A stretch of DNA of 64,000 nucleotides from Mobula hypostoma (Eukaryota): assembly GCF_963921235.1 (NCBI RefSeq), contig NC_086097.1, positions 160,644,001-160,708,000 on the forward strand, given 5' to 3'. The notes under the pieces were generated by a model. It worked only from the letters and a program-made list of their open reading frames with translations. It was not told the DNA's origin and did not search any database. Every line of letters starts with the position of its first letter. Position 1 is the first letter of the stretch. The position numbers and the translations under genes were made by a program. Of this stretch, positions 1-64,000 are shown piece after piece.

Positions 1-1405
1 TGCTTTCTAAAAGAACACTCAATATGTTTCAAGTATTGTGCTTCAACAGCACACCAAGCAAAAGAGTATAAAGCTATCCTACACTGCACTGAATGTAACA
101 GTGACCAGCACATATCAGCATTTCACTGAGGACCAGCACTTTGGGCTGGTACTGGTTCCAGTAAACCCACAGCAGAGCACAGTGGGCAGCCAGTCGAGCA
201 TCCATCGGATGCAGCTACTTCCTCACGCACAGAGGTATGCAGGGAAGGCTTCCCAGGCAAATCCTGCTCTAAAATACGTCTAGCCAACATCTACCTGAAA
301 GGACATCCTGAGCCAAAAACAAAAGCATATGTGATATACGATGACCAGCGCAATTTGTTCTTGGCAAAATCAACATTCTTTCATATATTCAGTATTCAAA
401 GTTCTGCTTCCCCATACACTCTAAAGACATGTTCTAAAGCATCATAGATTGCTGGAAGAAGAGACAGTGGATATATTATGGAGTCAATAGGAGGGGACCT
501 TTGCTTACCCTTGCCAATCCTCTGAGTGCAACTGTATTCCTAGCAACAGGGATGAAATCCCAACTCCTGAAGCTGCATGCGATCATTCACATCTTAAGGC
601 CATAGTTTACAATATTTCCCCATTTATCACCATCCGTGCACACTATGCACATGAACAGCACAATGGTTAGCACAATACACCTTACGCCAACAACTGGACC
701 TATGTTGGGTCGTACTGGGTGACGTCTGCCTCAATGGTGCTCATCAGCAGATTTAAGACTAACATACTGGAAAACTGCAACTAAGTCATTTCAGACCCTG
801 TGAGAGTAGAATCTGTATGAAGAAAAGATTACAGGTAAGCAAACCAAGCACCTGACATATTTACCTCTGCTTAACCAGATTTAGGGAAGCTGGTATTTTG
901 TCCCTCAGAAGATGATTTGAAGCTGGCACCTTCCACCAAAGATGAGTTCTTTCTTTGAATTATGGACAAAGAATTTAGCAAAGATGAGCCAGTCAGTAGC
1001 TCCCCTTCCTTTCCACTCTTCTTGACAACTCATACCAAACAATAGAGCAGGCCCTTAGTCGACTCATGTCCATCAGCTGCACATTGAGAAGGAAACCAAA
1101 AATGAAAAATCATTACATGGAGTTAATGGAGAAATTCTTCAAGAACAATCACAGTGAGTTAGGTCCTCCACCATATCCCAACAAAGAAAACTAGTATTTG
1201 TCAGTTCTGATGAAGGGTCTCAGCCCAAAACATCAACTGTACTCTTTTCCATAGATGCTGCCTGGCCTACTGAGTTCCTCCAGCATTTTGTGTGTGTTGT
1301 TTAGATTTCCAGCATCTGCAGAATTTCTCATCAGTACTTGTCCAACTTTAGTGCTTACCATCCCTAGAAACCTGCACAAATACAGACTGTCTTTGATTGA
1401 AGTTC
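1..1405 (+). mobile_element. Degenerate BEL/Pao LTR retrotransposon gag-pol fragment (protease-like region to start of RT)
   Basis: Manual translation gives KSCSKIRLANIYLKGHPEPKTKAYVIYDDQRNLFLAKSTFF, PYAQQLDLCWVVLGDVCLNGAH, and after an insertion YLSNFSAYHP*KPAQIQTVFD. These resemble BEL/Pao motifs. Many stops and frameshifts. Confidence 0.8.
1203..1332 (+). mobile_element. Penelope-like pseudo-LTR fragment with decayed hammerhead motif, inserted in the BEL/Pao remnant
   Basis: Similar to the copies at 4.4, 22 and 56 kb. Flanked by AGTATTTGTC (1193-1202) and AGTACTTGTC (1333-1342); the BEL/Pao frame resumes after it. Confidence 0.8.
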
Positions 1406-2499
1406 GCAGTTCAAAGTTAAATACCCCAGTTTTTTTTTTGTATTTGTACAGTTCGTCTTCTTTTGAACATTGGTTGTTTCTCCATCATTGTTGTGTATAG
1501 TTTTTCACTGATTCTGTTGTGTTCCTTTGTATCAACTTTGAATACCCAAAAGAAAATTAATTAAGGAACATATACATACTTTGATAAAAAAAATCACATT
1601 GAACTTTGATCAAGATGAACTCTTGACCTAGCAGGAATGTACCAAAAACAAAGACAGGGCTTCAGGTTTTATGACTTTAACTGATTATAATGGATAAATG
1701 AAACACTGAAAAACCTATTCAGAAAAAATAGTTTCCATTTGCTCAGGAAGCCAAAATATTGTGCCAAAATAAAGAATAATGTTCATCATTTGTTCAGCAG
1801 GTAAATCAATCATAATGACAACAGGACTGCCCAGTCATTAATCTTACTTGTACTCTAACTCAGACAGCACACCAAACTCAAATGAAAACTTGCATTTAAC
1901 CATTCTTCACAAGAATAAATAGAACCATTGTACTCCAGCTAAATTTTGATCTTCTTAAAAGTTGGTCTTTGCCTTGATTTTGGCATCTCTAATTTCCTCA
2001 AAAATGCTAAAATTCGTTACAGGCTGCAGTCATGTCATCCACCACCCTCAAGTCCTGCACTCCAAAAAGAAAGGTTCAATTTGAGCAGCCATAAGTTGTA
2101 TTTATCTGGCCTTAATGCATATTTATGGGTCACCTCATTGGAGCAAAAGAAACCTGCATTTATACACACCATTCATAACCTCAGCTCATACCAAAGCACA
2201 TTAAAGTAGATAGCATATTATAGAATGTTATGGTGAGAGTAAAAAGGGATTTCCTTCCTTCCAATCTGATCTAGCCCAGCCTCTACTTCACTAAAGTTCC
2301 TAAATGAAATTCAAACAATGGCAGATACCGGAAATTTGAAATAAGACTGGAAAACTCTACAAATCCTGATCTCTTTGTCCTGAAACTCTATTTCTCCTTC
2401 TATCTGCACTTCCAGTATTCCTGCGTATTTTTTTTAAGTAACTAAAATCCATTAAGCTTACAGATAGTTTAACAATGATTTATTGGAATGATTCCAGGG

Positions 2500-2815
2500 A
2501 TGATGAACTTTAGTTACAAATGGAGAAGCTGAAGTTGCCCTCGTTGGAAAAGAGGAAGCTGAGAAGGGATCTTAATAAGTGGTTAGTATCTGGAATGCAC
2601 AGCTGAATATAGGGTGAGAGGGATGGGGGTATGTCAGCATGGGAACATATTGACGTGGGAACATGTTGGCAGAGAATTAATGGAGGCAAATTCATTTGTG
2701 GTCTTCTAAAAGCAATTGGATGGATACATAAAAGGGAAAATTACAGGGCTATGCAGAGAAGGCAGAAAAGTGGAATTAGTTGGACTGCTCTTGCATAGAG
2801 CTGGCACAGACTTCA
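2500..2815 (+). mobile_element. Old CR1 LINE 3' fragment
   Basis: Degenerate match to the CR1 RT C-terminus (IPGM...LEKRKLRRDL) also seen at 17.7 kb. Confidence 0.6.
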
Positions 2816-3884
2816 TAAGACTTTTTACCCATTTTTTCCAACTTAACCTTTTAGCAGTTCTGCAATTCATTTTAAGGTTCATCCAATTTGCAGTGTCACA
2901 AAACTAAGGCTAGTTTTAGGCTTGTTATAATAATGGCTGCTGATGTTCAGTTAGTAACAATCTTAACTCTGTTCCAGCATTGTTGTGGTTTCAAGACCTA
3001 TTGCAGAGATATAACCAAAATAACCTCGGTTGCGACTCCATTGCGGTATACAGAGTGTGTTTCTAGTTGGAAGTGCTGTCTTTCAAATCAGGAAACTAAA
3101 AACTTGACTGTTGTCCAACTTGGATGTAAAAGATAGCATGAACATCAAAGAACATGAGTGTTAACTGATGTAGTAGGAATCTTTCTCTATCCAACAAAAT
3201 GATGAGAAATTACTCTTATTACAACTTCGCTATTTGTGGGAGCATGCTGTTTGTAAACTAGTTTATGAGCTTTCCAAGTTACAAATAAAGTTACACATCT
3301 CTAGGTGTAAACTCTGCAGCTTTGAAAGACAGTGTTTAACACTGAGACATTGTTCAGAAAATATTAAAGACCTTATTCTCTTGTGAAAGGCACAGAGACA
3401 CTTCACAGATCTTTTACAAATTTTTGACATACCCAAAATACTCCACCTCCTCTAAAAATATGACCAGGGCTATTAGCACGAAACCCTTTGACTTTAGTGT
3501 GTCTAAGTCTGTGAAACGTTACATTTGGGTTTCATACTACAAAACCATGGATTGTGGCATTCCAACTAAGTTTAAGAGTACAGTACTTCAAATGACACAG
3601 GTTAGCTATTACGAGTTTCACTGTACTCTTTACAATGAGTTTCCAAATTTATAGAAAATGTTGGACGATACTGTGGAGAAAGAAACAAAGCTTCTTTACT
3701 TTCTGTCTTTAAGAAGCATTTTGGACTAGGTATTAAATTCTGCAACTTCAGATAAGTTGATTCCTCAGTTACTATTAATCAACTGTGAAGTCTCCTCACT
3801 CCCATCCCACCTTTCTATCTGGGATATGCTCACCCTGACATGCTCTGCATTTCACAGCCACAATATTGGTAGATCCTTTAAAGG

Positions 3885-4350
3885 TGTCAGTTATTTTCAA
3901 AATGGGGTGTGAATTCAAAAAAACGGAGGTGCAAACGAATATGAAGATTCATTTACAAAGATTTAGAATATTAAAAAAGATGTAATATTGAGGATTTATA
4001 AGCCATTGGTCAGACCACATTTGGAGTAGTGAGCAGTTTTGGGCGCTATATCTAAGAAAGGATGTATGGGAATGAAAGCGTTAATGTATGAGCAGCGTTT
4101 CGTGGGTCTGGGTCCATACATGCTGGAGTTTAGAAGAATGGTCTCATTAAAACCTATCAAATTTTGAACTGCCTGGATAGAGTATATGCGGGAAGGATGT
4201 CTCTAATAGTGGAAGAATCCCAGAACAAAGGACACAGCCTCAGAACATAAGGATGTCCCTTTAGAATACAGATGAGAAGAAATTTCTTTAGCCAGAGTAT
4301 GGTGTACCGTGGAATTCACTGCCACAGATGGCTGAAGATGACAAGTCATT
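3885..4350 (+). mobile_element. CR1 LINE ORF2 C-terminal fragment
   Basis: Encodes LRIYKPLVRPHLE, homologous to ORF 17357..17938; disrupted. Confidence 0.8.
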
Positions 4351-4412
4351 AGGTGTATTTTCCTGTAGCTTTGATCTCTTTTTCAGTCACTGACCTGGAA
4401 TGGAATGGAATG

Positions 4413-4534
4413 AATCCCTTACTCACTCTTCCTTCAGTTAGTCCTGACGAAGGGTCTCGGCCTGAAACGTCGACTGCACCTCTTCCTAGAGATGCTGCCT
4501 GGCCTGCTGCGTTCACCAGCAACTTTGATGTGTG
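4413..4534 (+). mobile_element. Young Penelope-like pseudo-LTR fragment
   Basis: Near-identical to 56010-56130. TSD TGACCTGGAATGG at 4391-4403 and 4535-4547. Confidence 0.85.
4440..4475 (+). ncRNA. Minimal type I hammerhead ribozyme motif (intact core)
   Basis: AGTC-CTGACGA-AGGGTCTCGGCCT-GAAA-C-GTC-GACT: CUGANGA and GAAA cores, stem II, stem I AGTC/GACT, GUC cleavage triplet. Confidence 0.75.
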
Positions 4535-4939
4535 TGACCTGGAATGGTAACTGTTTTCCTTCCCACAGATGCAGTCTAACCTCCTGAATATTTCCAGCAT
4601 TTTTGTTTGTGTATTAGTTCAATGAATAGCACCTCATTTTCCAGCTCACATTCCAGTCTTTGGGCTCAATTTGGATTTCAAGAATTCCAGTTAGAGATAC
4701 ATTTTTTAACTTGCATCAGAACAGGCTAATTCTGCTGCAGTCATCCAGCAGTTAATGCAGCATTGAGTTTTTTTTTTCCTCTCCCCCCACAGATGTTACA
4801 CAGCTCTTTCCTGCATTCTCTTTTGTTCCAGGTTTCCAGCAACCGCTATTCTGCATCTCAAATTTACAGCATGCTCTTTTGAATACACTTTTCACTCCAA
4901 TTGCCCTCCTTTATCTATTTATCATCTATTAATTAATCA

Positions 4940-5625
4940 TCCCCTTACAGTGTAAAAAGAGACCACCTGGCAGGGGCGCAAACAAGGCCGTCATTTTCAT
5001 CAAGGAGAAGGTCACGCCAGTCATATCAAAGAGGCCTAAATCCAGTCTGCTGCAAGCTGCCAAATCATTGGAGATGAGTGTCAATGCGGGGAGGAAGGTG
5101 CAGTTCCCGGAGGCAGTGCAAAACACACCAGCCAGACTGTGGACCACCAAAGACAAGGCCATCATCCTGCTGGAGCTCACAGTACCATGGGAGGAGGCTC
5201 AGATGTACCATTACTTAGTCCAGTAGTGCAGGAACAAAGGCTGTTCCCTTTGGAATGCCGACACAGCTATTCCTTGCTGTAGAGGGTTCCCAACAAGATC
5301 GGCCTGGAGGTTACTGCCTACGCCTGGTCTTGATGAAAAGAGCAAGCACCAAGCAGCTCGCAGGATGGGGGAGCTGAAAGAGCCTCTTGCTGGATATACA
5401 GCGGGAATGAGGAGTTGAGCTGGAAGTCAGGAGCAGATGGGCAGTGACTTGGCCGGTACTGCGGACCCGTCAAGTGGAGAGTGTAGTCGTTAAGGGCCGA
5501 AACACTCCATGAAGCTTGGGCACCACCTAACATCATCTGCTCCTGGCCAAAAGCTATGGTTTCCTCATCAGGTAACTGAAGAGAACACCCCAGTGTATGA
5601 TGCAAGTTGTTACACAGACAACCTT
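4940..5625 (+). mobile_element. HERO-like (R2 group) non-LTR retrotransposon 3' fragment, restriction-like endonuclease region
   Basis: Translates LWTTKDKAIILLELTVPWEEA, later CRGFP and ERASCWI-like blocks, typical of RLE-bearing non-LTR elements; disrupted. Confidence 0.7.
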
Positions 5626-7175
5626 TGATCTTCAGCATCTCATCATTCCTTCACTTTTCTGCAACCTAAGAACACTTCAGTTTTCTAGTTCTAACAGAGT
5701 TTTTAATCTGAAATATTAGCTCAATTTCTTTCTCCACAAATGTGCCTGACCAAAGTAGTTCCAGCATTTCACTTTGAAAACACGTTTTCAGAATCTGCAA
5801 TTTTAAATTTTCAGTTCAAAAACAAAAAAAAAGGTAGTTTTTCTTGATTCTTTCTGGCTATCGTGATACCAAATTGCTTTGCAAAATTATCATTATGTTG
5901 AATAATTTTCATATATTGACAAGGAGAGGCCATTTGTAAGACAAGTCTAGTTCTTGAAATTGATCCTTGACTTAGTTTCCATAGAATAACTGTCTTTAAG
6001 ATGCACTCTTTCTTGCACATATCCACAAAATCACACACTGTCAACAGCTTCAAAAGGCAAAAAAGAACGAGAAGGTGCCACTTATCTTTTTCACAATATT
6101 GTACTCGAGTAATGGGCAATGGCCAACGCCACACAAAATAAAATGAGATAAACCTCTGGAGCACAGATTGACACAACAGCTTCCATATTTAGAAGATATC
6201 TTTTTGCATATTAAAAATCAGCCATTTTTCCTTTCCTAATTTAGGATATGCTATTCTTACTCCCATATATGAAGTGCTTTAGTTATTTTCTTTTAAGTAA
6301 AACGCACATGATTAAGACAAATTATACAGCATCATAAAAAGAATTGTTTTTGACATCTCCTACTAATCTTACGGAAAAATCTATTTTATTAAGTATTCCT
6401 ATGCTAAATTTTATGTTGCTTACACGATGCAACTGATATTACGTAAATCTGAGAATTATCAGATTACCCAACTGATTATTCAATTTTAATTTGGGCGGGG
6501 TGGAAACGGAAGCCTCCAATTTACCTGCAATACGACACAAGAAAAAGTGAGGTTGAGGCTGAGTAAATTACGCGTTGCGTAACGTAACACACACAAAAGG
6601 CTGGAGAAACTCTGGTCATGCAGCAGCTCGGACCGAGACCTTTCATTTCCCGCCTATTACTGATTCTTTGCATACCATCTACTTTTTTTTGTTAGGAGGA
6701 AAATATTAAAAACTGACCAGCTAGTTAGCGGTCTATCATAATCCAAATAAACAAGAATAATTCTGTAAAAAATAACTTGCATTTGTTGGACAAAATTGTT
6801 AAATAATCTTTCCTTTCAGTCCGGATGAAGAGCCTCGACCTGAAACGTCTGTAGTTCATTTCTCTCTACAGACACTGCCTGACCGCTGGGTTCCTTCAGT
6901 AGATTGTTCTTTGAATCCTCTGAAAACATCATTCATAATCTGACTAACCCACAATCGCCAGCATTAGAGGAAAATAAAACTCCATTAACCACAAACAAGT
7001 ATTATAAGCGTACCCATTCTTTCCAACCTAATACACCCATTGACACTAAGGCACGTGGGCAATGTAAGAGGCGGAAATGACGTATCCGTTACAATAAAGC
7101 CCCTAAGTCTCCCATCAATTAGAGAAATGGAAAAGGAAGCAGAAAAACTAGAATTTTATTTTAATTTTAACTTAC

Positions 7176-7260
7176 CAAATTTAATCAAATGTAACAATTT
7201 TAAAAACTGAAGTAATTCTCTTTGGAAAGGAGGCTAATTTTCGCTTCAATATTAACCTAT
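7176..7260 (-). other. Candidate non-coding first exon of a minus-strand transcript
   Basis: Consensus donor TTG|GTAAGT (ACTTAC at 7170-7175) next to the motif cluster; no ATG. The 5' boundary is a guess. Confidence 0.35.
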
Positions 7261-7309
7261 GACCTGACGCTGACGTCCCTTAGCGACGGTCACGGCAACA
7301 CATGGTAAC

Positions 7310-7431
7310 TCCGGGTTGTGAGAGGGGCAGACGCTGAATGCTAGGAGTAGCCCTCAGGTTATCAACAACTCCAATTAGTAGTACTATCAACAAAGAGTAC
7401 TCTTCGGGTTTAAATGAGTAGGCGTCGCGCA
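7310..7431 (+). other. Candidate first exon of a plus-strand transcript
   Basis: Donor GCA|GTGAGT at 7432-7437, followed by a 180-nt T-rich intron ending TTTTTGTTCAG (7611). The 5' boundary is a guess. Confidence 0.4.
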
Positions 7432-7611
7432 GTGAGTAGTAACATCTCCATTACTCTGTTGGGGAAAGTTAGCATTCACTGTAAACACACAGTCCACCTT
7501 GACTTTAGGTTTGTGTACTGCCCATGTTTGTTTTAATTTATCTTACATTAACTCTGATTTTTATTTGTGATTTTTGCTTTTATTGGTAAAACGTTACTTT
7601 TTTTTGTTCAG

Positions 7612-7649
7612 ATTCACCTTGAGTGGGCTGCCTATGGATACCAGCTTGA
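7612..7649 (+). other. Candidate 38-nt exon 2 containing ATG (MDTSL, phase 1)
   Basis: Strong polypyrimidine acceptor at 7611, ATG at 7634, donor GTGAGT 7650-7655. Product not recognised. Confidence 0.4.
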
Positions 7650-9558
7650 GTGAGTGGCTGCTCCATTCCTTTGTGTGGCTCTCATGCTTTTAAATCTAAC
7701 GGAAGGTGTTTATTTCTTTGTCTACAAAGAGGAATCGTATATTATAGAAATGCCTGGCCTAATCTGTTTCTTGTTATCTATAACTTTAATACGTTTATGT
7801 ATACATTTACCCAGATTGAAGGGAAACACAAAGATTGTATGGCTCTCTGTACTCTCCAAATATTGCACTATGGTTATAAAGCTGCATCTTTCAAAATCAT
7901 CCATTTGGTCAGAGGATTTCTGTAAATCAAATTTTCTGGTGAATGTTTTCCTGTATGTTTGCTTTTGAATAATCACGTAATATCTTGTCATTTTCTGTTT
8001 AACTTGTGTATTTTTTGAACATTCCAAGCTTTAGGTGCTTATTTGCCTACTCAGATTTAGTTGAAGTTTGCAGTTTCAAAGTTTATGCAGTGGGTTGAAA
8101 AATTGCCACTGCCTGTGAATTATATTGATTTTATAGCATACATTTTAGATGTGAATGAAATGCATTTTGAATTGGATTTTTTTTTTGCTTTCCTTCAATC
8201 TATATACAACAAAATCATTTTCTCTTGTATTTTGTCTTGATAATGTGATATGTAGGTCACAGGTGGGTGTGCAGCAATTTCAGTGCTTCAATCTGTATTT
8301 ATGTTGAGTGATTGGGATACTAGATCTGCTGGCCTGATTTGGGATTGAATTGTTTTCCACGTGTTTTACCTTGAAACTTGCGTCAGACAGTTCCATTAAA
8401 TGTCCAAAATTTGCAACCTCAAATATTTTTTAAGAAGTGCATTTCATATTGCTTTTAAGAAGTTCTTCTTGTTTATATAAATTATAGTTCATTTTGACAA
8501 ACATTGGAAGAAAGTGAAGTTATTTCAAGATTTGTGGGATTATATATCTCAAACTTTGCCATTATGACAAAACTTGTAGTTTAAAATATAAAAACAATCA
8601 AATTTTAGATAGGTCAATAGATCATTGTACAGGCTTGTCAGTGAGTGCCTTATTAGAGTGAAATTGGCAGGGACCCTGGGAGAAGGTCACTTATTCACCC
8701 TCTGCGATGCAGAATTAAGTGCCAATTTTTGTTTTTACTTTGTGAGGGAAGAAGTGAAGTGTATTTATAGTAAAGCGAATTGTTGAAGTTGACTTCATCT
8801 ACTGTAGTGCAGTTTTGTGTTTATTATATTTGACCTACCAATTAGGGTTTGCTAGTAGCAAGAGAGCGGGAGGATGGCAGGGTTGCAGAAGAGGACTGAG
8901 ATGATCAAGGGTGAAAAAAATCAAGGGAAGGGTCAGTGGGAAGGGAATGAGGCACTGGTTGACTTAGATACCCTGTCTAGTGCAAGTTCAAAATAACGTG
9001 TGTATGTACACACATTAATTGCTGCTCTGAGTGAAAGTTGATTGGGAAAGGTTGAAATGAAAAGCAACATGTTCTTTATTGGGTGGCAGATCAGCAACTC
9101 ATCTTCTGTGATAAATGGATGCCTCCTGACCATCCAGTTCAATGTAACACGCAAACAGCGTACTACAGTTAATACCACACGTGGCTCAACTGTGGCTGGT
9201 ACTTGACTTTCCGCGGCAGGCTTCCACCTTGACCGGTGCTTCTCAGAGAGAGACAAGCTGACCCTCTGGGTAGCTTCAGTGCCAGAGTCAGCAAAGATTC
9301 TTTGCAACAGAAGCAACAGCAAGAGGGGAAAGGACAAGGCCAGTATCAGAATGTTTTAAATATGGTTTTGTGCTCAACTTTCTAATGAAATAGGTGTTGG
9401 TTATGACAAGACCTCATGGCAATACCCCTTTTCCATGAACTGGTACATATTAGATAAATTATCCAAGCAAGAAACTGCAAAATTATCTGTGTCCCCTTCT
9501 TAAAAACTGAACTGATTACAGCCCAAGTTATCTATTCCTTCCATTAGTCTGAACCTAA

Positions 9559-11685
9559 AACCATAAGACATAGGAGCAGAATTAGGCCATCTGGCCCATT
9601 GAGTCTGCTCTGCCATTTGATCATGGCTGATCCTTTTTTTCTATCTCCTCCTCAACCCCAGTTCCCAGCCTTCTCCCTGTAACCTTTGATGCCATGTCCA
9701 ATCAAGAACCTATCAATATCTGCCTTAAATACACCCAATGACCTGGCCTCCACAGCTGCATGTGGTGACCAAATTCCTCAAATTCACCACCCTTTAGCTA
9801 AAGAAATTTCTCCGCATCTGTTTTGAAAGGACGCTGCTCTATCCTGAGGCTGTGCCTTCTTTTCCTAGACTCTCCCATTATGGGAAACATTCTTTCCAGA
9901 TCTACTCTGTCGTCCAAAAGGCTTCAATAAAGCTCCCCCCCCCCCCACTCCATCCTTCTGAATTCCAGTGAGTATAGACACAGAGCCATCAAACGTTCCT
10001 CGTATGATAACCCTTTCATTCCTCGAATCCTCCTTATGAACCTTCTCTGGACCCTCTCCAATACCAGCACATCTTTTCAAAGGTGAGGGGCCCAAAATTG
10101 TTCACAATACTTAAGGTGCTAACATGGCATGTGCTGATTTGACCGGCAAGTTAACCTTTAGGGTATTCTGCACTTATCAGATTTTTGGATTTTCTCCCTG
10201 TTTAGAAAATAGCCTGCACCTTTATTTCTACTCTTAAAGTGCATGACCATGCATTTTCCAACATTGTATTTCATTTGCCACTTTCTTGCCCATTCTCCTA
10301 ATCAGTCTAAATCCTTCTGCATCCTACCTGTTTCCTCAACATTACCTGCCTCTCCACCAATCTTTGTATCATTTGCAAACTTGGCAACAAAGCCATCTAT
10401 TCCGTCATCTAAATTATTTATATACAGCATAAAAATAAGTGGTCCCAACACCGGCCCCTGCGGAACACCACTAGTCACCGGCAGCCAACCAGAAAAGGAT
10501 CCTTTTATTCCCACTGACTGCCTCCTACCAATCACCATGTTAGTAAAGTTCCTGTGATACCATGGGCTCTTAACTTGGTAAGCAGCCTCATGTGTGGCAC
10601 CTTGTCAAAGCCCTTTTGAGAGTCCTAATATACCATATCCACTGCATCCCCTTTATCTATCCTACTTGTAATCCCCTCAAAGAATTCCAGAAGGTTTGTC
10701 AGGCAGGATTTCCTTCTGACGGAAACCATGCTGACTTTGTCCTATCTTGTCCTGTATCACTAAGTTCTCCATCACCTCATCCTTAACAATTGACTCTAAC
10801 CCCTTCCCAACTGCGAAGGTCGGGCTAACTGGTCTATACTTTCCTCTCTGCTGCCTTCCTCCTTTTTTAAAGAGTGGAGTAACATTTGCAGTTTTCCAGT
10901 CCTCTGGCATCATGCCAGAGTCCAATAATTGTTTTGAAAGATCATTCCTAATGCCACCACAATCTCTAACGCTACCTCTTTCAAAACCCTAGGGTGCAGT
11001 TCAACTGGTCTACCTTTTCAGTCTTTTAGCTTTTTGAGCACCTCCTCTCTTGTAATAGTAACTGCACCCACTTCTCTTCCTTCACACACTACAACATCAG
11101 GCATACTGCTAGTGTCTTCCACAGTGAAGACTGATGCAAAATACCAATTTTTGTTCATCAGCATCTCCTTGTACCCCATTATTTTTTCTCCTGCCTCACT
11201 TTCTAGCAGTCCTATAGCCACTCTCATTTCTCCTTTATTTTTAACATTCTTGAAAAACTTTTACTATTCACTTTGGTATTAGTTATTAGCTTGCTTTCAT
11301 ATTTCATCTTTTCCCTTCTAGTGATTTTTTTAATGCTCTCTGTAGGTTATTTTAAAAGTTCCCAATCTTCCCATTAATTTTTGCTTTGTTGTATGCCCTT
11401 TCTTTTGCTTTTACAATAGCTTTGACTTGCATTGTCAGCCATGGTTGTACTATTTTTACCATTTGAGTATTTCTTTATTTTTGGAATACGCATGTCCGGC
11501 ACCTTCCTCATGTTTCTCAGAAACGCACACCATTGCTGCTCTGCTGACGTCTCTGCCAGCAGCTCCTTCCAATTTACTTTGGCCAACTCCTCTATCACAC
11601 CACTGTTATTTCCCTTACTCCACTGAAATACTGTTACATCAGACTTTACTTTCTCCCTATCAAAATTCAAGTTGAACATAATCCC
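9559..11685 (-). mobile_element. CR1 LINE, 5'-truncated ORF2 with 3' tail
   Basis: ORFs with PEDWKTANVTPLFKKG, SGVPQGPVLGPLIF and FANDTK; 3' UTR and tail near 9560. Confidence 0.92.
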
Positions 11686-12194
11686 TGATGAGAAGGCAGT
11701 CATTCATGGCAGATCAATTACATTCCTGACATCAAGTGTTGGAGACATAACTTTGAAATTTGGTATTGAGTTGGTTGATAAGCCATGATTTTGATAAATG
11801 GTGAAGCAGCCTTCAAAGGTAAATGGCTTATTCCTGTTCCTAATTTTTTCCTCTTATTGTTCAATATAGCCCACATTTGGAATTCAGAAAAGCCAGTGAA
11901 CTGCCAAGAGGAATGTAGCACAACTTTAATTTTATGCCTCTAGAAACTATACATACTCATGAATGTGAAGAATAGTGCCTATGAATGCTTGTCAAGTAAA
12001 AGAAAAAAATCACTTTTACTTGACAGGCATTCATATGCTCTATTAAAAGAGAAGAATTTAACCATGCACATTTAAACTTTCTAGAATTGAGTATATTTTT
12101 AAAAAAGCTACGTATTCCTTGCAGCTATTCTGCAATACATATTGGGACAATAACTTTAGAAGTTAAACGCAAGATTGTATAGGGGTTCATTTGA

Positions 12195-13270
12195 TAGATT
12201 AATGTGCCATGGAACCAGGCACTTCAGCCTAATTCATCCATGCCAACTAAGATGCCAATCCAAGTGAGTCCCGTTTGTTCATGTTTGGCCCACATCCCTC
12301 CAAAGCCTCTACTACCATGTACCTGTCCAAGTGCCTTTTTAGCGTGGTTATTGTTGTAGTACCTGCATCAACCGCTTGTTCCATATGTGCACTACCTTTA
12401 TACAAACAGGTTGCTCCTAAGTTCCCTTTTGAATCTTTCTTCTCTAACCTTATAACTAAGCCCCCATGCTTTTTTTTAAGATTATGAGGACACGCAGTCC
12501 TCTTTTATTGTCATTTAGTAATGCATGCATTAAGAAATGATACAATATTCCTCTGATGTGATATCACGGAAACACAGGACAGACCAAGACTGAAAAACTA
12601 ACAAAAACCACATAATTATAACATATAGTTACAACAGTGCAACAATACCATAACTTGATGAAGAACAGGTCATGGCACAGTAATAAAAAAAGTTCAAAGT
12701 CTCTCGGAAGTCCCACATCTCATGCAGACGGGAGAAGGAAGAAAACTCTCCCTGCCGTGCCTGACCACAGTCCGACTTTGAGTCGTCCGAAAACTTCGAG
12801 CTCTGATCAGCCCTCCAACACCAAGTACCGAGCACCATCTCTGCCGAACGCTTCGACCTCAGCCTCAGTCGCCAGCAGCACGCAAAGCCGGGGATTATGG
12901 GGCCTTCCCTCCAGAGATTCTCAATCGCACAGTAACAGCGGCAGCGAACCGGGCATTTCAGAAATTTCTCCAGATGTTCCTCTGCTTCTCACGTCTGTCT
13001 CCATCAAATCAGAATTGTGCACGGCATCCTACTTAACAAATACGATATCATTTCGCTGGAGAGCTATGCGCGCTGCGCCACCAGCTTCTAATCCTATTTC
13101 TGGGGAAAAAGACTGGACCTTCACCTTACCTTCATGATTTTATACACCTTTTTAAGTTCTTTCCTCAATCTCCAATGCTCCAAGGGGAAAAACAAGTCCT
13201 AGCCTTCCTAACCTCTCCCTTATAACTCTGATGCTCAAGTACTAGCAATATTCTCATAAATCTTTGCACT
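12195..13270 (-). mobile_element. Old CR1 3' fragment split by a younger insertion
   Basis: Degenerate similarity to 52651-53100 on both sides of 12471-13078. Confidence 0.6.
12471..13078 (-). mobile_element. Young non-autonomous retroelement (probably Rex1/Babar-derived)
   Basis: CpG-rich 5' end starting TGGCGC; 3' end with AAATGACAATAAA resembling the Rex1 tails at 31.2 and 45.97 kb; interrupts CR1. Confidence 0.55.
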
Positions 13271-15589
13271 CCTTCGGTCTTGATGTGCAAGATTAATATT
13301 TGATTTAATTGACATGAAGAGTTTTCATTTTAAGATGCCTTTTAACTAGTGGGAAGTAAATACGTTGCCACGTATTAATGAATACATTTAATTTGCAAAT
13401 TATTGAACACTGCATAATGTACTGCCTGAAAATATGCTAACTCCACTGATTTGTTAGCTACATAAGGCAGTGAGCAACTGAGACAACTTGACCACAATTG
13501 TCCACCTTTCAACAAAAGTCTACCCTGTATTAGCTTATGAACAGGAGGAATGAATACAAGCAGCAACACAGAAGATAAATGGGATAGAAGAAAGAAGCAT
13601 CTTACATTGTACAAGAGAGCATAGATGTGCTATATCATCACTATTCAAGGCAGTCTCACAATAATACTTAGTAGGTCTTATTGAAACTGGAATATTTTAA
13701 TTGGTATGTAGGAAATTTAAAGGGAATGTAAAGATCAGAACAGAACATACAAATTACAACTGTGGTCAAAATATTGCCTGCATGCTGACATCTAAATAAT
13801 TTTCCTGCTAATTAAATTGCACTTCAACAAAAATTGAATAGCATTTGAAATATATTGTTCTTTGATCATAATTGACTATCACAGATTGCATCACTCAACC
13901 AGATTTCACTCTGCTGCACATAACGCTAAATGAAAAATAGTGTTGGGGCACATAGATACAAAAGAAATTCATTAAGATAAAAGTTTATGCTCAGATTACA
14001 AAAACTACAGCATTTGTAAAGCCTTCACACACTATAGCTATTCACACTCACTCATTCAATGAGTACAATCCCAGACCAAAGTACTTCAATTTATTCTACT
14101 GCTTCCTTTATAGTTTAAGTGTTATTTATTCCAATTTTTGAAGAATATGCAAGGCAATTACAACCCCATTACCAATATGACAGTATAGATAGATGGTTCC
14201 TACAACTGGTTCTATTCTTTGTGCATATTTTTGAAATGTAGAGTTGTGGGCAGGGAAGTGCTCTCCCAGAGAACAGTCTGTATCACTACAACTAGTTCTA
14301 TAGCAAAGGCCTTACTACTACAGATGGGATATTGTCTAGAAGCATAATTCTTGATTTGTGTATCAAGTGCCCTATGATAAGGAAATTGCTATGGAGTGAA
14401 TAACGTTGGCTACAGATTAGTCTGTGGTGGTGGTAGTATGGATCACAGAAGAAAGCCAAGACTGATCTATTTGGCATTTTTAGTTTAATATGGCTGGGAA
14501 TTTTTCAGCATCATTTTGTGTGCTAGATCCTGCCATTGCTCACCATCATTCAGCGATTATGTTCGGCAGTTGCTTACTTGCTACTATCAAACATTCCAAG
14601 ATTGACAAATACTCAACCTCCATAATGTACCTTATTTCAATCTCAAAATCATACCATCTTCTACAGGATGGTGTAATTACATACTTGATCATCAATTCCA
14701 TCGTGCTAGTTATTCCATATTTCCAAAGCATTTTATGTAGTTTATTTTGGTGAGACCCCATAAGGACAAAATGGAGCTCTCTAATTAGTCAATGGTAGTA
14801 CATAATTTTGTCAATCTTTCTTCTTGACCTTGAAGACATTGAGTACCAACTTCACAACATGCAACATTAGTCAATCTTTATTCCCATGATACTAGTATAA
14901 TTAGAACCAATGTTCCTGAAATAAAATCAGCTAGCTATACACCACCAATCCATATTTTGCAAGGCAGGCTTTAAAGATGTTTGGGCACTCCATATTGCTC
15001 TGAGTACTTTAAATGGAAATGTAATTGATACATCTTTCACTCTACAGAAACATTTTACCTTGTTCACGGCTTGTCATTCACTTACTTTCTTCTGGCAGTT
15101 ATTAAATAAAATTTAACTACTAGTATCTTTTCCCCACATAAATTAGAGACTTCTTAATCTTCATGCTTTGGTTTTTAAAAAAAAAAGCAAAAATTACTTT
15201 GGATGCAAATTTATAGCCCACAAATACATTTATTTCTCTGAATAATTTTGGAGGATTTATACCAAGTACAATGACGATATAGCACATTACTGAACCTGGA
15301 CTGACTATCCAGAGACCCAAGTTCAATCTCATCGTGACAGTAAAGGAACTCGTATTTGGTTAATACTGACAAGTTAAAGAAATATTTATTACATGAGAAG
15401 GAGAAGTGGCAGTAGGACATTTAACCCTTCAAGCTCTGGCATCACATTGTCTATGATCATTTTTACCTTGCATCCCTTACCTGCTTCAGTTAGGCTGACC
15501 CAAAATGAACAGAATGTCTCAAAGACCCATAACATTTTAATGCCAGGAAGGTAGTTCTGCCATCCTTACTTGTCTGGTTTATAAAGATA

Positions 15590-15910
15590 AAGTTGAGATT
15601 AGCTTTATTTGTCAGAAGTACAACAAAACATACAGTGAAATGTTTCATTCACATCAAAGACCAACAAAGCAAAAGGATGTACTGGGGGGCAGCCCACAAG
15701 TGTCGCCACGCTTCCAGCGCCACCATACTGTAGCATGCCCACAACTTACTAATCCTAACCAGTAGGCCTTTTGGAATGTGGGAGGAAACTAGAGCACCCA
15801 GAGGAAATCTATGCAGTCTCCTTACAGACGGTGTTGGGCACTGAACCCTAATCTTCTGATCACTGCTGCTGTAAAGCGTTACACTGCTGTGCTACCATGC
15901 TACCTTGTGC
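15590..15910 (-). mobile_element. tRNA-derived SINE
   Basis: Minus strand reads GGTAGCACAGCAG...GGTTCAGTGCC (A/B-box-like head), similar to the 59.5 kb copy, with a LINE-like tail. Confidence 0.55.
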
Positions 15911-16261
15911 TCCCTCGTGCCACTCCGGACCTATTGTTGCAGTCTGAAATGTCGAAGTAGGGGCAATTAGGCATTCACAAAGAATGCTTGGTTTAATTCC
16001 AATGCCTAGATGAAAAATAATGTTAACAACACGATACACTATTTGAAAACTACAAAAAAAAACTTGTAAGGTGTCAGGATCCCTCTAAAGAGTGACTTCT
16101 ATTTTTATATTGGCAAAAAATGCCAGTTTGTACTAGATATAGAGAGAATCCAATGAAAGAGGAGACAAATAATGCTGATAATCTGCTCAATGGTACAAGT
16201 GTATGTGAAACCCTCTTCTTTTTTTTAAAAGGACACTGTTTTATCGGTTCACTGTGGAAGA

Positions 16262-18182
16262 CACTAGCAGTATTGCAGGAGAATTACTAGCATGGATCGA
16301 GCAAATTGGCTGATTGGTAGGAGGCAGCGAGTGGGAATAAAAGGATCCTCTTCTGGTTGGCTGCCAGTGACTAGTGGTGTGCCACAGGGGTCAGTGTTGG
16401 GACCACTTCTTTTTATGCTGTATATCAATGATTTAGATGATGGAATACATGGCTTTGTTGCCAAGTTTGTGGATGATACAAAGATTGGTGAAGGGGGAGG
16501 TAGTGTTGAGGAAATGGGTAGGATGCAGAAGGATTTAGACAGATTAGGAGAATGGGCAAGAAAGGAAATACAATGTTGGAAAAGATAGATAGATAGATAT
16601 ACTTTATTAATCCCGAGGGAAATTTGGTTTCGTTACAGCCGCACCAACCAAGAATAAAGCGTAAATATAGCAATACAAAAAACCCCAACAATCAAACAAC
16701 AAAATGCAAACTATGCCACATGGAAAATAAGTCCAGGACCAGTCTATTGGCTCAGGGTGTCTGACCCTCCACGGGAGGAGCTGCACGTTCGATGGCCACA
16801 GGCAGGAACGTCCTCCCGTGCCGCCAGTGTTGTATCACGGTGGAATGTGGCCGAACTCCAACAGTAAAAAGTTCAGTATCCAGTCTGCAAACACACTCCT
16901 CGATTGTAATATACTCCAGATTGCACTATCCGTTGTTAACTGGATCAGTAAGCACGAAACTCCTTTACGCTTGCCGCTCTCGGTGCACTTCCGGTCAGCC
17001 GGAATGGTATTACCCACCGAACTTCTCTTATCCAAAAGTCTCTGTTGTCTCGACCCGGTCCTCTTTCCTCGGGTTTGTGATCCCCCTCTGTGAGTTTTCC
17101 TCCGGATTTCAGCAGGGGTGTCCACCGCTCTGTTAGCTAAGCCGGCTGGGATTTGCTGGTCCGTGAAATACACAATGTGACCTTGCTTCAGTCCTGCGTG
17201 TCGGGATGTAACCATTTCCAGCGCTAAAGAAAACCCAAATAAAACTCTCTCTACCAGCATGTTAGTGAGGGTGCAGCTTCGACGTGTTACCGTGAGAAAA
17301 AAAATACAAAAATAACATAAGTTTAAAAAGTAGGAAGAAGAAAGTAAAAGAATAGTTTGGAACGGCTGTACCAGGCTGCATGCACGACCGGCGCATGGTC
17401 ATGCATTTTGGTAGTAGAAATAAATGGGGAGAAAATCCAAAAATCTGAGGTGCAAAGGGACTTGGGAGTCCTTGTGCAGAACACCCTAAAGGTTAACTTG
17501 CAGGTGGAGTCGGTGGTGAGCAAGGCAAATGCCATGTTAGCATTCATTTCAGGAGATCTAGAATACAAGAGCAAGGATGTGATGCTGAGGCTTTACAAGG
17601 CACTGGTGAGGCCTCACCTTGAGTATTGTGAACAGTTTTGGGCCCCTCACTTTAGAGAACATGTACTGGCATTAGAAAGGGTCCAGAGAAGGTTTACAAG
17701 GATGATTCCAGGAATGAGAGGGTTATCATATGAGAAACGTGTGATGGCTCGGGGTCTGTACTCACTGGAATTCAGAAGGATGAGGGGGGATCTCATTGAA
17801 ACCTTTCGAATGTTGAAAGGCCTAGACAGAGTAGTTGTGGAAAGGATGTTTCTCATAGTGCGAGAGTCTAGGACAAGAGAGCACAGCCTCAGGATAGAGC
17901 GATACCCTTTCAAAATAGATGTGGAAAGATTTCTTTAGCCAAAGGGTGGTGAATTTGTGGAATTTGTTGCCACATGCATCTGTGGAGGCTAGGTCATTGG
18001 GCGTATTTAAGGCAGTGATTGATATGTTCTTGATTGGACATGGCATCAAAGGTTATGGGGAGAAGGCCAAAAACTGGGTTTGAGGAGGAGAAAAAAAGAA
18101 AGGGTCAGCCATGTTTGAATGGCGGAGCAGACTTAATGGATCAGATGACCTAATTCTGCTCCTATGTCTTATGGTCTTATGG
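16262..18182 (+). mobile_element. CR1 LINE RT and 3' end, interrupted at 16584-17393
   Basis: SGVPQGSVLGPLLF, FVDDTK and LYKALVRPHLEYC; tail CTATGTCTTATGGTCTTATGG. Confidence 0.92.
16584..17393 (-). mobile_element. Young non-autonomous retroelement with (TATC)n tail
   Basis: CpG-rich; minus-strand 3' end AATAAAGTATATCTATCTATCTATC. The CR1 sequence is continuous across it. Confidence 0.65.
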
Positions 18183-20121
18183 GATATAGAGTTACAGAAG
18201 TCCATCATCTGGAGTGATGGAATTTCTCCTCATTTCAGTGCAGTTCTATTCTGCTTTCCCAAAAAAGGATGCACTCACTGTGTGGTAGAAGGATAAAGAA
18301 TAATGTTTCCATGAAAGGTAGATTTTGCCACAAAGAAAGAATGAGTACTTCACAGTTGAGAAGAATAAGAGAAGTGTTGAAAGATACAAGCATTTTTAAT
18401 AAAAGGGCAAGATCTTGTGTTAGATAAAAGGATGATATTTCTCTAGATCGAGGAGTCTAAGGCCAGGAACACAACTGGAGGAAATTGATCAGCTGTTTAA
18501 GATTGAGGTGAACAGAGATCTTTTCATTGAGTGTGTTGAACCATAGGAATTATCACTGTGGACAAGGTATTTTAGAATTCCTTTCAGTCTACCCTGTCTT
18601 GCTCAATTCTAAACTCAGCCTCTCTCTTTATACATGTTAGCTTGTCTTTTCTCATGATGAATTTGTTTCCTTAGTAATATCTCTGCAATGATCCTCAAGT
18701 ATCTTTTCATATTCCTTTAATGAGGTGACCAAAAATGTGTGTATTACCATGTTGTATCCTAATTTAGATATGATAGTGCCAGAATCAAATGCTCTTTTTG
18801 AGAAAGTCGAAGAAAAGGGAGAGTGCATTTTTCTAACTCAGTGGTTCTCATATCACCTGCCTTTGCATCAGTGGGCGTTTCTAAGAGGGTGATAAAGATA
18901 AAGGGGTGCTTGGGTATGCTCAGTAGTAAGGGCGGGGGCAACAGAGAGATCACAGGTTTAATATAAGAAATGAATTACTTATAGTACTCCTCTGATCCTC
19001 AGTGCCTCATAATCAATTACAATGATCACTAAATCACATCATCTTTTGCTAATCCACTGTGTTCTTAGACTTACTAGAAGCAAGGTACAGTTGTTGGAAA
19101 GTAATGTTACACTTCTGTATTTGGCATATGATGAGAAATCTGATCTGAAGAAATATTTATTTCCAGGCCCTACCCATACATGATTACTGTTGACTAATGT
19201 AGTACAGTTAGCTAGTACAATTACCATACTCTAATCACATAGTGGTGCAATTGATGTGAATTAGTGTATGGAATTCAATAGGGTAAAGCTTAGAATCTGC
19301 ACTTTCAAATGGTCTTGACTGCATTTCTGTAGCCCATGGCCCAACTACGATATTGCTGCTGCATTTTGTGTACCTTCAAGCAGAGAGCTAGGTTTTTCCT
19401 GAGCTATGATGACATCATAACTTTCCCCTTTATTGATTGCAGCGGTTGAGGTTAGATTTAAGGATTAGGCATTTGACTGTAATTATTAATCCAGAACAAA
19501 ATTAGCAGAGGCACGCCAACTGTGAAGTAAGTGAAGACTGTATAGTGTGGAGTATCTGAAATAATGGATTTATACCAGCACCAAATTAAACTTTACGCAA
19601 TGAACGACTGCGAGTGGAAGCTGAGCATTGGTTTTGTTTCAATCGGTTACCAGCTGAAACTCTCCAATGTTAACTACAGCTGTTTTAAGTGTTGTGGGCA
19701 TCAGTAATGAGAGCGAATAAGGAGACAGAATCAACAAACAGGCCTTCAATGATTTGATTTTAGATTAGATTTCAACAAAAGATTTTTTTGGTGGGCTTTC
19801 TCAAATTTCAATGTATTTAGGGGAGTGGACTTATTTTCCATCATTGTGGTCTGCTAATTATGAATAAGGCAACTCTACATCATTTCTTCTCACCAGTAAG
19901 ATTAAGTACTATTGCACAAATCATAGGCATTCCCCGAGAAGGTACAAGAAGGGTGAGTACAGAAGGATTTCTTGTTCCCTGTGAAGCAGTTGCTGAGATT
20001 AGAAATGTCTGGACAAGGAAAAGGTGAAACCACAACACTCTGTCCAATGCTACATCTCACTCATCACAGGTTGGACTGCAGTTTTTGGTAGGCTGTGTAA
20101 AACAAAACCATGATGGTTTGA

Positions 20122-20466
20122 TCGCAAACAAGAGGAAATCTGCAAATGCTAGAAATCTGAGCAACACACAAGATGCTGGAGGAACTCAGCAGGCCCAGCA
20201 GCATCTAGGAAAAGTAGCAGCAGGGATCACAGAGGGGGAGCACTGAGAGGGTTTCACTGAACTCCCATCGAAGGGAAGATTTAAACTACCCTGAAGAAGT
20301 TTAAATCTTCCTTTCAGGATTTCAGTGAAATCCTCTCTCACTGCTCCCCCTCTGTGATCCCTGCTGCCTGTCCTGCCAAATGGTTTCAGCATGAAAAGTC
20401 GACTGTACCCTTTTCCTAGATGCTGCCCAGTCTCCTGAGTCCCTCGAGCATTTTGTGTTGTTACAG
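20122..20466. repeat. Fold-back insertion: inverted Penelope pseudo-LTR pieces around a 150-nt palindrome
   Basis: 20217-20242 is the exact reverse complement of 20342-20367. Outer arms 20163-20214 and 20410-20462. TSD TGATGGTTTGA at 20111-20121 and 20467-20477. Confidence 0.85.
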
Positions 20467-21714
20467 TGATGGTTTGAGTGCTTCATCCAACATTTCATTG
20501 CTAAATTTGGAAAGCCCCATACAATTGGAGAACAACTGATTCTGCCAGCAGTAAGGGAGGTTTTGTGTATAGTTTTGCCTAAATCACCAGACCAAATTAA
20601 AGCAATTCTGCTCAGTGACAACTCTGATGAAACACAAATTAATGAAATGTCTGAGAATGTCAATGATACATTGTATTACTTGGGACACTAGAACTTGCTC
20701 TGCAGTTGGATTAGTCAACATTACCAGGCAACAAATCTTTGCTTGGTTATGTTCGATTCATAAAAGAGAAAGCATGATTCAAGTGTTTTTATTTGCATAA
20801 AGACTAGAAACCAATACAAATGGAGAGCCAATACTTCGTGTTGAGCGAGTTATTTTTTTTCCCACCTCCCTTGCCCCCCCCCCCAAAAGAGATGCACATT
20901 CCACTCACCAACATCTTTTGTGCTACAGATAGTGCACCATCAATGACAGGACACCTTTGTGGGGTTATTACTTTCTCGAAAAAAGCTGTACCTAATTTAC
21001 TGTGTAATTCACAGGTAACATTTTGTTGCAAATAACCTAAGTGATCAGCTGCACAAATCACTCTCAAGAGCTGTGAAGAGCTGTGTTTAGAGAATGTTGA
21101 ACAGTTTGTATTCTTGTTGCCCACAGAAGTGAGAAGACTCTCAAATGGAAACTGCCCAAGATGCTTTTGTGTGCAATTTTGAAACTGTGATAAAATCCTT
21201 TGAAGACTCGAATGCTTCATTCGGTAATCCAGTCAAGAATATTAGGCATGACATTCCTTATTTGTCAGAATTATTCACAAAGTTTAATGAAATCAGTCCT
21301 CAATTGCAAGGAAATAATGTGAATCTTATCAAAGTCAAATTAGCCGTCTCCAGCTTTCTGTTCAAGTTAAACCTATTTAAGTGCAACATTGGTCATCACA
21401 ATTTTTTTTCTTGAGTTGGAAAAGAAGGACCAGATAATGAACTTCATGTACGTTGTTCCCACTTGGTTGAGGTGCATAAAGACACATCAGAGATTAGAGA
21501 AACTTCTCATAATCCAAATTCCAGATTGGGTAATAAATCCATTCCTGAACACTTTTAATGATGAAGGATGGAGGAAGAGCTGATCTCGCTACAAAATGAC
21601 TTTGAGTTGAAGCTGAGGTTGAAAAAATTCTTATCAAAGACTTTTGGTTGCACTCTCTCGATTATGAGGGAGAGTTTGCTGTTGATTCTCAAGTCAGGGA
21701 ACTCAAAATAAAAA

Positions 21715-22156
21715 CATTGAACATTGACTTCTCTAACTTCCACTAATGCCCCACCTCCCCCTCGTACCCAATTCGTTATTTATTTATATACACACATTCT
21801 TTCTCTCTCTCTCTCTCTCCTTTTTCTCCCTCTGGCCCTCTGACTAGACCCCTTGCCCATCCTCTGGGCTTTCCCCCCCCCCCGCCTCCCCCTTTTCCTT
21901 CTCCCTGGGCCTCCAGTCCCATGATCCTCTCATATCTCTTTTGCCAATCACCTGTCCAGCTCTTGGGTCCATCCCTCCCATTCCTGTCTTCTCCTATCAT
22001 TTTGGATCTCCCCCTCCCCCTCCCACTTTCAAATCTCTTACTAGCTCTTCCTTCAGTTAGTCCTGACAAAGGGACTCGGCCCGAAACGTCGACTGTACCT
22101 CTTCCTAGAGATGCTGCCTGGCCTGCTGCGTTCACCAGCAACTTTGATGTGTGTTG
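21715..22156 (+). mobile_element. Penelope-like element 3' end with pseudo-LTR
   Basis: Homologous to 55720-56135. TSD CTCAAAATAAAAA at 21702-21714 and 22157-22169. Confidence 0.85.
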
Positions 22157-22169
22157 CTCAAAATAAAAA

Positions 22170-22590
22170 GCAGTGCTTTAGAGTCTAAAGTTTAGACTGT
22201 CTGTTAACATGGAAACAGCAACTGTCATCTCCCCTCTCACTGTGGAAAGATGAATATCTCTCTCCCCTGTTATTGAGAGAGAGTGCCAATGGGATGTCGA
22301 AAATGTTGGAAGAGAACAGCTAGTTTTTTATGTACTATAGGCCATGGTCTCTCTTTGGGGGCTTTGCTGGTGGTGGCATGGTGGGTGGTGGGGATGCTGA
22401 TGCTTTCTGTTGGAATAAGTGGAGGGGGGAAGGTTGATGCAGCTTGTGCATGGGAGGGGAGCAGAGGGTTTTGGATTCTTGCGTTTTTCTGTCATTCATT
22501 CTTCGGGGTTTTTCTGTTTCGAGGATGTTTGCGGAGAGTATGAATTTTAGATTGTATATGTTCTCTGATATTATATGGAACCATTGAAAT
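22170..22590 (+). mobile_element. Non-autonomous retroelement 3' part
   Basis: Clear similarity to 48030-48412. Confidence 0.6.
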
Positions 22591-23249
22591 CTCTTAATGC
22601 TATCATGCACGGTGGGGGGAGAAAAGGTCAAAGTGTACTTTATTGCCTTTCCAACATCATATTTAGCAGTGTGCGGCTTCAGTGCAGTTGCTCACCTTCT
22701 TTCAAAGCAATGAAATAGACAGCAAATTACTGATACGGCGATCTGAGCATCCTTAGTGACATTCAGCCTGACGTTGAGAAGCTAATATCACTGTACCAAG
22801 CACATCCATCTCATTGAGTGGTGAAAAAGCAATGAAGTAGTGAACAGTTGGACTACTAATATACACTGTAAAATTGGTGCTGAAAATTTTGTACTGTAAT
22901 TAGAGGATCTTATTTGTAGTTTTTAAGTTGATTTGAATAATTTTTGCAATTATTTATCACTGCTTTGAATTTGCAGTTCCTATTTTCTTTCGGTGTACAT
23001 CATAAATGAAAATTCTTCATAGTTTTTATGTGGGGGAGTGGGGTGCTGGGGATACAATCTTGGAGCTAAAGGGGTGGTAATCCAAAAATGTTTGGGAAGC
23101 AATAGTATAAATAAACTGAAAAGATGAAATGACAGATTTATCATCGAGAAATGATTCAAAAGGCTTGAAGTAAAACTGAGCTATTCTCAAATTGAGTAAG
23201 AGTGCAATGAAAATCTAAGCTCCTTGGAGGAGAAATGAAAAATCTGAAT

Positions 23250-24130
23250 TAAAAAAAAATAAAACAAAATATAATTGGCAGACAGCTAAGTAAGCAAGTG
23301 AAGTAACTATAGGTGAGATGGTTATAGATACTAAATTATTGAGGGGGTGAGTTTACTGAGTATGTGAGAGACATTTTTCTAAAATCTGCATTAAGGAGCC
23401 GAGAGGCAGTGGGCTTCATTTATTGTTACAGACTGAGGAAGCGTTAATTAATCTAGTAGTATGGACTTCTAGTAGTGGACTCAAATAGCCTCTGACAACC
23501 AAGTCCAACTCCTGGCCTTCTCGTGTGGCTTAGCTTCTAAGCACGGCAGAACTGTTTCTACTGACAGGAGAAGGGGCGAAGGCAGGTCCTGCTGCCTTAA
23601 AACCAGTGCTTCGGGTAGATGGAGCTCATCAGCCTGAGAAGGCAGTCCATCTAAGAGAGGGAAAACTCTGATTTCAAACCTCCGCTGCCTTGCGGCCATA
23701 CCCACTCATGGGAATGGCTTTGGGAGTAAACCCTGAGGACAAATCCAGAGCTGGAGTCCCTAAGACAGTCTGATGTTGCCTTCAACCTCGTTCTGGCAAC
23801 TCCTGCGACCCTTGCCCTTCCCTTGGACAACATCAGTGTTGTGGAGAGGGGTGACTTGCTGCATGGGCAACTCCCGGTCTTCCATAAAACCTTGCCTAGG
23901 CCTGCGCCCTGGAAACCTTCCAGGCGCAGATCCATGGTCTTACCAGACTAATGGATGCCACCACCATGGGACCTTAAAGCACTGTAACCATAGTATGACT
24001 GAATCTTGCAAAAGAGGTTGTAAGTAATTTAGTTCCATCTGAAACCAGAATCTTAAATATGAATTGAGTAAGCTATAAGCCAGAAGTTGTGAAAATTTTA
24101 AAAAATACTAATGCCAGCGATCTAAAATTA
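23250..24130 (+). mobile_element. Highly decayed CR1 endonuclease-region fragment
   Basis: Degenerate EFTEYVRD...LINLVV and NHSMTE blocks on either side of an insertion. Confidence 0.45.
23480..23966 (+). mobile_element. RTE-like short non-autonomous retroelement
   Basis: GC-rich insert in old CR1. Contains AGAGAGGGAAAACTCTGATTTCAAACC, resembling RTE-type 5' UTRs (recalled, not searched); ends in a (CCA)n tail. Confidence 0.5.
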
Positions 24131-24386
24131 AACTGCTAGAAATCTCAGCGGGTTAAGACACATCTGGGGGAAGAGAAATGGCTAATGTTTCAGATTAAAG
24201 ACACTTCAGACTGGGAAGGAGACATTTGTAGGGTGGATGACAGGGTTTGGAAGTTCTTGCTCTAACCTATGAATCCATGGCTTCCTGTATTATTACAGTG
24301 AGGTAACCAAAACTGGCTTGAGAAATAACATTTTATCTTCTGCCTTTGCATGTTGTAGCCTTCCAGACTTAATATTGAATTTTACA

Positions 24387-26234
24387 GGCAACACACACAC
24401 AATGCTGGAGGAACTCAGCAGGCCAGGCAGCATCTAGGCGTAGAGTACAGTCAACCTATCGGGCCTAAACCCTTCAGCAGGATGAAGCAAAAAAGCTGAG
24501 AAGTAGATTTAAAAGGTGGGGCATTGAGAGACACAAGGTGATAGGTGAAACCTGAAGGAGGAGGGGATGAAGTAAAGAGCTGCGAAGTAAATTTGTAGAA
24601 GAGACAGAAGGCCATGGAAGAAAGAAAAGGAGCACCAAAGGGAGATGATGGGCAGGCAAGGAGATGAGATGAAGGAGGGAAAAGAGGATGGGAAATGGCA
24701 AAAGTGGGGGGGCGGGTGCGTTACTGGAAGTTGAAGGAATCAATATTCATGCTGTCAGGTTGGAGGCTACTCAAACGGAATATAAAGTGTTCTTCCTCCA
24801 GTCTAAGTGTGGCCTCATCACAACAGTGGAGAAGGCTATGGATATTTATATGGGAATGGGAAGTGGAATTAAAATGGGTGGCCAGTGAGAGATCCCACCC
24901 ACACCAGGAGCACTGGACACAGTATATGACCTCCAACAGACTCGCAGGTGAATTGTTGCCTCACCTGCAAGGACTTTTTAGGGCCCTGAATGGTAGTGAC
25001 GGAGGAGGTGTGGAGGCAGGTGTAGCACTTGTTCTGCTTGCAAGGATAAGTGCCAGGAGGGAAATCAGTGGGAGGGACAAATGGACAAGAGAGCTGAATA
25101 GGGAGCAATCTCTGTGAAAAGCAGAAAGTAGAAGGCAGGGAATAATGTGCTTGGTGGTGGGATCCTGTTGGAGATAGCAGAAATTTTGGAAAATTATGTG
25201 TTGGACATGGAGGCTGCTGTGGTGGCAGATGAGGACAGGAGGAACCCTCTCCCTGGTAGAGTGTTGGGAGGATGGGGTAAGAGCAGATGTGTGAAATGGA
25301 AGAGGTGCAATTGAGCACAGCATTGAAGGTGGAGGAAGGGAAACCTCTTTCTTTGGAAAAGAAGGACATCTCCTTTGTTCTAGAATGAAAAGCTTTATCC
25401 TGAAAGCAGATGAGGTGGAGGCAGAGGAATTGATAGAAGGGGCTGGCGTTTTACAAGTAACTGGGTGGGAGGAGGTATAGTCCAGGTAGCTGTAAGAGTC
25501 CATGGATTTATAATAGACATCAATGGATAAGCTGTCTCCGGAGACAGAGACAATGAGATTGAGAAAGGGGAGGGAGGTGTCAGAAATGGACCAGGTAAAT
25601 TTGAGGGCAGGGTGGAAGTTGGAGGTAAGTGGATGAAGTCAACGAGTTTAGTGTGGATGCAGGAAGCAGAACCAATACAATCATTGATGTAGTGTAGGAA
25701 AAGTGCAGAACAGTCACCAGTGTAGGCTGGGAATATAGACTGTTACATGTAGCTGACAAACAGGCAGGCATAGCTACGACCCATACAAGTGCCTATGGCT
25801 ACACCTTTTGTTTCAAGGAATGGGAAGAGTCAAAGGAGAAATTATTTACAGTGAGAACAAATTCTGCAAGGCAAAGGAGAATAGTAGTGGTGGTGGCGAA
25901 CTGGTTAGGTCTGGTGTCCAGAAAGAAACTGCGAACTTAGAGGCCTTCCTGGTGGGTGATGGAGGTGTATATAGGGACTGGACATCCATAGTAAAAATAA
26001 GATGATGTAGGCCAGGAAACTTGAAATCATTGAAAAGATTCAGAGTGTGTGAAGTGTGATGGATGTAGGTAGGAAGGGACTGAACAAGGTAGGATAAAAC
26101 AGAATCGAGGTATGCAAATGGGAGTTCAGTGGGGCAGAAACAAGGGGTCTACCTGGACAAGTGTGTTTGTGAATCTTGGGTAGGAGGTAGAAAAGGGAGG
26201 TGCAGCAGCATCTGCAGATTTTCTCTTGTTTGTG
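24387..26234 (-). mobile_element. Penelope-like retroelement (RT C-terminus, GIY-YIG region, pseudo-LTR)
   Basis: Minus-strand ORFs contain FYLLPKIHK..PGRPLVSA, YLDYTSSHPVTCK, PGTYPCKQNKCYTC and RLEEEHFIFRLSSLQPDSMNIDF. TSD ATTGAATTTTACA at 24374-24386 and 26235-26247. Confidence 0.9.
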
Positions 26235-26520
26235 ATTGAATTTTACAAGTTCATGCAAGTTCTTGATATCAGTTGCCCATCTGTAATACAGTACTGACTT
26301 ATGCTGCTGGCATTTAGGACAGCAATGAATTTTCCTCCATCTCTGGCAGTTTTCAGCACTCCCTTCAACATGCCAATAGCTTCCTCTGTTTTCACTACTG
26401 TAAGCCATAGGAATCCCGGATTGAGACTCAGGAATACCATCGTTTTCAAATGTAGAAGGATTCTTCGTTGCTGTTTCCATAACAATTTTGTTTTGCCATT
26501 CAGGGTGGTTAGCCCTGAGT

Positions 26521-29360
26521 AAAGCCATGCTGATTATTCCTAATCATATTATGCCTTTCCAAATGTTCATAAATCCTGCCTCTCAGGATCTTTTCCATCA
26601 ACTTACCAACCACTGAAGTAAGACTCACTGGTCTATAATTTCCTGGGCTATCCCTACTCTCCTCCTTGAATAAGGGAAAAACACCAGCAACCCTCCAATC
26701 CTCCAATCCTCCAATCCTCCAGAACCTCTCCTGTCCTCATTAATGATGCAAAGATTATTGCCAGAGGCTCAGCAATCTCCTCCCTCGCTTCCTACAGTAG
26801 CCTGCGGTACATCCCATCCAGTCCTGGTGACTTATCCAACTTGATGCTTTCCAAAAGCTCCAGCACGTCCTTTCTAATATCTACATGCTCAAGCTTTTTC
26901 AGTCCACTGCAAGTCATCCCTACAATCGCCAAGATCCTTTTCCGTAGGGAATACCGAAGCAAAGTATTCATTAAGTACCTCTGCTATTTCCTCCGGTTTC
27001 ATACACACTTTTCCACTTGATTGGTCCTATTTTCTCACGTCTTATCCCCTTGCTCTTAATATACTTGTGGAATGCCTTGGGGTTTTCCTTATTCCTGTCC
27101 GCCAAGGCCTTCTCATGGCCCCTTCTGGCTCTCCTAATTTCATTCTTAAACTCCTTCCTGCTAGCCTTATAATCTTCTAGATTCATATCATTACCTAGTT
27201 TTTTTGAACCTTTTGTACATTCTTCTTCTTGACTAGATTTACAACAGCCTTTGTGCTCCACGGATCTTGTACCCTACCATCCTTTCCATGTCTCATTGGA
27301 ATGTACCAACTCAGAACGCCACGCAAATATCCCCTGAACATTTGCCACATTTCTTCGGTACATTTCCCTGAGAACATCTGTTTCCAATTTATGCTTCCAA
27401 ATTCCTGCGTGATAGCCTCATAGTTCCCCTTACTCCAATTAAACATTTCCCTAGCTTGTCTGTTCCTATCCCTTTCCAGTGCTATGGTGAAGGAGATAGA
27501 ATTGTGATCACAATTTCCAAAATGCTCTCCCACTGAGAGACCTGACATCTGACTAGGTTCATTTCCCAATACTAGATCAAGTACAGCTTCTCTTGTAGGC
27601 TTATCTACATATTGTGTCAAGAAACCTTCCTGAACACACCTAACAAACTCTACCCCATCTAAATGCCTTGCTGTTTGGAGATGCCAATCAATATTTGGGA
27701 AATTAAAATCTCCCACCACAACAACCCTGTTATTATTGCTCCTTTCCAGAATCTGTCTCCCTATCTGCTCCTTGATATCCCTGTTACTATTGAGTGTTCC
27801 ATAAAAAAAAATACCCAGTAGAACTATTGACCCCTTCCTACTCCTAACTTCCACCCACAGAGACTCCGTAGACACCCCTCCATGACTTCCTCCTTTTCTG
27901 CAGCCGTGACACTGTCCTTGATCGACAGTACCATGCCCCCACCTCATTTTCCTCCCTCCCTATCCTTTCTGAAACATCTAAAGTCTGGCACCAGCATTCC
28001 TGCCCCTGCACCAGCCAAGTCTCTAATGACCACCACATCATAGCTCCAAGGGCTGACTCCCACTCTAAGCTCATCTGCTTTATTCATGCTACTCCTCGCA
28101 TGAAAATAGGCACATCTCAAACCATCGGACTGAGGGCGTCCCTTCTCTATCACCTGCCTATCCTTCCTTTCGCACTGTCTCCAAACTTTCTCTATTTGTG
28201 AGCCAACTTCCCTTTTCTCCGTCACTTCAGTTGAAACTCTCCCCAATAGCCTTAGCAAACCTTCCCGCCAGGATATTGATCCCCCTCGGATTCAAGTACA
28301 ACCCGTCCTTTTTGTACAGGTCACACTTGCCCCAAAAGAGGTCCCAATGATCCAGAAACCTGAATCCCTGCCCGCTGCTCCAATCTCTCAACCACACATT
28401 TATCCTCCACCTCATTCTATTCCTATACTCACTGTCAAATGGCACAGGCAGTAATCCCGAGATTACTACCTTTGAGGTCCTACTTCTCAACTTCTTTCCT
28501 AACTCCCTGTAGTCTTTTTTCAGGACCTCCCTTTTCCTACCTATGTCGTTGGTACCAATATGTACCACGACCTCTAGCTGTTCTCCTTCCCACTTTAAGA
28601 TATCGTGGACGCAATCATTAACATCCCGGACCCTGGCACCTGGGAGGCAAACTACTATCTGCATTTCTTTCCTGCGTCCGCAGAATCGCCTATCTGACCC
28701 CCTAATTATAGAGTCCCCCATCACTACTGCCATCCTCTTCCTTTCCCTTCCCTTCCCTTCTGAGCCACAGGGCCAGTCTCTGCACCAGAGGCTGTTGCTT
28801 CCCCCAGGTAGGCCATTCCCCCCCCCCCCCAACATTACTGAAGCAGGAATACTTATTGTTTCGGAGGACAGCCACTGGGGTACTCTCTAGTACCTGCTTC
28901 TTGCCCTTCCCTCTCCTGACTGTTACTCACTTCTCTGTCTCCTGTAGTCGCGGGGTGACTACCTATAGCTCCTCTCTATCAGTTCCTCACTCTCCCTGAC
29001 CAGATGAAGGTCATCGAGCTGCAGCTCCAGTTCCCTAACATGGTCTCTAAGGAGCTGCAGCTCCACACACCTGGTGCAGATGTGGTCGTCCGGGAGGCTG
29101 GGAGTCTCTAGGACTTCCCACATCTGACACTGAGCACAGAAAACCGACCTCACACACAATACTCTCTGTCTTTATTTTAAACAGATAACCTATCTGGCCT
29201 CGACCCTTTATCACCGAAGCCCCGTTGAGCCAAAGCCTTCCTACTCTGTCTCCCAGTACTCCTTCGCCCGCTCTGTAAATCTGTCTTCCTTTTAAACTCT
29301 TCCCACTGTTCTCACTGGCTGACCTTCGTGCGCTTGCGCAGTCGTGCCCTATTCAAACTG
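26521..29360 (-). mobile_element. CR1 LINE 5' half: 5' UTR, ORF1 (zinc finger/zipper plus SGNH esterase), APE endonuclease, start of RT
   Basis: CAQCQMWE..HICTRC; GDSII..HIGTNDI..DGLYLN; VVGDFNFPNIDW..LDLVL..CDHN; NYRPVSLTSVVGK. Frameshifted; ends at QHGF. Confidence 0.92.
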
Positions 29361-29389
29361 CCAAAGAAATAACCCTCCCTATCGAAGAA

Positions 29390-31245
29390 AGATACTACCC
29401 GAAGCAGCCATCCAGCTGGACGGATTCATCTGTTTTCAGGCGGACAGAAAAATCCACATTAAAAAGAATTGGTGTGTGAATGCTTCAGTAGTGACATCCC
29501 ACTGTTTGTCCCTTAGAGAGTTTTTAACAGTGAAGTGCAGGCCCTTTTATGTACTGAGCTAGTTCCCTGCCATTGTGGTTATGGATGTATACTTTCCCCT
29601 CCCCATGCTAATGTTGAGGAAGTGCTGCATGAGCTCTATGGCACCATCAGTGACCTTCAAACCACATTACATGACACTTTTTTTTAATTGTTGCTGATGC
29701 CTTCAATCATGCTAACTTAAAAACAGTCCTGCCTAAATTCTTATCAGCATGTTGACTGCTACCAGAAGCGAAAATACATTCGACCTGGTTTATATCACGT
29801 CTCTGTGCATACAAAGTTGCTCCGCACCCCCGCCTCACATATTCTGACCATTTATCTATATGTTAATTTGTACATACAGGCCACTAATTAAAAAAGTCAA
29901 ACCTGTTCAAAGGGAGATGATGACCTGGCCAGAAGGAGCAACCTTGGCATTGCAGGACTGTTTTGAAAACAGGACCGGAGCAGGTCAGAGAAGACTATCA
30001 TGTTAACATCAATGACTATGCAGGATCTGTGAATGCTAAATAGAGAAGTGCATTGAGGATCTCACCATTATTAAACATAACTGTGTGGGAGCAAATCAGA
30101 AGCCATGGCTGACAGCATAGGTCTGAGCACTGCTGAAAGATTAGGATGCTGTCTTTAGATCGGGGGTTAAGAAGGTTCTTAGGTCAGCAAGATCTGTGCT
30201 TTGGTACAATCAGGAAGGCAAAAAGGGATTATTCACAGTGAATATGCAGCCATTTCTGTGACACCAGAGACACGAGATGCATGTAGAAGGGCATTCATCC
30301 TATAACAGACTATAAGTCCACACTGCACATCAACAGTGACACCTCACTTCCTGATAAGCTGAATGTCTTTTTTGCATGGTTTGATGCACAGAACAATGTG
30401 CTGGCGAGGAAAGCCATTCTCTTCAGGTGCTGAGGGACTATGCAGCCCCATGGGCAGGGGTTCTAAGAGGCATCTTTAGCATCTCTCTGGATACATCCAC
30501 TGTTCCCTCAGGGTTTAAGGTAGCCACTATCATCCTAGTGCCCAAGAGGGTGACAGTAACTTGCCTCGATGTCAACCATCCAGTGTCTCTGACCTCAACA
30601 ATAAGGAAGTGCTTTGAGCATCTGGCTGTAGATTACATTACATCCCATCTTCCTGCTACATTGGACCTTTTTCAGTTCACTTGTAGTTCAACTCAGTCCA
30701 CTGATGATGCCATAGCCCCCACCATTATACCAACTTTTACAGGGGCATAATTGAGAGTGTCATGACCAGGTACATCATCATCTCGTACAGACTTTGCAAG
30801 GCATCAGACCAAATGTCCCCAAAATGGATTGTGAGAACTGGTGAAAAGATTATCGGGGTCTCTCTTCTACCCATCTAAGGTATTTATCAGGAGCCCTGTG
30901 TACTCAAGCCCTTAGCATTGGTGATGGTCCCTCCCATCCGTCCAACAATCTCTTTGACCCTCTCCCATCAAAGCAGGAGGTTCCATAGCATTAGGATAAA
31001 GACTGTTAGAATGGGAAACAGTTTCTTCTCCCAGGCCATGAGACTACAAAGCCCACTGCCACCACCCAGGTTTCCTCATGTATGAAGTGCCTGTAAAGTT
31101 ATACTGTGCGTCTTATTTGTGTATTTGTTTGTGGTAATATTACTTTATGTGTGAGTTGTATGTACTGTGTTGTGCACTAGAGGAATTTTGTTTCATTCAG
31201 TGGTATACATGTATGTGATTGAATGACAATACATTTGAACTTGAA
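29390..31245 (+). mobile_element. Rex1/Babar LINE, decayed
   Basis: FLTVKCRPFY, FKVATIILVPKRVTVTCLD..PVSLTSTIRKCFE and STDDAI; TTGAACTTGA tail. Confidence 0.8.
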
Positions 31246-31544
31246 AATGTAGAGTGAATTTGAGAGTAGAATGCAGAAGTGGTCAAATCGGATAACAAGA
31301 TAAATTAGAAAAACATGGAAAAAAGTACCAAAAATTAACATTTAAACCCGACTGCTAATGCTGGAATTTGGAATAAAGACAGAAATTCATTGTGTCAGGC
31401 AGCATCTGTGGAGGGAAATAGACAGTCGATGTTTCCTCTGGACTGAAAGTGTAGAGGGAGGTGGCAGGGTGAGGCAGAGCTGGCACCTGATGGGTGGATC
31501 CAGGTGAGGAGGGCTGATAGAGAAAGGAAGGGTGGAATTGTAGG

Positions 31545-32460
31545 TCTTTCAGAAACTCATGCAGGAGAAATTATACTAGGATCTGAAGAAATGGCAGAGA
31601 AATGAAAATCTCTCCTGGAAATAGAGGGCTGCAGATATAGAGTAAATTAGGGGTTCAAAAACATTGGTATTAGTGGGGGAGGGGGGGAGTCAGAAAAGTG
31701 GCTCTAGAGAAATTAATGGGATTAAAAACTGAAAGCCAAGACTTGCGCCAGATCATTTGAAAAGAAGTAGCTGTGAAGATGGTGATGCACTAGTTATCTG
31801 GAATAATTCCTACAAACACGAGAGTAGTAAATGCACCTCTGCTCTCTATAAAAGGAAGGAAATGGAAAATGGTAAGTTATAGATATGCAGACATCAGTAG
31901 GGGGGAAATGCTCAAATGTGTTAAGTGGCAATTGGAAAGTAACACTAGGATTGTAAAGAATTGACATGGATTGATAAAAGGAAAATTGTTTGACCAATCT
32001 GAAACTATTTTGAGGTTGTAACTGATACAATAGATGAGAATAAACCAGTAGGTGTGATGTATTTAAACTTCAGAAGGCTCTTGATAAAGTGTGGTAGAAA
32101 GGGAAAGGATTATTACTGTAACTAGAACACACTGTAGTAGTATAGATTGAAAATTCCATTAATGGACAAAAAGTGGAGTAGCAATAAAACAGGTTTTTTT
32201 TTGGATTATTAATCTATGACCTCTGAGGTGCTGCAGGAATCAGTGCTGGATCCCAGCCATTTCTAATGTATATCAATGATTGGCATGTGAGGACCATGTG
32301 TAATATCCAGGTTTGCTCATTACACTTAACCAGATGGGATTGTGGTCCATGAGGAGGATGCAGAGAGGCATATCGATAGGGTAAGTGAATACTCAAGACT
32401 TTGGCCAGTGGAATAGAAAGTGGGAAAATATAAAGTCATCAATATTGTTTTAAAAAGATT
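31545..32460 (+). mobile_element. Highly decayed CR1 ORF2 fragment
   Basis: Degenerate GVMYLNF.KALDKV and QESVLDP.FLMYIND blocks. A minus-strand Penelope pseudo-LTR remnant precedes it at about 31350-31540. Confidence 0.6.
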
Positions 32461-33369
32461 CTCCACCTTCCTATTCGTTGTCACCTTCCTATTCATTGTA
32501 TACAAGGGATTTAAATAGTATTAGTGTTCACTGAATTGCATATCACTGTATATGAAGAAACACTAAAAGTTAATGTGCGGGTTTAGAAGGATTGGTAGCC
32601 TTTTGCGCAAAGATTTAGGTGTCAGAGTAATAGGATGGTGGTAAGATTGTATCTTGGCTATTGGGCTTGCTTTCCCTTGCCAAGAAAGAATATACTTGTG
32701 ATAAAGGAATAGATTTGTATGTAGTGTCAGGAAAATTTCATCTTCCTTAAGTGGAAAAGGTACCAGCTCCCAGTGGTGTGCATTCTGCAATGCCTATAGG
32801 TCAGGAGTTACTGGAAGTTTCCAGACATCTAGTTTTGGAAGTTCTTAGAGGAAATTTAGAATAATGCTACTATTCCCATCAACGGAACTAGCAGCTTGGA
32901 AGGAGGTTATTCGATCCATTTTAAATTGTTGCTGCATCTATGTGTAATCTGTCTTGGTAGGCCTTAAATCCCTGTTCTATCCAAGTAGACTTGAAATTTC
33001 TTGCCATTTAAATACTTTCCAGCCCACATAGAACAACATACTTTAATCTACATCCACTCGTATCCCTAGAAATATATTCCATTTCCTAATTACTGATTAT
33101 ATTTCCTTATTTCATTTTCAGTTTTTAATTGTGAAATACTGTACTGAATGATTTTGTGCATCTAGATGTTGAATATCATGAAACAATGTGAGAAATAGGC
33201 AGTAATAATTTGAAAATTTATCAGAAATGTGCTGGAGTTGTGATTTCAAAAAACAAAGATGAAGAGACTAATGCCATCCATAATAGATCACCAACAAATA
33301 GAACAACAACTCTGTGCAGTTGCACATCCAGTACATATGTAAACCAAACATATGTTACCTGTTGAACCT

Positions 33370-33690
33370 TAAGAAACTGCCAATAATGGTATCTTTTGAG
33401 AGACTCTACCTTCAGTGATCCGGCTCTTGAACCAGTGTGAATAACTTCACTCATCTCAACACTGAACTGATTTCATAAACTATGGACTCACTTTCAAGAA
33501 CTCAACAATTTGTGGTCTAATATTTACTTTTTCATATTTGTACTATTTGTGTTTTGCATGTTGATTGTTTGTAAGTCATTGTGTATAGTTTTTGTTGATT
33601 CTGTTGTATTTCTTCTGTGTATGCCTACAAGAAAATTAATCTCAGGGTATGAGCTTAGATAATAAAGCTTCTTTGAACTTTAACTTTGAA
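33370..33690 (+). mobile_element. Rex1-like 3' end fragment
   Basis: Tail similar to 1420-1610, ending AATAAA..TTTGAACTTT. Confidence 0.5.
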
Positions 33691-34127
33691 ATATGTTGAA
33701 GGATGTAGTTGTTCTTGTAGGTATGAACTAACCCTCTCAAAAGATGTATATTCTCTGTTGCAGTATCAATTTATAATAATAATTTAAAAAATAATAATTT
33801 GGGGCTCTCAGTTTCTCTTGGTACTGAAAATTGCCTTTGACTTCCATTCCTTTACACTTTAATAATTAAAGTTTTTAAGTTTCATTTCTACTGTTCTTTC
33901 TAACTTGATTTGAAGACACAACTCATTTACAATTGTTGATTAAAGGGATGCATGTGTTTACTTCATCAATGGAGACAGTAGATTCTCTGTAAAAGGCATT
34001 GCACATTCCATAGTTGGCTGAGTAGCTTCTAGTGCAAAAGCCCATTTTAGGAAGTCAATGAGGAAGTGAATTTTTTTTTTCTTCTCTTGTCAACTGCAAA
34101 GCTTAGCCCTTAAATTATTATTCAGGA

Positions 34128-34465
34128 CATTTACAGCGATGGGTGCATAAAAAGGGCCCAGAGGATTACTGGGGACCCAAGTCACCCCAACCACAAACTG
34201 TTCCAGCTGCTACTATCCAGGAAATGGTACCACAGCAGAAAAGCCAGGACCAACAGGTTCTGGGACAGCTTCTTCCACCAGGCCATTAATCTGATTAACT
34301 CACGCTGACATTGTATTTCTAAGCTATATTGACTGTTCTCTTGTATATTTTACTGTACATACTATTTATTACAAAATACTATAATTTGCACATTCAGACA
34401 GAGAAGTAAAATAAGGATTTTTATTCCTCATGTGAAGGATGTAAGAATTACAATTTAATTCGATT
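34128..34465 (+). mobile_element. Rex1/Babar 3' end fragment
   Basis: RAQRITGDPSHPNHKLFQLLLSRKWY...DSFFHQAI. Confidence 0.7.
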
Positions 34466-37400
34466 CCCCACCCCACCGCAAACTTCAAAGCAATAACGGG
34501 ATGTATCATTTCATATATTCAAATCATTCAAAAAGAGTGAATTGGGGAAAAAACTACTTGTGTTTATTTTATAGTGTATGTGGGGTATCAAGCTGTATGA
34601 GATAAAATGTTAAAAAGTGCAATGTTAACTCGAAAAAGTGATTTGATTATACAATTGGATAATTGTATCTTTTAATGAGGGTGAAAGCCCATGGAAGGTA
34701 GCTAAATAGGAATGCATTTTCTGAAATAACTTGAAAAGCAACCCTTTAAGAACTGGAGTGGAAAAATAATTTTCAGAAGTAGTTCCTAAAAGACTGAGGA
34801 AATGGATAGAAATTCAAAAATTGCACTCATAAATTAATTATTGAATTGTATGTGTGTCTATTAGAATAGCTTTAAATATTTTGTTGTAAATGCATTTATA
34901 ATTTAATGAAATGTTTCTTTATGTTTAATTCTTGAGTCAAGTGATTTATTGGAGCCAAGCAGCATCTGATATCCTTTGGTATGTAGTTGGATGGATCTTG
35001 CCTAACCATATTATGACAGCACTGTAATTTTTGTTATATTTCTAATATGTTATTTGATTATGGTTTTTCTGAAAACTGGCAATACATGGAATTGTCTCCC
35101 TTGTGAGAGCTTTGCTTCTAAGTGCTTCCACATGACCTTAACCAGCTGAAAATGAGAACTCCACAACAGTTCCCTTCAAGTTGCAATAATGACGTTCAAA
35201 ATCCATTCCAGTGGTTCCCCTTGTTTAAGGTCAAAAAATGGCCATGTGGATCTTTTCTCATTTTGCAGATGGGGACATTGATTCCAAACTGTGGTTTAGG
35301 CATAGTTCCAGGGCACTTCGAAGTTCGCATGCAGTCTGAGAAAATATGTATATAACTCCCTTAATGTTGTACTTTGCTGAGTTTGTTTGGCATGGCAATT
35401 CACTAAGTGGGTAACATACAGACAATAGGTTTGCAGCATTAAGCTGTACAAATTTTTTTGACAAGTTTTGCAAATGTGTTATTTTTTCAAAAATCTGATT
35501 TGTAACTTTGGTTAAGATTTTTTAAAATTTGTTGTGGAAACAAGCTCTAACTGTATTTTGTGAAAGCTAGAAGTACAGTATATTCCATTTGCACAAGAAC
35601 AGAGTAAGCAAATGAAGAAAGTTCCACAGAAGTACTATATTAGAAACACTTGTTAGATTATTTGCTATTCTTTTCTGATTTGTAATAAAAATGTAAATTG
35701 GCAGTTTATTACAAAATGTACATTGATTTAAGCCAGTGGCCTTGCTTGTAGTTTACATTGATTTTATTTAACTTTACACACGGCACTTTTTGTTTTGAGA
35801 AGATGAGACGGGCAGAAAGCTATATAGTATCCAAAATAAATAACCGTACAAAGGTTTTTTTTAAAGTAAATATTCTGTTATTCAAGGACTTTATCAATTA
35901 ATTGAGCATTATTTCACTTTGGCAATAACCTTTCCTGAATATTGTTGTTTTATTCTCTGGGTATTTTTTTTGTTGGAAAATAGTGGATGCCACTCTACAA
36001 CAGTTGTTGAATTTTATTTACTGTATACCGTTGATTATGACTGTAGAGCTATAAGCAAAAGGATTTTGGTCCTTAGTTACCTTAAGAAAATTAAACTTTG
36101 CTGAAGTGTAGATAGATAGAAGGTCTTCAGCAGTGTTTAATCTGGCAATTTCATGACTTGTGAAACTCTTCACCCACAACCTCATCCCCAGCCTCCCACA
36201 CACATTATAAGATGTGGGTATTAAATAGCTTCAGTGAAAGTAATTTTTAACCACTATACTCACTATGTAATGAGACCACTAAAAAGCAAAAATACCGTTA
36301 GGAAAATGGTATGTATTTTTATTTTGCAGTCCCAACCTATCCATCATTAACTTTATTACGTTTGTGCTGCCCTGTAGCAAGAACGCAATCATTTGCAATA
36401 GCAATGACGGGAAAGGAAGTAAATTTGTCTCACCATGTACTCTGCATATGCACGCTGATAGTTATACTGGCTCATCCCCAGAAATGAAGGTTGGCAGCAT
36501 TCTTTGTTTATAATATTTGAACACATTTCTTTATGTAGCATTTTGTACATCTTGTGGTCTTCAGATAGGAGAGTGAGCTTTTAAATAGGACCCAGCAGAC
36601 TAACGACATTTTACATATTCTCTTCAGCATAATTCGTTAGAATAACTATTGTGCTGCTTCATGCACCATTTCTTAATAATTAAAATATACTTTATGATAT
36701 TTCTATGGAAATTTTCCTTTAAAATATTATCCTTTTTATACAGATAAATAGCTAATCTTTTTACAAAAAAGTTTGATTTAACTTATGTAGTACCATCAGA
36801 ATTTTAATTTGGATTGCAATAGAGAATAAATGTTAAGATTGTCAACTGATATTGATGTAAATAGACCAGATAGATTATTAAAAGTAATGATGCATTGAAT
36901 TCAGCTTGTCATTAGAAGTAACCATATAACAAATTAATGTGATGGGCAGCTGTGTGAAGAGATGGTAATTTACCCAAGTTTTTGATCAAGGTCTGTCAAT
37001 GTATCATTTGCATTGCGAAGAAAGTATCTCGCCTTTGGTTGCTTTTTCTATGTAACTTGCTATATTTGTCCATTAAATTCACTACAGAAGGTTGGATTAC
37101 ATCTCTATAATTGTAAGAACACTTTTAACAATCTAATGATAATGGTCAGTTCTGGTATCATACACACACTGCCAAACAGAGCCACACAGACACACAGCCG
37201 ATTGACCTGGAGGCATGAGTTTGAATCCCACCTTAGCAGTTACAGAAATTAAAGTAAAGCAAACAAATCTAAAATTTAAAAGCTAGCTCCAGTAACTTTG
37301 ACTTTTTAATATACCAAGATATATAAATATATCTGGTTCAGGAAGAAATCTGGCACTTGGAGCCAAGATCACAGCAGATTGGTTGGTTCTTGCCTGAGTG

Positions 37401-37589
37401 GTAATGGGGAATGGTTGATAACCAATCAATATTCTGTCCATGAATTGTTTTTAAATTGTCACCTATATTTATCACAGCGTCATGTGTGTACCTGGTGTCA
37501 TTGAGGGGAGTGAAGTAAAAGCGTTCATTTCCAGTAGACAAGCAAAAGTAAACCAAAGAATTCTTCTTAATTCTAGTTTTTAACAATAA

Positions 37590-37757
37590 GACCATCAGAT
37601 GTAAGAGCAGAATTAGGCCACTTGGCCTATCAAGCCTGCTGTGCCATTTCGTCACAGCTGATCCATTTTCCTCTTCAGACCCCATCTCCTGCCTTCTCCC
37701 CATATTCCTTCATGTCCTGACTAACCAAGAATCTGTTAACCTTTGCCTTAAATATGC
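37590..37757 (-). mobile_element. CR1 3' UTR fragment
   Basis: Matches 9560-9730 and 40752-40930. Confidence 0.75.
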
Positions 37758-38204
37758 CAGTTTTGTTCAAATTCTAAAGTTATGTTCATTGTGAGGCATT
37801 CACTGCAAAATGAACAGTGTTGCTAAATCTGAAGTCTTCTAATTGGTTTGTGAAACTGTGTAGGAGCGTGAAATAAATAATTTTGACGTTAGATTACCAA
37901 GGCTCATTTGATTATCATTTAGGTAATTTCTTGCATTTAGGCTTATTTCTGTTCTTTCAAGTATGATATTAGTATAGTATTTAAATTGCATGATTAAAGA
38001 TGAGAGTTTAAGTTCTACTAAGCTAAATTCAGTTAAATAATATGGGAACTTTTATTTAAATAATTAATCTCAGTAACAGTAACTTGGAAATTGAATCTTA
38101 GTGAAAATACATCTGATTTGCTTGCATTTTTCAAGGGAATAAATCTCCCAAGTTTATCTGAGGTAATGTAAGTGTTATCTTGTGACCCAAGTTCATAGCT
38201 CCCT

Positions 38205-38890
38205 GAAAAAGGCTGCACAAATTGATAGAGTAGTTAAAAAAAAAGTCATATGGCAAGCTTGTTTTTATTAGCCAATGCATTAAGTTTGAGGTTCAGGAAC
38301 TGTTGCAACTTTACAAAATTCAGGAGGATTGCATTCATTTCTGGTTGTCTCATTATAGGAAGAATATGGAGGCTTTGGAGAGGGTGCAGAAGAGGTTTAC
38401 CAGGATGCTCCCTGGATTAGAAGGTGTAAGGAGAGGTCAAATAAGCTTCACACGAGGAATTCTGCAGATGCTGGAAATTCAAGCAACACCCATCAAAGCT
38501 TCGGTTGTTTTCTCTGAAGCTGCAGATGCTGAGGAAAGACTTGACGAAGCTTATGAGACTGAGGGGCAGGAATAGAATAAAAAGTGATATATTTTTCTCA
38601 AAAAATATATTTTTCTTATATTTAAGGTGAGGAGTGTAAGTTCAAAGTGACTGCATGAGGCAAAGTTTTTGTACATAGATTGGCAGGTGAGTGGAATGTG
38701 CTGTGGTGGGTGGTAGGGGTGATAAATACAATAGAAGGGTTTAAGAGTCTCTTGGATAAACATCAATATGCAGAGAATGGAGATGTATGGACCTCTATAG
38801 GCAGAAGGGATTAGTTTAGTTAGGTTTTTAATTATTAGTTGGCACAACATCATGAACCAAAAGGCCTGATCCTGTGCTGTACAGAATGAT
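38205..38890 (+). mobile_element. CR1 3' fragment with small internal insertions
   Basis: HYRKNMEALERVQKRFTRMLPGLE; a minus-strand Penelope pseudo-LTR tip lies at about 38450-38497. Confidence 0.75.
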
Positions 38891-39226
38891 TCTTGTGTGT
38901 CCAGAGAAATAGCCTTAAAAGTCATTTAGTCCTAACTGCTACATTGATATTAAACATCCAGTATCTATGCATGCGTTGAATTCAGATAAAGCAAGATACC
39001 TCCTGGGCCAGTCAACTTGCAAACTGCCCCTCAAAAGCATTCTGGTGCTGATGGGAGAGTTCTCCAATTAACACTGCTCCCTGCACTCACATGGAGCTCA
39101 TCAATTTTCACTCTGCCCTCAAATTCACTTGGTCTACCTCCAGCATTTCTCTTTCCTTTCTTGATCTCTGTTAACAACTCAAGGTATAGATTTTCCATGA
39201 ATATTTTCTACAAACCTACTGCCTGA

Positions 39227-40279
39227 GGCTACGTCCACACTGGACCAGATAATTTTGAAAATGCCGGTTTCGAGTAAAAACGACAGGCGCCCACACCAGG
39301 CGTTTTTCAAAATATCTCTGTCCTCATTAGATGAATATTTGGGCGAATCTCCTCCTACTGGGCATGCGCAGGACACAGAGAAAACTAGCGAAGAGGAAAC
39401 GGTATACTTGGTGCGCGTTTGTCCAGTTACAGAGCAGAAAAACTTCGAAGGAATTGCTCTTGGCTCTCGCGCAGGAGAACTTAAAACTTAAAAAAACCAC
39501 AAATACTGGAGCGTATGGGGGCAACCGATAGGGAGTTCACGGACAGTATGACCCGGCTGACAACGAACATTGAAAAACTGACCAACTCTGTTGCATTAAT
39601 AGAGTACCTTGTTAAATGTATAAAATGTGTCTGCATCAGTGTTATCCTGTATTTCCATACAATGTTACATTAGGCTGTTACACATCTATTGTCAGAGAAG
39701 TACTTGCATAAATAGGTAAACCTTCTTGGTTCTTGATCCTCCAAAATATTCCGCATGGAATTTAAACTGGAGGTGGAGGAGGGTGTTTTCTGTCCTTTCC
39801 TTCATACAAGCAAGGACAGAAAACAGGGCAAAGTGAGTATACTTATTTATTCAGTAAGTTATGGGTCAAAGTATTTGGTGAATACACTTCTAACTCTTCT
39901 GGCTTCAGTCCCGTTGCCATCTGTTCTAAAATTGTTAGGTTCTGCGAAGTGCAGAATCAAATATTGCTGTGATGATTGTACGCCCTAGTATCAATTGTTT
40001 GGTGACAATAAAATAATAATAATAAGAAGAAGAAAACAATGAAATGCCGCGCTGCCACCATCTGTTGCGGCACATCATGACAGCGGTTTTAAAAAGCTCC
40101 GTTTACGATGTCCACACTGCAATGGATATTAGGCGTTTTCAGATTTTTTCACTCTGGAGACCTTTTCTGAAAATCTTCATTTTCGGGGGATGAAAACGCC
40201 GCTTTAGTGTGGACAGAGGGTCAAAACGAAGAGAAAAAGCTTCGTTTACAAAATTATCCAGTGTAGTGTGGACGTAGCC
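39227..40279. mobile_element. PIF/Harbinger non-autonomous DNA transposon
   Basis: Perfect TIR GGCTACGTCCACACT / AGTGTGGACGTAGCC; 3-nt TNA-type flanks (TGA, TCA); internal CCACAC repeats. Confidence 0.8.
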
Positions 40280-40751
40280 TCAGTTACGACTGCAGCTCTT
40301 CACATCCTGTCACTTGCAAAGATGAAATTCTCTCAGTTCCTTTATCTCTGCTAGATCTGTTTTCATGATGTCTTCCATTTCAGGACATTTGAGATGTCCT
40401 TTTTATTTCAGAAAATATGGTTCCCCCTCACCACTGCTATCAATGCAGCCTTCACACCATTCCCCCACACCCCTGACATAACAGAAATAGAGTTCCTATT
40501 GTCCACACTCAGTACCCCACCCAATAAGTCTCCACATCTAACGTATTGTCTGCAACATCTCCATAGGGGTCCTACCCCAGTCACATTTTTCCCTTCCTTC
40601 ACCATCATTTTCTGCAAAGATTGCTCTTTCAATTATTCCATTCTGTTCATCCCTCCCTACCAATCCTTCTCCAGGAGATTGTCCCTGCAATTGTATTAAG
40701 TTTTATACCTGCCCTACATTACCACCATTCAGGGGCTTATGCGATCCATCA

Positions 40752-41562
40752 GGTCATAAGATATAGGAGCAGAATTAGGCTATTTAGCCCTTCAGGTCTG
40801 CTCCACCATTTCATCATGGCTGATACATTTTACCTGTCAGCCCCAATCTCCTGCCTTCCCTGCACACCCCCCTCCATATCCCTTCATGCCCTGACCAATC
40901 AAGAATCTATCAACTTCTGCCTTAAATATAAATAAAGACTTGGGCTCCACAACTGCCTGTGGCAAAGAATTCTGCAGATTTTCTTGCTAAAGAAATTCTT
41001 CCTCATCTCCGTACAGCAAGGGCACCCCTCTATATTGAGACTATGTCCTCTGGTCTTTGACACTCCCACAATAGGAAACATCCTCTCCACATCCACTCTA
41101 TCAAGACTTTTCACTATTCGATAGGTTTCAATTAGGTCACCCCTCATTCTTATGAATTCCAGTGAATACAGGCCCAGAGCCATCAAATGCTCTTCGTATG
41201 ACAATCCGTTCAATCCTGAAATCATTGTTGTGAACCTCCTTTGAATCCTCTCCAGTTTCAGCACATCCTTTCTAAGATATGGGGCCCAAACCTGCTCACA
41301 ATACTCCAAGTGAGGCCTCACCAGTGAGGACTTTAAAGTCTTAACATACCCTTGAATGCTAACATTGCATTTGCCTTCCTTGCTAAAGACTCGACCTTCA
41401 AATTAACCTTTAGGGGATCTTGCACAAGGACTCCCAAATCCCTTTGCACCTTAAATTTTTGTATTTTCTCACCATTTAGAAAATAGTCAACTCTTTTATT
41501 TCTTCTACCAAAGTGCATAACCATACACATCCCCAGAGGGTATCCTATCTGCCACTTCTTTG
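40752..41562 (-). mobile_element. CR1 3' fragment
   Basis: RPHLEYCEQVWAPYLRKDVLKLERIQRRFT plus 3' UTR. Confidence 0.9.
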
Positions 41563-43427
41563 TGTAGGTGAGGCACTCCTTCACATATAAATCCATCAGT
41601 ATCATTTATTGCATCTGATGCCACTTGTGCAGCCTATTCTGTAATGGTGGATTGCGGCTAGACACAGATTAGCAACACAGCACCTTGTATTCCACCTTGA
41701 TTAGTCTCCAACCTGACAGCATGAACATCGATTTCTCTAACTTCTGGTAAATATTCTCCTCTATTTACTCCCACCAGCCCCGCCCCCCCCATCCTTTGTT
41801 TTTTTTTCTTTATCCCACCAAACGCATCACTCCTTTCCCTCCCCCAACCTCTCGATCTGCCTATTACTCCCATATCCTTTTCTGAGGTTCCCCTCTTTAC
41901 CTTCTTTATTCCACAGTATTCTGTCCTCTCGTTTCGAATCCCATCTTCTTCAACTCTTTGTCAATTTCAGTTATCATTTCACAACTTTTTGCATCATTCC
42001 CACTTTCACCCACCTTTACATGCATATCTTTTCCTTAACTCAACTGGATTCACCTACCATGCAGCAGCCTTCAAGTTCCACGTTTCCCTCCCTCCCTTTT
42101 ATACTGGCTATCTCTCTTTTATGTCTAGATGACGAGTCTAGACCTGAAATGTTGACTATCCATTTTCCATCCATGAGTGCTGCCTGACCCGCTGAGTTTC
42201 TGCAGCATTTTGTGTGTATTGAGACAACACGCAACAGGAGGAAGCTGTTCCAGCCACACTCCCATGTTTGGGCCCAACAGCAGACAGAATTGAAGCTGAA
42301 GCATTTTGAGTGATGCTTCATTTGAACTTTTGAATGGATCTTCCATTGTAGCTTCATCTTGCAATCACTATCATTGTGAAAGTCCTGAATAAATTTAATA
42401 CACACATGGTAACGAGAAAACGGCTGAGAACACTGAATTTAGAAATATTTATGTACTCAACCTGCAATCAGACTTAAAATTATTCTTCTGTTCAGTGCCT
42501 CTGTGGCCACTTTTTATTAATTATTAACCAGAGAAATTCTGCAGGCGCTGGAAATTCAAGCAACACACACAAAATTCTGGAGGAATTACTCCTCATTTTT
42601 TTCTCCAGTCCCGATGAAGGATATTGGCCTGAAACATCAACTGTACTCTTTTCCACAGATGCTGCTTGATGCGCTGTGTTGCTTTTTTAATCATTTTGTG
42701 ACATATTGTATGATCAGCAAGGTCTGCATTGTTTCATGTCCCTCACTGGCCAAAGATAATGGTGAGCTCTCTTCATGACCTGCTATAGTTCTTCTGTTCA
42801 AGAACTCCCACATTTCTATGGTAAGTTCCAGGATTTGGACCCAGAGACACTAACCAGTGCTATATGTCGATAATGAGGATGGGCTGTACCTTTTAAGGGA
42901 AACCAGATGGTGGCATTTGCATGCTTTTATTCTTCATGGTAGCAAATTTAATGGTTTGGGAAGTGGCATCAGAGTAGTTTAGAAAGGTAACTGTAGTAGA
43001 TTTTGTAGATATTATGCTATGCAGCTACTGACCTGCTGGTGGTGGAGGGAATTAATGTTTATGGTAGTTGATGGGGTACCAGTCAAAGTGGGCTGCTTTA
43101 TCCTATATGTCGTTGAGCTTTCAGTTCTTAAAATTCATTCATACAAGCAAGTGGAGAGTTATCTATTGCACTCCTCACACGTTTATAGGTGGTGAAAATC
43201 ATTGGGGTATAAGAGGGTGAGAATATTTGTTCCCTAACTACAGGAAACTGATGGTACTGATCGCTACAATGGTAGTGCCATTGAATTTAAAGACTAATCA
43301 GACTTGGATCCTCCTGTTTTTTTTTTGGAGGTGTTCTTTGCCTGGAACTTTCGTGACAAGAATATTATTTGCCACTTCTCAGCCCATGCTTGGATGATGT
43401 ACATTTTTTGCTGCTTGAAGGTATACG

Positions 43428-44150
43428 ATAGTGGCCTCTTTAGATACACCTGAGTACTTGTTCTTAATGTAAATATCTATTCAGCCAATCATGTGGCAGT
43501 AACACAATGCATAAAAGTATTCAAACATGGTCAAGAGGTTCAGTTGTTGTTCAGATCAAATATCACAACGGTGGAGAAATGTGATCTAAGTGACTTAGAC
43601 CAGTGGTCCCAACCACCGGGCTGCAAAGATGTGCCACCGGGCTGTGAGGATACGATATGATTTGTATGATTTAGCGATAGGAAACAATATGAGTCAGCTG
43701 CACCTTTCCTCATTCCCTGTCACGCACTGTTGGACTTGAACACCACCCCCCCCCCCACCTCCCGTTGGCCGGTCCGCAAGAAAATCATCAATATTAAACC
43801 GGTCCGCAGTGTGAAAAAGTTTTGGGACCCCTGACTTAGACCATGGAATGGTTGTTGGTGCCAGACAGAGTAGAGTGAGTAACTCAGAAACTGGTGATCT
43901 CTTGGGATTTTCAATGAAGAGTTTACAGAGAATGGTGCGAAAAACAAATACCCATTGAGCAGCAGTTCTGTGGGTTAAAACGCATTGTTAGTGAGAGAGG
44001 TCAGAGGAATATGGCCAGGCTGCTTCAAGCTGACAGGATAACAGCAGTCTCTTAAATGACCACATGTTACAATAGTGGTGTGCAGAAGAGCATCTCTGAA
44101 CAGAGACCATGTCAAAGCTTGACGTAGATAGGCTACAGCAGCAAAAGATC
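43428..44150 (+). mobile_element. Tc1/mariner remnant
   Basis: KCDLSDLDHGMVVGARQSRVSNSETGDLLGFS (Tc1 N-terminal HTH) once the MITE is removed. Confidence 0.75.
43601..43833. mobile_element. hAT (Charlie-type) MITE
   Basis: TIRs CAGTGGTCCCAA / TTGGGACCCCTG; perfect 8-bp TSD ACTTAGAC at 43593-43600 and 43834-43841. Confidence 0.88.
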
Positions 44151-45527
44151 ACAAACATACACCCAATGGCTAAAGATAGTTGGGTCTGGGAAAATGTCTT
44201 GAGTTTCCAAGAGAGATGTCATGAGTGAAATGTTTAATCTGCACCAACTGCAATCATGTTCCTTCGTGCCAGTTATGACTCCAACCTTACGAATGTTATG
44301 ATGCCCACTGATTTCAGTAATAGTCATAGAAGTATAAATGAAAGTAGTTATTAAGAGAGGTTGAAGGCAAAACTGCTGTTTTCCTGCCTTTTATTATTGA
44401 ATAATAATTCATCTACTGAACAAAGTGACTATTAAAGCTATCAATACACAAAAATAGAATTTTAAGTGGTTTATAGTAAGTACTAGTTAGTAAAGGGTTG
44501 CACTCATATTACTTGTAATAATTCAACCAGCAGTTCACGCATTAAAATTTAATTTGTAATAATGCAGTCTGCCTAACATAAAAACAGCTTTTAACTAATG
44601 ACCCAGAATGTTGTTGTTCTGACATACTTTGTAAGATCGTTGCTTTCTCTTATTTCCTTTTTAAAGATCTCATTGATATAGATTGCTGTAGTCTTTAGGG
44701 AAAACATTCGAAATAGAGCGGGTTTGCAGTACTTTATAAATTTGATCAGTTTCCTGCATGGCTTGCAGCGCAATAGATGTGGCTGCTTGGATCTAGACTT
44801 CGGTCAGCAGGCAAAACTTCCTTCCCTGTGCTCACCGTTATGGCTTATTTCCCTTACAGCTGTCCGGCCTTGATTGTTGGCTAAGGTCCGAGAAGAATAC
44901 GTCCTGGGACTGGAAACTGTCTAGCTACAGCTGACAGGTGAAAGTCGAGCTAAAATTAATTATTGTCAGTTTCCGTCAGGTACAATGTCCAGCTTCCCAG
45001 TATTCTTAAGACAGGATTTTTTTTTTGTTCCATTGCAAGAGCTATTCTCAACAATGCAGCCTTCTTAAAAGCTATTCCATTTCTACTTCTATTTATGTAT
45101 CTGAATACTAAAGAACCTGAGCGGAAAAGCATGAAAGGGAGGAAATAGGTTAAAGATTCAATTCACAATAATTCATTTGTTGCAAAGATGATCATTTTGA
45201 CAGGATTTAAAACATTATTTGATTTTAATTGGTAATCTTTACAGATTGTCTGTGTTAACATAAGTAGAAATAAATATCATATGCCAATCTCAAAACTTGG
45301 CTAGTCTAAGACAAAGCAAAGTATATCTTATTCCATATATATTTTTTGTGTATTTGGAGCTAAAATGAAAGGCACAGCTTTCCAACTACTTGTATTCAGA
45401 AGTTGAAGGGGAATTAATGACCTCTTTATTATTCACTGCTCTAATCTAGCCACAAAAATTACATTAACTGGCTTTACCCTTCATACATTATTGCAAATAC
45501 AGTAAATTCATCGGAAGTTCAGCTAAA

Positions 45528-45993
45528 TGGCAATTGTCCTGTATTGGTCCGCAAAGCACTCCAGCGTGTGGTAAAAACTGCCCAGCGGATTATCGGCACC
45601 CAATTGCCAACCATTGAGAACATGTAGCATAAACGCTGCCTGGGCAGGGTGAAAAGCATTATCAAGGATGCATCTCACCCTAACCATGGACTTTATACTC
45701 TCCTCCCATCGGGTAGGCGCTACAGGAGCCTCTGCTCCCGCACCAGCAGACACAGGAAGAGCTTCTTCCCTGAGGCTTTGACACTGCTGAACCTCTCATC
45801 ACAGCGCTAAGCAGTATTGCACCCATATTATACTGTCTCAGTACTTTTATATTTGTGTGCTGTAGCATTTACTTTTTATTCGCAGTTATTTTGTAAATAA
45901 CACTATTCTTTGCATTTCTGGTCAGATGCTAACTGCATTTCATTGGCTTTGTATCTCTATTTGGCATAATGACAATAAAGTTGAATCTAATCT
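45528..45993 (+). mobile_element. Rex1/Babar 3' end
   Basis: RKALQRVVKTAQRIIGTQLP...IIKDASHPNHGLYTLLPSGRRYRS; AATAAAGTTGAATCTAATCT tail. Confidence 0.85.
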
Positions 45994-46261
45994 ACTCGCA
46001 ATGCACTAATGATGATTGTGTTATACTTGGGTAGGTTGTTTAACTTAATGAAATTATTATTAAATCAAAATTGATTGAACATTAATATACATCAAAAGTT
46101 TTAATTTCAGAACCTTTCCATTTGTCCTCAAAATCTTTTGTCACTATACTGTAGCGTTAACACCCTTTTACTGGAAAAGCCAAAGTTTTATCGAATACTC
46201 CTGATGGTCTGAATAACAAATAAGATAGTATATGTTGGATTCTGAAATGAAAATGCTGGAA

Positions 46262-48750
46262 GAACACCAGAGATCCTGCAGATGCTGGAAATCCAGAATA
46301 ACACAAAATGCTGAAGGAACACAGCAAGTCAAGTGGCATCAATGGAGGGGAATCAACAATTGGTGTGCCAGGCGAGACCCTTCAAGACTGGAAAGGAAGG
46401 GAGTAGAAACCAGAATAAGAAGGTGATAGGAGGGAAAGGAGTGCAAGCTGGCAGGAGTTAGGGAAACTAGGAGGGAGAGGGGGGATGAAGCTAGCGGATG
46501 ATGGGTAGAACAGGTAAAGAGCTGAAGAAGAAGGAATCTGATAGGAGAGGTCAGTGGACCATATGAAGAAAGGGAGGGACAAGAGGTGCTAGAAACGGGA
46601 ATAGGAAAAAGACAAGATGGCAAAAAAATAGGGTAAAATTACTGGATATTAGAAAGATTGATGTTCATGGCATTACATTAGAGGTTACCTAGACAGAATA
46701 TGAGGTGTAATTTCTTCAACCTGACAGAGGCCTCATCATGACAGTGGAGGAGGCCGTAGACCAACATGTCAGAACAAGTAGTTGAATTAAAATCGGTGGC
46801 CACTGGGAAATCACAACCTTTGAGGCAATCAAATCGAAGCCCTTTGAAGCGGTCTCCCAACCTACATCAGGTCTTGCCAACGTAGAGGAGACCGCACAAG
46901 GATCACCAGATACAGTAGTTGACTCCAGGACAACCCAGGAGCCGACGTATCCAGCACACCCCAGGAGCCACGTAGCCAGCATGTAATTCTGCAATCCACT
47001 ATTTTTAACAGGTTTCTACCACTAAGCTCAACTTGCCCCCCACCCCCCAACCTTCCACTTTTCATTGGGATCACTCTAGTTGATATCCAAGCCCACTCAT
47101 CCATTTCCCACTGACCTCCCTCCTGACACTTGTTCCACTTACAGGGATAAATGCTGCACCTACCCCTACACCTTCTCTCTCATCACTATTCAAGCTCCCA
47201 AATGGTCCTTCCAGGTGAGATGATATTTCACCTCTGAGTCTGTCGGGGTCATTTACTCTATCTGGTGTTCTCGGTTGGGCTTCCTCTACATTGGATTAGG
47301 GGACCGTTTCGTCAAGCACCTTCACTCAGCCACAAAAGGTGGGATTTCCCAGTTGCCACCCATTTCCGATTACGGTATGTTATTCCATGGGCCCCTTTAC
47401 TGTCATGGTGAGCCCACTCTTTGGTTGGAAGAGTAACACTTCATATTCCATCTGGGATATGCCACTTCCAACCTGATGATATGAGCATTGATTTCTCAAT
47501 ATCCAGTAATTTCTCCATCCACCATTCTCCTCCTCCTCTTCTTCTTCTTCTATTCCCCATTCTGGTTCCCAGAAGCTAAGAGGAGCTTAAGAGACAATGG
47601 CGCCTAATAGCGATTGCTTGCATCTTCGGAAACTGCTCTTTTTCTATCTTTAATATCTCTATTTTTCCCTTTCAGGGTTCTTTTGAAGACCCTGACCCCT
47701 GACCTGGAGTTACACACTGACTTTGGTTCATTGTGGGATTGGGACCCACTCTTGGTCTCACGACTGGCCATTATTCGATATACCAAGGATGCAGCCTAGA
47801 AGATTAGCTTGCCTTTGGAGTTCCGAGATTTTGTGGCTCGAGAGGTGGGCGGACTCAAGGTCGGTGCCTCCGCAGGAAATCGATGTGTTGTGGGAGTACA
47901 CAGAAGATCAAAAGCAGTAAGCTGGCTGTTGGCTGTGTGCCCAGAGGCCCAGAGACCAGAGTTCTTAGGGCACAGAGCTCGGTAAAAACATCCCAACGGA
48001 CTTTTAACATTGTAAATCAACAAGTTGTTTTGTTATGTCTCCCCTCGCTGTGAAACGGGGACACTCTTTTTCCCTTATTGGGAGTGGGGGGAGAGAGACA
48101 GCATGTGGTATGTCAAATTATGGGTGAACTAGTAGTCTTTGTACTGCAGGTCTGTGTCTTTATTGAAGCTTTGCTGCACGCTTGAGTGCGCAGTGGGGGG
48201 GCGCCAATGTTTTTTTGCTAGTGGGAGAGAGGGAATCTTTGCTTTGCTGCTGCTTACGCATGGGAGGGGGGAGTTGGGGGCTTTGAGCTTCTAACATTTA
48301 ACTATCTTTCATTCTTTGGGACACTCTTCTGTTTTTGTGGACGGTTGTGAAGAAAAAGAATTTCAGGGTGTATTTTGTGTACATTTCTCTAACATTAAAT
48401 GTACCTTTGAAACCTCTTACCCCTTCTATTGTACTCACCTGCACATCAGCAGCCTCTTGTGCCCCTCCTCCTTCCTTTCCTCCCATGGTAAATTCTTTCA
48501 GATTCCTGCTCATTCAGCCCTTTACCTCTTCCACCTCTGACCTATTAGGTTTTTTTTTCATTTTCTTTCCTCCTATCCTCTGGATCTTCCCCCTCACTTG
48601 GCTTCACCTATCGCTTGCCAGTTGAACTCCTTCACTACCCTTCACCTCCTTCTGGCTTCTTCTCTTCCTTTCCATTGATCCGAAACTTTGACAATTTATT
48701 CCTGTCCATGCATGCTGCCTGACTTGGTGAGTTCTTCGAGCATTTTGATC
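46262..48750. mobile_element. Inverted pair of Penelope-like 3' regions (minus 46262-46920, plus 47060-48750)
   Basis: Both arms carry LHCH..RLEE.HLIF.LG-like endonuclease ends and pseudo-LTRs. Flanks AAAATGCTGGAA (46250-46261) and AAAATGCTAGAA (48751-48762). Confidence 0.7.
47590..48412 (+). mobile_element. Non-autonomous retroelement nested in the Penelope arm
   Basis: Begins CAATGGCGCC; 3' half homologous to 22170-22590. Confidence 0.6.
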
Positions 48751-49074
48751 AAAATGCTAGAATACAATCTATCAAGCAGCAATTGCGCAAAGAGAAGCCA
48801 GGTAATGTTTTCAAATGTTGTTCAGTTTTTACTACCCAACTGCTTGCGTTCTTCCAGCATTTTATGTTTTTCCTCCTATTGGTCTTAACCAAGATCTTGT
48901 GAAAGTTTTGTATTAACTTTCAAACTTTTTAATAGTTTTTGAATAGTATTGTATGCAGTTCTGATTGCTGTGTTATTGGAAGAATGAGGGGGCTTTGGAG
49001 AGGATGGAGAAAAAGTTTACTAGGATGTTGCCTGGATGAGAAAGTAGAGCTATAAGGGTTTTGGCTGTTGTTTT

Positions 49075-49865
49075 GTTTTCAGTCCATGTACCAAGATGCA
49101 ATGAAAAGCATGTTTTGCATACTGTTCATACAGATCAAATCATTACACAGTGCATTGAAGTACAATAAGGTAAAACAGTAATAATGCAAAATAAAATGTT
49201 ACAGTTGTAGAGTAAGTGCAGTACAGACAAATGATAAAGTGCAAGAGCATAACAAGACAGATTGTGTGGTCGGTAGTCCATTTTATTATACAAGACGTCT
49301 ATTCTAGATATTGATAACAGCGGGATAGAAGCAGTCCTTGAGCCTGATGGTGCATGCTTTCTGGCTTTTCTATCTTCTGCCAGGAGAGAGAGAGATTTTC
49401 TATGGTGTAGAGTTTTTGGTCTTTGATTATGCTGGCTGCTTTATGAAGCAGTGAGATGTATAGACAGTTCATTGAGAGGAGGCTGGTTTCAATGATTATG
49501 CTGAGCTGTATCCAAAACTGCAGTTTTTTTGTGGTCATATGCAGAGCATGTGCCATACCAAGCCATTATACATCCAGATAGCTTACTTTCTCTGGTGTAT
49601 CAGTTAAAAATTGATGAGAGTCAACGGGGGCTTGCCAAATTCCTTTGGCATCCTGAGGAAATTGTGGTACTCTGAAATCTCTTGGTTGATATCAATGTGG
49701 TAGGACCAGGACTAGCTATTGGTGATGTTCACTCCAAGAAACTTGAATCTCTCAACCTTAGCACCATTTATATAGACAGGCGCATGTGTACTGCCCTCCT
49801 TCTTGAAGTAAATGACCAGCTCATTGTTTTGTTCACATTGAAGAAAAGGTTGTTGTCACAACACT
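49075..49865 (-). mobile_element. Decayed Rex1/Babar 3' region inside an old CR1 (48985-49040, 50255-50610)
   Basis: Minus strand gives LHKAASIIKD and a DNNLFFNVNKTM-like block; the CR1 RFTRMLPG block resumes near 50.26 kb. Confidence 0.6.
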
Positions 49866-51777
49866 GGCTGGACTGGACTCAATTTTTTTAGATTGATACA
49901 GTCTCTGAGCACCTCTGGTAACTTTATGGATTTTTTGATTTCTTCTAAAGGTCATGATCATCAGATTTGAATGCTGCAGACCTAGACTTCAGAAGAGAGT
50001 GGATCTCCTGGTTCATTCTTTTTGTTTTTAGTTTGTGAACACCCAGATTGACCTCTTTGGTACACAGTCAGCAACTTTATCACACTTGTGGTAAAGTCTG
50101 TGGTAGTGAAATACTCACCTAGGCTGGTCTGCGTCTTTGGCAGTGGACCAGTCTACCAACTCAAAGCTGTCGGGTAGAAACTCATCTGTTTGCCAGGTCA
50201 GCATCATTTGACTTTCTGTACTGGATTCTCCAGTAGGAGAGGGTTAGACCATATTGGATTGTTTATTTTGGAGCATCAGAGGCTGTGGGATGACCTGATT
50301 AATAAATGTATAAAATTATGAGAAGCATCATGAAATAAATGGTCTTTTTCCCATGGTGAAAATGTGAAATACTAGAGGGCATAGATTTTAAGGTAGGTGG
50401 TGGAAAGGAGAGTTCCAAGGCAAGTTTTTATTTTAAACAGAATGGTGGGTGTCTGGAACTTGCTGCCAGGAGAAGTGGTGGAAGCAGTTTCAACAGCAAC
50501 ATTTAAAATATGAACAGACAGGGAATGGAGACAACATAGACCTGACATGGGCAAATAAGATTAGATTGGCATTATGGTTGGTGCAGACAGTGTGTGCTGC
50601 ATTATTCGATGTATTAAAGATGTTGTATTAAAGACATGGCAGATAAGTGGGAGTCTTGGATCAGGGATTGTACACCCTCAATTCAGCCCCTCTTTTGCAA
50701 ATCTACTTTGCTCTGATTTCATAAATGTGGTTAGAAATGAAACTTCAGAGGGTGGTGGAAATGGAAGTAACTTGGAGCATGGAAGTACATATGCGGGACA
50801 GGGATATTTGAATGTGCAGATGTGCCACTATTGGTAAGAGCACTTTATACTATTGTATACTTAGCATGAATATTTTTCTTTAAAGCAGAGGTAGACAATT
50901 TTTTGTTTAAAAGTGACATCAGTTGAAGCAAACAAATAAGTTAAAGGCTTTAAGGAAAGGAAATTTATGCAAATTTTGTATGCCGTTACACTTACTGCTT
51001 TTTCCCTTGCCTATTCAATTATTTTTAATTTTTTAAAAACCTTTGTAAATTTACCAAATACTTGCTTCCAAATGATGCAACAGGCAGCAGCAGTAAACAA
51101 TTTATTCAAATTCACTGCAGCATTCTCTTCGTTATAAAGCATTGTTTATAAATGCAGTACAAAATAACATTGTATGTCATCTCTTCTAGAAGATTTTTAA
51201 CTGGCATTGCCATTTCAACTTCATTAGCCGTCTTTGTCTATTCACATTCAGCATTTAGAAATTGCATTATACAATGGAAAATGTTATTGTGATAAATGTT
51301 TTCAAACCAGTTACTGGCATTAGTTAAATTCAGATTTTTTTTTAAGTTAAATGTAAAAGCAATTGCCATGCCAAGTAGTTTATTTTACTACATGGCTTGC
51401 CTTCTCTTTAACTTGAAATTACTCAACAACACAGTCTAAATTGTAACAAATGCCACATTAAAACTGGTATGCGATATTTGAGAACAAGCTCATTTTTACT
51501 CCATTATATTAAATTAGTTTAAAATATAATATTGTACTAAATCAGAATTAAAAATGTAATTATTGTCATAAATTGAAGTGTACTTGAAAGATCTGAAGGC
51601 ATGCATTTGGGTAGATGTCATAAGCCAATTCTGAAGCAGTGGTAGGGGAACTTGGAGAATAAGCATCTTGGATAGAAGCAGCAGTAGTGAGAAGTGAATG
51701 TACATTGTTACTTAGAGAATAAAATTACAAGATGAATTTTTAAAAAAAATACTTTGAAGCAATAAAAGACCAGATTA

Positions 51778-51920
51778 TAAACAAGAGAAAATCTGCAGAT
51801 GCTGGAAATCCGAGTAACACACAAAACGCTGGAGGAACTCAGCAGGCCAGGCAGCATCTATGGGGGGAGAAAAGTACAGTCGCCGGGTTTTGGCCTGAAA
51901 TATCTACTGTACTTTTTTCC
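51778..51920. mobile_element. Small inverted Penelope pseudo-LTR insertion
   Basis: Minus-strand terminal piece followed by a plus-strand piece. TSD AAAGACCAGATTA at 51765-51777 and 51921-51933. Confidence 0.8.
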
Positions 51921-52650
51921 AAAGACCAGATTACATTTCTTTGAATTTTGTTTTGACATGCATGCACCTTTTGAATCCTGTCAGCTTTTATCTCTAGTTA
52001 AAAAATTAAAAATTATGTTACCTAAGTATATAAAAATAAATCACATTTAGTGGTTCTCTTGTCCTAAAATGCTAACTATAACAAAATAGATTTCCTGGTG
52101 TATTAATGGTAAATCAGTTCTGGATTGCAACCTAATACTTCGTATTCTAAGAAGAAAACATTGGAGTTCTAAATATGGTTAATGGAATTTGAAAGAAATT
52201 CATTAAGAATCACTCTGAGCTCCTTTTGGCTTCAGAATATACTATTTATGCAAGAATATACTTTTTATATACTTTTTATGCAAGGTCTCAAAACAAATAA
52301 CAAGCTTTGCACAGAATTACTGCTGAGGGACCAATGGGCTGATTTTAAAGGTAAACAACAGCATTGTAAATAAGTTGAACAACTGCTATATAACTTTTTT
52401 TTCAGCACTTGATTTTCTTTTTCTCATTTGTAAGCATTTTAAGTGCTTTTGTGATATTTCATAAAAAGATTCAGATCCCCAGCAGTTTAATTGGATCTTT
52501 GGCATTCAAGACCGGTGATCAAAACTATACAGAACTCCAGGTACGACCTACGGAAAGCTGTTTTGAGGGCAACAGTACAATTGAGATTGTGGTTAGGGAC
52601 AGAATTTGATGCATGTCAGCTCTGGCAGAATTTGCACCCCTTTACTTCCG

Positions 52651-53907
52651 TAGAACATAGAACATAGAATAGTACATCACAGTACAGGCCCTTCGGCCCA
52701 CAATGTTGTGCCGACCCTCAAAGCCTACCTCCCATATAAGCCCCCACCTTAGATTCCTCCATATACCTGTCTAGTAGTCTCTTAAACTTTACTAGTGTAT
52801 CTGCCTCCACCACTGACTCAGGCAGTGCATTCCACGCACCAACCACTCTCTGAGTAAAAAACCTTCCTCTAACATCCCCCTTGAACTTCCCACCCCTTAC
52901 CTTAAAGCCATGTCCTCTTGTATTGAGCAGTGGTGCCCTGGGGAAGAGGCGCTGGCTATCCACTCTATCTATTCCTCTTATTATCTTGTACACCTCTATC
53001 ATGTCTCCTCTCATCCTCCTTCTCTCCAAGGAGTAAAGCCCTAGCTCCCTTAATCTCTGATCATAATGCATACTTTCTAAACCAGGCAGCATCCTGGTAA
53101 ATCTCCTCTGTACCCTTTCCAATGCTTCCACATCCTTCCTATAGTGAGGTGACCAGAACTGAACACAATACTCCAAGTGTGGCCTAACCAGAGTTTTATA
53201 GAGCTGCATCATTATATCGCGACTCTTAAGCTCTATCCCTCGACTTATGAAAGCTAACACCCCATAAGCTTTCTTAACTACCCTATCCACCTGTGAGGCA
53301 ACTTTCAGGGATCTGTGGACATGTACGCCGAGATCCCTCTGCTCCTCCACACTACCAACTATCCTGCCATTTACTTTGTACTCTGCCTTGGAGTTTGTCC
53401 TTCAAGGTGTACCACCTCACACTTCTCTGGGTTGAACTCCATCTGCCACTTCTCAGCCCACTTCTGCATCCTATCAATGTCTCTCTGCAATCTTTGACAA
53501 TCCTCTACACTATCTACAACACCACCAACCATTGTGTCGTCTGTAAACTTGCCAACCCACCCTTCTACCCCCACATCCAGGTCGTTAATAAAAATCACGA
53601 AAAGTAGAGGTCCCAAAACAGATCCTTGTGGGACACCACTAGTCACAATCCTCCAATCTGAATGTACTCCCTCCACCACCACCCTCTGCCTTCTGCAGGC
53701 AAGCCAATTCTGAATCCACCTGGCCAAACTTCCCTGGATCCCATGCCTTCTAACTTTCTGAATAAGCCTACCATGTGGAACCTTGTCAAATGCCTTACTA
53801 AAATCCATATAGATCACATCCACTGCACTACCCTCATCTATCTGCCTGGTCACCTCCTCAAAGAACTCTATCAGGCTTGTTATCTGCCCTTCACAAAGCC
53901 ATGCTGA
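52651..53907 (-). mobile_element. Young 5'-truncated CR1 (RT core to 3' tail)
   Basis: ORFs 53371..53928 (YMDFSKAFDKVPH, GVPQGSVLGP, FTDDT) and 52718..53350; (TATGTTC)n tail. Confidence 0.95.
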
Positions 53908-55628
53908 CAAAGTGAATCCTAACATCATGAATTGCTGTGATGCTTCACTCCCAGATGAGCTTAAACATGCCTTTTATCCACATTCCGAAAGGGAGAATAA
54001 AACTACACCTGTGAATTTCTGCAGTATCTGGTGACCCCATGATCTGTTGTCTCGGAGGCCAACGTCAGAGCTTCTTTCAAGAGGGTGAACCCTTGCAAGG
54101 CATCGGACCCTGATGGTGTACCCGGTGAAGCTCTTAAAAACTTGTGCCAACCAATTGGTAAGAGTGTTCAAGGACATCAATCTCACATTGCTGTAGTCCA
54201 GGGGTAGGCAACCTACAGCCCACAGGCCAGATTCGGTCTACAAGCGATTTATTTATTTATTGATTGATTGATTGCTCCTTATTCTGAGTGTTTCACGCGA
54301 CCACACTGATGGACATGCATGGCGTCTTGTTACACTGGCCCCAGGTTCCGTTTTGTTCCAGCCCAAACACTGGTATATATGAATGACAGGATGGCAGACT
54401 ACCTTACTAATATGTATTAGATACTCTTCGTTTACGCACAGGTTTTCAGATGGGATCATTCAAATTTGTAAACAGAAACAGCGTCACTGTGTTTTAACAA
54501 GAAATCCATGCCAAATATTCAGATATTTACATGTGCTACGATACTTGTTGAATAACTCGCGTTTTGAAATAAAATCGAAGAAAAAAATTCCAATGGCAAT
54601 AAATGCAAAATGCGGGAATGTAGACACTGCGTGCCGAAATTTCCAAGACACTTGGACACTAGATTACTTCTTCATCAAGCAAGCTGGGAAACCAGTTTGT
54701 TTCATTTGCCTAGAAAATGTTGCTGTGAAGAAGGTGGCAAAATATCAGGCAACATTATGAGATCCGCCATAGTGGAAATTTTAACAAGTTTACTGGGCAA
54801 GCAAGGAAAGATGAAGTTGAGCGAATGAAGGATAGTTTCGGAAAACAAATGTCAATTTTTTGCCAAGAAAAGCAGTGAAGATGAAGGAAATACCCGTGCC
54901 AGCTAAGAAGTCTCAAAACGTATTGCAGAAAAGATGAAGCCTTTTACAGATGGAGAGTTTGTCAAAGAATGTTTACTGGCAGTGGTGGATATTGTTTGTC
55001 CTGAAAAGAAATTTTTATAGTCCAAGAATTGAGAAAAAAGTTTTCATCTCGTTTTGCTGATTTTCACTTGCATGCAAATGAATTCAAGCTGTTTGCTACT
55101 CCATTTGATGTGGAAGTGGACACTGCATCAGAAATTTTTCAAATGCAATTGATTGAGACGCAGTGTGACGACATATTGAGATCGAAATATCTTCTGAGGA
55201 TGTGTCAGTGCTTGACTTCTATAGAAAATATATTCATCCAAGTGGGAAGTATCCTAACTTAGTGGACCATGCAAAAAAGATGGCATCATTGTTTGGCAGC
55301 ACTTAACTGTGTGAACAATTATTTTCAAAAATGAAGCACACCATTTGAGAACAAGATTGACCGATGCCCATCTGGATAATGTCTTGCTCTTGGCATCAAC
55401 AAGTCTGACACCCAATATTGAGAAGCTTTCAAGCAATAAACCGCATCAAGTTTCACATTGATTTATCGACTGTTTGCATTAAAATTTTCTTCTTTATTAT
55501 ACTTAATTTACCACCATTCAATGCGTCATGTTCATACTTTTTATGTTTGAAGATTCTTTGTGTCCTCTTAATAGGTTCAAAAGATGCCTTGATTGAAATA
55601 AATTGCAACTAAACCGAGTTCTTTGATT

Positions 55629-56169
55629 CTTCATCTCCTCTACTGTAGAGATGAAGCCACACTCAGGTTGGAGGAACAACACCTTATATTCCGTCTGGGT
55701 AGCCTCCAACCTGATGGCATGAACATCGACCTCTAACTTCCGCTAAGGCCCCACCTCCCCCTCGTACCCCATCTGTTACTCATTTTTATGCACACATTCT
55801 TTCTCTCACCTTTTTCTCCCTCTGTCCCTCTGAATATACCTCTTGCCCATCCTCTGGGTCACCCCCCCCTTGTCTTTCTTCCCGGACCTCCTGTCCCATG
55901 ATCCTCTTGTATCCCCTTTTGCCTATCACCTGTCCAGCTCTCGGCTCTATCCCTCCCCCTCCTGTCTTCTCCTATCATTTTGGATCTCCCCCTCCCCCTC
56001 CAACTTTCAAATCCCTTACTCACTCTTCCTTCAGTTAGTCCTGACGAAGGGTCTCGGCCTGAAACGTCGACTGCACCTCTTCCTATAGATGCTGCTTGGC
56101 CTGCTGCGTTCACCAGCAACTTTGATGTATGTTGCTTGAATTTCCAGCATCTGCAGAATTCCTGTTGTT
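55629..56169 (+). mobile_element. Young Penelope-like 3' end with pseudo-LTR
   Basis: DEATLRLEEQHLIFRLGSLQPDGMNID; TSD TTCTTTGATT at 55619-55628 and 56170-56179. Confidence 0.9.
56037..56072 (+). ncRNA. Minimal type I hammerhead ribozyme motif (intact core)
   Basis: The 36-mer is identical to 4440-4475. Confidence 0.75.
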
Positions 56170-57599
56170 TTCTTTGATTACTAATGGGAATCTTTGGTTA
56201 AGCACAAATGATTTTCTAGCATGCGTTATTCATTAATCTGAGGCAAAACATAACTAGGTGTAATTAAATGGATAATTCCCATATTTCAAATTTTTTTTAT
56301 GGCATTTATCTGGCCTACTGTCCACTTATTAATACGTCATCTGGCCCACAGAGACAAAAAGGTTGCCAACCCCTGCTGTAATCAGAGGTTCCCACCTGCT
56401 TCATATGAGTATCAATCATACAAGTGCCTAAGAAGAGCATGATGAGCTGTCTTGACTATCACTCAGTGGCATTCACATCTACTGCAGTGAAGTACTTTGA
56501 GATGTTGGTCATTGCTAGAATCAACTTCTGCCTAAGCAAAGACCTGGACTCCCTGCAATTTGCCTATCGTCACAGGGGGTGTACAGGGATGCAATCTCGT
56601 TGGCTGTCCACTTGGCCTTGGCCTGGTCAATAGCAATACCTACGTCAAGTTGCTGTTTATTGACTACAGCTCAGCGTTCAATACAATCATATCCTCAGTT
56701 CTAATCAACAAGCTCCAGAACCTGGGCCTTTATACCTTCCTCTGCAACTGGATCTTTGACTTCCTCACTGGGAGACCACAGTCTGTGTGGATTGGAAATA
56801 ACAACTCCTCGCTGCCAATCAACCTGGTGCACCTCTAGAATGCATGCTTAGCCTACTGCTCTACTCTCTCTATGCCCAGGATTATGGACCTAGACAGGGC
56901 TCAAACACATCTATAAATTTGCCAACAACTCAACTGTTGTTGGCAGGATTTAGGTGGTGATGAGGAGCCGTACAGGAGTAAGATAGATCAGCTGATTGAG
57001 CGTTGTATACAGCAACAACCTTGCACTCAATGTCAGTAAGACCAAGGAATTGATTGTAGACTTCAGGAAGGGGAAGTCAAGGGAAAACACACCTGTTTTC
57101 ATTCTACTCTGCCTCCTGTAAGGAGTCTGTCTACTCTGCTCTCCCAGTTCCAGTTCCACTTCCCACTCCCATCTTTAGGGAGCAGTGTCTCAGAAAGGCA
57201 GTGTCCATTACTAAGGACCTCCAGCACCCAGGGCATGCCCTTTTCTCACTGTTACCATCAAGTAGGAGATACAGAAGCCTGAAGGCACACACACAGCGAT
57301 TCAGGAACAGCTTCTTCCCCTCTGCCATCTGATTCCTGAATGGACTTTGAAGCTTTGGACACTACCTCACTTTTTTAATATACAGTATTTCTGTTTTTGC
57401 ACACTTGTAATACTCTATTCAATATCTGTAATTTACTTAATAATGTTTTATTTTATTTATCATTACTAGTTTTTTTTCTGTCTCTGTTAGATTATGTATT
57501 GCATTGAACTGCTGCTGCTAAGTTAACAAATTTCACGTCACATGCCGGTGATAATAAACCTGATTCTGATTCTGGTTCTGACTTCCTTTCTTGTACGTG

Positions 57600-58330
57600 C
57601 TCTGATGCTGGGACTTGCAGTACCGGTATGTATTGTCTTCCTTTACAATCAAATGCCTGCACAATTGCATTGGTCTCCGTAATTTTAGCTACTTTTGTAG
57701 AGATTCCACTACCAGAAACATATTTCCCTTTCAGCATTTTGCAAGGATCATTCTCTTCATGCTTCCTTATCCACTCTTCCATTCTCAGCTGCCTAGCCCA
57801 TCTTGAGGCTCTTTTCCTTACAACTACAGGTGATGTGCCACTTGTTCTTTCACCTCTTCCCATTCTGCTATCCAGAAACCCGAACAGTCTTTCCAGGCAA
57901 AACAGCATTTCTCTTGCACTATTTTCCATTCTAGTTTATTCCATTCTGTTCTCACAATACTGCACTGTAAAACCCAATCACAAATATAATAATCACTTTG
58001 CAGAGGACCTGTAATTATCTGCACGGGCGACTTAAGCTTCCCATTGCCAGCCACATTATTCTCCATCCCACTTCCATTCTTAGTTGCTCTCCTGCCCAAT
58101 CTTTTTTCTTCAGGTGTTGAAGACATGCCCAGCCTCACCTGCTAGGCATGTTTTCCTGATTAGCATATTGCAACTTATACCCATAGTCACCCCTGTTTAA
58201 CTGTATCAGTAATATCCTGCCTCTTCATCCTCACTGCAGATTAAACTTGGCCGTCTTCCCTGTAGTGGTTTTGTTTCTCACCTCACAGATATATACTGGC
58301 CTGCTGAGGATTCTCAGTCTTTGTCCTTTC
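57600..58330 (+). mobile_element. Very old Penelope-like remnant
   Basis: Weak similarity to the endonuclease region and pseudo-LTR of the 24.4-26.2 kb element. Confidence 0.4.
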
Positions 58331-59509
58331 TCTCATTTCATAATTAATGTACCATTGTCCTTGTGATACAGTTCTGCAGTGGATGCAGAATAAAATCAAT
58401 ATCATAAATCATGGTCATCTGTAAATGCTCATATCAAGTTTGTAAATATAGTGTTTCTATTTTCAATTTTCAAATGGTATATTTTAATGTTATCCATCCG
58501 TTGTTTATGAACGTTACTTCTAATTTTTAAATTAACACAAAATCTTAGTAGTACAAGCATTACAGTGACAAGGGCTGCCCAAGATGCAAGAATCTAAGGG
58601 AGGTGATGGGTAATGAAGGTAGGGGCCTGAAGAAGGAATCTGATATGAGAGGACAGTAGACCATAAAGGGAACATGCTGGATAAACAGGGAGGAAGGTGA
58701 CGGGTGAATAAGGGTGAGGTAGGGGAAAGATGGGTAATGGAGGCATTTAGACAGGCACATGAACAGGCAGGGAATGGAGGGATATAGACCATGTGCAAGC
58801 AGGTAGATCAGTTTGTATTGGCATCACATTTGGTATGGGCATGGTTGACTGAAGGGCCTGTTTCTGTGCTATAATGTTCTGTAAATCAAAAACACAGTCA
58901 TGTAGTTTTGTCGTTTTTCTATTTAGCCACTAAATGGAGTAGAAGGAAATAAAACCAGGAAATTATGGAAACACTCAGCAGGTCAGGCACCATCTGTATA
59001 AATGCCACCTGATCTGATCATAGTATGCACAACTTTTATTTTAATTTGGATTTCCAGCATCAGCAGTTCTTATTTATGGGGCAGCATAGCAGTTAATATG
59101 ATGCTTTACAGCATTGCTGTAAGATCAGGTTTCAATTCCCACCACTGTACACTGTTGGCATCAGAAGTATAATGACACTTGTGGGTTGCCCTCAGCACAT
59201 TCTCAACACTGAAGGGTCTTGGCCCAGAACATTGCCTGTTTACTCTTCCACAGACGCTGCCTGCTCTGCTGAGTCCATCCAGCATTTTGTGTGTGCTGCA
59301 ATGCATTTCACTTTATAGTATGATGTATATGTCACAAAGGTAATCTTTAAGATCTCTTTACTTTGATTTTTCAGTTGGACTGGAAAAAGAAAGTGGTTTG
59401 TATCACAATGTACTTGTAATTTGCAGACTAATTTGTAGGTTATAATCTCAAAATTCTTCTGAACATTGGTTAAATATCCAAGAAAAATAATCTGACGAAT
59501 TCTGCACCC

Positions 59510-59660
59510 CATGGTAGTGTAGCGGTTAGCACATTGCTTTTATAGCCTGGGGCATACCAGGATTTGGAGTTCAATTCTGTTGCTGCCTGTAAGGAGTTTG
59601 TACAATCTTCCTCTGAACCATATAAAGATATTGTAGGTTAAATGGGCATTGTAAATTGTT
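59510..59660 (+). mobile_element. tRNA-derived SINE head (a related copy lies at about 59080-59200)
   Basis: GGTAGTGTAGCGG (A-box-like) and GAGTTCAATTC (B-box-like), followed by CTGTAAGGAGTTTGTAC. Confidence 0.55.
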
Positions 59661-59759
59661 CTACATGAAAAGTAGCAGACTCCTGTAGAATACAATTGGT
59701 GGGCAAACAGAAAAGGCTCGTGTTATTCTCACTTTTTGCCTCCTGCCAATCAACTAATC

Positions 59760-60220
59760 TTCTGTCTATGCTAGTATCTTTTTCCTAATAATCTTGTGCA
59801 ACAGCCTCATGTGTGGCACCTTCTGAAATCTAAGTAAACCATATCCATTGATTCTCCTTTGTCTATTCTGCCTTTCATTTGCTCTAAGGATTCCGACAGA
59901 TTTTGCAGGCAAGATTTCACCTTAAACAAACCATGCTGACTTTATCATGTACACTGAAACTTCATCCTTGATAATGGACTCTTAACATCTTGCCAACCAC
60001 TGAAGTCAAGCTAACTGGCCTTTTTTTTTGTCTTTTACCTCCCTTCCTTTCTAAAGAGTGGAGTAATATTTGCAGTTGTCAAGTGCTCTGGAACCTCCAT
60101 AGTGTCTTGAGCTAAATTTTTCAGAACCCTGGAGTGTAGTCAGTCTGGTGCAGGTGACATATATACTTTGAGATATTTCATCTTGATAATAGTGACTACA
60201 CTTACTTCTGCCCTCTGACA
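59760..60220 (-). mobile_element. CR1 ORF2 fragment
   Basis: Homologous to 10540-11100. Confidence 0.75.
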
Positions 60221-63200
60221 TTCAAATTGTGCTATAATGTTATGTTGGAATTCAGTTGTAAAGGAAAGAAATCTCACAGATGGAGAGCCCTTGCATTGTA
60301 ATTCTTCCTCCAACAGCCACCTAACCCACCCAACTAAAGTATGTTTTATAGTAGCAACTTCATTTTATCGATATTGAAGCTACTTCTGAGAATTTTAGAA
60401 GCAGTTGACTTAAGTGTAAGTCTTGACTTGATGCACAATTTTCAAACCACTTCTGACTTAATTCTTTATTGTTGGTTGTTAGCACCAGAGCTATTGAATT
60501 TACCATGAGTTTGTAGGTACAATCTGCCCCATTCAATTAATTAAGATCTTTATCAGAAATTATAGAATAGTGTTTACTATCAGAAATTTTTGCTGTAGTT
60601 TCAACTATATTCCAGAAATTGTAATGATATTGTGATATAGGTAATTATAAAAAATTACATTAAAACGTTTTTCAAAATGCATTTCTCACTACCATTTGAT
60701 GTGGGAATTAAAACCCAGGTCTCCTTTTATTAAAACTTTGGTGCATATTGTTATTGTGCAGTTACGGTTATTGCCTTTCTTATCTATTTTTATATTTGGA
60801 GATAGAGAACAGCAACATGCCTTTCTAGCCAAAGAGCTCACGCTACTTAATCGCACCCGTTATCCATGCACATATTTTAGAAGAGAATGTGAGCTTTCTT
60901 TGGTTTGTTAGTAGACATGTTCTAGGATATGTACCAAAAGAGAAAGTGTATTATTCTATAGAAGAGGATTAGACTACTCAAGGTGCTGGCAATAGGCCAG
61001 AGTAACTGGAACTTGCACATTTTTTGCTACAGCCAGTTGTATGACTGTTCAGTTCCCCACTAGGGCGGCCTCTTTTTAGCTGTCATTTGAGATTGCTAAT
61101 TGGATGCAGACTTTGCATAGACAAACATTGATTTACAGGAAATGCATCGTTTGAGGTTTATCTGGGAAGTGAGGGGAAGGTCTGAAGCTTTCAGATAAAC
61201 CGATACCAGGAAAGAATATGTTAGTGTAGTTGCACTCTGTGGTTCCGTCAGTATTTGTTAGATAATTGGATATATTCATTGTGTATATATATATATAGTT
61301 TATCAAGTTTTTTAGAACCACATTATGTTCAGATTGTCAAAGTAAAAATGCCTTTGGGAAGAATGTGAATTCTTCTTCTCTGCTAATGGGATTTTCTAAG
61401 AAGATTAGCAACAGGAAGTAACCACCAACTTTTGCCACACAGTGAGTTTAATTTTGCTCCATATTGATAAGGTATATTTAAATGCATTATAAAAATGAAC
61501 ATATTGGCATCAGCTTTCTAATGCAAGTATAAATGTTGATTGTGATGTAAATTTCCATGTTTTTAAGTATTAATGCAGGAGTGTTTAAATTAATAGATGC
61601 TAAATAATCTCCTAGTCGATAATACTGAGTCTTTACTTTGTCTTTTCACTTCTAATGGCTGTCAGACATAGAAACAATGCTACAAATAAATGTAGTTCTA
61701 GATGCATGATAATGACATTTTATTGAGTTAACTCTGCAACATAAAATTTGCATGTGGGCAGTATTTTGAAATTTTTCAAATGTAATGATGTTAAATAGTG
61801 ATGTAATGTAATTGCTGCAAAAGTACATCATTCTTAAGTGACAAATGATGCACACCCTTAGCTATCCCAGGTAGAACTTTAGATGAATATTTGCTGCAAC
61901 ATGACCATAATTTGCATACCATAGAAATTTCCATGTACTGTACATGCAATATATAAAATCTTGATTTGTCGTGGAGTTCACAATTAAAATATTTTAAATT
62001 GCCAGTTTCGGAAACCATAACTCACCAAAATCGTTTCATACTTGGGCATATGAAGGCTGTGATAGTTTTGCAACAACCTTCATATCCAATCTCAAATTAA
62101 ATGGAACATTTAAAAATCCAGACTGGCTGTGGGTGGGAATGTTTGGTTTCTGTTGTGGCAGTTCAGAAGTCTCTCACTATTGGAATTTGGGGTTTTTTTT
62201 TGAAAGAAAATATTTTATTCTTACCGCTGTCTTTAAGGTCCATAGATAAGATGAGTTTCTGGCCTCAGAAATGCCATCTCCTTGTATGTTTTTCATGTAA
62301 CATGCTGAATGTTAAGTGTTACCCTAGCAGACCAGTGGCAATTGTTTTCGACTGTTGAGACTGGAACTTTTCCCCAGTCTAAAATTGTGCATGTAATATA
62401 ATATAACATGTTTAATTTCTGATTATTTATATTTAAACCCAAGAATGAATCAAAAGACTACTTTCCATTCCAGCTGAGGCATTTCTGGGGTTTATCAAGG
62501 GCAACCTTGTGTTAAAGCTAATTAATTTGCTTGAGTGCTTCTTCATTTGGTGTACTGTAAAGTAATATGAAGGGTTTGCCATACTTCACTGTAATATTCT
62601 GCTCATCTATGCATTTCATAGCTGGAAGATTGTGGAGGATTAGCTGCTTAATCTTGACTTGTCAAATACAATATTTAGATTATGGCCGAGCAATCCTTTC
62701 CTATGGTTTTTTAAAACTGTATGTCGACATAAACTGAAAGCAATATTCTCAATGAATTATCTCATCAATACATTTCGCTGATCTCAAAATGCTTAAAACA
62801 TTGTACTCTGGTTATATATTCTAGTATGCCATTTTACTATATTATAATTGTTCAATCTTAAAAGGGTTGGTCTAGATTCAATTGCATGATTTTTTTCTTT
62901 ACTGTATTTTCTTTTATCCCCAGGAATGGAAATGCAGTTGCAATGATTTCTAGGTTGAATTGCACCATTCTGGAAATCCAATCAGCTATTTCTTGTAATG
63001 GATCATATATGTGTAGATCAGCCATTTTCATCTCTAAAATTACATGTAATGATACTCTCTATTCATAACATTTTAGAAATTAGGGGGAGCTTATTTGACA
63101 AAGTTCTGAGATGTTCCTCGAATCCCAACTAGTTTTTAATTACACTCTGTGATCTGCATTGGCACAATTTGAAGGGGAGGCTTTCTAACCAGAACCAACA

Positions 63201-64000
63201 CAGCATTTTCGTACCCGACTCAATTGTGTCTCACATAATTTAGCAAATGGCTTTACTTTGGGGCCACCAGTTTCATTTTCTACACCCGACTCAAAGCCCA
63301 CCTTTCCCACTTTTGCCATGCTGAACCAAAATGTGTTCAATCACTATTTGCAGGGCCTTGATTTGCTGCTTGCTGCAAACACCCACTTATTCACAGCAAT
63401 GACACTCTAAATACATCCTTACATTTCTACATGTTGCTTCACAGTTGTCACTTTACTAACAGTCCCATCACATCCATGCTGAAAATTGGGTTCTGAATAA
63501 CTAATCTAGGACTGCGCCGCCGGGTTCCTGAGGATGTGTTGAAGGAATAAGAATATAAGTCATTGGTATTCGGTGTTGAATACAGTCTGGCTAATCTTGG
63601 TGCTGGGAAAATTAGACGTAGTACAGGAGAAGATACTACAGTTAGTTTTCAGTGAGCTCAACTTTATGGAGAATGACACTCAAACAAGATGAATGTTGGA
63701 GTTATTCAGTTTTGAAGTGATTGACACTAAATAATTTAGTTGCAGGTTCAGCTGAAAGCAGAGATGAATGATATGGAATTAAGAGGAGGTTGGTTTTGTT
63801 GTAATGCTTTATGCATTTTAATAAACAAATATAATTATGCTTGAAATTGCCTACCATTGTTTAACATACTGTCCAAAGAATCAATTTAATGGTATCCAGA
63901 GTGTCTTTTTCAGAGGAAGTCAAGATATTTATATTTCCTGGAAATGTAACAACAGTGAGCATTTATGTTAGGTTCTAATACATAAAATAGAGAATTAGAC

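Follow-up and report, generated by a model that had tools for sequence, protein, structure and literature searches.

The window, that is, the whole 64,000 nt stretch of Mobula hypostoma DNA which we have analyzed, contains at 4440-4475 of the forward strand a sequence with the layout of a minimal type I hammerhead ribozyme. The explanation which best accounts for our results, with a probability of roughly 0.85, is that this layout belongs to the 123 bp 3' end of a Penelope-like element, likely of the Neptune type, which is nested in an older member of its own family. The parent element would probably cleave as a dimer or with the help of its protein, and the lone copy is probably inert.

The 36 nt motif is found by its sequence, by a descriptor and by a covariance model. 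Stem I would be formed by 4 bp (4440-4443 with 4472-4475). It is followed by the CUGACGA box (4444-4450) and by an unpaired A (4451), which directly precedes stem II. The latter also has 4 bp (4452-4455 with 4460-4463: G.U, G-C, G-C, U.G), with a 4 nt loop (4456-4459). The GAAA box (4464-4467) comes next, then C4468, G4469, U4470 and C4471, and the layout of the motif places the predicted cleavage point at 4471/4472. An earlier note on this DNA had described both boxes, stems I and II, the GUC site and a predicted cut after 4471, exactly as they are found in the sequence. It also proposed a stem III reduced to a single C-G pair. Such a hairpin cannot form, since nothing separates C4468 from G4469. 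The motif has no helix III; in its place there is an ACGU palindrome (4467-4470) which can only pair with a second motif, in a dimer. The position numbers used here (G8, G10.1, C15.2, G16.2 and others) follow hammerhead numbering as applied to the ray motif.

Minimal hammerheads have been described in the pseudo-LTRs (pLTRs) of metazoan Penelope-like elements, including the fish elements Xena, Poseidon and Neptune (Cervera & De la Pena 2014, PMC4209133). As in those motifs, CUGANGA and GAAA boxes are present together with a UH cleavage triplet, helix I is short, and helix III is missing, positions 15.1-16.1 being palindromic (the ACGU at 4467-4470). Positions 9 and 10.1 are also separated by an unpaired base, as in those motifs, and the same A is found in all 14 of the other motifs we have aligned, gap placement aside. 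The copies are likewise mostly single and dispersed, derived from truncated elements. Unlike the Schistosoma motifs, which have a helix II of 7-8 bp (PMC4209133), the ray motif has one of 4 bp. The closing pair of helix II, 10.1-11.1, is G.U in the 4440-4475 copy, unlike the motifs described in that paper, and G-C in the copy at 22063. It is paired in all 15 aligned motifs (12 G-C, 3 G.U), and a T4463C variant (23% of the summed depth for run X1, 74% for run X11) replaces the G.U by G-C and leaves stem II intact. Judged by its sequence, the candidate motif has every feature we have examined for the minimal hammerheads of Penelope-like elements, with the exception of the G.U at 10.1-11.1.

The motif is not expected by chance. 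A 28 nt core with up to three mismatches is found three times in the window and never in 100 shuffles, and the full descriptor of minimal hammerheads gives two matches, whereas 150 random windows of 64 kb have none. Taken by themselves, the two boxes are not above chance (14 matches in the window, 8.1 +/- 4.4 expected), and the folding energy of the motif is ordinary (z -0.37). The exact 34 nt pattern has no match in viral contigs and none in metagenome contigs. The earlier note held that standard annotation would overlook the motif, and this is the case: Rfam gives no hammerhead in the whole window at the gathering threshold, and there is none among the eight matches obtained in 4200-4800 with E up to 10. 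The scan with Rfam Hammerhead_1 which the note itself proposed as a check does not detect the motif when it is run, because the Rfam models miss it.

We have built an independent covariance model from 11 motifs of metagenome loci, with no sequence of the window included. It ranks the three young copies of the window first, followed by two old ones, and scores 36.2 bits at 4438-4477 (E 1.6e-8, a rough value). Out of 141 confirmed loci which code for proteins related to that of the element, the best 80 make up our metagenome set. A strict descriptor has nine matches in these 80 loci, where 20 mononucleotide shuffles give 0 on average. Of the 26 loci which extend 300 nt or more beyond the end of the endonuclease, 5 have a match. 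A relaxed pattern, used without a shuffle control, is found in 20 of 27 loci, 19 of them at 90-168 nt past the endonuclease end.

Covariation of stems I and II had also been suggested as a check. It fails among the 14 copies of the window taken alone (0.206, versus 0.241 when shuffled), a small and decayed sample, and it holds across related families. In an alignment of 15 motifs, four from the window and 11 from metagenomes, chosen to span the types of stem, 84% of the cells pair and both sides change in seven of the eight pairs, which amounts to compensatory changes of helices I and II between families. The covariation is 0.686, versus 0.298 +/- 0.041 in shuffles, none of which (0 of 500) is as high, and the best slid control gives 0.161; these values are inflated, the sequences being related and chosen by their core.

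Our results support the placement of the motif, by sequence comparison, in the pLTR or 3' end of a Penelope-like element, as the earlier note had claimed. Sister copies run on into sequence coding for a reverse transcriptase (RT) and a GIY-YIG endonuclease, and in a sister copy with 97.6% identity the motif is about 295 nt downstream of the end of the endonuclease coding region, on the same (sense) strand. The RT followed by a C-terminal GIY-YIG with internal cysteines is found in sister copies and is absent from the 123 bp copy. The description of the repeat as SINE-like is not supported, as the staggered 5' ends continue into the coding region. The motif thus lies in the end of a retrotransposon, since the longer sister copies put it past a GIY-YIG/RT frame of the Neptune type.

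The peptide encoded by 55602-55733 has 91% identity with a Mobula hypostoma protein (P0001), which carries an RT thumb, a C-x4-C-x2-C linker and a GIY-YIG domain. The GIY-YIG scores 20.9 bits, below the Pfam cut-off of 22.6, and none of 12 window fragments has a match in Pfam. P0001 maps back to copies in the window (tblastn 5e-75), and together with its full-length relatives (about 800 aa) it maps to an old frameshifted copy (24724-26228, reverse strand) and to several fragments. We have found 85 longer relatives, most of them with the RT family PF00078, and an IY..C..C..YIG pattern in 73 of the 85.

A C-x2-5-C-x2-C linker is present in the window (24872-25450, reverse strand) and in P0001, and its cysteines are invariant in all 20 aligned sequences. 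Such a motif between RT and endonuclease marks Neptune or Nematis and is absent from Penelope and Poseidon (PMC8557442), and vertebrates are reported to hold Neptune and Poseidon (bioRxiv 10.64898/2026.07.22.740005). The element is therefore likely to belong to the Neptune clade, a placement suggested by the linker motif and not by a phylogeny which includes named references. Features in common with the Neptune elements described in PMC8557442 are the internal cysteines of the C-terminal GIY-YIG, the linker, the likely target-site duplications of variable length, the optional tail and the inverted, 5'-truncated partners. Unlike the Neptune references, the ray family has no full-length copy in the window, and the linker is shared with Nematis.

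The family is very abundant. An iterated profile finds 22 pieces of it in the 64-kb window, and the summed contig depth over the motif in run X1 is about 5e6, versus 5-7 on unique flank; this is not a copy number, and it shows how abundant the family is. A metagenome contig (L013, 260-3406) has a long intact Neptune-like ORF. The hammerhead is found at the 5' end of this ORF, and the core box includes an ATG in frame with it, a layout similar to the one in anole.

The copy which carries the motif is a 5'-truncated and tail-less 3' end of a young element, 123 bp long (4413-4535, forward strand), delimited by alignment, its base 4535 being common to the flanking repeat. It has 97.6% identity with 56010-56132 and 94.3% with 22032-22154. 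It is flanked by a 13 bp direct repeat, likely a target-site duplication (4391-4403 on the left, 4535-4547 on the right, both on the forward strand). Nine additional bases at the 5' junction (4404-4412) lengthen a GGAAT-type micro-repeat, and one contig of organism B has one further 5-base unit at this junction.

The flanks on both sides belong to a decayed, older member of the family, in the same orientation: its upstream part at 4375-4403, with most of the hammerhead core gone, and its downstream part at 4536-4612 (nhmmer E 1.3e-14). An empty site reconstructed in silico aligns to five of six old family copies better than the best of 200 shuffles, and the target therefore appears to be the decayed hammerhead region of the older copy. 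Penelope-like elements are known to insert into or beside pre-existing copies (PMC6765202). The joint of the empty site is not among the contig joints listed. A contig of organism B covering 4512-4850 enters the element by only 24 letters, below our bridging rule of 31, and is only a hint that this organism shares the insertion.

Two other young copies are found on the forward strand. One of them (55629-56169) codes for the C-terminus of the endonuclease up to about 55746, followed by the pLTR and by a tail of about 33 nt. It has the identical 36 nt motif at 56037-56072 and a 10 bp flanking repeat (55619-55628/56170-56179). The other (21715-22156) has a change of G8 to A in the core (the box at 22063) and a 13 bp flanking repeat (21702-21714/22157-22169). 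Flanking repeats of 10-13 bp are present in all three young copies, as in elements with target-site duplications of variable length. The 3' ends of the copies form two classes which differ by about 33 nt and lie either +63 to +69 or +94 to +101 nt past the cut site, in agreement with an optional tail of 30-40 bp. The 4413-4535 copy contains the cut site plus 59 nt upstream of it, which makes an uncut or re-ligated RNA the likely template.

The old frameshifted copy on the reverse strand (24385-26228) has RT motifs, the C-x4-C-x2-C linker and a GIY-YIG end, and its hammerhead, at 24447-24486, is decayed. One old inverted copy begins about 4 nt from the cut site, which is not significant. We have also observed three inverted pairs of truncated family copies (20126-20460, 42526-42700 and 51779-51925), an arrangement typical of Penelope; the last pair is surrounded by a 13 bp direct repeat, and it is here that the inverted partner begins about 4 nt from the predicted cut. 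In two old copies of the reverse strand (20126-20220 and 31381-31447), the whole hammerhead or stem II appears, by eye, to be deleted internally, which could be due to the RT jumping over the stem-loop.

Inserted copies decay like neutral DNA. Only 2 of the 16 motif positions which we have checked retain both boxes. In run X1 (DNA), CpG changes at C15.2 and G16.2 of the core (4468/4469) amount to 7.3% and 8.8%, those at 4471/4472 to 6.0% and 7.8%, and those in loop 2 to 7.3% and 10.0%. The core CpGs of the family decay like those of the loop, as expected for neutral decay; G8 is not among the variants listed.

Folding predictions, made with nearest-neighbour models which take no account of the catalytic core, do not favour the active fold. 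On its own, the 36-mer is predicted to fold into stems I and II, yet also into a helix which occupies the core, and in longer contexts other folds are mostly preferred. In the 4413-4535 copy the predicted probability of the hammerhead stems is 0.0, and with 60 nt of upstream sequence it is 0.76 for stem II and 0.11 for stem I. A dimer with two hammerheads has -9.5 kcal/mol versus an optimum of -28.3, that is, it is about 19 kcal/mol higher. This fits the low activity of minimal hammerheads, with no cleavage of monomers and weak cleavage of Schistosoma dimers (PMC4209133), and the dependence of the anole motif on protein (PMC11167929). We also considered, as a conserved switch, an upstream hairpin (4425-4455) which would hide the CUGA box, and rejected it: It depends on the window used for folding and is not common to other families.

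Run X10, made of contigs presumed to come from RNA, covers the repeat and does not cover the unique flanks. It shows neither a step at 4471/4472 nor an accumulation of ends, though contigs cannot show ends or levels. No pile of 5' ends at 4472 is found among the loose ends listed. Just past the motif, at 4478-4492, many copies have a tract of pyrimidines and then AG and ATG, which looks like a splice acceptor; position 4489 varies among young copies. Downstream of this tract the presumed RNA run is about 2.6-fold richer than the DNA, although contig depth cannot rank parts.

A possible sequence of events may be proposed. Following the literature, the active element would be transcribed through a partial tandem. 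Two motifs might then share an ACGU/ACGU helix III, with the strands of stem I swapped, and be cut after the C equivalent to 4471; alternatively, the protein of the element could refold the motif for cleavage. The GIY-YIG nuclease would nick the target DNA, and the RT would start about 63-69 or 94-101 nt past the cut site, as the two classes of 3' ends suggest. In the case of 4413-4535, it would have read back through the cut site, probably on uncut or re-ligated RNA, and halted about 59 nt upstream, and the 13 bp direct repeat would have been left by this insertion. Decay would follow, with the neutral pattern described for the family.

An unlikely alternative is that the motif has been kept for a role other than cleavage; it might, for example, serve the protein of the element as a signal for binding, for folding or for the start of translation, cleavage being marginal even in the active element. 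Every intact copy spans the cut site, which points to uncut RNA as template, and the active fold is disfavoured in silico. In anole, hammerhead mutants had no effect on insertion in vitro and no RNA-seq reads start or stop at the site (PMC11167929), and in L013 the ATG inside the core is in frame with the long ORF. On the other hand, the catalytic positions are constant across families while the stems covary, the anole motif was cleaved when the protein was present, with a C3G/G8C rescue that worked (PMC11167929), and Schistosoma dimers were cleaved, if weakly (PMC4209133).

It is improbable that the 4440-4475 copy is itself an active ribozyme which cuts its host transcript, be it alone, with its old neighbour or in trans. 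Its motif is intact, the same 36 nt are found in two independent insertions, and the extreme abundance of the family would provide plenty of partners in trans. However, helix III is absent, and the old neighbouring copy cannot act as a partner in a dimer, as it has lost the palindrome and the first box. The decay of the core CpGs across the family looks neutral, and the likeness of the young copies is explained by their age (97.6% identity). We regard as a distant prospect a wider version, in which abundant, young and identical hammerheads would cut transcripts in trans through ACGU and a swapped stem I, forming a genome-wide network, and in which self-targeting would seed units with two ribozymes and finally retrozymes.

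It is very doubtful that the repeat is a SINE or a unit of a tandem non-LTR retrozyme, independent of a coding element. There are many short copies (the 22 profile matches in 64 kb), and some contigs have joints leading from 4513-4535 back to 4437-4444, which hints at short units repeated head to tail in other parts of related genomes. Nevertheless, the continuous alignment to the coding region, with staggered 5' ends that run into endonuclease and RT, has largely refuted this idea already, and the locus has no tandem array and a single intact motif. Finally, a chance likeness to a hammerhead, which would suit the count of the boxes alone, the lack of a match in Rfam and the folding z of -0.37, is already refuted by the descriptor (0 in 150 random windows), the independent model (E about 1e-8) and the covariation across families.

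The motif is outside the Rfam hammerhead families, and it is neither a tandem retrozyme nor a SINE. A close counterpart is the anole element PAc (Poseidon; Frangieh et al. 2024, PMC11167929), which also has the motif in its pLTR, copies derived from uncut RNA and two classes of 3' ends, 30-40 nt apart, with two RT start sites. Insertion of PAc into its own pLTR has been proposed, and the ray copy is nested in a copy of its own family. In contrast to PAc, the ray family has the linker motif, similar to a zinc finger, of the Neptune type, which is absent from Poseidon, and we see no conserved ORF start at stem II in the ray copies.

Non-LTR retrozymes carry a type I motif derived from the pLTR of Penelope-like elements and have been reported in one chondrichthyan genome (bioRxiv 10.64898/2026.07.22.740005). 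They need at least two tandem units with complete motifs, while the ray locus has one intact motif, no array and a decayed neighbour. Head-to-tail units of about 75-100 nt which include the hammerhead, possibly retrozyme-like tandems, are observed in contigs of organisms A and B.

The arrangement itself was already described in 2014 for fish Neptune and Poseidon elements (PMC4209133). We have found no description naming the hammerhead of the ray family in the parts of the literature accessible to our search, and the supplements of PMC4209133 may already list it. The 4440-4475 copy brings no new mechanism. Its interest lies in the presence in rays of a very abundant family of the Penelope type whose minimal hammerhead is invisible to Rfam, which matters for annotation. 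The family is also young and nearly identical, with two clean classes of 3' ends, and provides convenient material for the study of the role of the ribozyme in the Penelope cycle.

With respect to the rest of the window, a search of 12622-13134 in Atlas returned nothing, and no host exon was identified. We have considered and rejected a host gene at a match to MFSD8, as it only covers the atypical 78 C-terminal residues of a Mobula isoform, with stops, and the MFS part has no match. Within an annotated Mobula birostris MFSD8 isoform, the region in question, 39336-39570, corresponds only to the atypical C-terminal exon (83-87%), with stops, and is likely a repeat absorbed into the MFSD8 gene model. 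In 4933-5250 there is a fragment which resembles the end of a non-LTR element coding for a restriction-like endonuclease. Many decayed LINE fragments, presumably CR1-like from their appearance, are found at 4004-4360, 9556-10988, 16264-18182, 40746-41605 and 52718-53973.
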